Assembly: GCA_033764955.1 (NCBI GenBank) | Contig: JANRIL010000006.1 | Span: 49,710 to 113,709 of the forward strand | Source: Cyanobacteriota bacterium | GTDB lineage: Bacteria; Cyanobacteriota; Cyanobacteriia; Thermostichales; Thermostichaceae | Direction of reading: 5' to 3' | Length of the DNA: 64,000 bases | Shown here: positions 1 through 64,000 of the stretch, one piece after another | Layout of the letters: every line of letters begins with the position of its first letter | How positions within the stretch are numbered: the stretch's first letter is position 1 | The notes under the pieces: generated by a model | Databases searched by the model: none | The model's input: the letters and a program-made list of their open reading frames with translations, nothing else | What the model was told of the DNA's origin: nothing | Made by a program: the position numbers and the translations under genes

Positions 1-639
1 AGCCTGAGTCAAGCTAGGGATTTGTTTCTGGCAGAAATTGACTGGCGATTGCGTTGCAGTGCTCAGGTGTTGCTGTGTGTGCCACAGGCGGATCTGGGAA
101 CTGGACAACTGATGCTGAGAGAACTTGAGACGGCACTCTCTCTGCCAATCCAACTGGTTCCCCTTGAAGATCTGCCCCTCCTCTTGACCCAATCCCACTC
201 CGCCACGCTGGTCACTATCCCTTATTTTCGGGCGCAGGTGGAGGCGGTGGCGGATCCCTGGGCGGTGCGGGTGATTCCTATTGAGATCTATGACTATCAA
301 GCGGAGTTGGAGCAAATTCAACAGCTACCCCCTGATCGTTGTTTGGGGTTGGTCAGCCTCAGCCGAGCCATGTTGGGGGTGGCGGAGGCGATTGTCTATA
401 GCCTGCGGGGAGAGGAGATCTTGGTGTTGACGGCTACCGCCGATGAGCGGGATCCGCTGCGACAGATGGTGAGGCGAGCGGATCTGTTAATTGCGGATGC
501 GGGCAGCTATGCCACCGTCAAAGCCTTACTGAGGGAAGCCCGCCCCGACTTAATCCGTTTGCCGCCCTTACTCCAAACCCATCCCCACATCAAACCGGAG
601 TCGCTGGCTCTCCTGAAACGGGAACTGGGGGATCCCTAA
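1..639 (+). CDS. GntR-family transcriptional regulator, PlmA-like, C-terminal part (5' end outside window)
   Basis: Frame open from base 1. FLAEIDWRLRCSAQVL and IPIEIYDY segments resemble cyanobacterial PlmA-subfamily GntR proteins. Confidence 0.75.
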   Translation, partial: SLSQARDLFLAEIDWRLRCSAQVLLCVPQADLGTGQLMLRELETALSLPIQLVPLEDLPLLLTQSHSATLVTIPYFRAQVEAVADPWAVRVIPIEIYDYQAELEQIQQLPPDRCLGLVSLSRAMLGVAEAIVYSLRGEEILVLTATADERDPLRQMVRRADLLIADAGSYATVKALLREARPDLIRLPPLLQTHPHIKPESLALLKRELGDP

Positions 640-1511
640 CCCTCTTCGGTCAGGAAATCCAAAACGCACTGATTAAACTGGTCTGCCTTTTCCACCTGCG
701 GCCAGTGCCCGCACTCCTCAAACACCCGTAGGCGAGCCTGTGGGATGAGAGCGACGGCACGCTTGCCATGGGCAAGGGGCAGGATGGGATCTTGGGATCC
801 CCAGATCAACAGGGTGGGAAGATCCAGGTTGGGCAGTTGGCGAAGCAGGGGCTGATAGACCTGCGGTTTGACGCCCCAAAGGTTGAGGTTGGTTTGAGCC
901 AGACGGAGAGCGGCGGTTTTGCTTCCCGGCCAGCCAAATTTTTGATAACTCCATTCCACCCACTCCGGCGGCACAATCCGGCGATCCACCACATTCCCCC
1001 GCAGACTGAGGGAGGCTCCCCAGCGGGTCGGAACCGCCAATAGACCCACCCCAGGTAGGCTAGCCAACCGCAGGGGCAAAGCAATCTCCTGGCCCAGGCC
1101 AAAACCCGCCACCACCACCAGCCGCTCCACCCGTTCCGGTTGGGTAAGCGCCAGATGTAGGGCAACCCCTCCCCCCATCGAGTTGCCGATCAGCGTCGCC
1201 GTCGGGATCCCTAGGGCGGCCATAAACCCCGCCAAAAAGTCGGCTTGATAGGCCAAAGTATAGTCGGCCTCCGGTTTGTCGGAGCGTCCTGACCCCACCA
1301 TATCTAGTGCATAAACCTGATGCTGCTCCGCCAAAGCCGCCAGATTATAGCTCCAAATCTCTACGGAACTCATGCCCCCATGCAACAAAATCAGGGGTGA
1401 CCCACCGGATCCCACCTGCCAATAGCGGGCGCGCACATCTGCCACCCACACATACCGATCCTCTGGAGGCGGAGGCAAGGGTCTCCAGGAGACTGAATCA
1501 CCAATAGTCAT
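636..1511 (-). CDS. alpha/beta fold hydrolase
   Basis: LLHGG oxyanion motif, GNSMGG nucleophile elbow, WGSQD and CGHW catalytic Asp/His. Confidence 0.9.
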   Translation of the reverse strand: MTIGDSVSWRPLPPPPEDRYVWVADVRARYWQVGSGGSPLILLHGGMSSVEIWSYNLAALAEQHQVYALDMVGSGRSDKPEADYTLAYQADFLAGFMAALGIPTATLIGNSMGGGVALHLALTQPERVERLVVVAGFGLGQEIALPLRLASLPGVGLLAVPTRWGASLSLRGNVVDRRIVPPEWVEWSYQKFGWPGSKTAALRLAQTNLNLWGVKPQVYQPLLRQLPNLDLPTLLIWGSQDPILPLAHGKRAVALIPQARLRVFEECGHWPQVEKADQFNQCVLDFLTEEG

Positions 1512-1714
1512 CAGGAGGAAAGGAGGGATCCCTGTTGATGTTTGCGACTTTCTAACACCTCCAAGCGAGCCAAGGTGGAGGCAGCATCCGCCAACTGCAA
1601 CGCCAGGTTAGCCCGACAGACGGGGTCTTTAGCCTGCCAAAGATCTTGCCCTAAGCAATGCACCCGATAGCGAAACGCTTTGATGGAATGAGCGGGGATC
1701 ACCTTGACCGACAT
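1511..1714 (-). CDS. small hypothetical protein (67 aa)
   Basis: ATG start. Stop overlaps the start of the hydrolase by 1 nt (TGATG coupling). Confidence 0.7.
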   Translation of the reverse strand: MSVKVIPAHSIKAFRYRVHCLGQDLWQAKDPVCRANLALQLADAASTLARLEVLESRKHQQGSLLSS

Positions 1715-1716
1715 GA

Positions 1717-2043
1717 TTACAACCTCTTTTCCACAGAAACATGCGTACTGAGCAGCACCCGTTCCGGCTCTAAGTAAACAAATGTTACCAAGATTACTTC
1801 GTCGTCCGATTCAATCCTAACAGCACAGGTGGCCTGGGGTGGCTCCACCCGCTCATGGCGGACACCGACACGATACTCACCAAGCGAGAGATCATCAAAG
1901 CCTGCGTCTGCATAGACTAATTCAATCACTTCTTCGGCTGGCTCAATGCCAGCTCCCTCAAGATAGGTGACAAAAGGGATCCCGTCGATAGAAGTGAGGG
2001 CATTGTTTAGGTGGTTGCGAACCATAACAAAAATATCAGACAT
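1717..2043 (-). CDS. hypothetical protein (108 aa, acidic, beta-rich)
   Basis: ATG at 2043 overlaps the methyltransferase stop by 8 nt. Stop lies 2 nt before the next ATG and the ORF fills the gap exactly. Confidence 0.7.
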   Translation of the reverse strand: MSDIFVMVRNHLNNALTSIDGIPFVTYLEGAGIEPAEEVIELVYADAGFDDLSLGEYRVGVRHERVEPPQATCAVRIESDDEVILVTFVYLEPERVLLSTHVSVEKRL

Positions 2044-2686
2044 ACCAGCGTGCCCCTGCCTGACCACGGCTAGCCTGTAGCACCTGCAAGCTGCCGAAGG
2101 CGTGGAGAGCTTGCCGACACTCGCCAAAGCCGCAGGCTGTCAGATGGTCGGGAAGAGCCATCCCCAAAAAGTCCCAAGCGGTTTCGGTTTCAAAGGCCAG
2201 CAAAAAAGCTGCCAATCCCGGCCAGATCCAGGCTTGTTGAGGGGTATGCAGATCGAGGGCAAGCAGCAATCCATCGGGAGTCAACACCCGCCCAATCTCC
2301 CGCAACACTTCCAGGATCACCGATTGCGGCCATTCATGCAGTGCCAGACTAATATGCACCACCTCAAAACTCGCATCAGGAAAGGGCATCGCCTGGGCAA
2401 ACCCCTCCACAAACTCCGTCTGAGGGAAGCGTCGGCGGGCTTCCGCCAAAGCCCGTGGGGAGGCATCTAATCCGGTCACCCGTTGCGAATGCTGGAGCAA
2501 AAAGGAGGTAGCTTCCCCTGGCCCACAGCAGAGATCCAAGACGCGATCCTGACCTTGCAGGCGGATCCCTTGCAGGGGGAGGCGGTGCAGTTGAGCATAT
2601 CCCCCGACGGTGAGGGCTGCTAAACGCGCCACACTGCCATAAAACCAGGGGTAACGATAGCTCCAGGAACGGAGGATAGTAGCCAT
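2036..2686 (-). CDS. class I SAM-dependent methyltransferase (UbiE/Methyltransf_11-like)
   Basis: VLDLCCGPG motif I, GLDAS motif II, MPFPDASF, LALHE. Confidence 0.88.
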   Translation of the reverse strand: MATILRSWSYRYPWFYGSVARLAALTVGGYAQLHRLPLQGIRLQGQDRVLDLCCGPGEATSFLLQHSQRVTGLDASPRALAEARRRFPQTEFVEGFAQAMPFPDASFEVVHISLALHEWPQSVILEVLREIGRVLTPDGLLLALDLHTPQQAWIWPGLAAFLLAFETETAWDFLGMALPDHLTACGFGECRQALHAFGSLQVLQASRGQAGARWYV

Positions 2687-2771
2687 AGTATGGAAAGGGG
2701 ATCCCTATCGACCAGTTTAAGGCCAAGGCATCCCTAGCCAAACCTGTTGCGGAGGAAAGAAGGAAACCATT

Positions 2772-3455
2772 ATGGCGGTGGTTTTGCAGAATGTTGTGCC
2801 CTTTGGGCGTTCGGCAGCCGAGTATCAGAGAATGTTTAATCTGACGGCTCAGGATCAGCAAAAAACCATTCTGAGTGTGGCGGATGGTCCAGCTAGTTTT
2901 AATGCCGACATGACCCAGCAGGGATGGTCAGTGATATCGATGGATCCCCTCTATGCGCTGGACTCAGCCGACATTTGGCAGAGGTTTATGGAGTGTCTGG
3001 ATCCGATTATTGAGCAGGTCAACAATACCCCCGATGACTGGGTGTGGAGTTATCATCAATCCCCTGCCCATCTTAAGCAAAACCGCATTCAGGTGATGCA
3101 ACGATTTTTGGCTGACTATGCGGGGGGCAAACAAACAGGGCGCTATCAAGTGGGATCCCTACCTCACCTTGCCTATCCCGATCAAGCCTTTGATCTGGTT
3201 TTGTGCTCGCATTTTTTGTTTTTATATTCGGCTCATTTTGATGTTAATTTTCATCTGAAGTCCATTCAAGAGATGGTGCGGGTTGGCCGAGAGGTCAGAA
3301 TTTTTCCGCTCTTGACTCTGGATCTACAACTCTCTCCCCACCTCAAACCCATTCAGCAGGAATTGGCCATATCTGGCATTCCCTCTAGCCTCGTCTCTGT
3401 CTCCTATGAACTGCAAAAAGGGGCCAATCAAATGCTTGTGCTTCGCCATACCTGA
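2772..3455 (+). CDS. SAM-dependent methyltransferase-like protein
   Basis: ILSVADGPASFN, FDLVLCSHFLFLYS and EVRIFPL motifs. SD-like GAAAGAAGGA upstream. Confidence 0.8.
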   Translation: MAVVLQNVVPFGRSAAEYQRMFNLTAQDQQKTILSVADGPASFNADMTQQGWSVISMDPLYALDSADIWQRFMECLDPIIEQVNNTPDDWVWSYHQSPAHLKQNRIQVMQRFLADYAGGKQTGRYQVGSLPHLAYPDQAFDLVLCSHFLFLYSAHFDVNFHLKSIQEMVRVGREVRIFPLLTLDLQLSPHLKPIQQELAISGIPSSLVSVSYELQKGANQMLVLRHT

Positions 3456-3506
3456 GGGAGCAACCTGAGGGATGAATGGGCGGATGTTGTAGGTGGAGGA
3501 ACATGG

Positions 3507-4625
3507 CTAGAAGGGGAGGGATCCCAAGTGGGTTTGGGGATAGTAGGAGCTGAGGATTTGTGCCGCAGACCGTCCGGCTTGGGCTTGTCCATAGGCTCCC
3601 CATTGACAGAGACCCACTCCATGGCCGGCTCCCCGATAGGTGACGCGATAGCCCTGCTCTACAGGCTGCCAGTCATAGCGATTGCTGGGCAACACCCCCC
3701 ATCCCAAATCCTGCCCCAGTTGCAACCAAAAGGCTTGTCCAGTTAGGCGTCGGGATCCGACCGCGATCTGGGTGGGGCGACCGTGGGGATCCTGCTCCAG
3801 GACGTGCACCTCCCGTTCCCCAAAAATACGCTGGATGTCGGCCTGTGCAAGGTGGATCGTGTGGGGGCCATAAAACGGTGAGGGTTGGCACCATTCACAG
3901 GGGATCCCTTGCAGATAGGGACGGGCGGGCGGGGCAAAAATGGTCTGGTTGGCGCTGGTGTGTCCGCCGCAGGTGGAGTGATAGAGGGCTTGGATCGGCT
4001 GTGGGTGGGAGGAGAAGGTCAATAGTTGTCCTGATGTGGCTTGCACCGCCCGCGTGGTAGTAGGTCGTTCGTAGGTGAGTCCGCCATAAAATTGCTGTGC
4101 CGTCGAATCGAGCAACGGCGTCGGATCCCCCTGTTGGTGATGGCTGAGGGCGTGGGTGCGTGCCACGATTGCCTGGGCTTCTAGAGCCGCTGTCGGCCAT
4201 TCCGGGGGCATTTCGCTGGGAACTACCCCATACAAATAGGCTTCCAGGGGCAAGTAATTGTGGATGGCTAGCTGATTGGCGGCGGTGATGCTGATTTCCA
4301 AGCGTCCTCGGTAGCGACGGGCAGGAGATTGTACCTGCACCTGGATGCCCTGCGCCTGCTCCACAAACAAAGATTGGCCGTAGCGGCGAGGGGAATGGTC
4401 GTGGGTCAGGCTCTCCACCCAGAGGGATCCCTCCTCTGCCCGCAACCGCCAGGATCCGTGTGCCACTGTTTTTCCGGCCAAGGTCAAGGGAGCGGTCAAT
4501 ATCACTTGGTCAAGCTGAGGAATATGGCTAAATAGGCGAACCCGCACCCAAGGCTGAGGAGGAGGGGGATCCCTAGCTAGCAGCACCCCCGTCCCCAAAA
4601 TGACCAGCGATTGCCGACGATTCAC
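3507..4625 (-). CDS. SpoIID/LytB domain protein (lytic transglycosylase-like)
   Basis: LEAYLYGVVPSEMP, ALEAQAIVART, YHSTCGGHT, GHGVGLCQWGA. GTG at 4625 has GAGGT upstream and an RR signal-like N-terminus; the ORF track extends to 4694. Confidence 0.88.
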   Translation of the reverse strand: MNRRQSLVILGTGVLLARDPPPPQPWVRVRLFSHIPQLDQVILTAPLTLAGKTVAHGSWRLRAEEGSLWVESLTHDHSPRRYGQSLFVEQAQGIQVQVQSPARRYRGRLEISITAANQLAIHNYLPLEAYLYGVVPSEMPPEWPTAALEAQAIVARTHALSHHQQGDPTPLLDSTAQQFYGGLTYERPTTTRAVQATSGQLLTFSSHPQPIQALYHSTCGGHTSANQTIFAPPARPYLQGIPCEWCQPSPFYGPHTIHLAQADIQRIFGEREVHVLEQDPHGRPTQIAVGSRRLTGQAFWLQLGQDLGWGVLPSNRYDWQPVEQGYRVTYRGAGHGVGLCQWGAYGQAQAGRSAAQILSSYYPQTHLGSLPF

Positions 4626-4760
4626 AGGCTCGACCTCAAAAGGGGATCCCTGTGGGTAGGGGAGATATGCTGAACGAAAGGGTAACTCCTTCAAACAAAG
4701 AACCCATCATTGTCATCATCGCCTCCTATCCATTCTGTCTATCCGTAACCCATTCCGATT

Positions 4761-5855
4761 ATGTTGCCCAAAATTAGCTTGCAAACCCGTCTGTTGCTCT
4801 CCCATCTGGCGGTGATGGGGGTGGGGGTGGGGGCGCTGATTGTGGTGGGACGGGTCACCTCGCCCCGTTTTTTTGTAACCCACCTTGAACAGTTGGAGGT
4901 AGGGGGCATCAACCTGCGGCTAGAACGGACGGATCTGGTGCGGGGATTTGAGTTGGCCTGGACAAAAGGAGCTGATTGGTCGGTGTTAATTGGGGTGACG
5001 ACCGCCGCCGGACTGGGGTTTTGGGTGTCTCACCGCATCAGTCAACCCCTACAAGAAATTGAAGAAGTCTCACGGCGGGTGGCGGCAGGGGATCTTTCCT
5101 TTCGGGTTCCCCCCAACGAAATTATGGAGTTAGACCAACTGGGGCGCAGTTTTAACCATATGGCCGAAAGCCTTAGCCACATCGAACGCCGTCGCCGCGA
5201 TTTGATCGGGGATCTCAGCCATGAACTACGCACCCCCTTGACGGTCTTGGAGGGGTATTTGGAGGGCTGTGCCGACGGGACGATTGAAGCCACCCCCGAA
5301 CTATTTGCCCGTTTGGGCAACGAGTCACGGCGGCTGCGGCGGTTGGTGGATGATTTGCAGGAGCTATCGAAAGCCGAATCCGGCTATTTACCGATCACCC
5401 TGCAATCGGTCAGTTTATTGCCCCTTCTCAAGCGCACCCTGGAAAAACTGGGATCCCAAATTGGCGACGATGGCCCGACGTTGCGCCTGGAAGTACCCTC
5501 CGATCTGGCGCTGATTGAGGGGGATCCCGACCGGATCGAGCAAATTTTGATCAACATCATTGGCAATGCCATCCGCTACACGGCGACGGGCAGCATCACG
5601 GTGGCCGCTTGCCATCAGGAGCGATGGGTTTGGGTGTCCGTACAAGATACTGGCTGCGGCATTGCTACGGAAGATTTACCCTTTGTATTTGAGCGGTTTT
5701 GGCGAGCCGACCGTTCCCGCTCCCATGCCTCCGGCGGTTCAGGGATTGGGTTGGCGATTACCCGCCGTTTGGTGGAACTGCAAGGGGGGCGCATTGAGGT
5801 AGAGAGCCAACTGGGGCAGGGCAGTACCTTTCGTTTTTGCTTGCCAATGGCCTGA
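4761..5855 (+). CDS. HAMP-containing sensor histidine kinase (BaeS-like)
   Basis: Two TM segments, HAMP, H-box SHELRTPL, N-box NAIRY, G1 DTGCGI, G2 GSGIGL. Confidence 0.92.
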   Translation: MLPKISLQTRLLLSHLAVMGVGVGALIVVGRVTSPRFFVTHLEQLEVGGINLRLERTDLVRGFELAWTKGADWSVLIGVTTAAGLGFWVSHRISQPLQEIEEVSRRVAAGDLSFRVPPNEIMELDQLGRSFNHMAESLSHIERRRRDLIGDLSHELRTPLTVLEGYLEGCADGTIEATPELFARLGNESRRLRRLVDDLQELSKAESGYLPITLQSVSLLPLLKRTLEKLGSQIGDDGPTLRLEVPSDLALIEGDPDRIEQILINIIGNAIRYTATGSITVAACHQERWVWVSVQDTGCGIATEDLPFVFERFWRADRSRSHASGGSGIGLAITRRLVELQGGRIEVESQLGQGSTFRFCLPMA

Positions 5856-5930
5856 GTTGAGATGGCTAAAACCTCAGGGCTGGGGGAGAATGCTAGAATG
5901 TCAATCTGCCAACGTTGGGGAGCATCGGGG

Positions 5931-7067
5931 ATGGCTAGGCCAAAAAAATCAGAAGCCCAAGAGCAGGCTGGAGATAGCGGCTTTGACAAACTAGCCCCCG
6001 AAAAACGCAAAGCCCTCGACCAAGTATTAGGCCAGATTGAGCGCAACTTTGGCAAGGGATCCATCATGCGTTTGGGAGATGCCGCCCAGATGAAGGTGGA
6101 GACCGTTTCTAGTGGTGCCCTCCCCCTTGATTTAGCGCTGGGAGGGGGCTATCCCAAAGGGCGGATCATTGAAGTGTTTGGGCCTGAATCCTCCGGTAAG
6201 ACCTCGATTGCCCTCCATGCCATTGCGGAAGTACAAAAAGCGGGGGGAGTAGCGGCTTTTGTGGATGCCGAACATGCACTGGATCCCACCTATGCGGCAG
6301 CCCTCGGCGTCAATATTCAGGATCTATTGGTGTCGCAACCGGACACAGGCGAATCCGCCCTAGAAATCGTCGATCAACTGGTGCGTTCCGCCGCCGTCGA
6401 TATTATTGTGATTGACTCGGTGGCCGCCCTCGTCCCCCGTGCGGAAATCGAAGGGGATATGGGCGATGCTCATGTGGGTCTGCAAGCCCGTTTGATGAGT
6501 CAAGCCCTCCGCAAAATCGCCGGTAACATCAGCAAAACCGGATCCCTAGTGGTCTTTCTCAACCAACTGCGCGCCAAAATTGGCGGGATGGGGTATGGCC
6601 CCCAAGAAACCACAACCGGAGGCAATGCCCTCAAGTTTTATGCCTCCGTCCGTCTTGATATCCGGCGCATTCAAACCCTCAAAAAAGGCAATGACGAATA
6701 CGGGATCCGTGCGAAGGTAAAGGTCGTTAAAAATAAGGTGGCTCCTCCCTTCCGCCGCGCCGAGTTTGACATTATTTTTGGGCAAGGCATTTCAACGATT
6801 GGCTGTTTGATTGATCTGGCGGAAGAAGCAGGCATCGTGAAAAAACGTGGCTCTTGGTATAGCTACAAAGACGAAAATGTCTCCCAAGGTCGTGACAATC
6901 TGATTATTTATCTTAAAGAAAACCCAGAGATTCTCCATGAAATTGAGTTATTGCTGAAGGAAAAACTGGCTAGTGGAGTGGCGGTTTCTGCCACATCGGT
7001 TGCCCCCCTCGAAGAAGGCGATGAGACCGAAGTTACGGAACAGGAAACATTGGAAGAAGAGTTTTAG
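5931..7067 (+). CDS. recA: recombinase RecA
   Basis: GPESSGKT Walker [32 protein letters not shown] 5931 preferred over 5862. Confidence 0.98.
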
Positions 7068-7216
7068 AGCTTCTTTTCAAAGAAATGTTTTTTCAAAAAA
7101 TATTGAGTCGCTGGTGGATTGCTGAGATATTGCTAACTTAGCAACCCAATACTGACCGCATTGTGTCGATCCCCTGCATGGATGATATCCCCTAGCCTGG
7201 TGAGAGTTCTCCTCCT

Positions 7217-7924
7217 ATGACTGCTAATCTCCCCCCTCTCCCTGGGGCTAGCGACCTCCGTTTTGACCCGATCCCGGCTGAGCTACGTCAGCGATTGGGG
7301 GATCCCTTATCCCCCCTACAATGGCGTCCGTATCCGTGGCTCCCCTTTGATTGGTCATTACAGGTGGGGGATTGGGGGTGGATTTATGCCAGCCCTGAAG
7401 TGGAAACGGTGGGATGGGCGGAAGCTTTGCTGCGCCTGCGCTGGTCCCACCCGCCCATCCCTTGGGTTCGTCCTCCCGATTCCCTGCTAACCCATTTGCA
7501 GGAGCCCTCTCCCCAAGATCAGGTATTGCTCACTTTTTGCTGGAGCCTGAACCGAGTTGTGCAGGCAGCTGTGTTGGATCAAGAGTTAGCTACCGCTGGC
7601 TACAGTCCGCAGGAGAGCCACAACCGCACCCTTGATCAGATCTGTCAGCATGTTGAACGGATCCCAGAATTTGCCAGAGTTTTACTCGTATTGGAGTTGC
7701 TCTATCGGGAGATTTCCATTCCGCAACAGCAGCAACTCAAAGCTATCTGTGGTCAAGACGTGATGCAGGCGGCTTATCAGATGAATATGATGTGTGTGGA
7801 TCCCCATAGCCCCGACCGAACCCTGCTACAGGTACAGCGTATTGCTCTGAAGTTGGCGGGGGAGGCAGAAGCCTATTTACGCTCAAGTGTGCGGACACAA
7901 TTGTCCGATGGGCGAATCGTCTAG
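7217..7924 (+). CDS. hypothetical protein (235 aa)
   Basis: Long ATG-started ORF filling the recA-globin gap; no family recognised. Confidence 0.7.
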   Translation: MTANLPPLPGASDLRFDPIPAELRQRLGDPLSPLQWRPYPWLPFDWSLQVGDWGWIYASPEVETVGWAEALLRLRWSHPPIPWVRPPDSLLTHLQEPSPQDQVLLTFCWSLNRVVQAAVLDQELATAGYSPQESHNRTLDQICQHVERIPEFARVLLVLELLYREISIPQQQQLKAICGQDVMQAAYQMNMMCVDPHSPDRTLLQVQRIALKLAGEAEAYLRSSVRTQLSDGRIV

Positions 7925-8061
7925 CCTCAAGAGTGGAGTGCTATTGACTATCGGAATCTCTATCGAAAACCCTAGCCCCTGTGGAGAAGGAGGATCCCTC
8001 TGGACAAACGGAAGCTTGCGACTATGATCAAGGCGAAGCATTCGGGGAGTTAGCTTTTCTC

Positions 8062-8439
8062 ATGGCAACTTTATACGAGCAAATCGGTGGAGCCGCTGCC
8101 GTTCAATTGGCGGTGGATAACTTTTATCAGCGGGTCATGGCGGATTCACGGATCAATCACTTTTTTGCTGGGGTTGATATGCAAAAACAACGCGCCCATC
8201 AGGTGGCCTTTCTCACCTATGCCTTTGGGGGCAGTTCTCAGTATGACGGGCGATCCATGCAAAAAGCTCACGAACGCCTAGTGCAGCAGATGGGGTTGAC
8301 TGATACCCACTACGATGCCGTGGTCGAAAACCTGGTGGCAACCTTGCAAGAGCTACAAGTGGCTGAACCACTCATTGGGGAGGTGGGTCAACTGGCCGAG
8401 TCTATTCGCAAGGATGTTTTGAGTCAGTCGGCTAGCTAA
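8062..8439 (+). CDS. glbN: group 1 truncated hemoglobin (cyanoglobin)
   Basis: TLYEQIGG, FY (B9/B10), HFF, KQRAHQ, AH proximal His70. GGGGAG SD before ATG 8062. Confidence 0.9.
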   Translation: MATLYEQIGGAAAVQLAVDNFYQRVMADSRINHFFAGVDMQKQRAHQVAFLTYAFGGSSQYDGRSMQKAHERLVQQMGLTDTHYDAVVENLVATLQELQVAEPLIGEVGQLAESIRKDVLSQSAS

Positions 8440-8463
8440 TCGTTGGGATCCTAAATTACTTGC

Positions 8464-8481
8464 TCCCCCTCAACAGGGGAG
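8464..8481. terminator. hairpin between convergent genes
   Basis: CTCCCC-ctcaaca-GGGGAG inverted repeat. Confidence 0.4.
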
Positions 8482-8493
8482 GAACCCATCGAA

Positions 8494-9180
8494 CTATCCT
8501 TGGATGTAAGGGGTGACATCTTCTCCACACTGATCGGCGAGGTAGGAGAGGGCTCGAAAGCGGAGAGCCACCACCTGCTCGTAGAGAGGATTGAGTTTGC
8601 ACATCGGGGGAATGTGAATCACCTTTTGTCCAAATACTGTCACATCCCGCTCAAAGGGGCATTGGGCTGGAATCAGTCGGCATAAAAACTTAGCCACCTT
8701 TGGATTTTTAACTTCAATCCCATCCATCCACTGCCGCATCGGTGCCAACAAATCGGGGCTGGTCTCCGAGGCATCCTCGCTGGTAGGGTACACCCCAGAC
8801 ACCAGCGTAGAACGCAGTAATTCTAATTGGGGAATCTGCAAGTGCAAAGCCTGAGAAAAAGCTTGTAGCAACTTGTCTTCTTCCTTCGAATACAGACCAT
8901 CCGCCACCGCTGTCATCACGGCTGTTCTGAGAAAATCTTCTGCATGTTTCGGATCCAACTGTTGTCCTAGCTCCTCCGGACTAATCGGCTCCAGAGGCTG
9001 ATCGGCTTCCTGTGGCCACTCCGAACGGATGAGATCTTCAATCAAAGCCTGCTCCTGCGGATCGTAATGACCATCCGCCCAGGCTAAACTGAGCAGACCC
9101 CGCAGCCAGAGATGGGCTTGGGCGGGACTACCGTCAAAGTCAAGGGGTTGAGCAGAATTGGCAGCAGCATGGGTCTGCAT
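8494..9180 (-). CDS. TerB-like / Mo-dependent nitrogenase C-terminal domain protein
   Basis: LAWADG and AVADG TerB-like motifs. C-terminal LIPAQCPFERD...HIPPMCKLNPLYEQ. Confidence 0.88.
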   Translation of the reverse strand: MQTHAAANSAQPLDFDGSPAQAHLWLRGLLSLAWADGHYDPQEQALIEDLIRSEWPQEADQPLEPISPEELGQQLDPKHAEDFLRTAVMTAVADGLYSKEEDKLLQAFSQALHLQIPQLELLRSTLVSGVYPTSEDASETSPDLLAPMRQWMDGIEVKNPKVAKFLCRLIPAQCPFERDVTVFGQKVIHIPPMCKLNPLYEQVVALRFRALSYLADQCGEDVTPYIQG

Positions 9181-9261
9181 TCGATCCAAATCCCTTTGCT
9201 ATCCATCCATCGTTATTGTAGGAAGTTAGCGGATCCCCTTGCTGAAATCAGCAGATTTTTG

Positions 9262-9906
9262 TTAGTTTGTCTCTTCTTGCATGGGCTGTCCCTCCCTATT
9301 GGCCAAATTCATCAAGGAGGTAACTCCCAACGCCAATGCTCGCACCTGCGCTAAGTCATGGCTGAGGGGTTGCAGAGGGCCATCCACCAAGAGAGCCGCT
9401 AATCCATGCACCAAACTCCATACTCCCATCGCGGCTTGCTCCCGTCGCGGGGCAGCTAGCTGAAATTCATCAATAACCTGCATGACGGTACGAAAAACCG
9501 AGGTGCAGGCGGGGTTATTGCTGGTGAAAGGGGATCCCATTTCGGGGCGAAACATCAGGCGAAAGTCCGCCGGATGTTCAACAGCAAACATCACATAAGC
9601 CACTCCAACGGCTTGTAACTTTTCTTGGGGGGTTGTCTGGCCCAGCAAGGCACGCTGGTAAGCCTGCTCCAGTCGCTCAAAGCGATGCCAGACCAATTCT
9701 TGAATCAACTCTGCCTTGTCTTTGAAATGGTGATAGGGGGCACCCGAACTGACTCCCGCTCGCCGTGCCACCTCCCGCAATGTCAGGGACTCAATGCCGG
9801 ATTCCTGCACCAGTTGTCCGGCTGCCTCAATTAGAGCAATGCGGAGATTGCCGTGGTGGTAAGCATCGGTTTTTTTGAGAGATTTAGGAGCCACAAGAGA
9901 AACCAC
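9262..9906 (-). CDS. TetR/AcrR-family regulator (WHG-type C-terminal domain)
   Basis: YHHGNLR, LTLREVARRAGVSSGAPYHHF HTH, WSLVHG. Start uncertain (9894, 9906 or 9921). Confidence 0.9.
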   Translation of the reverse strand: MVSLVAPKSLKKTDAYHHGNLRIALIEAAGQLVQESGIESLTLREVARRAGVSSGAPYHHFKDKAELIQELVWHRFERLEQAYQRALLGQTTPQEKLQAVGVAYVMFAVEHPADFRLMFRPEMGSPFTSNNPACTSVFRTVMQVIDEFQLAAPRREQAAMGVWSLVHGLAALLVDGPLQPLSHDLAQVRALALGVTSLMNLANREGQPMQEETN

Positions 9907-9911
9907 ATGGG

Positions 9912-9975
9912 ATCTTGACAACGTTTAGATCATAGTTCATCTTAGAGGTGTTCAGATTCTAAGCATCGCTTAGAT
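9912..9975. promoter_or_regulatory. three 19-bp operator-like palindromes overlapping the SDR promoter
   Basis: ATCTTGACAACGTTTAGAT (9912), ATCTTAGAGGTGTTCAGAT (9939), TTCTAAGCATCGCTTAGAT (9957). TTGACA at 9915. Confidence 0.65.
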
Positions 9976-10007
9976 AAAATTCAGCCACTTAACCAAAGGA
10001 AGCCCTT

Positions 10008-10784
10008 ATGCTGTTGTTGTCCAAAAATGCCCTTGTCTTTGCGGCTAGCGGAGCAATTGGGGGAGAGGTTGCCCGTCAATTTGCGAAAGAGGGGGCACAG
10101 GTTTGGCTTTCGGGCAGAAACGCGGTCGCATTGAGCAGTTTACAAAAGCAGATTGAGGCGACGGGGGGAACCGCTCATGTCGAACTTGTTGATGCCACCG
10201 ATGCCTCCGCCGTGATCGCCTACGTCAAGCGGGTTACTCAAATGGCAGGATCGATTGATGTAGTTTTCAACGGCATTGGTGGCAGACCTAGCGATTTGGG
10301 CTACCCCAGTTCTTCGTTGGGTTTAGATGTGGAGCAATTTTTTAAGCCCCTCCGCTTGATTGTGGGATCCACTTTCCTGACCTCACAAGCGGTTGCTCAG
10401 CAGATGATCCAGCAGGGGAGCGGCGCGATTGTGACCTTATCTGCCACTCTCACGGGCATGACCGCTCCCCATATGGCTAGCATCACCGCCACCTGCGGCG
10501 CGATTGAAGCCATGACCCGTTCGCTAGCCGGAGAATTTGGCAGATCAGGAGTAAGGGTGAACTGTGTCAGGGGATCCGCAATGCCCGAAACCCGCACTAT
10601 TCAAGAAACGATGGCCGGTCAACAGCAACTTATGGGATCCCTGCCCACGATGGAGTTACCCCCCTTAGGTCGCCCCATTTCCGTCGGAGAAACCGCCGCC
10701 ACCGTAGCTTTTCTGGCCTCAGATCGCGCGAGTGGCATGACCGGACAAGTGGTTACGGTTTGTGCGGGAGCGTTTGTGGGCTAG
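10008..10784 (+). CDS. SDR family oxidoreductase
   Basis: N-terminal Rossmann ALVFAASGAIG, IDVVFNG, GVRVNCV, terminal GMTGQVVTV. Confidence 0.88.
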   Translation: MLLLSKNALVFAASGAIGGEVARQFAKEGAQVWLSGRNAVALSSLQKQIEATGGTAHVELVDATDASAVIAYVKRVTQMAGSIDVVFNGIGGRPSDLGYPSSSLGLDVEQFFKPLRLIVGSTFLTSQAVAQQMIQQGSGAIVTLSATLTGMTAPHMASITATCGAIEAMTRSLAGEFGRSGVRVNCVRGSAMPETRTIQETMAGQQQLMGSLPTMELPPLGRPISVGETAATVAFLASDRASGMTGQVVTVCAGAFVG

Positions 10785-10829
10785 GGAATTTAGCCTGAGT
10801 TTGATGGGGTAAGAACAAATCCAATCTTT

Positions 10830-10854
10830 TCAACCCTTTTCTAGAGGGGGTTGA
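10830..10854. terminator. hairpin between convergent SDR and ATP synthase gamma genes
   Basis: TCAACCCTTT-tcta-GAGGGGGTTGA imperfect inverted repeat. Confidence 0.5.
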
Positions 10855-10943
10855 CCAGAGTGGAGCCTTGCAAAAAAATGGTTCAGTAGGATAAACAGGT
10901 TGCTACCGCTTGATCCGGATCCCATAACAGGATCTAAGGTGTA

Positions 10944-11888
10944 TTAGAGAGCTTCCGATCCGCCCACAACCTCCAAAATCTCCTGGGTGATAGCCGCCTG
11001 CCGCGCCTTGTTATAGGAGAGTCCTAGTTTTTTGATCAAATCGCTGGCGTTATCACTGGCATTATTCATCGCTGTCATGCGAGAGGCCAATTCGCTAGCT
11101 GCCGACTCCTGGAGAGCACGCAACAGTTGGTTATTCAAATAGAGGGGCAAAAGGGCATCCAAAATTTGGACGGGATCCTGCTCAAAGATCATGTCCTGCG
11201 GGGGAGCTGTCAGTTGGGCGGTCACCTTGCTGCGCTCCACCGTGAAATCTCCCCCTTTCACCAGTAGCCTGAAAACTTCATCCTCGGCGGACGAAAGCTG
11301 GGTGACGTTGAGGGGTAACAAACTTTGAATGGTGGGGCGAGAACTGATCAAGGAGACAAATCGAGTATAGATAAGCTCAACTTTATCAATAGACTCGGAA
11401 AGAAAAGCTGACAATAAAAAGTCCCCAACAGTTGCCGCTTCAGCAGCGGTGGGAATTTGTTCCAAATTCATGAAAGATTTGGCAATCGGAGCCTGCCGTC
11501 GTTGAAAATATTGGTTCGCTTTCCGACCCACCAAAATATATTCGTATTCAATTCCCGCCTGTTGCAACTCACGAGAGCGCTCTTCTGCTTTTTTGATCAC
11601 ATTGGAGTTATAACCTCCACACAAACCGCGATCCCCAGAAATCACCAAAAGACCTACCTTTTTCACCTCCCGATTTTGCAGGAGGGGCAAGTTGATATCT
11701 TCGAGTTTGAGACGAGTTTGCAAGCGAAAAAAGACTTGAGCCAAGCGATCCGCAAAAGGACGGGTGGCATTCACCTGTTCTTGGGCACGCCGTACCCGTG
11801 CCGCGGCTACCAAGCGCATCGCTTCGGTAATTTTGCGGGTGTTTTTGACGGATTTGATCCGGTCGCGGATCCCTTTCAGATTAGCCAT
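10944..11888 (-). CDS. atpG: ATP synthase F1 subunit gamma (atpC in cyanobacterial naming)
   Basis: [37 protein letters not shown]. Confidence 0.97.
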
Positions 11889-11987
11889 AGATGGTGTCCT
11901 GTCAGACTGAAATTACGGATCTGGCTTGAGGTTGGGGGGAAGTCAGCATTCCCCCCATTGAGAGCATCAAAGGCAAGCCTTCCACGG

Positions 11988-13532
<1,545 letters not shown>

Positions 13533-13547
13533 TCAATCGGTTCGGGA

Positions 13548-14096
13548 TCACGCTAACTGTAATGCCAGACGGCGCAGTTGCCCACGCAAGCTGAGATCCA
13601 TCACCTGGGATCCCACTTTGATAATTACCCCTCCAATCAGGCTGCTATCCACATAGCTTTGCAGTTCGACACTACTGACTTGACTAAACTGCATAACCCG
13701 ATCACGAATCGCCTGCTTGTGGACATCCGTCAACTCAATGGCCGAGGTCACTTCCGCCAGAGCCACTCGCTGTAGCTTGCGCTGGAGTTCGAGAAATCGT
13801 TGACAAACCGCCGTGATAAACATGATGCGTCGTCGATCCGTCAATAGCTTAAAGGTGTTAAGGATCAAGGGATGGATTTGATCCTGCAACACGCTTTCCA
13901 AGAGCTGCTTCTTGGCTTCTACCTTGATAATCGGGCTAGCCAAAAATTGTCCCAACTCCGGTGCCGCCTCTAACGCCGCCACGACAAAGCGAATGTCGGC
14001 GGCAAACGAATCGACCAGGTTGTGGGCGGAAGCCAACGCCAACAATGCCTCGGCATAGGGATCCGCGATTTGCTGCGCCATTGCACCTGCTGCCAT
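13548..14096 (-). CDS. atpH: ATP synthase F1 subunit delta (atpD in cyanobacterial naming)
   Basis: PYAEAL, SLIGGVIIKVGSQVMDLSLRGQL; operon position. Confidence 0.95.
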   Translation of the reverse strand: MAAGAMAQQIADPYAEALLALASAHNLVDSFAADIRFVVAALEAAPELGQFLASPIIKVEAKKQLLESVLQDQIHPLILNTFKLLTDRRRIMFITAVCQRFLELQRKLQRVALAEVTSAIELTDVHKQAIRDRVMQFSQVSSVELQSYVDSSLIGGVIIKVGSQVMDLSLRGQLRRLALQLA

Positions 14097-14097
14097 G

Positions 14098-14682
14098 TTA
14101 TCGCTGTCCTCCTAACTGCTGAATGCCTTGCTCAATCAGGGATCCCTGAATGGATTCGCTGACTCGTTGCGGGAGTTCTGCCTCCACTTGCGCCAGAGCA
14201 CGCAGGGCAATTTGCCGCCGCAATTCCTGAATGACCCGCTCCCGCTCGGTGGAAGCATCTTTCTCGGCGTTGGCTCGCATCCGCTCGATATCCCGCTCCG
14301 CTTGGGCAATCAACTCAGCCCGCAGCTTTTCGGCGTTAGCTTCCGCTTGCTGCTTGATGCGTTCCGCTTCCTGTTGAGCCTGGGCTAGCTTCTGCTGTTG
14401 ATCCGCCAATGCTTCCAAAGCAGTCTGTTTCTTTTGTTCCGCTTGCTCTAGTTCCGCTACAATCGCGGCTTTGCGTTTCGCCAACGCTTCTCCAATCACA
14501 TTGCGACCTAGGTAGATCAACAGCCCCAAAATGATGGCAATGTTAATCAGGTTGCTTCCCAAAATATCCGAACTGAAGCCAAACCCTGCCTCTTCAGCTT
14601 CTTCTAGTTCTTCTGCCAAATCGACGGCCTCCGCCGCCATCGGCATTATCCATAAGGGCATCACGCCTAGCAGTTGGATCAT
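14098..14682 (-). CDS. atpF: ATP synthase F0 subunit b
   Basis: [19 protein letters not shown] followed by coiled coil; operon position. Start may be 14640. Confidence 0.93.
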
Positions 14683-14691
14683 GACTTTCTC

Positions 14692-15177
14692 CTATCCCAT
14701 GTGAGCGGATACACCCAAAAGTTTCTGGGTGATTTGTTGGCTAAGAATGCCGATTTGTCCCTCAAGTTCTTGCAGGGCAGCTTGTTTTTCCTGCTCAATG
14801 GTTAAGCGAGCAGATTCCAGTTTGGCCTGAATCTCCGCTTGCACCTCGGCAACTTTTTGGGCACGGATTTTGAGAGCGGCGGCTTCGGCGTCGCCAATCA
14901 CCTGCTGAGCTTTTTGGCGAGCCTGGGTGATGGCCTCTTGATATTGCTGAGCCGTGGCTTTGGCCTTCTCCGTCCGCTCACGGGCTTCCGCTAGGGTAGT
15001 GCGAATAAAATCCTGACGGCTATCGATAGCTTCCCCAACAGGCTTATAGAAAATTGCATTGAGAACAGCCACCAAGATCAAAAACTGGATAGCCATAAAC
15101 GGCAGAGTGGCATCGAGATCAAATAGCCCTCCTTTTTCGGCTGACTCCGCAGCAAAAAGCAATGTCGAGTGAAACAT
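14692..15177 (-). CDS. atpF2: ATP synthase F0 subunit b' (atpG in cyanobacterial naming)
   Basis: GGLFDLDATLPFMAIQFLIL signature. ATG 15177 preferred. Confidence 0.92.
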   Translation of the reverse strand: MFHSTLLFAAESAEKGGLFDLDATLPFMAIQFLILVAVLNAIFYKPVGEAIDSRQDFIRTTLAEARERTEKAKATAQQYQEAITQARQKAQQVIGDAEAAALKIRAQKVAEVQAEIQAKLESARLTIEQEKQAALQELEGQIGILSQQITQKLLGVSAHMG

Positions 15178-15256
15178 AGTGAAATCACATTTAAGGTGGA
15201 GAGATGGAAGATGGCGATCCATCACAGGTAAACACAAACATTTCATCACAGAAGAA

Positions 15257-15286
15257 GGATAGGTAAGCCCAAAAACTTACCCATCC
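15257..15286 (-). other. stem-loop just downstream of the c-subunit gene
   Basis: GGATAGGTAAG...CTTACCCATCC inverted repeat; probable mRNA stabiliser or partial terminator. Confidence 0.45.
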
Positions 15287-15302
15287 TCCGCCCCAAGAGT
15301 GA

Positions 15303-15629
<327 letters not shown>

Positions 15630-15719
15630 TCACCCATTGTTAGCCGCCAGGGAAAATCATCAGAAATGGCTTCTCTGGCTCTAACAAAGCTTTTGACAGC
15701 ACCCTCCCACATTCACAAC

Positions 15720-16484
15720 TTAGTCGTGGTCGTGGTGTTCACCGCCGCCATGCCCTTCCAGGGCTTCTCCGATATAGGCAGCAGAGAGGGTGGAGAAAAT
15801 CAAGGCCTGAATAGCTCCTGTAAAAAGGAACAAAATCATCACGGATACAGGCACAAAAAGCGGAACCAAGAGCACCAAGACAGCAATCACCAGTTCTTCC
15901 GCCAAGATGTTGCCAAACAAACGGAAACTGAGGGAAAGCGGCTTGGTGAAATCTTCTAGAACATTAATGGGCAACAAAATTGGGGTCGGCTCAATATATT
16001 TCTTGAAGTAGGCCAGTCCCCGCTTGCTCAATCCGGCAAAAAAATAGACCAAGCTGGTCAAAAGTGCCAGAGCAGCCGTGGTGTTGATGTCATTAGTGGG
16101 AGAGGCCAATTCCCCACTGGGTAACTCGATCAGTTTCCAAGGGAAAAGATTCCCCATCCAATTGCTGACAAAAATGAATAGGAATAGCGTGCCCACATAG
16201 GGAACCCAACGACGGTATTCCTTTTCCCCAATCTGAGCCTTGGCAATCCCCTGCACAAACTCCAGCGCATATTCAACAAAGTTTTGCATACCCGACGGAA
16301 CCCGTTGCAGTTGACGAGTGCCCGTTATTACCATCAGCAAAATGAGGCCAATAGCAATCCAACTGGTGATCAAAACTTGACCATGCACAGTCAACTTCCC
16401 GATGTGCCAGTAGAGATGATGACCTACGGCCAATTCGGCAAAGAAGGGGGAGGAACTCGTCAGAAAGGAGAAAGATCCATTCAT
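15720..16484 (-). CDS. atpB: ATP synthase F0 subunit a (atpI in cyanobacterial naming)
   Basis: [32 protein letters not shown]. Confidence 0.97.
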
Positions 16485-16948
16485 TAGGACGGCCTAGAAC
16501 GAGAAGAACGAAATAAAGTCTGGAATAGATAGATCAGGAGGGTCGCTTTGTAGGTAATAAATCCTAAGAAGACGGGCAGGATCTGCAAGGATTCCAGCTG
16601 GGTTGCCAGGAGAATCAGTCCGACAAAAACCGCAAAGCGCGAGACACCCAATCGAGAACGGGTTTTACCCAGTTGAGCAACACCATGCCCCAACATCCGC
16701 AAATAAATCACTCCACCAATAGCACCCAGTCCATAGTTAGCAGCTACTGACCACGAATAAGCAAAAGCAACACAAAGGGCGATGGCTAGACTCATACCCA
16801 GAGTGGTGAGCATTAACCATTCGTGCAGTCGAGCGTACTCCCCTGAAGGAGGTTGCACTAGCGAAGGAACCTCTTCCGATGGAGCTGACTCCTGAACCGC
16901 AGGAAGGGATCCCAACACTGGGGACTGAGAAGGCTGGTCGGCAGGCAT
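16484..16948 (-). CDS. atp1: ATP synthase protein I (Atp1)
   Basis: Four hydrophobic segments, YLRML and LGFITYKA motifs; first gene of the operon. ATG 16948 preferred. Confidence 0.85.
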
Positions 16949-17445
16949 AAATTCAAGGAATGGAGCCAGAAACAAAAGGTAGCCTAATGTCTGACCACCG
17001 CACAGATAGAGAAGAGATGAGGGAAGGAGCAACCTACCCCTACTAACCTCTTTCTATTTTGGCCTGATTTGGCTTAAGCACTGTTACTCAACATAACACT
17101 GCTAGGCAATGGTGCTTAACATAATCGGCAGCTGAGCGGTTGTTGATCGGAGACAGGTCAAGGGATCCCTGGCTGCTCCTTGAACAAAAGCCTTGCTGCA
17201 ATACGACTTTACCACCTTGCGGGATCCGATAACGGCGCAACTTAAAGTTTTCGGAAAATTTCTTGTTGTTGCTATTTGTGTGTGCTAGTCAAGAAGCTGT
17301 TACCACCCTGGGGGCGGGGTTGGGGCTACACTAAAGCCTGAGCATCCGTTTGACCCAGAGTTGCCAGCGCTGTTGTAGTATGTGGGCAAGTTAGCTGTCA
17401 AGATGGATCCTCAAAAGACCCTCGAATACCAGTGTGGGCGGAGTG

Positions 17446-18030
17446 ATGCAGGCAATTCCGGTTTGGCTAGAGCCATTGGTCTGGGTAGATTATCAAACAG
17501 CCGTGGGCTTGACAGTGATCCTGCCTCTCCTGCTGCTGGGGTGGGCTTTTGCCAGAGGGTTGATGCCTCTGATTCAGATGCTCATCATTTATTGGCGGGT
17601 ATCTAGTTTATTGGCGATCACCGTCTATCTGATGATTGGGGCTTTCCCGATTAGTTTTTTGACAGGTCTAGCCGCCAGAGTGTTGATTGTGTTCAGCCTG
17701 TGGTTTTGGGCGGATTTGAGTCGGGAAATCTTGCAGACAAAGGGGTTACTCAGCCTTTGTTTTCGGGTTTGGCGACTCTGGGTGACCGCTTATCTAGGGG
17801 TGGGATCCCTTTTCTCGGCTTGGTTTATTCCCTGCGCTTTTCAACAACCCCTCTCCGAAACCTGTCAGGTTTGGTTTGAACCGCCGTTAGCTTTTCGGGA
17901 GATCATTCATCCCAACATCGCCAGAGAAACATTAGGACTGGTGGGGCTGATCGGGTTAACAGCTTACGGGCTCTACAGCATGGTTTTCTTATGGCGGTTG
18001 AATCGGCAATCGGTCACCCCTACCCTCTAA
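17446..18030 (+). CDS. DUF3177-family membrane protein
   Basis: LVWVDY, IYWRVSSLLAITVYLMI, SLWFW motifs. Confidence 0.8.
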   Translation: MQAIPVWLEPLVWVDYQTAVGLTVILPLLLLGWAFARGLMPLIQMLIIYWRVSSLLAITVYLMIGAFPISFLTGLAARVLIVFSLWFWADLSREILQTKGLLSLCFRVWRLWVTAYLGVGSLFSAWFIPCAFQQPLSETCQVWFEPPLAFREIIHPNIARETLGLVGLIGLTAYGLYSMVFLWRLNRQSVTPTL

Positions 18031-18080
18031 CCCATCTCTCGTTTGCAGGCGGGAGAGATCGTTAAGGAGGAGAATGAGTA

Positions 18081-18374
18081 ATGCTTAACGAGTGGCCGCA
18101 GGCACTAGAACGCTATAGCCAAAAGCATCCCCGTGAAGTGCTGCGGGTGGAGGTGGAGAGTGGGGGATCCCGCGATGTGGTGATTATCTACCGTGGGTTT
18201 AGCAGTTCCCTGATGCGAGCCACCCCTAAGGATCCCAATCAGCCCGTTATTCCCGCCCACGCCCAGTTGCTCCGCTTGGATCGCCTAGAAGCTCCTTGGG
18301 ATCCCGATCATCCCCAGATCATTCAAGCTAACTTAGATTGGCTAACTATCCAGGAGTTAACAGAGGAAGGCTAG
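18081..18374 (+). CDS. conserved cyanobacterial hypothetical protein
   Basis: LERYS..HPREVL, IYRGFSSSLM..T..DP; strong AAGGAGGAG SD. Confidence 0.82.
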   Translation: MLNEWPQALERYSQKHPREVLRVEVESGGSRDVVIIYRGFSSSLMRATPKDPNQPVIPAHAQLLRLDRLEAPWDPDHPQIIQANLDWLTIQELTEEG

Positions 18375-18434
18375 CAGCCAAACTGGGTTAACCACAACCC
18401 ACCCCCTCATCAACACCATTTTCAAACAACCAAA

Positions 18435-20030
18435 CTATAGTCCCGCCGAGACAGGGCTACGGGTCATTTGTACTTGATATTGAGCAGGTTGCAGCAGGGA
18501 ACGCCCACTCATTTCAATGGGTTGAGGAAGTTGCAGGATTTCTAGAATGGTGGGAGCCACATCCGCCAATCCCCCATCAGAGCGCAACTTAACATCAGCC
18601 CCCTGTCCGGCAATTTTGCGTCCCTCTCCCTCCACCACAATCAAAGGAACGGGGTTGGTGGTGTGAGCTGTCCAGGGGTTGTGGTCTTGATCCCACATCA
18701 TTTCGGCATTGCCGTGATCCGCCAGAATGAGGGTAGTTCCCCCTGCCGCCACCACTGCCGTCAACAGCCGCCCCACACATTCATCCACCACCTCCAGGGC
18801 TTGCACTGTCGCCTCATAGTTACCGGTGTGCCCCACCATGTCGGGGTTGGCATAGTTGATGACAACTAGGCTATATTCGCGGCGAGCCAAAGCTTGCACG
18901 GCTTTGTCCGTCACCTCAGCCGCCGACATGGCCGGAGCTTGATCATAGGTGGAAACAAAAGGACTTTGCACCAGTTCCCGATCTTCCCCCGGATAGGGCT
19001 GCTCAATCCCTCCATTGAAAAAATAGGTGACATGGGCATATTTCTCTGTCTCCGCCAAACGCAGTTGCTTGAGACCGTGCTCACTCACCACTTGCCCCAG
19101 CAGGTGATCGAGATTTTGGGGTTTGAACAAGACAGGCACCGCCAGCTCGGAGTCATATTGAGTCATGGTTAAAAAGTCAAGACTTGGGATCCTTTCTCGG
19201 TCAAATCCGGCGAAATTAGGATCCACAAAAGCTTGAGTGAGCTGACGTGCTCGATCCGGTCGAAAGTTAAAAAACAGTACCGCATCTCCTGCTTCCACCG
19301 CCCCAGGAGCCAGACGAATCGGGGGTAAAAATTCATCACTCAAGTTTTGGGCATAGGCCGCCTGCAACACTTCTACAGCGGTGCGCCCATCTCCTACCCC
19401 GTCCTGGGTCATGACATCGTACATTTTTTGCAGGCGATCCCAGCGTTTATCCCGATCCATCGCAAAATAGCGGCCACCCACGGTGGCAATCACACCAAAG
19501 CCCAGCAGGTCAATCTTTTCCTGCAACTGAGCTAGGGTTCTCGCCCCATCGCGGGGGAGGGTATCTCGCCCATCCGTAATCGCATGAATGTAAGTGGGGA
19601 TATCCCAGTCGGCGGCAATTTTCAGCAGGCCGTAGAGGTGTTCAATATGAGAATGCACTCCGCCTTCCGAACACAATCCCACCAAATGGAGGCGACCCTG
19701 CCGTTGCTTGAGGCTAGCCAACCCCTGCTTGAGGGTAGAATTTTCCGCCAGGGATCCGTCCTCGACAGCATCACTGATCCGCACCAATTCTTGAGGGACT
19801 ATCCGTCCCGATCCGAGGGTCAAGTGACCCACTTCCGAGTTTCCCATTTGATCGGCAGGCAAGCCCACCGCGCGTCCAGAGGCTTGCAGCAGGGTATGGG
19901 GATAGGCAGACCAGAGACTATCTAACACCGGGGTTTTGGCTCCCAATACCGCATTGCCATCGATTGCATCCCGGTATCCCCAACCATCCAAAATCACCAA
20001 AACTACAGGGGCAACAGGTTGTGCACTCAT
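18435..20030 (-). CDS. gpmI: 2,3-bisphosphoglycerate-independent phosphoglycerate mutase
   Basis: ILDGWG, QMGNSEVGH, AETEKYAHVT, DMVGHTG, ADHGNAE. Confidence 0.97.
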   Translation of the reverse strand: MSAQPVAPVVLVILDGWGYRDAIDGNAVLGAKTPVLDSLWSAYPHTLLQASGRAVGLPADQMGNSEVGHLTLGSGRIVPQELVRISDAVEDGSLAENSTLKQGLASLKQRQGRLHLVGLCSEGGVHSHIEHLYGLLKIAADWDIPTYIHAITDGRDTLPRDGARTLAQLQEKIDLLGFGVIATVGGRYFAMDRDKRWDRLQKMYDVMTQDGVGDGRTAVEVLQAAYAQNLSDEFLPPIRLAPGAVEAGDAVLFFNFRPDRARQLTQAFVDPNFAGFDRERIPSLDFLTMTQYDSELAVPVLFKPQNLDHLLGQVVSEHGLKQLRLAETEKYAHVTYFFNGGIEQPYPGEDRELVQSPFVSTYDQAPAMSAAEVTDKAVQALARREYSLVVINYANPDMVGHTGNYEATVQALEVVDECVGRLLTAVVAAGGTTLILADHGNAEMMWDQDHNPWTAHTTNPVPLIVVEGEGRKIAGQGADVKLRSDGGLADVAPTILEILQLPQPIEMSGRSLLQPAQYQVQMTRSPVSAGL

Positions 20031-20434
20031 TTAACAGCCTCTCGCTTGAGTTCTCGTCATCATACCAAGCTCAGTCAATACAGTAGCGGATCCCTAAGCT
20101 TTGCTCCAAATTTTTGCCAAACGAATGTATGGGGCAACCCATCAGAACATCCTCTTTACCTGAGGAGATTAAGCCCGTTATGGCGGCTATCGGCAGGTAA
20201 ATAGTTGATTTTTGTGGGTAGGGATGGTGTTGGCGAAACCCAACAATTTTGTTGAGAAGATCCGAGAAATAGCGTAGTTCTTCAGCAGGATTACGGAGGG
20301 ATCCCTAGGGAGGATGACCAATTCTTCTGAAGGACGCGATTCAGCGCAGACAGAATCAGCGATACGGCGGAACAATAAATGGGGGATTCTGGCGACACTG
20401 CTAATAGCAGAGTTGATTAAACGAGGTTGTCGCC

Positions 20435-20737
20435 ATGACCATTCAGCAAATCATTCAGACCGCCCTGATGACGGGTCTGTTGACCTCTGCTCAAGAGCAT
20501 GAACTGAATGTTTTGTTGTTCAAAGATGAGTGTACAGCTTCAGATATGTTTCTCCTGAGTCGGCTAAATCGCTCACTTTTGAAGGGAAGCGTGGTGCAGG
20601 TGGATCGGGTTGATGTGGTTGCCATCGGTAACTTTGGTGGATCCCGCCTGCGTCTTTTACCCACACTGGTATCGGGTGCTCATGCCGGAGCCTCTGATAC
20701 TGATGGCGTACTTCAATTGGATCCAAAAGTCAGCTAA
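20435..20737 (+). CDS. small hypothetical protein
   Basis: GAGG SD plus ATG. IQQIIQTAL.TGLLT..QE N-terminus resembles a small cyanobacterial family. Confidence 0.65.
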   Translation: MTIQQIIQTALMTGLLTSAQEHELNVLLFKDECTASDMFLLSRLNRSLLKGSVVQVDRVDVVAIGNFGGSRLRLLPTLVSGAHAGASDTDGVLQLDPKVS

Positions 20738-20885
20738 TGGGTTTGTGGAGCCGAGGGGGGATGGTCGGAATCGCTTCGCTACCGTTTATGAAAACCGCTA
20801 TATTAAAAATGTCTTTTCCTCCTCGATTAGCGAGAGTTTTCTAGCTAGGGATCCCTCTGGGTCGAGGCAGTTTCCCAATACCCCA

Positions 20886-21365
20886 ATGGCAAGCAAACCT
20901 TTTTTTCAATGGTTGCAACCGGATATTAAGGTGGAGGGAACCATCTTGAGCCTGACGGCGGCGATGTTGAGCCAACGAGGGATCCGCGGCATTATTTTTG
21001 ATGTGGATGACACCCTAGTTCCCCTGCTCAAGCACGAGGCTTCTCAAGAGGTGAAGACGTGGATAGCAGGATTGCCGTCCTCTTGGCAACTGTGGCTGGT
21101 CAGCAACAATATGAGTCGCAGGCGGATTGCCCAGATTGCCGAAGGGTTTGGGTTGCCCCACATTCATCGGGCGGGCAAACCCTCGCGGCGTGCCCTGCGG
21201 AAAGCCTTGCACAACATGCAACTCCCCGTCGAGCAGGTGGCTATTGTCGGGGATCGACGCCTAACCGATATTTTGGCGGGCAACCGTCTGGGCTTGTTAA
21301 CCGTGCTGGTGGATCCCCTCACCTGCCGCTCCAAAGATCCCACCCATTCCGTCTGGCAATCATGA
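20886..21365 (+). CDS. YqeG-family HAD IIIA-type phosphatase
   Basis: IFDVDDTL, LVSNN, AGKP, VGDRRLTDILAGNRLG. ATG 20886 preferred over 20610. Confidence 0.9.
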   Translation: MASKPFFQWLQPDIKVEGTILSLTAAMLSQRGIRGIIFDVDDTLVPLLKHEASQEVKTWIAGLPSSWQLWLVSNNMSRRRIAQIAEGFGLPHIHRAGKPSRRALRKALHNMQLPVEQVAIVGDRRLTDILAGNRLGLLTVLVDPLTCRSKDPTHSVWQS

Positions 21366-21668
21366 CCCAGATGAAGAGGGATCCCTCACGATAGGCTCAT
21401 GCTCAAGCATCACAGTCAATGCCGGATGGCGCGTGGAAGTGCGGGTTATCTTGGTAACCACCTTGGCGGATGAAAACGCAACACACAAAAGTTAACTTCC
21501 AATAAAGCCCTACTTAATGCGGAGACAACCTCAGCGATCCGGCGGAGGAGGGGGGAACCCCCGGTTGAGTAAGCTTACTGAAGGTAAAGTCTGTGTAAAT
21601 TTTCCCAAGATTTACCCCATTGGTTGGTTTTGAGAGGCATCGTATAATTACTCTATTCCCTCGTAACA

Positions 21669-23429
21669 ATGGTGATGACCAAAGCTCGTACATCTACGGA
21701 TGTAGAACGGTTTGAAATTCGGCTGGGCGAAACCCTCAATCGGGCAGGTCTCCTATCTGGATCCCAATTGGCACAGGCAATGTGGGAAAAAAGTGACTCT
21801 CCCCTGATGTTGGGGGAGATCTGCCTGGGTCGCGGCTGGATCAAACCCCAAGAACTGTATCGATTTGTCCCCAGTACGCAGCTACGGATGGGAGAAATCT
21901 TAGTGCTTTATGGACATTTGCAGCTCGATCAACTGCAAGAAGCCCTGCAACAGCAACAGCGCACCGGTGCCCGCTTAGGAGATATTTTAGTTGACCGCCG
22001 TTGGGCCAGTTCTGAGTTGGTGGCTTGGGCGGCTGAAGAACAGCGGATTTTGCGACAAACCGCCGCCCCGGAAGCGTGGCAAATGTTGGCTCAGCGGTTG
22101 GGACAAGAGGCTCTCTCAGAAAAGGAGATCAGCCCTGCCTTAGTGGAGGAATTACAGGCACAAATTCAATCCTTGCAGGAAGAGTTGCTCCAGGAAAAGC
22201 AGCAATCTGCCCAGTTTTATCAGCAGGCGCGAAATCTTGCCAAACGCCAAATGGATCGGCAGGACTATGTGCATCAAATGGAGGCGCAACTGCAAGAATT
22301 TCAGACGAAAGCCCAGCGACGCGAACAGTTCTCTAGTCTGGTGGATGAAGAACTGCAACACCATCGCACCTTAGTAGAAACCCTGCAACAGCAACTGGAT
22401 ACCGCTAATCAACAAAAAGATGAGCTGCAACAGGAACTGATCACCCTAAAAACTCAGCAAAAACAACACCTAGACGAGTTACAAAAACAACTGAAACAAC
22501 AACTGCAAAGCCAACAAAATCATCAATCCAATTTTGATAGAACCCAACACCACCAACACTCGCAAGAAATCCAGCGTTTACAGGTGCAATTGGCTCATCA
22601 CCAACACTTGCTTGAGCAAGCCCATCAACAGGCCGGAGAGTGGCAGCAGCAACTCCAAGAACAATCCAACCAAGCCAAGCTAGCGCAATCTACAAAAACC
22701 CGTTTAATTGCGGATCTAGCCGATCTGCGTCGCCAGTTGGCGGATCTACAACTGCAACTCCAGAGCAAAGACCGTCAATTGGAAGAACAAATGCAGTTGG
22801 TCGCGGCCCTAAAAACCGAAATGCTCCGAGAAAAGAAACAGACGGCTGATATCCAGACCCAGTGGCAGCAGGCTCAGGCAGAAACCCGATCTTTGCAACA
22901 GGAGCTGGAACGCCTGAAAATGCAGCGCTCGGTTCGCACCATGATGCCCACCAAAATTGAGGCGGAGGCTTTGTCGGCGTCCCCCCTAGCTTCTCCTTTT
23001 CCTCCTCTGGGGGTTGGCTCTACGGCTCCGCCGGAAGCCGAGTCTGCTCTCTTGGCAGCTTCGACTCCTTGGGCACAGCGAGTGTTACGGGGGTTGCGTT
23101 CGGCAGCGCTGATCGATAACCGCCGCATTGATGTAGTCTTGCGAACCTGGGAGAAGGAAGGAGGCAATCTGGCGGAAGTCTTATCTCGTTGTGCCCGCCT
23201 CAAACCGGAAACCATCAAGTTTTTTAGTGAAGGCGGCTACTCGGTGCGGCTTTCTGGATCCCATCGTCTGGAGGACTATCTCAAGTCCGCTGCTTTGGTT
23301 TCGCCCGAAGAGTTGCAAGCCACCCAACCGCTTCTTCAACCAGGTAAATCATTGGCGCAAGCTCTGATCGAAAGGGGCCTGATTTCACAGGCAACCATTG
23401 ACTATTTTCTGAAAACCTTTCGCTTGTAA
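21669..23429 (+). CDS. MshEN-motif-containing Gln-rich coiled-coil protein
   Basis: Tandem RLGxxLxxxG-type motifs at both ends with a long Q/E/L-rich helical centre. Confidence 0.75.
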   Translation: MVMTKARTSTDVERFEIRLGETLNRAGLLSGSQLAQAMWEKSDSPLMLGEICLGRGWIKPQELYRFVPSTQLRMGEILVLYGHLQLDQLQEALQQQQRTGARLGDILVDRRWASSELVAWAAEEQRILRQTAAPEAWQMLAQRLGQEALSEKEISPALVEELQAQIQSLQEELLQEKQQSAQFYQQARNLAKRQMDRQDYVHQMEAQLQEFQTKAQRREQFSSLVDEELQHHRTLVETLQQQLDTANQQKDELQQELITLKTQQKQHLDELQKQLKQQLQSQQNHQSNFDRTQHHQHSQEIQRLQVQLAHHQHLLEQAHQQAGEWQQQLQEQSNQAKLAQSTKTRLIADLADLRRQLADLQLQLQSKDRQLEEQMQLVAALKTEMLREKKQTADIQTQWQQAQAETRSLQQELERLKMQRSVRTMMPTKIEAEALSASPLASPFPPLGVGSTAPPEAESALLAASTPWAQRVLRGLRSAALIDNRRIDVVLRTWEKEGGNLAEVLSRCARLKPETIKFFSEGGYSVRLSGSHRLEDYLKSAALVSPEELQATQPLLQPGKSLAQALIERGLISQATIDYFLKTFRL

Positions 23430-23542
23430 TCTTTAGGCTCCCGCTCCGGTGATTTGCCCCATCTGGTATCTGCGGAAACAGACGAACACCCATACAATAG
23501 GGAGGCTAACACTGAACCCTTCCATCGTCACGGGATCCCATC

Positions 23543-26500
23543 ATGCCCCGCCGCACTGATATCCACAAAATTTTGCTGATCGGGGCTGGCCCGATTGTGA
23601 TTGGTCAAGCTTGTGAGTTTGATTATTCCGGCACACAAGCCTGCAAAGCGCTCCGGGAGGAAGGATACGAAGTGGTGCTGGTGAACTCCAACCCCGCCAC
23701 GATCATGACCGATCCAACGATGGCCAACCGCACCTACATTGAGCCAGTCACCCCTGATTTTGTCGCCAAAATTATCGAGCGGGAACGACCGGATGCCCTC
23801 TTACCCACGATGGGGGGACAAACCGCCTTGAATGTGGCTGTCGCTTTAGCCGAATCCGGTATCCTCGATAAATTTCAGGTGGAGCTAATCGGAGCCAAGT
23901 TGGAGGCGATTCAAAAGGCGGAAGACCGCGAGCGATTCAAAGCGGCCATGCAGTCGATTGGCTTAGAAGTGCCCCAATCGGGGTTAGCCCGCACTCTGGA
24001 AGAGGCCAAAGCCATTGCCCGCCAGATTGGGTATCCTCTGATTATTCGACCCGCCTATACCTTGGGGGGCACGGGGGGTGGAGTAGCTTACAACCAGGAA
24101 GAGTTTGAAGAGATCTGTGCGGCTGGGCTGGATGCTAGCCCCGTCTCCCAAATTTTGGTAGAGGAATCGGTGATCGGCTGGAAGGAATTTGAGCTAGAGG
24201 TGATGCGGGATCTGGCGGACAATGTGGTGATCATCTGCTCTATTGAAAATATCGATCCGATGGGGGTGCATACGGGAGATTCCATGACGGTTGCCCCTGC
24301 CCAAACCCTTACCGATAAAGAGTATCAACGACTACGGGACTACGCTATTCAAATCATCCGCGAAATCGGCGTAGAAACAGGGGGATCCAATGTCCAGTTT
24401 GCCGTTAATCCTGAGAATGGTGACGTGCGAATTGTGGAAATGAATCCACGGGTTTCTCGATCGTCAGCCCTAGCCTCCAAAGCCACCGGATTTCCGATTG
24501 CTAAGATGGCGGCCAAGTTAGCCGTCGGCTACACCCTCAACGAAATCTCCAACGATATTACCCAAAAAACCCCGGCTAGTTTTGAACCCACCATCGATTA
24601 TGTTGTGGTCAAAATTCCTCGTTTTGCTTTTGAAAAATTTCCTGGTTCAGAACCCATCTTAACCACCCAAATGAAGTCGGTGGGAGAAGCAATGGCGATG
24701 GGGCGCACCTTTCAAGAATCCCTGCAAAAAGCCCTCCGTTCTCTGGAAATTGATCGACCCGGATTGGGCACTGACAAACCAGAAAAAACACCCACCCTAG
24801 AGGAGTTACGGGTGCAATTGCGGATCCCAAATCCCACCCGTTTGCTCTCTATCCGCACCGCCCTATTGATGGGTATGGATCCCTCTGAAGTGCAAAAGCT
24901 AACCCAAATGGATCCCTGGTTTATTGATAAATTCCAAGAAATCATCGAGGTCGAGCAAGCATTAATGGGTCGCAGCTTGGAAAGCCTACAAAAGCAAGAA
25001 TTGATCCACCTTAAACAAATGGGCTTTAGTGATCGACAACTAGCCTATTTGACCAATTCAACCGAGCAATCGGTGCGCCTTTTTCGCAAGTATCAGGGGG
25101 TGACACCGGTCTATAAAACGGTGGATACCTGCGCTTCTGAGTTTGAGGCGTTTACACCCTATCAATACTCTACTTATGAACAAGAGAGTGAGGGTTTCCC
25201 TTCTGAGAAATCCAAAGTGATGATCTTGGGGGGTGGACCTAACCGGATTGGTCAAGGGATTGAGTTTGATTATTGCTGCTGTCATGCCGCTTTTGCCCTA
25301 GCGGAGATGGGCTATGAAGCCATCATGGTTAACTCCAATCCTGAGACGGTTTCGACTGACTATGACACCTCTGATCGACTTTACTTTGAGCCACTCACCC
25401 ATGAAGATGTGATGAATTTGGTGGACTTGGAAAAACCGATTGGTTTGATCGTTCAATTTGGTGGACAAACCCCCCTCAAGTTGGCGCAAGGGTTAGCGGA
25501 AGCTCAGGCTCCGATTTGGGGAACTTCCCCGGACTCGATTGATATGGCGGAAGATCGCGAACGGTTTGAAAAGATCTTGCGTGAATTGGATATTGTGCAA
25601 CCCACCAACGGGATCGCCCGCAGTGTTGAAGAAGCCCTCCAAGCCGCCGGACGAATTGGCTATCCGGTGGTGGTTCGTCCCAGCTACGTCTTGGGGGGAC
25701 GGGCGATGGAGATTGTTTATTCCGACAGCGATCTGCAACGCTACATGCAGGTGGCGGTGGATGTCACACCGGATCGTCCGGTTCTGATCGACCAATTTTT
25801 GGAGGATGCGACCGAGGTGGATGTGGATGCGATTGCTGACCACACCGGGGCGGTGACCATCGGCGGCATCATGGAGCATATTGAACAGGCCGGGATCCAT
25901 TCCGGTGACTCCGCCTGTGTCCTGCCCAGTCGTACCCTCAGCCCTGAGGTGCTGACAGTATTGCGGGAGTGGACTTTCAAACTGGCGCGTGCCCTCAAGG
26001 TGGTGGGGCTGATCAATGTCCAGTATGCCGTCAAGGGATCCCAGGTTTACATCCTGGAGGCCAATCCACGGGCTTCTCGGACGGTGCCGTTTGTTAGCAA
26101 AGTGATCGGGCGACCTCTGGCGGGTTATGCTGCCCAGGTGATGAGTGGCAAAACCTTGGCGGAGATTGGCTTTACCGAAGAAGTGATCCCGCCCCACTTG
26201 GCGGTCAAAGAGGCGGTGCTGCCCTTCAATAAATTCCCTGGCACCGATACTCTGCTGGGACCAGAGATGCGCTCAACCGGAGAAGTGATGGGCATTGACA
26301 CCGATTTCGGGCGAGCCTTTGCCAAAGCCCAAGTCGCCGCCGGACAAGAACTTCCCCTGCGGGGCAATGTGTTTATTAGTGTGAGTGACCGGGATAAACA
26401 GGCGGTGCTGCCGGTGGCGCAGGATCTCGCCAGTTTGGGATTTCGCTTAATTTGTACGGAGGGAACCCAGCGCTTCTTGACGGAGCAGGGCTTGCAGGTA

Positions 26501-26770
26501 GAAAAGGTTTTGAAGCTGCATGAAGGGCGTCCCCACGTCATCGACTGGATCAAAAACCGTGAGATTCAGTTGATTATTAACACGCCCTCTGGCATCGAGG
26601 CTCAGCAAGATGGACAAAAAATTCGCCGCACGGCCATCGCCTACAAAATTCCGTTGGTAACCACCTTGGCTGGCGCTCGCGCCACCGCTGCTGCTATCCG
26701 TGCCTTACAAATTGGGCAACTGGAAGTGAAATCCTTGCAGGAATATCACTCCGCCTTCCTAGCTGAATAG
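23543..26770 (+). CDS. carB: carbamoyl-phosphate synthase large subunit
   Basis: [17 protein letters not shown], duplicated ATP-grasp domains, C-terminal MGS domain. Confidence 0.98.
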
Positions 26771-27588
26771 CCTTCCCGTGGGGAGGATTGGGGGCGGCTG
26801 GGACGGAAGAGGTGGGCATGTTCCTGGCTATAGAGGCGGGAGCGCTGAGGTGTTGCTTCGGCCAAGGCAGGACTAATCACATAGAGAACCGTGCGGGTGA
26901 GCTGCTGTTGCTGGGTGAGATCCGCCATTTCCACCAAAGATCCCAGGATGACCTGCTCATCAGGCCAACCCAATCGGTAACAGATAGCGATGGGGGTGTC
27001 GGCAGGATAGTGGGCTAAAAGTTGTTGACAAGCCGCTCGGCAGTGGTGGGCACTCAAATACAAACAAAGAGAGGCTTGGTGGGCGGCGAGACTAGCCAAC
27101 TCTTCTTTCGGGGGAACGTGGGTACGCCCGTTAGCACGGGTCAAGATGATCGTCTGCACCCGTTCGGGGATGGTCAACTCCACCTGCAAGCGAGCCGCCG
27201 CCAATTGAAAGGCACTCACCCCAGGCACGATCTCCACCGCGATCTGCCGCTGTTGCAGTTCCCGCAACAATTCCTGCAATGCCCCATACAGACAGGGATC
27301 CCCATCTTGCAGACGCACCACTTTTTGTCCGGCGGCCACCCGTTCGCTGATCATCGCTACCATCTCCTCCAAGACGAGGGAACGGGAGTCTAGCCGTTCG
27401 GCTTGCGGTTGACAGTGAGCCAGCAACGACTCCGGCACCAGGGATCCGGCATAAACCACCACATCCGCCATCGCCAGGATTTTCTGTCCCCGCAGCGTGA
27501 TCAGATCAGGATCCCCTGGGCCTGCTCCTACAATCCAAACGGGATGGGTTGTTGTGGGAAGAATGGTTGTGGGAAGGATGGTTTCCAC
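26746..27588 (-). CDS. cobM: precorrin-4 C11-methyltransferase
   Basis: [38 protein letters not shown]. 3' end overlaps carB by 25 nt. Confidence 0.92.
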
Positions 27589-27646
27589 CTATTGATACTA
27601 CTCTCTGTGTGGGTTCAGCCTATCCAGGCTAATCTGCTTTTCACCC

Positions 27647-29845
27647 TCAAGCAACCTGTTCAAAGGCAGGATGCTCTAGGAGAGCCGCGATCTGTTCGGG
27701 GGGTAAGGGGGCAGTAAAGTAGGATCCCTGAGCGCTTTGCCAACCCAGCTCTCGCAGCGCTGCTACCTGCCCTTCGCTATCGATACCGACGGCTATCGCC
27801 CGCATTCCCAAACTTTCCGCCAGCGTTAAGGTGACTTGAGCCAGGTGCAACCAGAGGGATTCGCTGATCTGAGTGTGGCCGGGATCCCACTTGCAGGCCG
27901 GGATACCCAATTGCAGCAGTTGAGGTAAAGAAAGCCCACCACTGCCAAATTGATCCAAGAGCAGCCCCACCCCCAAACTTTGAAATTGTGCCAGCCGTTT
28001 GCTGACCAGCCATTCTTTTTGGGCTAGTAGGGGTTCGGGAATCTCTAGGCAGAGGCTCTGGGGAGGCAGTTCATGCTCCGTTAATAGAGTGGCTATCTGC
28101 TCAACCAAATCTCCTTGGGCAAGCTGGCGGGATCCCAGGTTAAGGTGAATGCGTAGCGTCTGAGCCACGGCAAACTGCCGTCGCCACTGCCGTAGATGCC
28201 AGCACACCTGTTGCAGCAGCCATTCTCCCGCCGGAACGATCAAACCTGTTTCTTCGGCAATCGAGAGCAATTCTCCAGAGTCTACCAGTCCGCGTTCGGG
28301 GTGCTGCCAAGCCAAAAAAGCCTCTAACCCCTCGATCTGGCCCGTGCTTAGACTCACCATCGGCTGATAGCGCACCCGCAGTTCCTGGTGATCCACTGCC
28401 TGCCGCAATTCCTCCTCCCACTGTGCCCTCGCTTTGGCATAGCTGTGAATCAGAGGATCGTAGACTTCATAGCAGGCTGATCCCCGCTGCTTGGCTCGAT
28501 ACATCGCCACATCGGCTTGATGGAGGACTTGTTCAGGGTTGTGGTTTTGCGCTCCGGCAATGGCAATACCAATACTGACGGTCATGCTAATCTCTTGTCC
28601 GCCAATCAAGAACGGTTCCGCCATTTCGCGGTGGATCCGCTCGGCAACACGGGTGGCATCGCTGATTTGCTGGATCCCTTCCAGCAGAATGGCGAACTCA
28701 TCTCCTCCCAAACGAGCTACGGTGTCAATAGTGCGGAGACAAATCTCTAGACGGCGGGCTGTGCTGCTCAACAACTGATCACCCACCAAATGGCCAAGGG
28801 TGTCATTGATGCTCTTAAAGCGGTTGAGATCCAAAAACAATACGGCAAACCGCAAGCCGGGAGAACGAGGCGCCCGTTCCGCCAGTCGTTGCAGCCGATC
28901 CATAAACAGGGCACGGTTGGCCAGCCCCGTTAAAGCATCGTGCAGCGGACTAAGAGTGCGCTGCGGATCCCCAAAGGCTCCTTGGCTGATGTCCCGAAAC
29001 ACCAAGACGGCTCCCGTGGTATTGCCGCCTTCATCCCGCAGGGGAGCCGCACTATCCCGCACCGGCACCTCACTACCATCGCGGGTGAGCAGGAGAGCCG
29101 GTTGTGGGGATCCAAGCGCAATGTGACCGGCCAGGGCTTTATCCACGAGGCTGACGGTGGGACGGCGGGTTTGGGCATCGACGGTTCTAAAAATTTCCGT
29201 AACTGGCTTACCCAAGGAATCCGGCTGTTTCCAGCCCGTTATACACTCAGCCACCGGATTGATGAAGGTAACTCGTCCCACCGGATCGGTGGCAATCACC
29301 GCATCCCCTACACTATTGAGGGTGGAAACCAGCCACTGTTCAAGGCTGTTGAGCTTTGCTGCCATGCGATGGCGATAGAGGGAAAATTCAATGGCTAACC
29401 ACCAGGATTGTCGATCCGAAGGAGCCAGCCGTAAGGGTTCCTGCCATCTGGGGTTTCCCTCCTCCTCCCATGAACAAGGCCAAGGGTTTAGAGGAAGAGG
29501 AGCTGCCTGTTCAGAACTAGGGGAAAAATCCTCCAGAGGATCGATACCATCTGCGGGGGCGGCGGGATGAGGGGAGTACGGAGATGCTAATTGAAAAAAC
29601 AGACGAGGGCGTTCCGTAGAGAGAAGCGCCACTTGCGGTTCGGCGAGTGCCCGATCCACCAAGGATCCCCCCTCATAGGGGGTTTGTTGCAAGACCAGAT
29701 CAGGTTGAACCGTCTCTAGGTATGCGGGGGTTACCGCCTCCGTATCCACAACCCCAACGACACCATACCCCAGCTCTGCCAGGGTTTGTTGGAGTAACTC
29801 AAGCTGGGGGCTAGCTCCCACAATCAGGATTCTTGCTGTCGCCAT
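27647..29845 (-). CDS. pseudo-receiver-PAS-GGDEF-degenerate EAL protein (diguanylate cyclase)
   Basis: PAS (DAVIATD...FINPVAE), HDALTGLANR, RLGGDEF; EAL domain with non-consensus motifs. Confidence 0.9.
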   Translation of the reverse strand: MATARILIVGASPQLELLQQTLAELGYGVVGVVDTEAVTPAYLETVQPDLVLQQTPYEGGSLVDRALAEPQVALLSTERPRLFFQLASPYSPHPAAPADGIDPLEDFSPSSEQAAPLPLNPWPCSWEEEGNPRWQEPLRLAPSDRQSWWLAIEFSLYRHRMAAKLNSLEQWLVSTLNSVGDAVIATDPVGRVTFINPVAECITGWKQPDSLGKPVTEIFRTVDAQTRRPTVSLVDKALAGHIALGSPQPALLLTRDGSEVPVRDSAAPLRDEGGNTTGAVLVFRDISQGAFGDPQRTLSPLHDALTGLANRALFMDRLQRLAERAPRSPGLRFAVLFLDLNRFKSINDTLGHLVGDQLLSSTARRLEICLRTIDTVARLGGDEFAILLEGIQQISDATRVAERIHREMAEPFLIGGQEISMTVSIGIAIAGAQNHNPEQVLHQADVAMYRAKQRGSACYEVYDPLIHSYAKARAQWEEELRQAVDHQELRVRYQPMVSLSTGQIEGLEAFLAWQHPERGLVDSGELLSIAEETGLIVPAGEWLLQQVCWHLRQWRRQFAVAQTLRIHLNLGSRQLAQGDLVEQIATLLTEHELPPQSLCLEIPEPLLAQKEWLVSKRLAQFQSLGVGLLLDQFGSGGLSLPQLLQLGIPACKWDPGHTQISESLWLHLAQVTLTLAESLGMRAIAVGIDSEGQVAALRELGWQSAQGSYFTAPLPPEQIAALLEHPAFEQVA

Positions 29846-30197
29846 ACCACATGCCTACCCGCCTCAACGCTTATTCTATGAAAAAATCATGAACCCAAAT
29901 CAGGAGCATTTTGGGATCCCCACCCGTCTACTCTTCAGGAAAGAGCATTACAGCTAGATATGTTTTTCTTCATTTAGCAACGTTACACACTATCCCTAGT
30001 CTTGGCTATCCCCTTTGGGCAATTGTCATGACCAGTTTGGGTAAGCCAAATTTCTTCTTCTCCTTCATAAAAATTTTAACTTAAGATTCTTGAAGCATTC
30101 CTCCCCCGTATTGGAGGGGGATTTTCACAGTCACTCAAATTTTGAGCAGTGTGGGGTTAAACCTGCGAATGCCTAGCTTCTTTTGCCAGAATGAAGC

Positions 30198-30965
30198 TCA
30201 CAGGGTGTGGTCATACGGATTGGTGGGGGTGGGCATGGGTGTAACATTCTCCGCCTGAATGACGAGTTGAGGGGATCCCGCTATGGTTTCTACGGTCATG
30301 CGACCTTGCACCATTTGCCAAGAATCGGCGGGTAAGGACTCTCCCTCCGACCAGTGAACGGGTAACCCCACCGGATAGGCATCGGCGGCACAACAACTGA
30401 TCAAAAAGCGGGTGATCCAAAACTGGTTAGGCGGAGCCGACTCAGGATGCACAACAAAACCCTTTAGGTTGACTGGTTGTCCCACATAGGTTTGGGGATC
30501 CGGATAGGCATTGAGGAGGCGCACCCAATCGATCAAGCTGCGTTGAGCCGGATCCAACTGCGGACGAAACTCTACCGTTTCATAGCGGGTAGTCCCCAGG
30601 TTTTGGGCTACCCCCCGATTGAGGGCAGTTTGTCCAGATAAAGGTTGGGGGGGGATCCAAAATCCTAAACAACAGGTGGCGATAAGAAGCCATCCACCCA
30701 GGGGCTTGAGGGGGGTGGCGGGGTGGGAGGTGGGGGACGCCTCCCCTTGCCAAAACCGTCCTATTCGGTAGCAACCCAAGGTCAGCAAAAGGCAGCCCGT
30801 CAGGGTAACCGCCCAGATAAAGTCCTTTTGCACCACCAAAAATAACTGATTCCCCAGGCGATAGCTGAGCAGGAGCACGCCTAAGAGCAAGAGGGCTAGG
30901 GCTTCACTGCCACTCTGCCAGTCCAGTGTTTTGAGGAAATGCCCTCGGCCTTGCCTAGCCCCCAT
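30198..30965 (-). CDS. TIGR03943 / DUF1980 family putative permease subunit
   Basis: SLIDWVRLL..PDP..Y.GQ, RFLISCCAADA.PVGL, P.NPY. Start uncertain. Confidence 0.85.
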   Translation of the reverse strand: MGARQGRGHFLKTLDWQSGSEALALLLLGVLLLSYRLGNQLFLVVQKDFIWAVTLTGCLLLTLGCYRIGRFWQGEASPTSHPATPLKPLGGWLLIATCCLGFWIPPQPLSGQTALNRGVAQNLGTTRYETVEFRPQLDPAQRSLIDWVRLLNAYPDPQTYVGQPVNLKGFVVHPESAPPNQFWITRFLISCCAADAYPVGLPVHWSEGESLPADSWQMVQGRMTVETIAGSPQLVIQAENVTPMPTPTNPYDHTL

Positions 30966-31081
30966 CACAACAAGCTGACTCCCAATGATTGTTGAAGCTG
31001 ATCTTATCGTCAATCATAGGAACTGCTGAACAATGGCCACAACTAGGTCGGGATCGCGGCAGCGCAAGAATGGGTTGAGAA

Positions 31082-31171
31082 CGGAGAGGGAGGGATTCGA
31101 ACCCTCGAAGGAGCTTTTGACCCCTTAACTTCTTAGCAGGAAGCCGCTTTCGACCACTCAGCCACCTCTCC
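31082..31171 (-). tRNA. trnS: tRNA-Ser(GCT)
   Basis: GGAGAGG/CCTCTCC acceptor stem, CT-GCT-AA anticodon loop, long variable arm, GGTTCGAATCC T-arm; CCA not encoded. Confidence 0.96.
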
Positions 31172-31361
31172 AGATTTGCAGTTTTTGGGCTAACTCAGAA
31201 AGGGGGGGAAGTCCTCCTGTGCCTGAACTCGTTTTGCCGGTTTCAGGACACCCAAATAGTGCTTGTCTATTGTATAGGGTGGGGATCCGCAACAGCAATG
31301 GTTGACCCTGACTTTTTCTAAGCCATTCCTGACCTCCGTGAGCCGCTGATCCCCAGAAAAG

Positions 31362-31391
31362 CTTAATCCACGGATAAACCCGCCTTTACAC
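31362..31391 (+). promoter_or_regulatory. putative Pho box upstream of the Crp-family gene
   Basis: CTTAATCC, GATAAACC and CTTTACAC at an exact 11-bp period (31362, 31373, 31384). Confidence 0.5.
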
Positions 31392-31454
31392 GGCTGACGA
31401 GTTCAACCGCTATTGTGTTGGGTAGCACACACTGCCTTCCTCTCCTCTCCCCCT

Positions 31455-32102
31455 ATGACGCATTTCCCTCTGGCTTCGAGTATGGCGGCTGGGGTTCCAA
31501 GCCGTGAACGACAACTGCTGGAAGATCTTTATCGTGAGCGTACCCTGCATCCCTATGCTAGTGGGCAGGCCATTCCCCTGCATCCCGACGAGTGGGTGGT
31601 AGTCTGTCGGGGTTACGTGCAAATTTCGACCTTCTATGCCAATGGCAACGAGGCATTGCTGGGCTTTGCGGGACCTTCGATGCCCCTGGGATCCCCTCTT
31701 ACAGCTCTGGATCCCTATCAAGCAACAGCGCTCAGTGATGTGGATGTGCTGCGGTTATCCACCGCTGAAGTGGAAGCTTCCGAGGTATTGGCGAAGGGGT
31801 TGCTGCGCCATCTGATCCGTCGTCTACGCCAAACCGAGGCACTGTTAGCCCTAAGCGGGCGGCGGCGGGTGGAAGATCGCTTGCAAAATTTGCTGGCATT
31901 GCTGGCGCTGGAAATGGGATCCCCCACTACCACCGGCACCCGCCTCAATGTGCGTCTCACCCATCAAAACCTGGCTAACTCCATTGGCACCACCCGTGTG
32001 ACGATCACCCGCTTACTGAACCGTTTTCGGCAAGAGGGCTGGCTAACCATCGATAAAAACCGTCATTTCGTGCTGCGTTTGTCGGCTTTTGTCCACGAAT
32101 AA
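31455..32102 (+). CDS. Crp/Fnr-family transcriptional regulator
   Basis: cNMP-like beta domain; HTH LTHQNLANSIGTTRVTITRLL. Start uncertain (31455 or 31482). Confidence 0.9.
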   Translation: MTHFPLASSMAAGVPSRERQLLEDLYRERTLHPYASGQAIPLHPDEWVVVCRGYVQISTFYANGNEALLGFAGPSMPLGSPLTALDPYQATALSDVDVLRLSTAEVEASEVLAKGLLRHLIRRLRQTEALLALSGRRRVEDRLQNLLALLALEMGSPTTTGTRLNVRLTHQNLANSIGTTRVTITRLLNRFRQEGWLTIDKNRHFVLRLSAFVHE

Positions 32103-32388
32103 ACTCTTTCTTCTTTCTGCTTGGTTTCGGTCACTCTCCGGCTAATTTCCTCAAAAAAACAGACCGTTAACGGCTGATTTGGGGAGTATGAGCCATTGAC
32201 TCCATAACCGTTTTCAGGGTGATTTACTAATGGATTGCAGATGGCTGATTAGATAAGGATCGAGCCTAAACACGGAAAAGCGACCTGTATAAAACTATCT
32301 CAATCATCCCTTAGATCTTAAAGTGATCTCAAAAAACTAGCCTTCTAAACCGTAAATAAACCGTGAAACTCTGCCTCTAGAATGCGGA

Positions 32389-32433
32389 CTTAATTCATCA
32401 TTAAATATGCCTTAACCAAAACATGATTACAAT
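32389..32433 (+). promoter_or_regulatory. putative Pho box and -10 element of phoX
   Basis: CTTAATTC, ATTAAATA and CTTAACCA at an 11-bp period (32389, 32400, 32411), then TACAAT at 32428. Confidence 0.65.
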
Positions 32434-32573
32434 CTAGGGTAAACGGTGGGTAGGATTTTTTGGGATCCCTTCTGAAGTGGTTAGCTAGGACTGTTTGAAT
32501 CTATCTAATTATAGTGAAGAAATCCCTAAAATGAAAACTCCTTAACTCAAAAACTTAACCCAATCACAACAAC

Positions 32574-34898
32574 ATGGTTAGCGTATCTCGCAGAAAATTT
32601 GTTCAAACATTAGGTATTGGTTTTGGTGCAGCAGCCCTTGGCCCGTTGCTACAAAAAAACCAATCTTTAGCAATGCCTTTTCAGGATAGCTTACAGGTGG
32701 CAGCCGCTGGAGAAATGAGCTTTAAGCCGATTCGTGCTGCCCTTCCCTTTCCCACCGATGGCATTGATCTAGCCAGTGAAGCTGAGTTTTATTCCACTTT
32801 TACCGTTATTGATGATGTGGTTTTACCCGAGGGGTTTGAATATACCGTCATCACCAGTTGGGGGGATGATCTGGGCAATGGAGATCGGGTTGGCTTTAAC
32901 CATGACTACACCAGTTTCCTGCCGATGAATGAAGCCGGAGATGAAGGGTTGCTCTCCATCAATCATGAATACATTGACCCGATGGCTTGGATGAGTGCCT
33001 ATGGCAAAGTCATTCAGGATGCTCCGGTGATTAGCCGTGTTCAAAATGTCATCCTCAACGAAGCCGAAGAAACCTTCACGGACGATGAAATTAAGTTCGT
33101 TTGCGGAGAAGCTCTGCGAGAAATGGGTGTAAGCGTCCAGATGATCAAAAAGTCCTCTGGAAAATGGCAGCCCACAGCCAGCCCGTATGGTCGAGCCATT
33201 AGTGGAATTTCCGGTTTAGGCATCAACAAGGTGGGCGCTACCGAATATCAAGGGGTGCAAGGTCGCACTGATTATTTAGTAGCTTCGGGGCCTGCTTTGC
33301 AGGTGTTTGAACAAGGGTGGGATGGGTTAGGCAACCGCATCATTGGCACCATCGGCAATTGCAGTGGTGGTGACACTCCCTGGGGAACCGTCATGACCGC
33401 AGAAGAAAACTTCCAAAGCTGGGTACAAGAGCCTGTATTGCCCAATGGTCAGTCTCCTCTTCCCAACGGAGATTTTGACATCAGTGACGCCTCCAGCAAG
33501 CTAGCCGCGCTTGCCTTAACCGATGTCATCAAATTTGACGCCGAAGATGGCGTGCGGGGTGCTGGCAGTGCTTTCATGCTAGCGGGCAACAAATATGGCT
33601 GGATGGTCGAGATTGACCCCACCATGCCGGATGCTCATCCTGTCAAACACACCGCCTTGGGTCGCTTCCGTCACGAAAACATTACCTTCCGCGCCGAAGA
33701 AGGCAAGCCCTTGGTGGCCTATATGGGTGATGATCGGCGGGGTGGACACACGTGGAAATATGTCAGCAAAGGGATCTATCGGGCGGCAGCGGGCAAAGCC
33801 AACAGTCAGTTGCTTACCGAAGGGACTCTCTATGCGGCCAAGTTGGATCCGATGACCAAAGACAGCCAGGGCGGCAAGGGAGTGTGGATCCCGTTGACGA
33901 TGGATACTCCCATCAACCCGATTCCTCTGGCCTATTTGACCCCCGATAAAGATAGAAAAACAGGAGCCGCCAAATACAACTTCCAACTGCCTGCTCGTCA
34001 AGCACTAGGCCACAAAAATGATGGTGGATCCTTCAAACCCCAGACTCAAGCCGAGATCATGAACTTCATGGCTCGCTACAAAACGCTTGGGGATCTCTAC
34101 GAGAGCCAAGGTGCGATCATGATCGATGCCTTCTTGGCGGCAAATGCCGTGGGAGCCACACCGACCGCTCGCCCTGAAGATTTGGAAGTGCATCCCTTTG
34201 ACAAGTCGGTCTACATTGCCTACACCGACGGTCGGATTGGCGGAGATGGCAGCCCTGATGCCCGTACGTTCCTTACCCGTACCAAGGACGCTAACGACAT
34301 TGGCAAAGCCGGCCCACAACCTTTTGGAGCGATCTTCCGCTTGTTGGAAGAGGGCAATGAACCCACAGCCATGAGTTTTAGCTACGAGGTATTTCAATCT
34401 TCAGGGGAAGTGGGATCCGGTGGCCCTGGCTACGCCAACGTGGACAACCTCGTGTTTGACCCCAATGGCAACCTTTGGCTGGTTACCGATCAATCCACCA
34501 GTGGACACAACCGAGCCATCAAAGATCGCAAAAAAGACCCGATCAACGGTGCTTTTGGCAGCAACTCTCTGATCTTTGTGCCCACCTCTGGCCCTGATGC
34601 CGGCAAGCCTTATCTCTTCTCCTATGGCCCTGTGGAGTGTGAGATGACGGGTCCCACCTTTACCAGAGACGGGCAGACTCTCTTCATCGCCGTGCAGCAT
34701 CCCGGCGAGGTGAACGGCATCCGCAAACAGAAGAAGCAAGAGGTACGGGAGATGGAACTGCTTGCCCGTGATGGCAAGAGCACCTTCAAGCAGACTCGCG
34801 TCGTGCCGATGGGTAGCAACTGGCCGACCGGTAGTGATGGGGATCCCCCCAAGCCCTCGGTGATTGCTATCCAAAAGAAACAAGGTGGCATCGCTTAA
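32574..34898 (+). CDS. phoX: PhoX-family alkaline phosphatase (Tat-exported)
   Basis: SRRKF Tat signal, INHEY, NCSGGDTPWGT...EEN, LGRFRHE, RPED, NVDN, CEMTGP, VQHPGE. Confidence 0.92.
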   Translation: MVSVSRRKFVQTLGIGFGAAALGPLLQKNQSLAMPFQDSLQVAAAGEMSFKPIRAALPFPTDGIDLASEAEFYSTFTVIDDVVLPEGFEYTVITSWGDDLGNGDRVGFNHDYTSFLPMNEAGDEGLLSINHEYIDPMAWMSAYGKVIQDAPVISRVQNVILNEAEETFTDDEIKFVCGEALREMGVSVQMIKKSSGKWQPTASPYGRAISGISGLGINKVGATEYQGVQGRTDYLVASGPALQVFEQGWDGLGNRIIGTIGNCSGGDTPWGTVMTAEENFQSWVQEPVLPNGQSPLPNGDFDISDASSKLAALALTDVIKFDAEDGVRGAGSAFMLAGNKYGWMVEIDPTMPDAHPVKHTALGRFRHENITFRAEEGKPLVAYMGDDRRGGHTWKYVSKGIYRAAAGKANSQLLTEGTLYAAKLDPMTKDSQGGKGVWIPLTMDTPINPIPLAYLTPDKDRKTGAAKYNFQLPARQALGHKNDGGSFKPQTQAEIMNFMARYKTLGDLYESQGAIMIDAFLAANAVGATPTARPEDLEVHPFDKSVYIAYTDGRIGGDGSPDARTFLTRTKDANDIGKAGPQPFGAIFRLLEEGNEPTAMSFSYEVFQSSGEVGSGGPGYANVDNLVFDPNGNLWLVTDQSTSGHNRAIKDRKKDPINGAFGSNSLIFVPTSGPDAGKPYLFSYGPVECEMTGPTFTRDGQTLFIAVQHPGEVNGIRKQKKQEVREMELLARDGKSTFKQTRVVPMGSNWPTGSDGDPPKPSVIAIQKKQGGIA

Positions 34899-34954
34899 GC
34901 GGAGGATCCCTGCCGAAGCTCTCTAGGGATCCAGGCATCTGATTCCCTTAACTC

Positions 34955-34985
34955 AACCCTCACTGCTAGCCAGTGGGGGTTGTTT
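34955..34985 (+). terminator. intrinsic terminator after phoX
   Basis: AACCCTCACTG-ctagc-CAGTGGGGGTT hairpin followed by GTTT. Confidence 0.6.
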
Positions 34986-35083
34986 ATGACTTCTCATTAC
35001 CCTTAGTTCCTGAAGATGGCTTGTAGGGGAGCAGTCTTTGATGAGATATTAAGATTTATCAAACTCCTGAGCAGCCATAGCCT

Positions 35084-36727
35084 ATGAATCGCCAACAAGC
35101 CCTTGTCATCGGATCGGGATTCGGTGGATTGTCGATGGGCATTCGCCTGCAAAGTTTGGGGTTTGACACCACGATTGTCGAAAAGTTATCCATTCCGGGT
35201 GGACGAGCCTGTGTTCGCCAGGTGGATGGGTTTACCTTTGATATGGGGCCAACGGTGATCACGGTTCCCCATTTTATTGAAGAACTTTTCTCCCTAGAAC
35301 GGGATCAGGCGGATTTGACTTCTCCCGATTTTCCGACAGAGATTGTGGATGAAAGTAAGCGGATTACGTCAGGGATTTCTGGCGGATCCCATACCAGTCG
35401 CTATGTGTCCATCATCCCCATCTTGCCCTTTTATCGCATTTATTTTGATGACCAAACCTTCTTTGATTATGACGGGGATCCCGTCCATACTCGCCAGCAG
35501 ATTCAACAATTGGGTGAGCCGGGAGATCTAGAGGGTTATGAGCGATTTCACCGGGATGCGAAAGCTATCTTTGAGCGGGGTTTTTTGGAATTGGGTTACA
35601 CCCACTTTGGCACGCCAGGATCCATGCTGAAAGTGGCTCCTGATTTGATGCGGTTGGATGCCGTGCGGACTCTTTTTGGGTTTAGCAGTAAATATTTTAA
35701 GAGTGACAAGCTCCGCCAAGTTTTTAGCTTTGAGACCCTTTTGGTGGGGGGGAATCCCCTCTCGGTTCCCGCTATCTATGCCATGATTCACTTTGTGGAA
35801 AAAACCTGGGGTATTCATTTTGCGATGGGGGGAACCGGAGCTTTGGTGAATGGTTTTGTGCGTAAGTTTGAGGAGCTTGGGGGTAAAATTCGCTATAACT
35901 CAGAGGTGCGTCAAATTAATGTGGAGCGGCGGGCAGGCAAAAAAGTTGCCACAGGGGTAACTCTTGCGGATGGAACTGTGTTATCGGCTGATCTAGTGGT
36001 CTCCAATGGGGATTGGGCTACCACCTATGGAAAGTGGATTGCTCCTCAATATCGCTTCTGGAATAGCAATATCCGCATCCAATTGACCCAACAGTCCATG
36101 TCTCTGTTTGTGATTTATTTTGGCTTTAAAGCCGATGGCAAAGAATCGGAGCAATTGCGCCATCACACCATCATTCTTGGCCCCCGCTACGAAGAACTTC
36201 TCAAGGATATTTTTGGGCGGAAAATTTTAGCTAAAGATTTTTCTCAATACCTGCATGTGCCCACCCTGACGGATCCCTCTCTGGCTCCCCCCGGATACCA
36301 TGCTGCCTATACTCTCCTGCCTGTCCCCCACAATGGATCGGGCATCAATTGGCAAGAGGCGGCTGAACCGCTCATGAATACGGTCTTCACCTTTTTGGAG
36401 GAGCGGGGCTATTTGCCAGGATTGAAAGGGCGGTTAGTGCATCAGAGCTACATTACTCCCGATTATTTTGAGCACACCCTCAGTTCCTATCTAGGAAACG
36501 CCTTTGGCCCCGAACCCCTCCTGCGACAATCCGCCTTTTTCCGACCCCATAATCGCAGTGAAGACATCACCGGACTTTATCTAGTGGGAGCAGGCACACA
36601 GCCGGGGGCGGGTACTCCCAGTGTGATGATGTCGGCAAAGATGACCGCTCGCTTAATCGCCAACGATTTCGCCATTTCTGAGGCGATAGTTCAAGGCAAA
36701 AGCAACTCCCAGTTGGCCTATCGCTAA
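35084..36727 (+). CDS. crtI: bacterial-type phytoene desaturase (CrtI family)
   Basis: VIGSGFGG dinucleotide fold, [44 protein letters not shown]. Confidence 0.85.
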
Positions 36728-36762
36728 AAAGGGTTCTCATTCCCGCCCACCCTCAAAAAATT

Positions 36763-36788
36763 AGCCTGGTCGGGATCCCGACCAGGCT
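36763..36788. terminator. perfect 26-bp palindrome between convergent crtI and tkt
   Basis: AGCCTGGTCGGGATCCCGACCAGGCT is self-complementary. Confidence 0.6.
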
Positions 36789-36809
36789 TGTTGCTCTCAG
36801 CGAGACCCA

Positions 36810-38810
36810 TTAAGCCAGCAAGGCGCGGGCGGTATTCAACACATTCTCCACCGTGATGCCAAACTTCTCCATACAGACCGGACCAGGCGCAGAGGCTCCA
36901 AAGGTGTCGATACCAATAGCTTTCCCTTGGTCACCGACATATTTGCTCCAGCCAAAGGTGCTTCCTGCCTCTAGGGAAATCCGCTTTTTGACGCCGGGGG
37001 GCAATACCTCATCTCGATAGCTCTGGGGTTGCGCCTCAAACAGCTCCCAACAGGGCATGGAAACCACCCGCACAGCTTTTCCTTCCTCCGCCAGGGTGGC
37101 CGCCGCCTTGACCACCACTTCCACTTCCGATCCAGTGGCGATCAAAATCAGCTCAGGGTTTGGGGCATCCACCACCACATAGGCTCCCTTCGCTACCCCT
37201 TCTATGGAGGATCCAGCGATCGGGTTGAGGGCTTGTCGCGTAAACACCAACAAAGAGGGAGTTTTGGCTGACTCAATCGCCACCGTGTAGGATCCCACCG
37301 TTTCACGGGCATCCGCCGGACGGAAGACATAAAGGTTGGGAATCACCCGTAGGGAAGCAATCGTCTCGACGGGCTGGTGGGTGGGGCCGTCTTCTCCCAA
37401 AGCCACCGAGTCGTGGGTCATGACATGCAGCACCCGCACCTGAGACAGCGCCGACAAACGAATCGCCGCCCGCATATAGTCCGTAAAGATCAAGAAGGTA
37501 GCATCGTAGGGAATTAAGCCCCCGTGCAGAGTCATGCCATTAACAATCGCCCCCATGCCATGCTCCCGCACCCCAAACCGGAAGTTGCGGCCTTCATAGG
37601 ATCCGGGCTGAAAATCCGGGATCCCTTTCATGTAGGTCATGTTGGAGTGCGCCAAATCGGCGGATCCCCCCAACAACTCAGGCAGAGCTGGAGCTAGGGC
37701 ATTCAAGCAAAACTTGGAGAGGTTGCGGGTAGACTCTTTGCCAGTTTCCGCTACGGGGGCGAGGGCTTCTTTCCAGCCGGAGGGCAACTCACCCGCCATC
37801 ATCCGTTGAAACTCAGCCGCTTCGGCTGGATAGGCTTTTTGATAAGCCGCAAACTTCTCGTTCCACTCCGCCTCTAATTGAGATCCCTTGTCGATGGCTT
37901 GGCGGAAATGCTTGAGCACATCCTCCGGCACCAAAAACGTGGGTTCAAGGGGCCAGCCCAGTTTTTCTTTGGTCAGTTGCACTTCGGTATCCCCCAGAGG
38001 CGCTCCATGCACATCAGCGGTTCCGGCTTTGTTGGGGGATCCATAGCCAATGGTTGTGGTGACCACAATAAAGGAGGGTTTGTCGGTGACGGCTTTGGCA
38101 TTGTCGAGAGCCGTGGCAATCGCTGCTAGATCATGGTTGCCGTCCGCCACATATTGCACATGCCAGCCATAAGCTTCGTAACGCTTGCCCACATCTTCCG
38201 TAAAAGCCAGATCGGTGCTGCCATCAATCGAGATGCTGTTGCTGTCATAGAGCATGATCAGCTTGCCCAGCTTGAGGTGTCCGGCCAGAGAAGCGGCTTC
38301 ACTGGCTATCCCCTCCATGTTGCATCCATCCCCCAAGATCACATAGGTATAGTGGTCAACGATGGTGTGTCCCGGTTTGTTAAACTTGGCGGCTAAGTGA
38401 GCCTCGGCAATCGCCAAACCCACCGCATTGCCTACCCCTTGGCCGAGGGGACCGGTGGTGACTTCTACGCCGGGGGTTTCAAAATTTTCGGGATGACCGG
38501 GGGTTTTGCTTCCCCATTGGCGAAATTGTTTGAGGTCATCCATGCTCAGATCATAGCCAGTCAGGTGCAGCAAGGCATATTGCAACATGCAGCCATGCCC
38601 CGCCGAGAGAATAAAGCGATCCCGATCCACCCACTTCGGATTTTGGGGATTAAAGCGCATAAACTGCTGCCAGAGCACATAGGCCATCGGGGCTGCTCCC
38701 ATGGGCAGTCCAGGGTGACCGGATTTAGCTTTTTGTACAGCATCGACCGCCAAAAAGCGGATCGTATTGATGGAAAGTTCGGCTAGGGAGGGGGGAGCGG
38801 CAGTTGGCAT
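36810..38810 (-). CDS. tkt: transketolase
   Basis: [28 protein letters not shown] motif, [16 protein letters not shown]. Confidence 0.97.
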
Positions 38811-39006
38811 AGTCTCTGTCCTTACGTCAGCACAGCAACGTTCTCACTGTAGCAGTAGAGGGGAGACGGATTGACCTCCCTCGCCAATCTCTGGGCTAAA
38901 TTCCATCCAGACGGGATCCCTTTTCACTGATTTCTTAGGGATTTTTCATCGCTCTTGGCTTCCTTTAGCCACCATCGCTCCTCCCTATCCTCCCAACCAA
39001 AGGACA

Positions 39007-39870
39007 CTAGGGGGCAAACAACTGAGCAACTGCCGTAATATGCTCAGCACCATAGCCCTGAGCTACCGCCTTCTCATAAACCTGCTGCATGGTGGTGCTG
39101 ACGGGGGTAAAGGAGGCTGGAGAATGTGCCAGGAGATAGCGAAAGTCTTTCTCAACCAGGGCGATTGGAAATAGGGGAGTGTGCTGATTGGCGGCGATCA
39201 AACAGCCTGCCCCCTGCGCGGCTGGGCTGATCACCGGTAGTTGACTGAGACAGACCATCGCTGGTAGGGCTGGGATCCCTTGCTGTCCCAGGATTGCCAA
39301 CGCCTCCGCCAGAGCGGCAACTTGTGTGCCAAACAGCCCATTCACCGCCAGTTTCATCGCCATACCCTGCCCGATTGAGCCGATAGAGTGAATTGTGGCG
39401 ATTCCGGCACTGTGCAGAACAGGTTCAACGACTTTGAGGATGTCGGGATCCCCCCCTGCCAGCCCGATCAGTTTGCCAGCCTCCGCTTGGGGACGGGATC
39501 CCACAACAGGCACCTCCAGAAAGGGAATGTCCCGCTGAGCAAGAGTGGTGGCTAGGGTTTTTGTCCATGCCACGGTCAGGGTACTGGACTCAAGGGCAAT
39601 CTGCTGGGATCCCATCCCTAGGCTGGCTCCGATCTGAGGATCTAACCAGATCTGACGGGATGCCTCGTCGTCGGTGACCATACTGATCACAAGGTTGGCT
39701 TGCTCGGCGGCTTCCCTGGGGGTGATAGCTAGGGTAGCTCCTTTTTCCAGTAAGGGCTGAGCTTTGCTGACCGTCCGGTTATAGACCACCACGGCGTAGT
39801 CAGCTTTCAGCAAATTGTGGGCGAGGCGGGATCCCATCGCGCCGCTGCCAAGAATGGCGATCCGGTTCAT
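39007..39870 (-). CDS. NAD(P)-dependent oxidoreductase, 3-hydroxyisobutyrate dehydrogenase family
   Basis: GSGAMG, YNRT, PVVGS, MKLAVN, KDF. Confidence 0.9.
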   Translation of the reverse strand: MNRIAILGSGAMGSRLAHNLLKADYAVVVYNRTVSKAQPLLEKGATLAITPREAAEQANLVISMVTDDEASRQIWLDPQIGASLGMGSQQIALESSTLTVAWTKTLATTLAQRDIPFLEVPVVGSRPQAEAGKLIGLAGGDPDILKVVEPVLHSAGIATIHSIGSIGQGMAMKLAVNGLFGTQVAALAEALAILGQQGIPALPAMVCLSQLPVISPAAQGAGCLIAANQHTPLFPIALVEKDFRYLLAHSPASFTPVSTTMQQVYEKAVAQGYGAEHITAVAQLFAP

Positions 39871-40012
39871 AGCGGGTTCTCTCTAGAAGGTGATAAAAAC
39901 CACGGTATAGGCTGCGGAGGAAGCAATAAAGATGAATTTGTGAATGGCTCTCGTGCGATATTGGCATGAATCATCCAGTGAGAGGGTGGGCAGTCGAAGA
40001 GCGGTTTTGCCT

Positions 40013-40909
40013 ATGGATCTATCGGTGTTGAAGCTATTTGTGGAAGTAGTACGGCAGGGCAGTTTTGCGGCGGTGGCGCGGGAGCATCAAATGGATCCTT
40101 CCTCCGTCTCACGAGCCATCGCGGGTTTAGAGGCCGAACTAGGGATCCGCCTTTTTCAACGCACCACGCGTCAGTTATCCCCCACGGAGGCAGGGGCAGC
40201 CTATTTTCAGCGTATACAGCCCCTGATCGAGGAGATTGAGCAGGCCAGAGCAATGGCGACAGATCTGTCGGGTCAACCCAAGGGATCCCTGCGGGTGACG
40301 GCTTCGGTGGCTTTTGGGTTGACCTGTATCGTTCCTCATTTGCCCAGGTTTGCCGCCCTTTATCCGACCTTGACGGTAGATTTGCTGCTCACCGATACGG
40401 TGGTGGATTTGTTGACGGAGCGGGTTGATCTGGCGATTCGGCTAGGACTACTGGCGGATTCTTCCCTGATGGCGCAACGGCTGATGCCCACCCACTATCG
40501 GGTTTGTGCTAGTCCCGACTACTTGCGGCGAGCCGGATCCCCGGCGCAACCTCAGGATATCGAGGAGCACGATTGTTTACGCTTTCCATTGCCGGGATTT
40601 CGCTCCCGTTGGATCTTTCAGGATAGCCAGGGATCCCTGAGGGAGGTAGCCGTGCAAGGACGAATCGTGATTTCCAATGCCCTCGCTTTGCGGGAGTGTG
40701 CCAAGGCAGGCATGGGATTAGCGTTGCTCCCGAACTGGTTAATTGCCGCCGATCTGAAAGAGGGAGGTTTAATCCACCTCTTCCCTAACTATCAGGTGAC
40801 AGCCACCGATTTCCACACAGCCGCTTGGCTAGTCTACCCCTCTCGCGCCTATATTCCCGGAAAGGTAAGAGTTTTTATGGAGTTTTTGAAGCAATCTCTG
40901 GCTATCTAA
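40013..40909 (+). CDS. LysR-family transcriptional regulator
   Basis: GSFAAVA...SSVSRAI...LFQRTTR HTH; divergent from the oxidoreductase. ATG 40013 preferred. Confidence 0.93.
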   Translation: MDLSVLKLFVEVVRQGSFAAVAREHQMDPSSVSRAIAGLEAELGIRLFQRTTRQLSPTEAGAAYFQRIQPLIEEIEQARAMATDLSGQPKGSLRVTASVAFGLTCIVPHLPRFAALYPTLTVDLLLTDTVVDLLTERVDLAIRLGLLADSSLMAQRLMPTHYRVCASPDYLRRAGSPAQPQDIEEHDCLRFPLPGFRSRWIFQDSQGSLREVAVQGRIVISNALALRECAKAGMGLALLPNWLIAADLKEGGLIHLFPNYQVTATDFHTAAWLVYPSRAYIPGKVRVFMEFLKQSLAI

Positions 40910-41047
40910 GCAGCTATCCTCAAAATTTCTCGGCCAAGAGAGTAGATTTTCCTAACCTATTTAGTCATCCCGTCGAATGAGCCTATGCGATTTTTGGCAA
41001 GACCTGTCTAGACTATAGACAGAATCTGACTCAGGAAAACTTGCCCT

Positions 41048-41410
41048 ATGCCCGATCAGCAACAGCCCGCCCCTTCTCCCACGGATTCTCCTGTCGATGA
41101 AGTGATCGATATCGAAATTATCAACGGGGAACCAACCCCTGGGGGATCCCATACGGTTGAGGAACTCAAAATCAGCGGGGATGCCTTGGTAGCTAAGATC
41201 AAAGAATTGATTGACCAAACGAATGTCCGACGCATTCTCATCAAAAATCAAGAGGGTCAAGTGTTGCTAGAAATTCCCTTAGCGGTGGGAGTAACCGCAG
41301 GGGTAATTGGAGCTGCTCTTTTTCCTGTGTTTGCGGGGCTAGGGGCAATCGGTGCTCTAGTGGCTAATTTAACGATTGTGGTTGAACGGGTAGAGGATGG
41401 GGCTCCTTGA
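41048..41410 (+). CDS. DUF4342 domain protein
   Basis: EELKISG..LV.KIKELI...NVRRI.IK...LLEIPL, TIVVER. Confidence 0.85.
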   Translation: MPDQQQPAPSPTDSPVDEVIDIEIINGEPTPGGSHTVEELKISGDALVAKIKELIDQTNVRRILIKNQEGQVLLEIPLAVGVTAGVIGAALFPVFAGLGAIGALVANLTIVVERVEDGAP

Positions 41411-41543
41411 AGAAAAAACTCTCCATCAACTTGCCTACTCATGAATATCTTTCCTGATGGATTTTTCGGATGGATTTTTTAATCATCCCTGTTGACCATC
41501 TCATTTGCTATCTTAAAAACTACATTTTTGCTGGGTAAGAATC

Positions 41544-42263
41544 ATGTTAATTAGTGCCAAACCCACAGCACAAACAACCACTTCAGAAATTATCTATCCC
41601 AGTCAGGATGGTGAACCGTTGGCGGAAACACAAGAACACGTTTGGGTTATATTGATCACCCTCAGTATTTTGAGTCAATACCTCAGCCAGCAACCAGCCG
41701 TCGTTTTTGCCAATCAGTTTCTCTACTACATAGAAGGCAACCCCAAAGCCAGGGTAGCTCCCGATGTCATGGTTGTTTTTAATATTCCTCCCGGCATGAG
41801 AGGCAACTATAAAATTTGGCAGGAAGAAGAAACCCCCGCCATTATCTTTGAGATGACCTCTGCTGGTACAAAAGAGCATGATTGGGGATTCAAAAAAAAT
41901 CTTTATGAACAATTGGGTGTGCAGGAATACTGGCTTTTTGACCCTTACGGGGATTGGATTGCCGATCAATTGCGGGGCTATAGTCTGAATGAGGATGGCA
42001 TCTACAAACCCATTCATGATTCCTCTAGCCAGGTTTTGTCACTCCGACTGCAACCCAATGGATATTTAATTGATTTCTACCGCTTGGATGATGGGGAAAA
42101 ACTGCTCACTCCCGACGAGTTATTGACGGCTGCTCAACAGGAACACCAACGGGCCGAACAGGAGCATCAACGAGCCGAACAGGAGCGCCAACGGGCGGAA
42201 CAGGAGCGCCAACGAGCCGAGCAGCTTGCCGAACAACTGCGGAGACTGGGGGTAGATGTTTGA
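41544..42263 (+). CDS. Uma2-family (PD-(D/E)XK) endonuclease
   Basis: YPSQDGEPLAE, VAPDVMVV, IFEMTS, LGVQEYWLFDP; EQERQRA tail. Confidence 0.92.
   Translation: MLISAKPTAQTTTSEIIYPSQDGEPLAETQEHVWVILITLSILSQYLSQQPAVVFANQFLYYIEGNPKARVAPDVMVVFNIPPGMRGNYKIWQEEETPAIIFEMTSAGTKEHDWGFKKNLYEQLGVQEYWLFDPYGDWIADQLRGYSLNEDGIYKPIHDSSSQVLSLRLQPNGYLIDFYRLDDGEKLLTPDELLTAAQQEHQRAEQEHQRAEQERQRAEQERQRAEQLAEQLRRLGVDV
42135..42218 (+). repeat. 4 x 21-bp coding tandem repeat (xQE[H/R]QRA)
   Basis: GAACAGGAGCGCCAACG-type units; two similar units occur in the second Uma2 gene near 56640-56682. Confidence 0.8.
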
Positions 42264-42311
42264 GCCATCTCTGGGGACTGGCCTCAAACTGGTACAAATT
42301 TCGTAAAGTAG

Positions 42312-42522
42312 CTACAACAAGAAAGGTTCATGACCATGAGCGGCCACTGCTGCCCTATCCTCACCTACCGGACTGCGCTGCATGGCTGGATGCTGAGCCC
42401 CACGACCAGAGCCGATAGCAGGGGGCCGTGCGACTCTCCTCGACAAAGGTGGCTCCCGCCGCCAGCAAATTGGGATTGAGGGCTAACCCCCACATCAGGA
42501 TTCCATTGACAGCAAAAAGCAT
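42312..42522 (-). pseudogene. frameshifted, truncated gamma-glutamylcyclotransferase / allophanate hydrolase C-terminal-like gene
   Basis: MLFAVNGILMWGLALNPNLLAAGATFVEESRTAPCYRLWS, then QHPAMQR in another frame after a shift near 42400. Confidence 0.65.
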
Positions 42523-42700
42523 GACAACATCTCAAACAGGGATCCCGACCTCCCTCCCCGACCTCCCTCGCCGCGAACGGAGGGGATCTGGTCAATAACC
42601 CAGATACCTCGGCGATTTTACCCTAGGTGGCGACTATTCTGGTGTTTGTGGGGGGACTGCACCATGATTGACCCATTGCCAGCCAGGATTAAAGCCCGAC

Positions 42701-43075
42701 CTAAGGGATGGTGCAGGTCAACAGAATGCTCCGGGGGTACTGGCTTTGCAGGGTGGTCTGTCGTTGCGGATCGGGTCGGCCATAGGTGGCGAGACTTTGT
42801 AACTGATCAGGAGTGGGCGGGGTGTCACGGATCTCTTCTCCCAGGCTGCTAAACAGGATCACCCTCTGGAGTCGGATCTGGCGGCGTTGGGCGCGTTGGT
42901 AAATCTCCGCGTATTGTGTGACCACCTGCTGCCACTGCGTCGGGGGACAGTAGCTGCGTTCTATCAACAGAACTGGGTGAGGGGTCGTGAAAGTGTAAAG
43001 CCCTATGCTCGCCAAGGCAAAACCTAGCCAACCCAGGATCAGGATACGTAAAAGCTTCTGGTTCAGTCGTCCCAT
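42701..43075 (-). CDS. membrane-anchored hypothetical protein (vWA operon)
   Basis: N-terminal TM, LIERSYCP motif; GAGG SD, 17 nt after the vWA gene. Confidence 0.75.
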   Translation of the reverse strand: MGRLNQKLLRILILGWLGFALASIGLYTFTTPHPVLLIERSYCPPTQWQQVVTQYAEIYQRAQRRQIRLQRVILFSSLGEEIRDTPPTPDQLQSLATYGRPDPQRQTTLQSQYPRSILLTCTIP

Positions 43076-43092
43076 GGCGGTGTCCTCGGAGC

Positions 43093-44865
43093 CTAGAGAT
43101 TGGTTTGAAACAGATCTTTGAGCAAGGTTTGCACATTACTGGGGGTGCCCGCCTGGACGGTCGATTCCCGTAATCCAGCAATGGCCTGCATTTCCGCCTG
43201 ATTGACTTCACCATAGGCGATGGGATAAACGCGAATACCGCTATAGGCCAATACGTCACGAATATCGGCAAATCCATAGCCCCGGTTGGTCTCACCGTCC
43301 GAGAGCACCAAGAGATAATAGCGACCATTGGGATCCTGCTGCTGCCGATTCATTAGCTCGGCCAAACCGACCATCATGCCGTCATACATGGCCGTTCCTC
43401 CATCGGCCACGAGCCTATCAATGGCGGCCAGCAGGCGTTGATGGTGTAGTGTCTCAAAGGGAGCTAAGGGCAGTACAGAACGCACCACATCACTAAAGGT
43501 GACCAACCCCACCTGGTTGCCTGCGTTGATCTGACCGCTGGCAATGCGTAGTCCTTCTTTGACCGAGGTGAGGCGATTGCTATCATTCATGGAACCACTG
43601 ACATCGATCACCAACATCAGGTAAACCGTTTGTCCGCCATCTTTGCGTTGTTTCCAATAGGTCTGCGCCGCCGTCAAGACCTCACCCGATGGAATGGGGG
43701 GCAACCCAGGCGCTTGAAAATAGTCGGTTTCCGCAAACCCCTGCGCGGTCGCCAGTTGTTGCATGGCCGGGGATGTGGCGAAATCCCCAAAGAGTTGCAG
43801 TGCTTGCTGTTGGCTGGGAGTATTCCAGTCAAAGCCAACCAACGGATTGTGGTGCGGGATCCCGAAAGGAATAAAAGCGACATTTTCAAACCCAGAGAGT
43901 TGCTTGAGGGTTTGGTAGTTTTGGTATTCCAGCGGAAATGCCTGCAATTGGTCGGGATCCCGAATGAAGATTTCCTGTAGATCTAGGGTGGTCACGGTTG
44001 TGATCAGCACTTGCTTTTGAAAAGCATCGAAGACGGAATGGATTTGGGGCGATGACAACTCGGTGGCCGTGAGCGGGCGACCATCCTGTTGGTGTCCCGC
44101 CGCTTGCCAGAGAATGGTGTAGAGCAAATTCAGGGCCGTGGAACTGGTGTAAGGGTTGGGATAGCCCACCCGATAGCTCCCCCCCAGGACGCGATCCAAG
44201 AACCGCTCAAAGGTCACCTCCCCGTCCGCCGCCAATTCTTGATAAACACGATCCTGAACCACAAAACCCGCCACATTGGGCACCAATTGTTCGATCACTG
44301 GGATCACCCCCACGCCCTGGCTGCGCACCATTTCTACCCACAGATCGTTGGAGGGAGAATAGCCCGCCGCTTCCACGGCTTGGGCACCGAGTAACCGCGC
44401 CGCACTCCCGGAGGGGATTTTGCGGATCCCGACCTGGATGCGTTCTCCCGACGGCAAGGAGACATTTTGGGCATTAAAGGCATCGGCCACATCGATCAGC
44501 CAGCGTTCGTTTTGTTTGTCGGCATTGGCCTTTTCACTGGAGGTTAAAATCTCCAGATAAACCACATTGGCATCCCGTGAGGGTTGGGCACCATAGAGGG
44601 GAAAGTCCTCCAGGTTGGGCAGCGGATCGGGGAGGCGATCAACGGCATAGCGGGCTGCCACCGGATCGCTGACGGGATCCGAGATCGGGTTAATTTTGGG
44701 AATCAAGGTCTCGGTCAAGACCTGACGGGCGGTGGCATAGGAATCCACCGGAGGCACTCGGGATCCCAAATCCTGTAGAAGACTACAGCCCCCTAAACCT
44801 AGCCAGAGCAACACCATCACGCCCAGGGATAGCCAGCGGTTGCATGTCTTCATGGGGATCCTCAT
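43093..44865 (-). CDS. lipoprotein with solute-binding-like N-terminal domain and C-terminal vWA domain
   Basis: Lipobox LGGC; MIDAS DVSGSM, GGTAMYD, LSDGETN. Confidence 0.88.
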   Translation of the reverse strand: MRIPMKTCNRWLSLGVMVLLWLGLGGCSLLQDLGSRVPPVDSYATARQVLTETLIPKINPISDPVSDPVAARYAVDRLPDPLPNLEDFPLYGAQPSRDANVVYLEILTSSEKANADKQNERWLIDVADAFNAQNVSLPSGERIQVGIRKIPSGSAARLLGAQAVEAAGYSPSNDLWVEMVRSQGVGVIPVIEQLVPNVAGFVVQDRVYQELAADGEVTFERFLDRVLGGSYRVGYPNPYTSSTALNLLYTILWQAAGHQQDGRPLTATELSSPQIHSVFDAFQKQVLITTVTTLDLQEIFIRDPDQLQAFPLEYQNYQTLKQLSGFENVAFIPFGIPHHNPLVGFDWNTPSQQQALQLFGDFATSPAMQQLATAQGFAETDYFQAPGLPPIPSGEVLTAAQTYWKQRKDGGQTVYLMLVIDVSGSMNDSNRLTSVKEGLRIASGQINAGNQVGLVTFSDVVRSVLPLAPFETLHHQRLLAAIDRLVADGGTAMYDGMMVGLAELMNRQQQDPNGRYYLLVLSDGETNRGYGFADIRDVLAYSGIRVYPIAYGEVNQAEMQAIAGLRESTVQAGTPSNVQTLLKDLFQTNL

Positions 44866-44890
44866 GGGGTCAACGGGGAAGAGTACTGCT

Positions 44891-45538
44891 CTAGGATGCC
44901 TGATCCGGCAGGAGTTGGAGAGCCGTTTTGTTAAGATCGATCACGATTTGTAACGGAACCAGGGTCGTGCTGGCCGTCCCCACGACCAACTGATCATGGA
45001 GTATCTGCATCTGTTCATTGGTGTGGCGCAGACGTTCGTAACTGGCATCCAATCGTTGCTGGGTCGGGGTTTGATAGCTAGGGGTCTGCACCTGGGGCTG
45101 GGCAATCTGGGTCTCGATCACCTGGCGGAGCAGCGCCACCACCGTGAACAGCGTTTCCAAGAGATCTCCGGTCAAGGTGGGATCAAGGGTGACAATGCGG
45201 TGGGCGGCTCTGTGGGTCTGTTCTGCCCAGGTAAAGGCTTGGCTGATTGGGAAGTGAGGGATCCCTGCACGGCGAGTCAAGGTCTGTAACTCCGCCAACT
45301 GCCGCCGAAAGACCTCTGGTTCCAAAATGTTGGCCGAACTTAGGGTTTGGGTGACCACCTGCGCCCAGGCCAGGATCATACTGCCACTCAGCAGCAATCC
45401 GGCCACCACTCCACTCCATCGCCACCCAATGGCCACGATCAAGCCAACCCACCCCAGGCCAATTCCGGCCAGCAAAAGGTAGGTGTGGGGTAGTCGCCAG
45501 ATGGTGTTTGTATGGATGTTTGTCGTCAACCCAGTCAT
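44891..45538 (-). CDS. hypothetical membrane protein (2 TM plus helical domain), first gene of vWA operon
   Basis: GGAG SD, two N-terminal hydrophobic segments, 25 nt from the vWA gene. Confidence 0.75.
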   Translation of the reverse strand: MTGLTTNIHTNTIWRLPHTYLLLAGIGLGWVGLIVAIGWRWSGVVAGLLLSGSMILAWAQVVTQTLSSANILEPEVFRRQLAELQTLTRRAGIPHFPISQAFTWAEQTHRAAHRIVTLDPTLTGDLLETLFTVVALLRQVIETQIAQPQVQTPSYQTPTQQRLDASYERLRHTNEQMQILHDQLVVGTASTTLVPLQIVIDLNKTALQLLPDQAS

Positions 45539-45803
45539 GGGGGGTGCTCTCCAGGTGCGTGAGTGTCACGCATCTCTCCATGCAAGCGGCAGTGTGAGTC
45601 AGCCGCTCCATCCTAACACCGGCGACAAACCCCGACATTCACCCAACCAAGTCAAGCCCCGCCGAGGGTGGGCATTTGTCCCCAGAGTTTAGAAAGCTAG
45701 CCTTATTCACGAGCGACAGGAAAATCAAATGACAGGGCGGGGCAAATCCAATACTAAAATGCAGAACAGACATCCTTGCCCTCTCTCCACAGGTTAATCC
45801 CGC

Positions 45804-48026
45804 ATGACCTCTTCTGCCCCCACTCCTCCTGCCTTTTGCGATGGCATTCAGTATTTCGGATCTACCTGGGCAGGATTTGCGGACTATGGACAAACCCCCG
45901 TTGTGGATGCGGAAAAAGGGCGGATCCTGGAAGTGGGATCCCCAGAGGCGGCTTATCAATGCTTACTCTATGCTGATGCCCTCCGCTACCTGACCCTGCA
46001 AATTACCGCCAGCAAAGCATCTGGGCATCCCGGCGGATTTGCCAGCCAAGCGGAAGCCTATGCTGCCTTTGTTTATCTTGGTTACAAAAATATACCGACG
46101 GAGGTGGGTCATCACGCGCCAGGGTTCTACAGTGCGATGTTTTTGGATGGATCCCTAGAGGCGATGGGGATCCAAACGGTGGCACAATTGCGGCAACGCT
46201 TTCGAGAGCGGGAGGGATTGTTAGGCCACTTGTCTGGCTACATTCCCGGCATCATGGCTCCGGCGGGTCCCCTCGGACAAGGCCAGCATTTTGCGATGGC
46301 GGCAGCTTTACTTTATCCCGATACCCTCTTTCCCTTTACGGTAGGGGATGGTGGGATGGGAGAACCCTATGTGATCAGTGCGATGGCACATTTCCATACC
46401 GCTTATCCGCAACGCACCAATTTTCTACCAATTTTGGTCTGGAATGGTTATAGCCAAGAACACCACAGCATGGTGTCTACCTTCAGCAATGAGCAGATGA
46501 TCCGCTATTGGCAGGGCAATGGTTTTACGGATGTCGTGCTGGTGGATGCCAAAGATTTTGATGACAGCCCACAGTCTGAACCCTACGTAGACAGCACCTT
46601 ATTCTCTTGGAATCAACGCTTGGCCTTCGCCCAGGCTGTTTTACAAGCCACCGAACAAGCCGCCACTTCTGCTCTATCCGGCAGATTGTCGGTGTTCATT
46701 ATTAAACAACTGAAGGGAGCGGGAGTTCATGCCAAGGGATCCAAATCCCACAACCTCTATGCCCACCACACCCTTGACCATCCTGATATTGTAGCGGCGT
46801 TGCAGGCACGCGCCCTCTCGCCGGAGGCATGGCAACTGGTCAGAACCAACTGTCAACGGGCGGGTGGGGGGCCAGCCGTCAAAACTGTGGTGACCGAATT
46901 TGTGCGTCCGCTCCCCGATCTGGGCAAATTGTCGGTACAGGATTACCCCCTGGGATCCATGCAGGTCGCAACTACCGCTATGGGAGAGCTGGTGGTGCAA
47001 GTCGGTCAAAAAGATCCCGACTTTGTGGTAGCCAATGCGGATGGCAACGAAGCATCGGGTATTGCCAACATCAACAAAGGGCTGAAAGTCATCCACCCCA
47101 CCGTGGATCCCCTCTATAACCAACAACCACAAGGGCAAGTTTATGAACCCCTCAGCGAGGATGCCTGCGCTGGACTGACGGCAGGCTTGGCTCTCATGGG
47201 AGGGCGCAGTCTTTGGTGTTCCTATGAGTCTTTTGCGATTAATGGCCTGCCCATTGTTCAAACCGTAACGCAGGCGATGGCAGAATTGCGGCGTCCCACC
47301 CCCTCCCTAATTTGTCTGTTTACGGCGGGCGCTCTGGAGCAGGGGCGGAATGGCTGGACGCATCAACGACCGGAGATCGAGGCGTATCTGGCGGCCATGA
47401 TGCGGAATGGCAATGTTTATCCTCTCTTTCCTCCCGATGCCAATGCGGTACAAGCGGCCTATGAATGGGCGTTAACCACCGTTAACAAGGGGATCCCGAT
47501 TATAGCCAGCAAAACTCCTTTGCCGGTTCGCCTCACCCTTGAGCAGGCAAGGCAAGGGGTCGAGCAGGGAGCCATCGTCTGGCAGGAAAGCTTGGGGGAA
47601 ACCACCGAGGGATCCCCACAGGTAGTGTTCGCGGTGGTGGGGGACATGATCTTATTACCCGTCGTTGAAGCCTGCCAGGTTTTGACAGATCGGGGCATCA
47701 CTAGCCGGATAGTTTCGGTGATCAACCCGCGCCGCCTCTATCAACCGCAGGAGGTGGCTTGGTCAACCTGCGCTCAGCCGGATGGTCAGTTTATGGAAGA
47801 GGCTTTGTTTGCCAGCCTGTTCGGCGGTGAGGTGTTGATCGGGGTGACGGGCGGTCCCTTGGGGATGCTGGAACCACTCATGCTCCGTCCCATGGTTCAG
47901 AAGCGTAGCTTTTTGGGTTGGAAACGGGGAGAAACCACCGCCAGTGCGGGAGAGTTGATGGCCTTCAACGGTATAACGACGGAAGCGTTGTTGGAACGAG
48001 TCTGGGCGCTCCTGCCTGCCTCCTAA
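45804..48026 (+). CDS. phosphoketolase family protein (TPP-dependent)
   Basis: SGHPGG, TEVGHHAPG, PAGPLGQG, GDGG..E...WNG TPP motif, SYESFA, NGWTHQRP. Confidence 0.85.
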   Translation: MTSSAPTPPAFCDGIQYFGSTWAGFADYGQTPVVDAEKGRILEVGSPEAAYQCLLYADALRYLTLQITASKASGHPGGFASQAEAYAAFVYLGYKNIPTEVGHHAPGFYSAMFLDGSLEAMGIQTVAQLRQRFREREGLLGHLSGYIPGIMAPAGPLGQGQHFAMAAALLYPDTLFPFTVGDGGMGEPYVISAMAHFHTAYPQRTNFLPILVWNGYSQEHHSMVSTFSNEQMIRYWQGNGFTDVVLVDAKDFDDSPQSEPYVDSTLFSWNQRLAFAQAVLQATEQAATSALSGRLSVFIIKQLKGAGVHAKGSKSHNLYAHHTLDHPDIVAALQARALSPEAWQLVRTNCQRAGGGPAVKTVVTEFVRPLPDLGKLSVQDYPLGSMQVATTAMGELVVQVGQKDPDFVVANADGNEASGIANINKGLKVIHPTVDPLYNQQPQGQVYEPLSEDACAGLTAGLALMGGRSLWCSYESFAINGLPIVQTVTQAMAELRRPTPSLICLFTAGALEQGRNGWTHQRPEIEAYLAAMMRNGNVYPLFPPDANAVQAAYEWALTTVNKGIPIIASKTPLPVRLTLEQARQGVEQGAIVWQESLGETTEGSPQVVFAVVGDMILLPVVEACQVLTDRGITSRIVSVINPRRLYQPQEVAWSTCAQPDGQFMEEALFASLFGGEVLIGVTGGPLGMLEPLMLRPMVQKRSFLGWKRGETTASAGELMAFNGITTEALLERVWALLPAS

Positions 48027-48588
48027 TATGTCGGACTTTTGAGGGGAAAGATTCAGGACTTTAGATGGATGAGATCAGCCTCAGCCTCCCTTTAGGATAG
48101 GCAGCATCAGCCTTTCGAGAGATAGCAGTGTCTGGCTAACATCTGACGCCTTCTCTAGCGATCTCATCCCGGAGAGCAGGTATCTATTCTTGCCCATGCC
48201 CCTCGGATGGGAGCTTGGCTATGGCTTTTAGGGCAATCAGGGATCCGCTTCTGGCTAGTCTTGGCGATTCGCTGGCTGAGGCTGCCCACCGCAGGCACGC
48301 TCTTGACCACGAGCGGGAGATATCCCTCACCCCTTTGCCGGGATCCACTCAGGCTCAGTCCACCCTTCACCTTCAGAACTGACAGCTTCTATGATGACTC
48401 GCCTCGCTTCCCTTCCTCCTCCCTCCCCCTGGATCCCTTTCCCTTATCGGTGTTCCCATCCCCCTTCTCCTCATATTTGGGCGGTGGCGGTGGCGGTCAA
48501 ACAGGGATCCTCCTATCACAGTTCCGTCTGGATGGATAAAGATAGCCCCCCTTCTGGGGCGATGGTCAATAGGGTGATTAGCGCCACT

Positions 48589-48616
48589 AAAAAAGAGGGG
48601 GATCCTCCCCCTCCTT
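48589..48616 (-). terminator. intrinsic terminator after rplL
   Basis: Minus strand GAGGGGGA-GGA-TCCCCCTC-TTTTTT. Confidence 0.7.
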
Positions 48617-48649
48617 AGCACCAGGCCAGACACCCAGGTCATGGGCAGC

Positions 48650-49054
48650 TTACTTAATGGACACCTTGGCTCCAACTTCCTCCAGCTTCTTCTTGATATC
48701 TGCTGCTTCCTCTTTGGCTGTCCCTTCCTTGACCGCTTTAGGAGCTGCTTCTACCAAATCTTTAGCATCCTTCAGACCCAATCCGGTCAGTTCACGTACC
48801 ACCTTCAGGATGGCGATCTTCTTATCGGCGGGCACTTCTTCCAAGATGACACTAAACTCAGTTTGCTCTTCCACAGGCTCCGCTGCCGCCGCCGGAGCGG
48901 CTGCCGCCGCCGGAGCCGCCATCATGACTGCCCCACCTACCGGAGCAGCGGCACTCACGCCAAAGGCTTCTTCAATTTTTTTGACCAGCTCAGAAGCTTC
49001 CAGCAAGCTTAGGGCTTTCAGTTGTTCCAAAATTTGATCAACACGTTCAGACAT
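48650..49054 (-). CDS. rplL: 50S ribosomal protein L7/L12
   Basis: [19 protein letters not shown], Ala hinge, [13 protein letters not shown]. Confidence 0.98.
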
Positions 49055-49150
49055 GGGGGTAACTCCAAACTACACATCAACAAACAATCAACAACAAATG
49101 ACCACAATTCACGCCATATATAGACAACCCGTTATCCGACCTAGGGATCC

Positions 49151-49714
49151 CTAAGCCGCGTCTTTGTCTGCAATGGCCTGAATGACTCGACCCACCGAAG
49201 CAGGCACTTCGTTAATCACCCGTACCACTTGGGTCGGTACGGCATTCAAGCTGACGGCCAACTTAGTCGCCAGTGAATTGATTCCACCAGCCACCTGAGC
49301 CATCAACACTTCTTTAGGCGGCAGATCGGCAATCGCCTTGGCTTGATCGAGGTTGAGCGCCAGACCCTCAATAGCCGCCCCTTGAAACTCGCTTTTCTTA
49401 ACTTTCTTCTGAAAGTCTTGATAAGCTTTGAGGGTAGCAGCAATATCTCCCCGCACCAAAATGAAGGCTGTTGAACCTTTCAAAAAGGTCGGCAGTCCGG
49501 CCCAGGCGGGTCGATCCTCAATCGCTCGTCTCATCAGGGTGTTTTTTACCACCATGCAAACCGAGTTGAAGGCTCGTAAATCCGCCCGCAACTGGTTCAT
49601 TTCCGAGACCGTTAGCCCCTTGTAGTCGATCACCACCACCATCTGACTGCTATCGAGGAGGGCACGCACCTCATCGACCACCTCTATTTTTTTAGTTAAT
49701 GGTTGTTTTCCCAT
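49151..49714 (-). CDS. rplJ: 50S ribosomal protein L10
   Basis: DYKGLTV, VVKNTLMRRA, LPPKEVLMAQ. Confidence 0.96.
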   Translation of the reverse strand: MGKQPLTKKIEVVDEVRALLDSSQMVVVIDYKGLTVSEMNQLRADLRAFNSVCMVVKNTLMRRAIEDRPAWAGLPTFLKGSTAFILVRGDIAATLKAYQDFQKKVKKSEFQGAAIEGLALNLDQAKAIADLPPKEVLMAQVAGGINSLATKLAVSLNAVPTQVVRVINEVPASVGRVIQAIADKDAA

Positions 49715-49781
49715 ACTTTCACCTCCTGTTGGGACGACGCGAACGAAACCAGCATGGATTGTGCGAATCAGGGATCCCCCA

Positions 49782-49918
49782 ACAAAAAAGCCTCGGATTG
49801 ACCGAGACTAAAGGAGAAAGGAGCTAGCTGTTCAACAGAATCTTGCTCAGAATCTGCTGAGAGAAGGCTCCAACCTCGGCAGGATATTAAGCCTCAGGCA
49901 CCTGCTGTCTACGGTCAG
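49782..49918 (-). promoter_or_regulatory. ribosomal protein L10 leader
   Basis: CCGTAGACAGCAGG...CTTAATATCCTGCCGAGG followed by a hairpin and U-tract upstream of rplJ. Confidence 0.8.
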
Positions 49919-50072
49919 ACATGATTAAAACTTTTTCGTTCAAAAATCCCTGCACAACCTCCCGCAAAATCATATTGACCCTGAGATTTAGCCCGAAGCC
50001 GCTCACCCAATCTAGTCCGAAGAAAAGTGGAGTAGTAATGGTTAGCTTTGCCGCTCCCTCAGGGCTTTGTTA

Positions 50073-50786
50073 TCAGGCAGCACCTAGTTTGAGATCTCGC
50101 AGAGCATTGATATCGACTTCAATCGAGGGTCCCATTGTAGCAGAAATATGAACGGTTCTCCAATATTTACCTTTGGCTCCAGAGGGACGGTTGCGATCAA
50201 TCGAGTCTTGCACGGCTTTCAGATTTTCCAGAAGGGCTTCTGGGGTAAAGCTACATTTGCCAAACAGAATATGGACAATGCCAGTTCGGTCGGCACGGTA
50301 TTCCACCTTGCCTCCCTTAAACTCTTTAATGGCTTGGGTTAAGTCAGTGGTGACGGTTCCACCTTTTGGGGAAGGCATCAATCCCCGCGGCCCCAGCAAT
50401 TTACCCAGTTTAGCCACCTGCGGCATCACATCAGGGGTGGCAATCAGGAGGTCAAAATCCATCATGCCTTTACTGATTTCGTCGATCAATTCCTCGGATC
50501 CCACTAGATCCGCCCCGGCGGACTGAGCCTCGTTGACTTTTTCGCCACGGGTGATCACCGCCACCCGAATCTGCTGCCCTGTCCCTCTGGGCAAGACAAC
50601 CGTGGTTCGCAACTGCTGATCCGCATACTTCGGGTCAATGCCCAGTCGAACATGCACTTCCGCTGCTTCATCAAACTTGGCCGTGGCCGTCTCTTTCAAG
50701 AGGGCCAAAGCAGACTCAGGACTGTAGGGTTCCGATTTCACTTTAGCGGCCAAAGCCTGGAACCGCTTGGATACCTTCTTTGCCAT
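50073..50786 (-). CDS. rplA: 50S ribosomal protein L1
   Basis: [34 protein letters not shown]. Confidence 0.98.
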
Positions 50787-50803
50787 GACTGATCTTGCTC
50801 CTT

Positions 50804-50833
50804 GGGGTAATCACGAGAGGTCTTCTCTCCCCC
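50804..50833 (-). promoter_or_regulatory. putative L1-binding autoregulatory hairpin upstream of rplA
   Basis: GGGGGAGAGAAGACCTCTCGTGATTACCCC stem with internal loop just before the SD. Confidence 0.45.
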
Positions 50834-50881
50834 GACTAAATGACAAACTCAAAAACAAACAGAATCGATCAAAGACCGGAG

Positions 50882-51307
50882 TTAACCCGAAATGGTCACC
50901 CCCATACTGCGGGCTGTGCCTGCAATAATCTTCATGGCCGCTTCCACATCATTGGCGCTCAAATCCGCTAGTTTTTGCTCAGCGATCTGGCGCAACTGAG
51001 CCTGGGTCAGGGATCCCACCTTATTTTTGTTGGGCTGGGCTGAACCACTTTCTAACCCCAAGGCTTTCTTGATCAAAACGGAAGCGGGCGGAGTTTTCAG
51101 AATAAAGGTGAAACTGCGATCCTCAAAAACTGAAATTTCCACCGGAACCACCATGCCCGCTTGGTCGGCAGTCTTGGCGTTATATTCCTTACAAAAGGCC
51201 ATGATGTTGACACCATGCTGACCCAAGGCAGGACCAATTGGCGGGGCAGGGGTGGCTTTGCCAGCGTTGATGGCTAGCTTGACTACAGCAACTAATTTTT
51301 TGGGCAT
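50882..51307 (-). CDS. rplK: 50S ribosomal protein L11
   Basis: [29 protein letters not shown]. Confidence 0.98.
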
Positions 51308-51316
51308 AAGACTGCT

Positions 51317-51964
51317 TTATTCCTCTTTTCGCACTTGACCAAACTCCAATTCCACTGGCGTATCCCGCCCAAAGATTGAGATCAGCGCCTTCAGCTTGCT
51401 GCGTTCGGGACTAACCTCCACCACCTCACCATAAAATCCTTGAAATGGCCCTGATAAGACCTCGATTCGGTCTCCGGCGGCCATATCAATTTTTAAGGGA
51501 ACTTCCTCCACTTCCACATTGCTAAAGATGCGCTGCATCTCGGAGTGAGTGAGGGGGCGCGGGGTAACATGACCACGGCCTCGTCCATAGCGACGTTTTT
51601 CTTCGGTTCCCACAAAGTTAATGACGTTGGGGGTGCTTTTAACCACTTGCCAGGAATGGTCATTCATGGCCATTTTGACCAGGACATAGCCAGGAAAAAT
51701 TTTTTCCTCTGTTCCCTGCCGCTTGCCCGCTTTGTCTAACTTGAAGCCGGTTCGCTTGGGAATGACTACTTCCACAATCTGCTCCTGAACATCCAAGGCA
51801 ATAGCGCGCTGCATGAGGGTACTTTGCACCTTATTTTCACAGCCAGACGCCACCTGCACGGTATACCAGCGCAGGGGCTGCTTACCCTCTGACCCAGAAG
51901 TTTGCTCTTGGCTTGTTTCTAAATACTCAGCAGGATCGTCCACAGCTTGCCTCAACGTCACCAC
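51317..51964 (-). CDS. nusG: transcription termination/antitermination factor NusG
   Basis: WYTVQVASGCE, FPGYVLV, KOW GPFQGF, SIFGRDTPVEL. GTG after GAGGAG SD preferred. Confidence 0.96.
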   Translation of the reverse strand: MVTLRQAVDDPAEYLETSQEQTSGSEGKQPLRWYTVQVASGCENKVQSTLMQRAIALDVQEQIVEVVIPKRTGFKLDKAGKRQGTEEKIFPGYVLVKMAMNDHSWQVVKSTPNVINFVGTEEKRRYGRGRGHVTPRPLTHSEMQRIFSNVEVEEVPLKIDMAAGDRIEVLSGPFQGFYGEVVEVSPERSKLKALISIFGRDTPVELEFGQVRKEE

Positions 51965-51984
51965 AGTCTTTAGCTCCTCAAGGA

Positions 51985-52263
51985 TCAAGCAAAAATTTGG
52001 CTGGCTACCCAACCAAAGGCTTGATCGATTAGGTAAATGAAAGAAGCAAACGCTAGCACAATTAACAGCACCGCAACGGATTCACTAAGCAGTTGTTGAC
52101 GACTGGGCCAAACCACTTTTTCAAATTCATCACGGGTGTTTTTGAAAAAGGCTAGGAGCCCTTTGGCTTCTGAGGACTCATCTTTGGAATGGCCGCGGCT
52201 AGCGGGATCCAAACGCTCAGAAGGCTTGCTGTCGGTTTTGCTGGAGGGGCTGCTTTTAACCAT
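51985..52263 (-). CDS. secE: preprotein translocase subunit SecE
   Basis: EFEKVVWPSRQQL plus one TM; position between tRNA-Trp and nusG. Confidence 0.93.
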   Translation of the reverse strand: MVKSSPSSKTDSKPSERLDPASRGHSKDESSEAKGLLAFFKNTRDEFEKVVWPSRQQLLSESVAVLLIVLAFASFIYLIDQAFGWVASQIFA

Positions 52264-52375
52264 GATCGTTTCCTTGGGGGCAGGGGGCTAGGTGAGACGA
52301 AGCAATCGGGCTAATTCATCACTCTCCGTGTGAAGCCGAGAGAACCCTCGCTAACCTCATTGCGGAAAAGTGAAA

Positions 52376-52448
52376 CGCGCCCTGAAGGACTTGAACCCTC
52401 GACATCCGGTTTTGGAGACCGACGTTCTACCAACTGAACTAAGGACGC
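52376..52448 (-). tRNA. trnW: tRNA-Trp(CCA)
   Basis: GCGTCCT/AGGGCGC acceptor stem, CT-CCA-AA loop, GGTTCAAGTCC T-arm; 73 nt. Confidence 0.96.
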
Positions 52449-52584
52449 GCGATGTCTCGACTGAGCACCCAATGCTCTGTTCAGCCTGCAACTTCTCCTT
52501 CATTTTAGTCAAAACAAAGCCAGATTCGCTAGGTGAACAGGATTAACTGAGCTTAACTTGTCTAACCCAAAAAAGCCTAGCCTG

Positions 52585-52962
52585 TCAAGACTGAGCCGAC
52601 TCTTTGGGGCTGGTATAGCGCTGCTTAATGCGCGTTGCTTTACCCACGCGATCGCGTAGATAAAAGAGTTTCGCCCGTCGCACTTTGCCTCGCCGGACAA
52701 TTTCGATGGATTCCACCCGAGGGGAATGCACCAAAAAAACCCGCTCCACGCCGATTCCCTGGAAAACCTTGCGGACGGTGATGGTGCGGTTCGAGCTGCT
52801 GTGGCGAGCCGCAATGACAGTGCCTTCGTAAATTTGAATCCGTTCTTTCCCCCCTTCTTGGATACGGACTCCTACCTTGACCTGATCGCCAATCTGGATG
52901 TCGGGCAGATTGGACTTCATTTGTTCCGCTTCGATGGAGCGGATAATTTCTTGAGCATTCAT
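52585..52962 (-). CDS. rplS: 50S ribosomal protein L19
   Basis: [29 protein letters not shown]. Confidence 0.98.
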
Positions 52963-53103
52963 AGTTTTTTGACGGATTCGCAGTCATCTATAATAACAGC
53001 TTTGCCTAAGATTTTTCTAGAAGCTGCTCAACTCCAACAGACTCAGAGTGGACTCAGGTTGCCAGAGTAGAATGTCATCGACCGTTTGGGATCCCCCGTC
53101 ATC

Positions 53104-53742
53104 ATGAGTTTCACCCTTTATTTTTTGCGCCACGGCGAAACCACCTACAGTGCCAAAGGAGTCTACTGTGGATCTTTGGATCCCGATCTGACGGAGCAGG
53201 GTCAAGAAATGGCCGAGTCCTTTGCTGAAGCCTACCAAGGGATCCCTTGGTCAGGGGTGTTTGTCAGCCCCATGAAGCGCACGGTGGCCACGGCTCACCC
53301 CCTCTGTAATCGTCTGGGGTTACCCATGCAGATTCGCTCCGGTCTAAAGGAAATCGCCTATGGAGCCTGGGAAGGGCTGGCTCCTCACGAGGTGAATCAA
53401 TCGGATCACGATCCTTACATTCGTTGGCTAGCGGATCCAGGCTGGAATGCCCCCACTGGGGGAGAACGCGCCATTGATATTGCCCAACGCTCAGCTCAGG
53501 TGATTCAGGAGATTCAGCAGCTCTGCCCTGAGGGATCCGTTTTGGTAGTTTCCCACAAAGCTACCATCCGCATTATGCTCTGCCACCTGCTGGGCATTGA
53601 TGTGGGACGATTCCGGGATCGGATCGCTATGCCTGTTGGTTCTGTCAGCATCGTCAGCTTTTTGGAACATGGCCCGATTGTGCGCGCCATCGCCGACCGT
53701 GCCCATCTAGCTGAGCATCTGCGAACCCGTCCCGGCAATTAA
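53104..53742 (+). CDS. histidine phosphatase family protein
   Basis: LRHGET, SPMKRT, LKEIAYGAWEG, VVSH. Confidence 0.92.
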   Translation: MSFTLYFLRHGETTYSAKGVYCGSLDPDLTEQGQEMAESFAEAYQGIPWSGVFVSPMKRTVATAHPLCNRLGLPMQIRSGLKEIAYGAWEGLAPHEVNQSDHDPYIRWLADPGWNAPTGGERAIDIAQRSAQVIQEIQQLCPEGSVLVVSHKATIRIMLCHLLGIDVGRFRDRIAMPVGSVSIVSFLEHGPIVRAIADRAHLAEHLRTRPGN

Positions 53743-53761
53743 GCGGTAGGGGTGGGGGCTA

Positions 53762-53777
53762 GGGTCTGTCATCAATT
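53762..53777 (+). mobile_element. solo MITE/IS terminal inverted repeat (left end)
   Basis: TA|GGGTCTGTCATCAATT, similar to both ends of the element at 54709-54838. Confidence 0.7.
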
Positions 53778-53875
53778 CCATAACAACTGCGTTCACTTGC
53801 CAAACTGCCTGCAAGGAAGGCGATGTCTTGAAAAAACGTGGTGCTAGCTCGGTCAAGTGCAAGGCTTTGTTAGCC
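53778..53875 (-). mobile_element. attC: integron attC recombination site (98 bp)
   Basis: Minus strand R'' GGCTAAC, AAAGC, L'' CTTGCACT, TGACC...GGCA, L' AGTGAAC, GCAGTT, R' GTTATGG; two unpaired bases; the gene stop codon lies inside R''. Confidence 0.82.
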
Positions 53876-54448
53876 TCCCGTCGCCGCCTTTCGGGCAGAA
53901 CTGAGTCGGTCACGGGAGGCATCATCTGTTTCGTCGTGGTCGGCGCACATGGTGGCAAAGTCCGGTGTTCGTGCCAAATGATTCAGAACGCTTGATTCTT
54001 CGATTTGAACCAGTACGCGACAGGCCATGACCATGAACTGTTCACAGACCGATTCGTCCTCGTTGCGTGCATCTTCAATTTTCGTGCGAATCGGATTCCA
54101 ACCCTTTCGCCACTCATTCCAACGATTGATATTTCGGTAACCCCAGTCGCCAGGCGACCATCGGAGTTTTTCTTCAATCTCGGCCACAGTCTCTCTCGCA
54201 TACAAGTCGGGAGGCACTGCCGATCCCCGAATACTCTGCAAGTCATTCTTGTAGGTTTCGGCTCTATGGCGGAGTAGTGCGGGCGTATTCAAGCATAGGT
54301 TCACTTCGCCGTAGTTTGAGTCGCAATCTAGAAAAAGGCCGTAGAACTCCTCAGATCGATGCTGAGGGGCAAATGCTTCAATATCATCCCACACCAGAGC
54401 AAAAAGTGTTGCCTGAATAGGTCGCCAATCAATCATGGGGACAACCAT
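53870..54448 (-). CDS. DUF4303-like protein carried as an integron gene cassette
   Basis: EEFYGLFLD, LCLNT, LRWSPGDWGY, HDE pattern; flanked by attI-like and attC sites. Confidence 0.75.
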   Translation of the reverse strand: MVVPMIDWRPIQATLFALVWDDIEAFAPQHRSEEFYGLFLDCDSNYGEVNLCLNTPALLRHRAETYKNDLQSIRGSAVPPDLYARETVAEIEEKLRWSPGDWGYRNINRWNEWRKGWNPIRTKIEDARNEDESVCEQFMVMACRVLVQIEESSVLNHLARTPDFATMCADHDETDDASRDRLSSARKAATGG

Positions 54449-54457
54449 TATTTAGGA

Positions 54458-54476
54458 AGCTAACTGAGTATTAGAC
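54458..54476 (-). mobile_element. attI: attI-like simple site
   Basis: Minus strand L box GTCTAAT, 5 bp ACTCA, R box GTTAGCT, ending 9 bp before the cassette ATG. Confidence 0.65.
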
Positions 54477-54593
54477 AGCCAAACGCAGTTTAATACCCCT
54501 CTAATGTATATTAGGCCTGCGAGATCTATGCCATAACACCCCGATTTAGTGTTTTAGATGGCAAAGCTCAGCCATTTTCTAGAAGTAACCTCC

Positions 54594-54708
54594 ATGGCGT
54601 CACCGCCTAAGATTCCCAAAAAGCTGGTTAGAGACAGCAAGGATAGTCTCTACAATCATTGAACGTTAGCTCAGGATGCTATCCCGTGTGGATAAACCAT
54701 CATTCCTA
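54594..54708 (+). pseudogene. possible degraded 5' fragment of an integron integrase gene
   Basis: MASPPKIPKKL / LETAR / YPVWI across frameshifts, divergent from attI and cut by the MITE. Confidence 0.4.
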
Positions 54709-54838
54709 GGGCGCGTCATCAATTCGTTCTAGAAGTCTAGTCTTACAGCATAAGCGTTATTGCGCCCGCCCCAGAAAACAGGCTAGGGGCTGAAACAACT
54801 GCTCTATCAGTAACCTACAGCTAATTGATGACACCCCC
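54709..54838. mobile_element. 130-bp MITE with 16-bp imperfect TIRs and TA flanks
   Basis: TA|GGGCGCGTCATCAATT ... AATTGATGACACCCCC|TA (14/16 complementary); non-coding. Confidence 0.78.
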
Positions 54839-56469
54839 TAAGGCAAGACGGAAAGAGCCAGTTCCCCTGAGAGTGAGGCTAGCGGGGATCCCTCGACAGT
54901 CTGCATATCCTGTTGCAAAACAGCCACCAGTTGGTTGGTGGAAACCTCATATACCTGAGTCATCAGCTTGGGATAAAGACCAATCCCCACAATGGGGATA
55001 AGCAGACAGGCAATGATAAACACTTCGCGGGGTTCCGCATCAATCAAGGCTTCGTGCTCGGTTAACTCATGATTTTCGGGGCCAAAGAAAATTTGCCGCA
55101 ACATCGACAGCAAATAGATCGGAGTCAGGATCACTCCCACCGCCGCCAAAAAGACCATCGCCACCTTAAAGGGGCCACTGTAGGCATCACTGGTTGCCAT
55201 CCCCAAAAACACCATGATCTCCGCCACAAAGCCACTCATCCCCGGTAGCGCCAGAGAAGCCAGGGAGCAAACGGTAAACATCGAGAAGATCTTGGGCATT
55301 TTTAGGCCAACTCCCCCCATTTCCTCCAGTTCTAGGGTATGGGTGCGGTCGTAGGTGGCTCCCACCAAGAAAAAGAGACTGGCTCCGATTAGCCCGTGGG
55401 AGATCATCTGCAACATCGCTCCACTCATGCCAATTTCTGTCAAACAACCCATACCAATCAGGACAAAGCCCATGTGGCTAATCGACGAATAGGCAATCTT
55501 CCGCTTGAGGTTGCGCTGAGCAAAGGAGGTAAGTGCCGCAAAAATAATATTGACCACCCCCAAAACAATCAAAACGGGGGCAAAGATCAAATGGGCATCC
55601 GGTAACATCCCCACATTCATCCGCAGCAGGGCATATCCCCCCATTTTGAGAAGGATGCCAGCCAGCAACATGTGAACCGGAGCCGTTGCCTCGCCGTGGG
55701 CATCCGGCAACCATGTGTGCAGAGGAAAAATGGGCAATTTCACCCCATAAGCCACCAAAAAGCCCCCATACACCCATAGCTGAAAGACGAGGGGATAGGA
55801 CTTTTGGGAGAGCAGCGTCATGTTAAAGCTAATGGTGTCGCCATAAAAGGCCATAGCCAACGCCGCCACCAAAATAAACAGAGAACTGAGAGCGGTGTAG
55901 AGAATGAACTTGGTAGCGGCATAAAGGCGGTTTTTGCCCCCCCAAATCGACAGCAACAAATAGACTGGAATCAGTTCCAGTTCCCACATTAAGAAAAACA
56001 GCAACATATCCTGAACGGCAAAAACCCCAATCTGACCGCCATACATCGCCAACATCAGAAAGTAAAAAAGGCGGGGCTTCCAGGTAACAGGCCAAGAGGC
56101 CAGGATTGCCAGGGTGGTAATAAATCCGGTCAACAGAATCAAGGGCATCGACAAGCCATCCGCTCCTACCGACCAACTCAATCCGACCTGGGGCACCCAG
56201 CTATAGGTTTCCACCAGTTGCATTTCACTCTGGCCAGGATCATAGGCAACATAATAGCCGGCTACCAAAATCAGCAGATCCGTAATGCCGATCACTAGTG
56301 CAAACCAGCGAATCCGCTCGGCTAACTTTTGGGCATACGCGCGGCTCTGGGGATCCCCGGCAGGAGCCGGGATCAAGGGGATAAACAGAGACGCCACAAC
56401 GGGATAGAGAATCACCGTCGTCAGCCAGGGAAACTCACTCAGGGGTATCGGGAAGTCCATAAAAGCCAT
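54838..56469 (-). CDS. ndhD: NAD(P)H-quinone oxidoreductase subunit 4 (NdhD1-type)
   Basis: [50 protein letters not shown]. Confidence 0.95.
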
Positions 56470-56581
56470 CCTTCGGTTCAGTCTGCTCCGTTCACACACT
56501 CACACAAACTTTTACACACTATTCACACAAGACTCAGATTGCCTCATCTTGATTCCGATTGGGCCGCATTCCAAGCATCTC

Positions 56582-57331
56582 TTAAGGTAGCTGGTCGGGA
56601 TCCAACCCTTGACTCCGTAAATACGCCGCTAGTTTGTCCGCCCGTTGGCGCTCCTGCTCAGCTCGTTGGCGCTCCTGTTCAACTTTTTCTACCCCCCACG
56701 GCAACAGCTCGCCACTGGCATCCCACCAGCGCAGCCAATACCCCACTCGTCCCTCTTTTTCCCCCTGCCAGACCCCCAAAAATAACCCCATTGGTTCTAG
56801 CCAAAAGCGGTGCTGGCTATCTTTATCCAGAGGTTGATAGCGACCTGCTTCTAGTTGATGGACTTCCAGATGGCCGGTTGTGGGTTCAAACAGCACATAA
56901 AGCGGGATCCCCAAAACCTGCTCGTAGAAAAACCACTTGCCGGGGGGATAGGTGCGCTTGACGGAGTATTCCGTTCCCTCGGTTTCGGAGAGAAACTCCA
57001 TGACCAAGGCGGGTGTGGATCCCTCTAGGTGAGGGGTATAGCTGCGCCGATCTCCAGCCTGGGGTGGCACGTTGGGGATGAACACCCAGTCGGGAGCTTT
57101 GATCACCATTTGCTGGTTGAGGGTGGCACAGAGACCGAAGTTGGAGGCCACCAGCATCTCAGGGCGGAGATAGCCTGCTAACTCCAGAGCTTCCCGCAAG
57201 GCTCCCGCCAGCAGGGGCTGACCCGTGTTGTCCACTGGTTCCTCCTGCAAAGGAATGTCGTCAGGGAACTTCTGCCAGGTGATCTGAAGGGGCGGAGCAA
57301 ATTGCGCCACCGGTAGAGAACTGACAACCAT
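56582..57331 (-). CDS. Uma2-family endonuclease
   Basis: KAPDW, VMEFLS, GKWFFYEQVL, WLRWWD; EQERQRA tail. Confidence 0.9.
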   Translation of the reverse strand: MVVSSLPVAQFAPPLQITWQKFPDDIPLQEEPVDNTGQPLLAGALREALELAGYLRPEMLVASNFGLCATLNQQMVIKAPDWVFIPNVPPQAGDRRSYTPHLEGSTPALVMEFLSETEGTEYSVKRTYPPGKWFFYEQVLGIPLYVLFEPTTGHLEVHQLEAGRYQPLDKDSQHRFWLEPMGLFLGVWQGEKEGRVGYWLRWWDASGELLPWGVEKVEQERQRAEQERQRADKLAAYLRSQGLDPDQLP

Positions 57332-57414
57332 GACCTTCACCTCTCCGATATGAGCTGGAGCCGTTCAACTGGGGGAGAGCGGGTAGATGGTAAAAGGGGG
57401 ATCCCCCCACCCCT

Positions 57415-59574
57415 CTAAAAGCCGATGCCAGAAATCACCACCATCAGCACAATGGCACTAAAAATGACCAGGGCATAAAACTGGGCTTTGCCGCTCTCCA
57501 AATACTTCATGGTTTCCCCCGATACCACCGCCAGTAGGCCAGCCAAATTGACTACCCCATCCACAATGCGATTATCGACTTCCAGAGCTTCACGAGCCAC
57601 CAAGCGGGTACCTTTGACAAACAACCGCTCATAAATCTGGTCAAAATACCACTTGTTGAGGGAGAGGTCATAAAGAGGTTGGATGGCTTTGGCAATGGCT
57701 GCCGGATCTATCTGATGGCGCAGATACATCAAAATAGCCAAAGAAATGCCGATCAAGCCAATGCCAACGGAGCTACCGCCCATGATCAAAAATTCTGACC
57801 AATCAAACTCACCCGCTAAGACCTCCGCCCACTCCTGTGCCACCTCCGGCAAGATGGATCCCGTTTCGATCACTTCGGCCAGGGGAGGATGAATGAAAGC
57901 CTCAAAGTAGTTGGCAAAGGGAGTGCCCACTAAACCAATCAGCACAGAAGGGATCGCCAAGATCACTAAGGGCAGGGTCATCGACCAGGGAGACTCGTGG
58001 GGCTGGGAGGCATGGGCGTGTCCGTGGTCGGCATGGCTATCATGGCTGGAGCCATGTCCAGAATGGGGCTTCTCCTGAATGTCCATCGCCCCAGGTCCAA
58101 AGGCAGTGGATCCCGCTTGCGCTAGGGCAAAACTGAAGGCAGGCACCGGCTGACCCTGGCTATGGGCAACTTGCTCCTTGAGGAGATCGTTGGTGCCACG
58201 AAATTTGCCCTCAAAGGTGAGGAAGTACATCCGAAACATGTAGAAAGCCGTGATACCCGCTGTCAAAAAGCCAATTCCCCAGAGGGCGGGGTTATGCTCA
58301 AACACGGATCCTAAAATCTCATCCTTTGACCAAAAGCCGGCGAAGGGCGGGATCCCACAAATGGCCAATGTGCCGATCAAAAAGGTGGTGGCGGTAATCG
58401 GCATATAGCGGCGCAATCCTCCCATCACTCGCATATCTTGAGCCAGGGCAGGGTTGTGACCGACCACGGCTTCCATGCCATGAATGACGGAACCGGATCC
58501 CAAGAAGAGCATGGCTTTGAAATAAGCATGGGTCATCAGGTGAAATAGCCCCGCTCCATAGGCTCCGGATCCCATCGCCATCACCATATAGCCCAGCTGA
58601 GAAATGGTGGAATAGGCCAAGCCCTTTTTGATGTCGTTTTGGGTAATGGCGATGCTGGCTCCCAAAAAAGCGGTGGTTGCTCCCGTCCAGGCAATCGTCT
58701 CCATCGCTAAGGGCACTTGCTCAAACACCGGAAACATGCGGGCGATTAAAAAGACTCCAGCAGCCACCATGGTCGCGGCGTGGATCAAAGCCGAGATAGG
58801 GGTAGGTCCTTCCATGGCATCGGGCAACCAGACATGCAAGGGAAACTGGGCCGATTTGGCCACAGGCCCTAAAAACACCATGATGGCGAATAAAGCCACC
58901 AATCCAGCGCTGACCAAACCGGATTCCGTCGCCTGTCGCAAAACTTCTCCCATCCGCTCAAACTCAAACGTGCCCGTAATCCAATAGAGACCCAGCAAAC
59001 CCAAGAGCAGGCCAAAATCTCCGACACGGTTGGTGACAAACGCTTTTTGAGCGGCTTCGGCGGCAGCCGGACGATCATGCCAAAAGCCAATCAGCAGATA
59101 GGAACACATGCCCACCAGCTCCCAAAACACGTAGATCTGCACCAAGTTGGGGCTGATCACCAAACCCAACATGGAAGAACTAAAAAGACTGAGATAGGCA
59201 TAGAACCTGACATAACCAGGATCATGCGCCATGTAGCCATCGGTATAAATCATCACCAAGAAAGCTACGGTTGTCACCACCACCAGCATCACGGCAGCCA
59301 GATGATCCACCGAAAAGCCCATTTGCACCACAAAGGATCCGGCTTGTGCCCAGGTAAAGGTTTGCAGATAGTCGGCATGTCCCTGAACTTGGCTGACCAG
59401 AATGGCAAAGGCATGAACCATAGCGGCTCCTACCAAAAACACGCTGACAAAAGCCGCCAGAGAACGGTTGGCGCGAATCCAGGTATTGAAGGTGAGGATG
59501 CCGATCCCCAGCAGGAATGCTCCCAGCAAGGGATAGACCGGAATCAACCAGGCAAATTGATAGGCAAGTTCCAT
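57415..59574 (-). CDS. ndhF: NAD(P)H-quinone oxidoreductase subunit 5 (NdhF1-type)
   Basis: YQFAWLIP, YTDGYMAHDPGYVRF, KSAQFPLHVWLPDAMEGPTP, PHESP, NKWYFD. Confidence 0.96.
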   Translation of the reverse strand: MELAYQFAWLIPVYPLLGAFLLGIGILTFNTWIRANRSLAAFVSVFLVGAAMVHAFAILVSQVQGHADYLQTFTWAQAGSFVVQMGFSVDHLAAVMLVVVTTVAFLVMIYTDGYMAHDPGYVRFYAYLSLFSSSMLGLVISPNLVQIYVFWELVGMCSYLLIGFWHDRPAAAEAAQKAFVTNRVGDFGLLLGLLGLYWITGTFEFERMGEVLRQATESGLVSAGLVALFAIMVFLGPVAKSAQFPLHVWLPDAMEGPTPISALIHAATMVAAGVFLIARMFPVFEQVPLAMETIAWTGATTAFLGASIAITQNDIKKGLAYSTISQLGYMVMAMGSGAYGAGLFHLMTHAYFKAMLFLGSGSVIHGMEAVVGHNPALAQDMRVMGGLRRYMPITATTFLIGTLAICGIPPFAGFWSKDEILGSVFEHNPALWGIGFLTAGITAFYMFRMYFLTFEGKFRGTNDLLKEQVAHSQGQPVPAFSFALAQAGSTAFGPGAMDIQEKPHSGHGSSHDSHADHGHAHASQPHESPWSMTLPLVILAIPSVLIGLVGTPFANYFEAFIHPPLAEVIETGSILPEVAQEWAEVLAGEFDWSEFLIMGGSSVGIGLIGISLAILMYLRHQIDPAAIAKAIQPLYDLSLNKWYFDQIYERLFVKGTRLVAREALEVDNRIVDGVVNLAGLLAVVSGETMKYLESGKAQFYALVIFSAIVLMVVISGIGF

Positions 59575-59709
59575 AGGAATATTGTCCGCAGAAGGGTCGG
59601 GTTAGTGAGCCTACGATAGGCATCATTGTAAACTTTTAACAAGATCGAGGGAAGCCCAATTATACGGAATAAACCAGCCGCACTCCTGCTCCTAGCGGTG
59701 GGATCCCGG

Positions 59710-61143
59710 TTAGGGAGAGGGGGCTGTGGTCGGGGTGGGCAAGGGGGCAATCTGTTGCAGTTGTCTCAGTTCTTGGTTGAGGGTTTGCACAATATCGAGG
59801 GAGGGAGCCTGACTGACGGCCATTTGCAAGGAGGCAATAGCGGCATCCTGCTGCCCCTTGAGGGCTTGAGCAATGCTCAGGTTACGATGGGCTTGCCAAT
59901 AGGTCTTATCCAGTTGAATGGCCTGTTGCCACTGTTGAATGGCTTGATCCACCTGCTCCTGCTGAAAATAGATCGCCCCCAAAATGTTGTGGGCTTCGGG
60001 ACGGTTGGGATCCCGTTCCAAGGCGGTTGTGATCGTGGACAAGGCTTGGGAGGTTTGTCCCTGAGCCAGATAAACTTCCGCTAAATTGGCATGAACCAAA
60101 GGGACGATGGGGCTGGGCTGGGTGGCATCCACAAGCTTGGTTTGAGCCAACGCTGCCTCCAGATATTGACGAGCTTTTCCCCAGTCTTGGCGATCCGCCG
60201 CCAAAACCCCCAGATCGTTCCATACCTCAGCCGCAAACTGGGGATCCACAACGCCACTGCTGACTTGCAGTTGAGAGGCGGTGGGATCCGGCAGCGATCC
60301 GCTCGTTTGGCTAATCTGCAAAACCCGTTGCAACGCGGCATCCGCCATCTCCACCTGATCCATTTGATAGGCTAAACGCGCCAAAACCAGAAAATCATTG
60401 GGATTTGACCAATCCCAGGGTAAGCGATCCAAAAAAACCGCCGCCTGATCCGCTACGCCTAACTTGGCTAGGGCGCGTCCGGCTTCTGCTGAATACATCC
60501 CCACATTGGGATCCAGGCGAGCCGCTCGTTGAAAGGCTTCCAGGGAGCGGGATCCCTCCCCCGACTGCCAATAGGCAATCGCCAACCGATAATAGCCCAG
60601 GGCATTGGGAAGCTGTTGGGTATAGGAGAGATAGGACTGAACCGCTCTCGACCACTGCTGCAAATTTTCGTAGGCAATCCCCTGATAAAGAAGAAGGGCA
60701 GGCTCTTCTGGGATCCGTGTCTCGGCTTCCAACAGCACCGCTAACGCTTCTGCCCAGCGCTGCTCCAGCAAAAGCGCCAGACCCAAGTTGACATACACCG
60801 GATTAAGGCTGGGATCCAACTGCAATGTCCGTTGGTAAGCGACGATCGCTCCCGCCAGATCCCCCTGACGGCGCAGGGCTACCCCTAGGTTGTTGTGCAG
60901 GCTGGCGTTGTTGGGTTCGGCAGCCACCGCCTGTTGGTAGAGATCCACCGCTTTTGACCAATTTTGCTGTTCCGCCGCCGCCATCGCTTCCATGACGATC
61001 TCGGCTACCGGAGCGGCGCAAACAACCCCCCAAGATCCCAAGCTGGCGGATCCCCACAGGAGGCTGGCAAGAATGATAGGGATCCCGACCTGAGTGAGTG
61101 GATGTGGTCGGAGCCAACAACGATAGGATAGCTGTCTAGTCAT
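59710..61143 (-). CDS. tetratricopeptide repeat protein, probably exported
   Basis: Multiple TPR units (HNNLGVAL, YVNLGLAL, HANLAEVY, HNILGAIY) after a hydrophobic N-terminus. ATG 61143 avoids the overlap with the upstream gene. Confidence 0.88.
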   Translation of the reverse strand: MTRQLSYRCWLRPHPLTQVGIPIILASLLWGSASLGSWGVVCAAPVAEIVMEAMAAAEQQNWSKAVDLYQQAVAAEPNNASLHNNLGVALRRQGDLAGAIVAYQRTLQLDPSLNPVYVNLGLALLLEQRWAEALAVLLEAETRIPEEPALLLYQGIAYENLQQWSRAVQSYLSYTQQLPNALGYYRLAIAYWQSGEGSRSLEAFQRAARLDPNVGMYSAEAGRALAKLGVADQAAVFLDRLPWDWSNPNDFLVLARLAYQMDQVEMADAALQRVLQISQTSGSLPDPTASQLQVSSGVVDPQFAAEVWNDLGVLAADRQDWGKARQYLEAALAQTKLVDATQPSPIVPLVHANLAEVYLAQGQTSQALSTITTALERDPNRPEAHNILGAIYFQQEQVDQAIQQWQQAIQLDKTYWQAHRNLSIAQALKGQQDAAIASLQMAVSQAPSLDIVQTLNQELRQLQQIAPLPTPTTAPSP

Positions 61144-61165
61144 GGCGCTGTTCTCCGGTTGTCTC

Positions 61166-63940
61166 TCAAGGCTGTTTTGGCGAGTCGGCCTGGGATGCTG
61201 GCACTCCATTCAAAATGCTGAAGCGCAGACCCACTTGATTTTCGCCGTTGGGCAGTCCTGTAATCCCCCCAAACCCATGCTGTCCGGCACTATTCCCCAC
61301 ATACAGATCCACCGCATAGAGCGAATTGCCAGAAGGCACCAGTTGCCGCACTCCGATTGTGTAAAGAGAAACGCTGCTGTCAATCGCTAGCGATTGTCCA
61401 GGAATTTCGGAGTCAATCAGTTGGTTTTGTCCACTAATAATGGGGGTATATTGCCCCATTAACTCGGTGGTTTCTCCCAGTTTCCAGGTGGTTCCCAGGG
61501 TGACACCCAAAATGTCATCGATCCCAATATATTGAGCAGGAATCACCAATTTTGGTGTCATGGAAAAGGTGACATTGGAATGGCGAGGTTGCAGGCGTAA
61601 AGGAACATCTCCATAGAGGGCATAGCCAGTAGGCACAGAGTCAGGACTACCGGAGGTATCGCGGAAGGTCAGTAATCCGGCGGTAATGGATGCGGACAAC
61701 CCTGGCTTGCCACGGTCAGGAATAACAGCTAGCCGCCCTAATAAATCTCGCTCAAACTCAAAGCTGGGATCCTCCGATCGCTCCAGAAAACTTTGGTGCA
61801 GAACCAGTTCCAGATCATCGAGCAATCCATAGCGAATCGTTTGATTAAAGCGATTTGGCCCCCCATCCAGCTCATAAATAATGCCATCCAACGGCAATGT
61901 CGTGCTGGGGAAACTGTTGAGTTGGGACAGGAATGCAGAACCATTTGGATAGGTTTGTCGCTTGACGATAGAGTATTTGCCTAACAAGTCTGGCAGATAG
62001 ACAAAATCGAGTCCTACGGCGGTGTCTCCTGCCGGTTGAGCTAACAAATTAGAGGGGGAAGCCGCGATTGGTCCGTAGCGATTAGTCAAATAAAGGTTTA
62101 CCCCTAAGCGGCTATTGGGGGAAAAGCGCACGCCCGCATTCCAAACCGGACGCCCGATAAATAAAGATCCACTGGCACTAGCATCAGCCGAGTTTTGCCC
62201 AGTCAAGATAGGTGTGTAGTCAGCCGAAAACTGTAAAAATTTGGCGAAATCATAGTCAAACCCTAAACCCAATCCGGCGACTGTGCCATAGTAGTCAAGC
62301 CGTTCTCCATCAAAGCCAATATCAGCTTCCAAAAAGGGATCCGGATCCCCTGACAAGATCGAGGCGGGCAGGCTATCTGGAAAAACACTGATTTGAGGAT
62401 TGAGGTGAAGGCGAGCCTTCGAAGTAAGCTGATAGGAAATAGGGGCAGCTAAACTAAAATGAATGGAATCATCAGTAGCCAATAATTCATTTGACTGAGA
62501 TAAGTTGTTGGTTCGCAGATAAACCTTACGGGCAGGAGAACTAAACCCCCTTTCAGCGGAGAAGGTTGTGGTAACCAAATTGGCATTAGGGATTTTGGCT
62601 CCCCCCACCAAAGCAAAACTAAGTTTTTCTCCCTTGTGAATTTGCCACTTAACTTGAGCTGAAAATCCTTGATCGTCAAAGTAGAGATCCTGCCCATCTC
62701 GCACAACATTTCTAAAGAATGTATCGTCTTTATTCTCAACACCAGCGGTAATTTGCAACTGATCCGTTAGACCATAATCCACCACGAAGCGGACATCATT
62801 GGAGCGGTTTTCTGCCCCACGGGAGCTGCGAAAATCGGCTGGGTTACTAAAAGAACTTCCCCCTACGGAGAGCATTAGTTCATTTTGTTGGAGGGCTTCC
62901 GCAGTCTCAAACCCAAACAACCGTGTCATCGGACGTTGCAAAGGGGACAAGTTTGCCTGACGGAGGGTGGGGGGCGGGGCGGGGTTGCTGGCGATAGGTT
63001 GCACTTCCGGGAAGGGCACCAGGGCATCCCGTTGTAAGGGAGGGGTGATATCACTCGCCCGTAACTGGCCGAGAAACGGTTGAGGCTGTAAAAGTTGATC
63101 GGTGATGGCCGGGGTATTGAGGGCAGCGGTGGGCAGATCGCTGATCGCAGGAGCCGTAAACGTAGGCTCGGTGCTGAGGGAGGAGGGCTGGTTCTGTTCG
63201 AGGGAAGGGGTAAGAATGACCGGAGCATCAGCCGGCTGGATCAAGTTAGCTTCTCCCGGCTGCGGAGGAGTCTGAGCGGAGGGATAGCTGGGGATCCCTG
63301 GCTTCGTAAATTCGATGGGTGGAATGGGGTTGCTAGCCGGAGGAGGGGATCCGGTCGCCTGGGTCGGAGGGGCGGGGGAAGTCGGGATGGATTTGTTGAG
63401 GGCTTTTTGCCGCACCTGCCGCAGCAACTCTTCCATGTAATCGGATGAGGGGGAGGACGGAGGAGGATCTGTTGTTACGCCTGGGGTGCTGGAAGGAACA
63501 ACATCACTGGAGGGGGTGGCTTGAGCAAGCAAGGGAGGGGGTGGCGTGTCAGACAGCACCGTTTTCATCTGTAGTCGCTCCCCCTTCCATTCTCCAATTT
63601 GTTGCTCCTCAGCAAGGGCTAAGAGGCGAGAAAAGGTCAAATCATCGGGTGGGTGGCTAGGGAGATCCTCTGGAGTTGAGAGATCTTTAGCAGGCAGCGG
63701 AGCCGTTTGGCCAGGTGCGAGGGAACTCCAGGTAATGGTGCTGGGGATCCCGGTATGTTGATATTGAGGCGGGAGCGCATAGCTGGCATATTGACTGTTG
63801 GGGGAAACTGTCGGGGTCTGGCTGACCACAATAGAAACATCCTCCGGTGCCGTAACTGCCCAAACACGGTCAGCGAGGACGGCTGTCGGTAGGATCCCCC
63901 AAGACAGGAGAGTCAGTGTCGATCGCGCACTCAAAGACAT
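61166..63940 (-). CDS. large exported protein: Pro/Ser-rich N-terminus plus two tandem outer-membrane beta-barrel-like repeats
   Basis: Signal-like N-terminus, alternating hydrophobic beta strands, internal duplication (YTPILTGQN / YTPIISGQN). Start may be 63988. Confidence 0.72.
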   Translation of the reverse strand: MSLSARSTLTLLSWGILPTAVLADRVWAVTAPEDVSIVVSQTPTVSPNSQYASYALPPQYQHTGIPSTITWSSLAPGQTAPLPAKDLSTPEDLPSHPPDDLTFSRLLALAEEQQIGEWKGERLQMKTVLSDTPPPPLLAQATPSSDVVPSSTPGVTTDPPPSSPSSDYMEELLRQVRQKALNKSIPTSPAPPTQATGSPPPASNPIPPIEFTKPGIPSYPSAQTPPQPGEANLIQPADAPVILTPSLEQNQPSSLSTEPTFTAPAISDLPTAALNTPAITDQLLQPQPFLGQLRASDITPPLQRDALVPFPEVQPIASNPAPPPTLRQANLSPLQRPMTRLFGFETAEALQQNELMLSVGGSSFSNPADFRSSRGAENRSNDVRFVVDYGLTDQLQITAGVENKDDTFFRNVVRDGQDLYFDDQGFSAQVKWQIHKGEKLSFALVGGAKIPNANLVTTTFSAERGFSSPARKVYLRTNNLSQSNELLATDDSIHFSLAAPISYQLTSKARLHLNPQISVFPDSLPASILSGDPDPFLEADIGFDGERLDYYGTVAGLGLGFDYDFAKFLQFSADYTPILTGQNSADASASGSLFIGRPVWNAGVRFSPNSRLGVNLYLTNRYGPIAASPSNLLAQPAGDTAVGLDFVYLPDLLGKYSIVKRQTYPNGSAFLSQLNSFPSTTLPLDGIIYELDGGPNRFNQTIRYGLLDDLELVLHQSFLERSEDPSFEFERDLLGRLAVIPDRGKPGLSASITAGLLTFRDTSGSPDSVPTGYALYGDVPLRLQPRHSNVTFSMTPKLVIPAQYIGIDDILGVTLGTTWKLGETTELMGQYTPIISGQNQLIDSEIPGQSLAIDSSVSLYTIGVRQLVPSGNSLYAVDLYVGNSAGQHGFGGITGLPNGENQVGLRFSILNGVPASQADSPKQP

Positions 63941-64000
63941 GAATGACTGAAACATCTGACCGCAACAAGCTACTGAATAGCTATTCACTATACAATATAT

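Follow-up and report, generated by a model that had tools for sequence, protein, structure and literature searches.

The insert at positions 53760-54840 of the window (the whole 64,000-nucleotide stretch analysed here) is probably a non-autonomous copy of an integron platform that has lost intI and is bounded by terminal inverted repeats (TIRs) of the IS5 family. Within about 1.1 kb, between two core cyanobacterial genes, an 18-nt TIR is present in three copies, together with an attC site, a cassette of 680 bp, a junction of attI type and a MITE of 130 bp. The insert is a real integron without an integrase, holding one captured gene and framed by insertion-sequence ends. Five of the six components listed in the original prediction, which was made from the letters of this DNA, are present where it placed them, and the sixth is real sequence that it misnamed; the order and orientation that it read as integron architecture recur in the genome attached to real integron parts. 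Its description of a non-autonomous, MITE-bounded module holds for the parts and their order, the unit being TIR-bounded and integrase-less with ends of an IS5-like transposase family, and from these we infer the movement and the cassette capture that it also proposed.

The left TIR (TIR_L, 53760..53777, + strand) starts with TA and forms with 54823-54840 a pair of inverted 18-nt arms that are 89% complementary, which bears out the outermost facing repeats with TA first proposed. A second pair of inverted arms (26 nt, 54707-54732 versus 54815-54840, 81% complementary) delimits the 130-bp MITE at 54707..54840, earlier placed at 54709-54838, whose own TIRs are 54707-54724 and 54823-54840 and which has TA on both sides (no strand assigned). 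Its outer TIR is, at this site, also the right end of the whole unit. The segments 53759-53778 and 54706-54725 repeat each other in direct orientation at 85% identity, and all three TIR copies in the window begin with TA. Being short, bounded by TIRs, flanked by TA and sharing its TIR with an insertion sequence, 54707-54840 has the properties that define a MITE. Its TIR family is that of 110-130-bp MITEs in three other genomes (G424, G226 and G224), and as a whole it is single-copy in this genome. In the 3.8-Mb genome the 10-nt core of the TIR is found at 17 places, and the 1.08-kb unit accounts for three of them.

The same TIR family was found in 79 of 400 other sampled genomes of the cyanobacterial phylum, in IS5-family elements and MITEs. 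These are elements of ~860 bp encoding DUF4096 and DDE_Tnp_1 (G262) and MITEs of 110-130 bp, and the transposase domains PF13340 and PF01609 are present at locus L152. The TIR belongs to an IS5-family insertion sequence with a DUF4096 plus DDE_Tnp_1 transposase and to its MITEs; we take the TIRs, and the whole unit with them, to be of the IS427-like subgroup. Both ends of 53760-54840 are TIRs of this insertion sequence, and both carry an outer TA, within C-TA-G and C-TA-A, the same flanks as on the copies of other genomes. An IS630/Tc1-mariner origin of the TIRs was rejected, the IS630-type (DDE_3) genes of this genome carrying different ends. No transposase with these TIRs was found in the assembly (89% complete), where the IS5-like gene that comes closest shares 40% identity and is bounded by different ends.

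The cassette occupies 53784..54463 on the - strand and is a discrete unit of 680 bp with a G|TT crossover point at either end. Its ORF (53870..54436, - strand) encodes a DUF4303 protein of 188 aa, or 192 aa from an upstream ATG at 54448, the start at 54436 being the likely one; the frame 53870-54448(-) matches Pfam DUF4303 (PF14136) with E 4.8e-7 and 30 bits against a cut-off of 23. Soil-metagenome loci L189-L193 carry ORFs 67-77% identical to the cassette protein and share both the ORF and the attC. Similarity to these independent cassettes starts at G|TTAGCTTCC (first TT) and stops at the GTT of R', limits that coincide exactly with the 680-bp boundaries originally drawn, and further attC sites lie directly upstream of two of the metagenomic cassettes (L189, E 3.7e-6; L190, E 0.0012). 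The DUF4303 cassette is a true mobile cassette, and its 67-77% protein identity to soil metagenomes shows cassette exchange between very different habitats. The region upstream of L192 was rejected as an independent attI, as it holds an unrelated ORF and no intI. Relatives of the protein number eight among 5.8 billion clusters (38-100% identity), and none was found in 300 other cyanobacterial genomes. The cassette interior leaves no room for a promoter, and a promoter scan found no promoter-like site facing the cassette (one site in all versus 1.2 expected). The protein has no NCBIfam, PADLOC or PDB sequence match; its structure model is good (pLDDT 86.7) and gave no PDB fold match at E<=0.001.

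The hallmarks of attC sites are their R'' and R' boxes and L stems that pair but leave a base extrahelical. All are present at 53778..53875 (- strand; R' box 53778-53784, R'' box 53869-53875), where R' runs straight into the inner edge of TIR_L. The covariance-model check suggested for this predicted site was run with a model that drew on 37 further attC sites of the genome, the window copy being left out. The best match in the window fell on the attC (53775-53882(-), 20 bits) and is weak (E 0.021), scoring below the genome-wide matches at E<=0.01; the next matches in the window have E>=1.6, and the unit has one attC only. The site is homologous end to end with the attCs of the homologous metagenomic DUF4303 cassettes, and across three homologous attCs 7/7 L-stem pairs are kept, with three compensatory changes and a bulged A. 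This homology and the match to the own-genome model together uphold the attC originally placed at these positions. The folding energy of the window attC is not above shuffles (bottom-strand z -1.46, attC-family median about -0.9), a measure that does not separate the attC family from shuffles and is uninformative either way, and an Rfam scan of 53000-55500 gave two chance-level rows and no attC match.

On the other side of the cassette, the attI-type junction and platform leader span 54464..54559 (no strand assigned). The crossover is at 54463|54464, where the boundary between cassette and platform reads AAC| on the + strand, that is, G|TT on the cassette strand. Contig C12 carries at 14181-13941 a copy of window positions 54467-54710 that is 89% identical and continues to its own right-hand repeat (TIR_R); its AAC| junction has the same position but leads into another cassette. 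The original prediction had marked an attI-like site at this boundary (54458-54476). The junction position is common to the window and C12, and also to C38 and C9 in their own lineage. The window/C12-type attI differs in sequence from the attI of the intact-intI copies, and no intact integrase matching it was seen in the genome.

Next comes a non-coding platform stretch (54560..54708, + strand) that matches C4:185-342 and C30:523-387 by BLASTN at about 68%; on both contigs the homologous DNA is non-coding and comes after the stop codon of intI. The window copy lacks the intI ORF entirely, and the window's contig has no TIGR02249 signal at E<=10 and hence no adjacent intI that would make the integron complete. 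An 'IntI-like scrap' had been proposed at 54594-54708. We find flank DNA instead: an IntI remnant in 54540-54710 was rejected at the protein level (BLASTP of the 54558-54662 ORF versus IntI, E 0.5-0.8) and at the DNA level, where alignments with the 5' regions of intI score no higher than shuffles. Because this piece matches the non-coding stretch after intI, it is not coding debris.

With no intI remnant at the window and a leader (54464-54559) without detectable similarity to the region upstream of intI on C38, C9 or C11, one might suppose that the cassette was caught at a secondary GTT beside the left TIR of a ~400-bp MITE of the window/C12 type that never carried intI. We consider this very improbable, given that 54560-54708 is homologous to DNA directly after intact or broken intI on C4 and C30, that C11 and C28 have an intI 5' stub joined to the same window-type flank, as expected of internal-deletion intermediates, and that the window's twin on C12 heads an array of three attCs.

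The left flank of the insert is a gene of the histidine phosphatase family, outside the element (53086..53742, + strand; Pfam His_Phos_1, E 6.3e-56), and the right flank is an NDH-1 subunit D-like gene, ndhD (54838..56499, - strand; Pfam Proton_antipo_M, E 2.9e-63), whose protein is 76-88% identical in 19 relatives. The ndhD TAG stop codon (54838-54840) overlaps the TA of the TIR end, and a neighbouring gene's stop codon likewise falls in the TA-containing TIR end of a unit on C11. Comparison of the phosphatase-ndhD interval with relatives, one of the checks originally suggested, showed the two genes adjacent in 0/19 and gave no empty site at the window; at C11, no empty site was found either, modA lying beside the right-flank gene in 0/14 relatives. 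All relatives compared for synteny are of other genera, at ~80% nucleotide identity. A 246-nt contig from DNA run X1 spans the left junction (53574-53819) at 100% identity; X1 may be the source sample, so this contig may not be independent support. A look for sequencing runs turned up this one DNA run, with a small share, and no RNA run; no joint across the cassette or the element was found in it.

The right end of the insert admits a variant of the intI-deleted platform that leaves its core unaffected, in which the 130-bp MITE is nested in the flank at CC|TA|GG, the element runs past 54840 and the last ndhD codons are element-derived. Flank homology does break exactly at a CTAG-like site, and the 35 nt at 54839-54873 resemble the expected continuation (4/2000 random window segments score as high, in a post hoc test), but a 72-nt version of the test is weaker (53/2000), an nhmmer profile of five flank ends has no match at 54841-54910, and the host palindrome GGGATCCC stands at 54885. 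Moreover, relatives of genus g6 end ndhD in ..LLP, like the ..VLP here, so the last ndhD codons look native. We therefore regard nesting of the MITE as somewhat unlikely.

The intI-deleted platform proposed for the window has fuller counterparts in the same genome. Two intact integron integrases are encoded at C9:19-960 and C38:63588-64529 (463 and 451 bits, TIGR02249 cut-off 265), in line with the suggestion that an IntI is encoded elsewhere; protein P0001 scores 451 bits as an integron integrase, and four broken intI copies lie on C36, C4, C30 and C38. Of all these intI copies, those on C9, C4, C30 and C36 are located at contig ends. The attC family comprises 61 sites by nhmmer at E<0.05 and at least 80 by covariance model at E<=0.01, and attC arrays adjoin intI on C9 and C38 and also the C12 platform. 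Integron integrases are common in this order (15/29 other genomes at E<=1e-40). A survey of bacterial integrons, in the part of its text available to us, lists Cyanobacteria among the phyla with integrons and gives more than one integrase for 20% of integron-bearing genomes (PMC4889954). The earlier remark that no description of such a module in this lineage was known needs the correction that integrons as such are already on record in Cyanobacteria. The motif that joins TIR and R' was seen only in this genome among 400 genomes of the phylum and 29 of the same order. Neither the TIR nor the flank accompanied IntI in 80 loci of other genomes, and the TIR-bounded integron family is known from one assembly only.

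Within this assembly the arrangement recurs. Other associations of TIR and integron had been named as something to look for, and in 9/61 attCs R' directly abuts the inner edge of the TIR, each time with a different sequence outside the TIR. The far side of the unit is closed by another TIR after intI. A whole unit lies at C11:33764-37955, with a TIR at each end, two attCs, an attI, an intI stub and cassettes that lie on the expected strand; the order TIR-attC-cassette-attI-flank-TIR seen there is found in part at C30:2028-366, and its platform half on C12. The initial TA has been lost from four or five of the nine copies of TIR_L.

Could these pieces be integron debris, with unrelated IS5-type MITEs having landed on both sides and one old TIR/attC junction having been copied by duplication or attC x attC exchange? 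The missing cognate transposase and the empty sites not found for the window (19 relatives) or C11 (14) would suit such a history, as would the right end of the window unit, which is a separate complete MITE. So would the short orphan pieces of TIR_L plus attC beside core genes, several of which were seen (e.g. after ccmO on C27), and the two arrays beside intact intI, which have no TIR_L at their distal ends, so that no copy with intact intI has both ends. We nevertheless hold this account to be improbable. A MITE landing at the TA of the R' box would set its outer end against attC, whereas the outer end of TIR_L is, at nine sites, precisely where unique DNA starts, with attC on the inner side. 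The window and C11 units, moreover, have inward-facing TIRs at both ends with the neighbour's stop codon intact, and flank plus TIR_R keep one register across six copies.

The preferred reading, a TIR-bounded platform, suggests the following history. In its full design, read along the + strand, the platform would begin with TIR_L, to which the right half of attI is attached without a gap; the promoter region of intI, the intI gene itself, ~290 bp of non-coding flank and TIR_R would follow. As IntI would insert circular cassettes at attI, cassettes would pile up between TIR_L and attI, and the R' box of the oldest cassette's attC would be the one that abuts TIR_L on its inner side. The window copy would have lost the whole of intI by deletion, leaving one 680-bp cassette (the DUF4303 gene and its attC), which IntI acting at the window attI may have loaded, and a 130-bp MITE of the same TIR family would supply the right end. 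An IS5-family transposase may have acted in trans on the outer TIRs and placed the unit here, by insertion at a TA inside a YTAR-type target that would coincide with the ndhD stop codon. The window copy is probably inert now, and mobility and present-day cassette capture of the family are what we infer from its architecture.

We know of integron mobilisation from a sedentary chromosomal state almost only in the clinical classes of Proteobacteria. Here, an environmental cyanobacterium has an integron platform built into insertion-sequence ends. At one extreme of its copies stand intact integrase genes with their arrays, at the other minimal stubs that lack the integrase, the window copy among them. 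A broader proposal, to which we give a little less than an even chance, is that a complete integron platform took the place of the transposase in an IS5-family insertion sequence, its attI against one TIR and its intI facing the other. The result would be a compact, helper-dependent 'transposable integron' that seeded at least nine sites of a cyanobacterial chromosome with cassette-capture modules and decayed derivatives, arose independently of the Tn402, Tn7 and MITE-pair routes known in Proteobacteria and may still be active given a matching transposase and IntI. If the unit moves, integron mobilisation would have arisen repeatedly and by simple means, and the scattered single attC sites and CALINs of genomes would have an explanation; the 1.1-kb unit (TIR, attI, one cassette, attC, TIR) would then also be a small natural substrate on which cassette recombination and IS5-type transposition could be tested in one and the same DNA.

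Several known systems resemble the unit in part. Class 1 integrons of the Tn402/Tn5053 type are bounded by the repeats IRi and IRt, and many lack tni genes and are moved in trans. As here, one repeat lies just past the 3' end of intI and the other past the array, and defective copies are helper-dependent; they differ in transposase family, in their 5-bp duplication and in the tni module between array and IRt, whereas nothing separates the last attC from the TIR in window-type units. Mobile insertion cassettes (MICs) consist of IS-type TIRs around passenger genes, without a transposase, and share with the window unit the IS-derived TIRs, cargo in place of the transposase and small size. In the window unit, unlike in MICs, the cargo is itself a platform for gene capture (attI, either alone or with intI), and site-specific recombination can thus alter what it carries; our literature search found no MIC described with such a platform as cargo. 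In Acinetobacter, class 1 integrons are flanked by identical MITEs, and the integron and its cassettes lie, as in the window, between transposase-less inverted-repeat elements thought to be moved in trans, at least in the portions of the reports available to us (PMC10969869, PMC3934969). There, a Tn402-like integron of these Proteobacteria lies between two complete 439-bp MITEs, which in one case truncate it (PMC10969869, PMC3934969). By contrast, the window unit has single 18-nt IS5-type TIRs built into the platform, with the attI half-site touching the TIR, and belongs to a multi-copy family in one cyanobacterial chromosome that includes copies without intI. Complete integrons and integrase-free attC clusters both occur in this genome, as in the classes set out in the available part of the integron survey; with one attC and no intI, the window unit falls below the default definition of a CALIN (at least 2 attC without a nearby intI), and the terminal inverted repeats that bound the units here are not mentioned for chromosomal integrons in that part of the survey (PMC4889954).

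A final observation concerns the attC family as a whole. RNAalifold gave no consensus structure for 10 or for 37 attCs of this genome, because indels shift the register, and the structure was therefore written by hand from the alignment and tested by pair counts. Across the 37 sites, pairing in the canonical stems reaches 80.6%, compared with 30-47% for slid stems, with 111 double-sided changes against 31-49, and this combination of stem pairing and double-sided changes was reached by 0/500 shuffles.

In the window (G000:C7:49710-113709, G000 being the source genome), about 1.1 kb of DNA separates a histidine-phosphatase gene (53086-53742, +) from an NDH-1 subunit D-like gene (54838-56499, –). 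In this insert an 18-nt repeat is present three times, twice forward (53760-53777 and 54707-54724) and once in reverse (54823-54840), each time beginning with TA; the outer pair is 89% complementary, and the right-hand pair has 26-nt arms (81%) enclosing 82 nt. Of the 17 occurrences of the repeat's 10-nt core in the 3.8-Mb genome, 3 fall within the insert. Inside the repeats are about 250 bp of non-coding DNA and an ORF (53870-54448, –) with a DUF4303 domain (Pfam, 30 bits versus a cut-off of 23), whose stop codon is 98 nt from the left repeat. The original prediction read this arrangement as a decayed integron bounded by MITE ends. Our analysis indicates that the finding is real and the reading essentially right: the integron parts and the cassette stand, and the presumed integrase scrap turns out to be flank DNA.

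Judged by sequence comparison, the window cassette is genuine. With the window copy left out of the covariance model, the best match in the 64-kb window was 53775-53882 (–) at 20 bits (E 0.021, a weak value under a rough calibration), and the folding energy of this attC was not above that of shuffles; the model by itself would not carry the claim, and the comparative evidence is decisive. No relative of the DUF4303 ORF was found in 300 other cyanobacterial genomes, a search of 5.8 billion clusters returned seven (38–74% identity, all on short contigs), and six metagenome contigs encode proteins 65–77% identical to it. From the G|TT immediately before the ORF, DNA similarity between the window and the metagenome contigs extends over the ORF and the entire attC and reaches no further than the GTT of the R' box, and in four of the metagenome loci (L189, L190, L191, and L192) the ten bases after the crossover are identical to the window's. 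On the upstream side of the crossover, L189 and L190 have further attC sites, scoring 31.7 bits (E 3.7e-6) and 21.4 bits (E 0.0012), respectively. Across the only three alignable attCs, 7/7 L-stem pairs are kept, three of them compensatory, with a bulged A. Because the similarity begins and ends at these crossover points, the cassette extends from 53784 to 54463, which matches the predicted size of 680 bp. The probable DUF4303 start codon (54436) is 27 nt inside the cassette edge, and the gene therefore lacks its own promoter.

The window site belongs to a genome in which such sites abound. The left repeat and its adjoining seven bases occur at about ten places, each with a GTT-type box about 95 nt further on. 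A profile built from eight of these repeat-linked sites recovered 61 relatives in the genome (E<0.05), and a covariance model from 37 attC sites gave 80 matches (E<=0.01). The box motifs used for comparison are those of the integron literature. Across the 37 aligned sequences, the canonical R and L stems are 80.6% paired versus 30–47% with partners slid by 1–3 columns, double-sided changes fill 111 cells versus 31–49 when slid, and 0 of 500 shuffles matched the observed values; these stems behave as real structure, and the family of 61 or 80 members consists of attC sites. Two genes exceed the 265-bit cut-off of TIGR02249, the NCBIfam model for integron integrases, at C9:19-960 (463 bits) and C38:63588-64529 (451 bits), and broken copies lie on contigs C36, C4, C30, and C38. 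Four intI copies are at the ends of contigs, where a repeated gene would be expected to fall. Beside both intact genes run attC arrays on the expected strand (1687, 2529, 4230, 4997, 5677, 6458, 7849, and 8381 on C9; 61742, 57852, 54711, and 54047 on C38). The C36 copy (L052, 180-860) is a more divergent pseudogene at the contig start (253 bits, two TAG stops) without the flank and right repeat (TIR_R) of the other copies. Integron integrases are common in the order: of 29 other genomes, 15 have a match at E<=1e-40 and 12 score above the TIGR02249 cut-off. Integrons are no novelty in cyanobacteria, PMC4889954 already listing Cyanobacteria among the phyla that carry them.

The right part of the unit corresponds to an integron platform. 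Between window 54467-54710 and C12:14181-13941 the identity is 89%, and the two copies part exactly at an AAC| junction, beyond which C12 continues into other DNA with three attCs (16497, 18161, and 19389). AAC| junctions recur in the C38 and C9 lineage and have the look of a putative attI crossover point. On C4 and C30, the non-coding DNA downstream of the intI stop codon is about 68% identical to window 54560-54708, and this flank ends in TIR_R, a reverse copy of the repeat, in one register on C4, C12, C11, and at two places on C28. On both C11 and C28 the flank is fused straight to a short stub of the intI 5' end, and from the window and C12 platforms intI is entirely absent. The proposed IntI-like scrap showed no significant similarity to IntI as protein (E 0.5–0.8) or DNA and matches this post-intI flank on C4 and C30; it was rejected as an integrase remnant.

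The predicted repeat ends are present at both sides of the unit. Among 400 other genomes sampled from the phylum, 79 have the repeat pattern, at most 78 times in a single genome (the reversed pattern, our control, was rare). The pairs it forms are spaced about 110–130 bp (MITEs) or 840–900 bp apart. A locus of the longer class, L152, carries DUF4096 and DDE_Tnp_1 domains in interrupted reading frames, an IS5-family transposase; the window's ends are IS5-type. CTAG- or TTAG-like sequences border copies in other genomes; this would be the YTAR target, with its TA duplicated, of a subgroup of IS5 elements. A search of the source genome for a matching transposase found only an IS5-like gene, 40% identical and with different ends. 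The IS630-type genes of this genome also have different ends, and an IS630 origin was rejected. The repeat is highly amplified in some other cyanobacteria (78 matches in G424, 27 in G110, 23 in G190, 9 in G282, and 8 in G252); in G190 and G282 many matches lie about 110–190 nt from contig ends, suggesting that the IS/MITE family is, or recently was, active and interrupts assemblies. On the TIR region at window 54653-54739, contigs of sequencing run X1, labelled hot springs metagenome, pile up to a summed word depth of 388, and one of them joins 54724 to 54819, bypassing the inside of the MITE. That sample is therefore rich in related MITEs whose interiors differ.

Integron and repeat are joined in a recurrent manner. 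The repeat's inner edge directly abuts the R' box at 9 of the 61 attC sites (C4:15477, the window, C11:33870, C23:45350, C27:18822, C27:112628, C38:64696, C30:1915, and a degenerate C43:30475), and its outer end faces unique DNA, different each time. Simple insertion beside an attC does not account for this, because a MITE in the R' box would set its outer end against the attC. The junctions are what cassette insertion produces at an attI whose right half abuts the TIR: the oldest cassette would become fused to the repeat. C11:33764-37955 displays the whole design, with the left repeat (TIR_L) two bases past the modA stop codon, an attC, minus-strand cassettes including a PIN/Phd pair, a second attC, attI with the intI stub, the flank, and a TIR_R whose end provides the next gene's stop codon. 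The window unit has the same layout with one cassette, its outer TA within the ndhD stop codon. In both complete units (window 54838-54840; L040, 5452-5454) the TA-containing TIR end is the stop codon of the neighboring minus-strand gene, and a YTAR-type target would favor landing on TAG/TAA stop codons. On C23 (L043, 1358-2620, –), the cassette adjoining TIR_L codes for a member of the Pfam Beta-lactamase family (421 aa; PF00144, E 9.6e-58), and the following one for an NYN-domain protein.

None of the copies whose intI is intact is bounded on both sides: on C9 and C38 the arrays end without TIR_L. Exchanges between attCs of different arrays could split ends from platforms, and such exchange, which we infer, would also explain short orphans such as the C27 attC and TIR_L after ccmO. 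This lone pair (L044, 7819-7930), about 280 bp past the carboxysome gene ccmO with ccmM, ccmN, and BMC-domain genes upstream, is an orphan end, since no platform lies inside the fragment. On C38 (L049, 9675-9805) an attC and TIR_L lie in opposite sense six bases past the TIR_R of the intact integron; one element appears to have inserted into, or recombined with, another's end. An empty site was found neither in relatives nor in the one run holding part of the locus, and the junction motif and flank were in no other genome searched.

The right boundary of the window unit is uncertain. The element may continue beyond 54840, a possible though rather doubtful reading: the 35 nt that follow the MITE look like a continuation of the flank (in a post hoc test, 4 of 2000 random segments reached their score), but nhmmer gave no match for it. 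We favor as the probable history that the 130-bp MITE was nested in the progenitor's flank and its distal TIR used for the jump, which would have kept ndhD intact; in relatives of genus g6 the NDH-1 subunit D-like protein ends as in the window. As far as searches of the open-access literature show, the novelty is an integron platform set within the ends of an insertion sequence, present in several copies in a single cyanobacterial genome and accompanied by miniature derivatives that lack the integrase. Compared with the MITE-flanked and the Tn402-bounded integrons of Proteobacteria (PMC10969869, PMC3934969), the window-type platform would work alike but is a member of neither group.

A palindromic motif, an inverted pair of the GTATACGG...CCGTATA type, surrounds attI of the C38/C9 lineage and is kept beside intI in several other cyanobacteria, one a Tumidithrix record (76% over 152 bp); the loci concerned are L049 (8345-8400), L050 on C9 (about 1160-1200), L080, L095, L115, and L118. 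It is present three times in L095, and its copies at attI may therefore be IntI binding sites. The palindrome GGGATCCC occurs 4915 times in the source genome (1293 per Mb), including window sites 53088, 53239, and 54885 and sites within intI flank copies, versus 109 times for GCGATCGC; GGGATCCC appears to be a variant of the hyper-abundant HIP1-like palindromes.

Follow-up and report, generated by a model that had tools for sequence, protein, structure and literature searches.

The segment at positions 53778-53875 on the minus strand of the window is very probably a genuine attC site, which forms the 3' end of a 680-bp gene cassette encoding a DUF4303-family protein; the cassette is located at an attI-like site within a 1.08-kb copy of an integron platform that has no intI gene (53759-54842). 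The window, i.e. the whole stretch of 64,000 nucleotides analyzed here, corresponds to positions 49710-113709 of contig C7 in the 3.8-Mb host genome (G000; 48 contigs), that of a hot-spring cyanobacterium of the Thermostichales type. The platform is bounded on both sides by inverted copies of a ~20-nt motif, between the genes for a histidine phosphatase and an NDH-1 subunit. Elements of this sort, in which one cassette and its attC sit in a platform without an integrase, are already known and rather unremarkable.

All boxes of an attC site are recognized in the minus strand read from 53875 to 53778, and they agree letter for letter with the layout of boxes, bulges and spacers that an initial annotation had proposed. 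The site, 98 nt in total, consists of R'' (GGCTAAC, 53875-53869), a 5-nt spacer (AAAGC, 53868-53864), L'' (CTT[G]CACTTG[A]CC, 53863-53851, with the extrahelical G at 53860 and the extrahelical A at 53853 in brackets), a variable part of 49 nt (53850-53802), L' (GGCAAGTGAAC, 53801-53791), a 6-nt spacer (GCAGTT, 53790-53785), and R' (GTTATGG, 53784-53778). The two spacers have the lengths given in that annotation. The two bulged bases are both located on the L'' arm, 6 bp apart; without them, 10 of the 11 L''/L' positions pair, and the one terminal mismatch described earlier is the outermost C.C. Pairing of R'' with R' is limited to the 4 bp of TAAC/GTTA. The crossover point is G(53784)|TT, and the bottom (recombining) strand is the plus strand of the window, where the bulged bases are C and T. 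The core consensus of attC sites is RYYYAAC for R'' and GTTRRRY for R'. In GGCTAAC/GTTATGG the AAC and GTT are exact, and each heptamer is one or two positions off this degenerate consensus, like many local sites. The TAA at 53872-53870, inside R'', ends the ORF 53870-54448 (minus strand), as had been pointed out, and the attC sits between this DUF4303 ORF and a convergent gene of the histidine phosphatase family (53086-53742, plus strand; Pfam His_Phos_1, E 6e-56). The features listed for attC sites in PMC11641012 include an imperfect L''/L' inverted repeat with two or three bases outside the helix, a central spacer that stays unpaired and a terminal structure that varies; the L helix, bulges, spacers and variable part of 53778-53875 (minus strand) all have this form.

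The host genome was scanned with a pattern grammar (AAC, 4-6 nt, an L'' of 3 nt, bulge, 6 nt, bulge and 2 nt, a loop, L', 5-7 nt and GTT, with at least 10 of 11 pairs). In its loose form this grammar found 55 sites in the real genome vs 56 in the reversed genome and is therefore not discriminating by itself. With TAAC and GTTA required, there were 23 sites in the real genome vs 5 in the reversed one, and with 5/6 spacers required as well, 11 vs 1; five Markov-1 genomes gave 6-15, 0-1 and 0-1 sites at the three successive levels. The attC pattern by itself is moderately unlikely, at about one occurrence per genome by chance, and it is the covariance model together with the comparative evidence that lifts 53778-53875 above chance.

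The covariance model (R1) was built from an alignment of 31 clear attC sites of the same genome (A1), taken from the grammar scan with the candidate left out. The R and L helices of A1 are paired in 88% of cells, 12 pairs carry changes in both partners, and none of 500 shuffles attained the covariation score, for sites pre-chosen by a pairing grammar. As the candidate also satisfies this grammar, the structural part of R1 is not fully independent of it. When R1 was run without filters over the window, the best match was 53778-53875 on the minus strand, covering model positions 1-86 end to end (26.2 bits, E 4.8e-5); the covariance-model check proposed in the initial annotation, carried out here with a model from the host's own genome, returned the exact coordinates and strand. 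The bulges occupy the same alignment columns as in the 31 local attCs, and the top-strand G and A agree with the local consensus (column 17 mostly G, column 24 an invariant A). The match is strand-specific: real attCs score 12-20 bits on their wrong strand in R1, and the candidate has no wrong-strand match at E<=10. Genome-wide, the candidate has an E-value of 0.0029 and ranks 72nd of 79 matches at E<=1, R1 E-values being rough; its 26.2 bits are low for this genome, where most local attCs score 40-88 bits. Two matches below it, at 23.4 and 21.0 bits, have contextual support, one being inside an array (C38:55273) and the other followed by the end motif described below (C23:45262). The Rfam database has no attC family and gave nothing at the site; elsewhere in the window it recognized only two tRNAs and an L10 leader. 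The second-best R1 match in the window, 8 kb off at 61979-62041 (plus strand; 15.4 bits, E 0.07), has good R''/R' ends and a largely deleted L region within the long ORF 61166-63988 (minus strand), and is probably due to chance.

The minimum free energy (MFE) structure of the plus strand (-12.9 kcal/mol, z -0.42 vs shuffles) pairs neither box, and that of the minus strand (z +0.68 vs shuffles) pairs only the L boxes. With DNA energy parameters and pairing of the AAC/GTT triplets imposed on the bottom strand, the attC-type fold was obtained at -12.2 kcal/mol, 0.7 above the MFE, with both boxes paired and both bulges present. The expectation that the plus strand would fold with R''/R' and L''/L' paired holds for this near-optimal structure and fails for the plain MFE. 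The pfold of the candidate is 0.30 vs a median of 0.15 (interquartile range ~0.012-0.75) for the 71 better-scoring local attCs, and by this prediction the candidate is as foldable as the neighbouring attCs of the genome. The lack of both a model match and box pairing had been named as grounds for giving up the attC reading; instead, the R1 match and the pfold of 0.30 were found.

The cassette ORF encodes a protein of 188 aa (53870-54436, minus strand), which is assigned to the DUF4303 family by Pfam (PF14136; E 4.8e-7, 30 bits vs a cut-off of 23) and by its homologues, seven metagenome proteins of 38-74% identity that all belong to PF14136. The longest ORF starts at ATG 54448, and the homologues conserve only ATG 54436, with the start context GTCCCCATG; ATG 54448 is peculiar to the window and arose by window-specific substitutions in the 5' leader of the cassette. 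Searches bearing on cargo function gave no NCBIfam, PADLOC or PDB sequence match for the 188-aa protein. The host genome encodes no paralogue of the DUF4303 ORF, a single-protein scan of a collection of genome contigs with the cassette protein gave no homologue, and the same query found none in 400 other genomes of the class. A promoter scan of the minus strand between 53600 and 55000 gave no sigma-70-like promoter, and a terminator scan gave no T-run terminator at the attC. The NDH-1 gene is located upstream of the cassette on the same strand and is a possible source of read-through; because no promoter is predicted, expression of the cassette gene would need such read-through and, if it occurs, probably proceeds in this way.

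The boundaries of the cassette were established from counterparts on other contigs. An alignment-based scan gave 19 homologue loci (16 from metagenomes and 3 from genomes), in which R1 recognized 10 attC sites at E<=6.4e-5, and in 6 of the 19 an attC abuts the homologous gene. In L057, L059, L065 and L066 the attC is downstream and overlaps the stop codon, beginning 1-3 nt before the matched gene end, and in L054 and L055 it is directly upstream, at a distance of 12-15 nt from the gene; L065 and L066 each contain an array of three attCs. The other cases include loci cut by contig ends (L054 downstream, L058) and loci with no R1 match. At the 3' boundary, the attC of L059 is identical to the candidate at 73 of 97 positions over the whole length, variable part included, and the homology stops right after GTT. 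The attC of L057 is identical at 54 of 97 positions and keeps the L helix via four pairs changed on both sides (reached in 2 of 500 shuffles). At the 5' boundary, GTTAGCTTCC followed by the conserved start context is present in all five loci compared (the window, L054, L055, L056 and L057), and the sequence upstream of GTTAGCTTCC is unrelated between them. The paralogue of the attI-side segment on contig C12 of the host genome diverges from the window at the same GTT. Since homology ends at G|TT on both sides, the integrated cassette is delimited to 680 bp (54463-53784, minus strand); it begins with the TT that follows the G at 54464 on the attI side and ends with the G of R'. The cassette starts with TTAGCT, and five of these six bases are complementary to GGCTAA of R'', which is what a unit that closes into a circle via its attC should show.

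A comparison with 30 relatives from other genera found no cassette-free allele, and the rplS, phosphatase and NDH genes are not syntenic in them. The C12 copy was considered as an empty site and rejected, the sequence after its GTT being unrelated to the sequence after the attC (local score 17 vs a shuffle mean of 17.1). Among public sequencing runs, one metagenome DNA run with a small share (0.09) contained a 246-nt contig identical to 53574-53819; no contig joined across the cassette was found in the public runs, and no RNA run was listed as containing the locus. A joint skipping 54725-54818 was also present in the public runs and probably comes from other copies of the platform. In L057 (positions 340-366), the sequence preceding GTTAGCT, ...AATAAAATACTCG, resembles the L box of the attI-like site of the window, ...TCTAATACTCA, and on this likeness the L057 cassette may also be located at an attI.

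An attC that is genuine by descent could nevertheless be a dead relic by now, too diverged and too weakly paired in its R box to be used by the host IntI. We regard this as the most serious alternative, possible though rather doubtful. The low R1 score relative to most local sites is in its favour, as are the R box of only four pairs and an MFE structure that is not attC-like; the cassette, with no homologues in the 400 other genomes of the class, also appears foreign, and its attC would therefore have evolved with another integrase. Against it, the AAC/GTT triplets, both bulged bases and both spacers are intact, the pfold is above the local median, and of the 31 bona fide local attCs, 13-19 likewise lack pairing at the three outer R positions. 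Integron integrases tolerate very diverse attC sequences if the folded structure is kept, which also counts against a relic. It is plausible that the attC is still recombinogenic, and we give about an even chance that it is still a substrate.

The attI located beside the intact intI gene on contig C9 has the structure GTATTA-N17-TAATAC-ATA-GTTAGGC. A site with the same box spacing, GTATTA-N17-TAATAC-TCA-G|TTAGCT, was identified in the window by its match to this attI (54458-54496, minus strand; GTT at 54464-54462). When the C9 39-mer was slid ungapped over the window and over 7.6 million genome positions, this site was the best position in the window, with 26 of 39 matches (next best, 22), and only 9 of the 7.6 million positions reached at least 26. 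Seven of the nine are attI or attI-like sites on C9, C11, C38 and in the window, and the other two are on C12 and, unexplained, on C23. Another attI-like sequence on C12, a palindrome that matches the C9 attI on either strand (14349-14393; 25/39), is located 170 bp past the first attI-like site of that contig and is followed by two reverse-oriented ORFs and then by the first cassette ORF.

Upstream of the crossover, the platform contains a non-coding segment of 244 bp (54467-54710, minus strand), recognized by homology to C12, C4 and C30; it is 89% identical to C12:13941-14181 and 68% identical to C4:185-342 and C30:387-523. The 3' end of this segment is attI-like. The ~150 bp of its distal part show homology to the intI 3' flank, and this homology, to the copies on C4, C30 and C38, extends from there to 54842. 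Of the components of a complete integron, the attI at the array head is represented by the attI-like 39-mer, on sequence likeness, and the adjacent intI is absent, with no match to TIGR02249 on the whole contig C7. There is no intI in the locus because the crossover and the stop codon of the NDH-1 gene (54838-56499, minus strand; NdhD/NuoM type, Pfam Proton_antipo_M, E 3e-63) are only ~375 bp apart. The NdhD-type protein is 82-89% identical to proteins of Thermostichus and hot-spring Synechococcus, and its C-terminal length is similar to that in relatives and uninformative about an insertion. On the same strand, a Uma2-family gene with a putative restriction endonuclease fold (56582-57340) is located between this NDH-1 antiporter-like gene and another one (57415-59574).

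Judged by these homologies, the locus 53759-54842 looks like a platform of the C38/C9 type from which intI and its promoter region have been deleted. An intermediate state is present at C11:33766-37955, which comprises an end motif, the intI 3' flank, ~30 N-terminal intI codons, the intergenic region, an attI with a mutated GTT (33/39 to the C9 attI), two cassettes and the other end motif. On C12, 1.4 kb containing ORFs in reverse orientation separate the attI-like segment from the first cassette ORF, so that only the break in homology speaks for the use of this attI type.

The cassette side of the platform ends with the array-end sequence GTTATGGAATTGATGACAGACC-CTAG (53759-53784, minus strand), which overlaps R' and constitutes the outer boundary. 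A 22-mer of this array end (<=3 mismatches) occurs 8 times in the genome and never in the reversed control; of 25 relatives searched, 24 lack it and one has a 3-mismatch match. In 6 of 6 cases with an R1-supported attC, the array-end motif starts at R' of the last attC of a cluster (C4:15476, C11:33782, C23:45262, C27:18825, C27:112540 and the candidate), and the R' junction GTTATGGAATTGATGACAGACC of the candidate is in register with the five other model-supported terminal attCs. The array end may represent the original right half of attI, pushed outward by successive insertions.

The opposite outer boundary, which is on the intI side in full copies, is an inverted copy of the motif, AATTGATGACACCCCCTAAG (54823-54842, plus strand), overlapping the NDH stop codon TAG (54838-54840). 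A third, internal copy, GAATTGATGACGCGCCCTAGG (54705-54725, minus strand), is located in a ~70-bp stretch that is absent from the C12 and C4 copies. On its intI side the platform terminates with the inverted core (AATTGATGACA...CTAAG), and this motif was also found at C38:64788, C4:395, C4:64650, C4:26441, C11:37937, C12:13892 (minus strand), C28:4947 and C28:133630. Overall, the ~20-nt motif AATTGATGACA-N3-4-CYTAR marks both outer platform ends in inverted orientation, with copies in the window at 53759-53777, 54705-54725 and 54823-54842, and elsewhere in the genome at C4:395, C4:15557, C11:33767, C11:37937, C12:13892, C23:45247, C27:18905, C27:112525, C28:4947, C28:133630 and C38:64780. There are 8 cassette-side ends, at least 9 intI-side ends and two fully bounded platform copies; at these two, inspection by eye revealed no convincing target-site duplications. 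The distribution of the motif suggests that the repeat-bounded platform has multiplied as a unit in the genome.

Loot et al. (preprint 10.1101/2022.09.11.507474) use the name SALIN for an isolated cassette, in which a CDS is accompanied by one attC and neither an integrase nor a further att site lies in the vicinity; they show insertion at GWT 'attG' sites and explain such elements by it. The candidate could accordingly be a genuine attC that entered an isolated secondary site by attC x attG recombination, rather than at the attI of a degraded platform. The single attC, a contig with no intI and the GTT at both junctions agree with this, and SALINs are reported in the same preprint to be common, with IntI inserting cassettes at GWT sites across genomes. 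We nevertheless consider an attG insertion improbable: the upstream junction shows the same GTATTA-N17-TAATAC-N3-GTTAG arrangement as the attI adjacent to an intact intI (26/39), it is part of the 244-bp segment with homology to intI flanks that has another copy beside a cassette array on C12, and the downstream junction is the conserved sequence that ends five other clusters. The attI-like site and the intI-flank remnants therefore led us to read the locus as an integron that has lost intI. A chance inverted repeat or a bidirectional terminator, for which one could cite the position between convergent genes, the equal frequency of the loose grammar in the reversed and real genomes and a fold no more stable than shuffles, is very improbable in view of the full-length, strand-specific R1 match, the orthologous cassettes with a homologous attC and homology delimited by G|TT, the conserved R' junction common to other attCs and the absence of a predicted T-run terminator at the site. 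The canonical attC proposed from the sequence in the initial annotation is sustained by the R1 match, the presence of IntI in the host, the orthologous cassettes with their homologous attC, the R' junction and the attI-like site.

Two intact intI genes above the TIGR02249 cut-off were found in the host genome (C9:19-960, minus strand, and C38:63588-64529, plus strand), along with at least four intI fragments (on C36, C4, C30 and C38). Arrays of an 86-88-nt repeat with attC anatomy adjoin both intact genes, and in both copies intI is divergent from attI. In total, R1 gave 70 matches at E<=1e-4, spread over more than 20 contigs; C9:1-8500, C38:54700-64800, C12:13900-19500 and C11:33766-37955 are examples of integron regions. 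Several contigs begin or end within intI or attC sequence, and the assembly therefore breaks at these repeats. The same attC family was recognized by R1 in 22 of 25 relatives and an IntI above the cut-off in 12 of 25, the host genome having the highest R1 match count (70) among the relatives searched. The candidate belongs to a minority subtype of 98 nt with an L'' of the TGCACTTGACC type, of which the grammar scan showed only two other local members (C11:174-269 and C34:27590-27661); the nearest relatives of the candidate attC are on foreign metagenome contigs. With their homogeneous local attC family of 86-88 nt, cassettes with genes of unknown function and intI divergent from attI, the integrons of the host resemble the sedentary chromosomal integrons of Cyanobacteria and other non-proteobacterial phyla, from which the candidate differs as a 98-nt attC of a minority subtype.

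In the classification of Cury et al. 2016 (PMC4889954), a CALIN has at least two attCs within 4 kb and no intI; 431 single attC sites were set aside there as possible false positives, and attC false positives were estimated at 0.03-0.72 per Mb. The window contains one R1 match with E<0.01, fewer than a CALIN would need. With its single attC and no intI, the locus also has two of the features of a SALIN, and the attI-like site adjoining the cassette is at odds with the third, the absence of any other att site; a tool run with --calin-threshold 1 would label it SALIN. It resembles both SALINs and CALINs in having one attC with a cassette ORF, no intI nearby and IntI encoded elsewhere in the genome, and differs in having an attI-like site and remnants of intI flanks next to the cassette. 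As possible origins of CALINs, Cury et al. name rearrangement, insertion at secondary sites and loss of intI, the last of which fits the appearance of this locus; recognizable intI pseudogenes were reported near only 15 of 279 CALINs (PMC4889954).

An attC acts as a folded single strand, and IntI cleaves in the AAC of the R box and prefers the bottom strand (PMC11641012). For an integron that has lost its own intI, the following working is proposed. The plus strand of the window, when single-stranded, would fold with R''/R' and L''/L' paired and the bulged C and T turned out; IntI encoded on C9 or C38 would then bind in trans and cleave in the AAC of the R box. Recombination with the adjacent attI-like site would excise the cassette as a 680-bp circle and leave a cassette-free junction in which the left part of attI is joined to TTATGGAATTG...; alternatively, the cassette would be moved to another attI or attC. 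The action of IntI in trans on this attC is what we infer from the two intact integrase genes of the host.

Single attCs are normally discarded as possible false positives, and here one was validated computationally: the same gene and attC recur in other contexts, and at both ends their homology stops at G|TT. The locus documents a cassette at an attI without an integrase in a cyanobacterial lineage whose integrons have been little studied, in a host whose dispersed attC sites are unusually numerous (about 70 in 3.8 Mb).

The class 1 integron platform in Tn402-type transposons is bounded by the inverted repeats IRi and IRt. The type of platform represented in the window is similar in that short inverted repeats delimit it, past the last cassette on one side and past the 3' end of intI on the other, and that it occurs in several copies, many with intI deleted; it differs in that the repeat sequence is unrelated and no target-site duplication is evident. 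Platforms of this type may be mobile as a unit. Mobility of the repeat-bounded copies would explain the scatter of integrase-less attC clusters, a matter left open in the accessible portions of PMC4889954 and 10.1101/2022.09.11.507474. We tentatively suggest, as a possibility well short of even, that these copies are MITE-like satellite integrons: small non-autonomous units, each made up of an attI, a single cassette or a few of them, and a conserved end, enclosed by inverted repeats of ~20 nt, with intI usually deleted. They would have multiplied in this one genome, be missing from 24 of 25 related genomes and be served in trans by the two intact integrases. If this were true, sites of cassette capture would be spread around a chromosome.

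The intI 3' flanks on C4 (140-320) and C30 (reverse, about 430-590) contain a ~190-bp insertion relative to C38, located between direct GGGATCCC(C)T repeats and shared by the window and C12 copies. The GGGATCCC palindrome is frequent in the genome, and the insert looks like a small mobile insertion at one of its copies.
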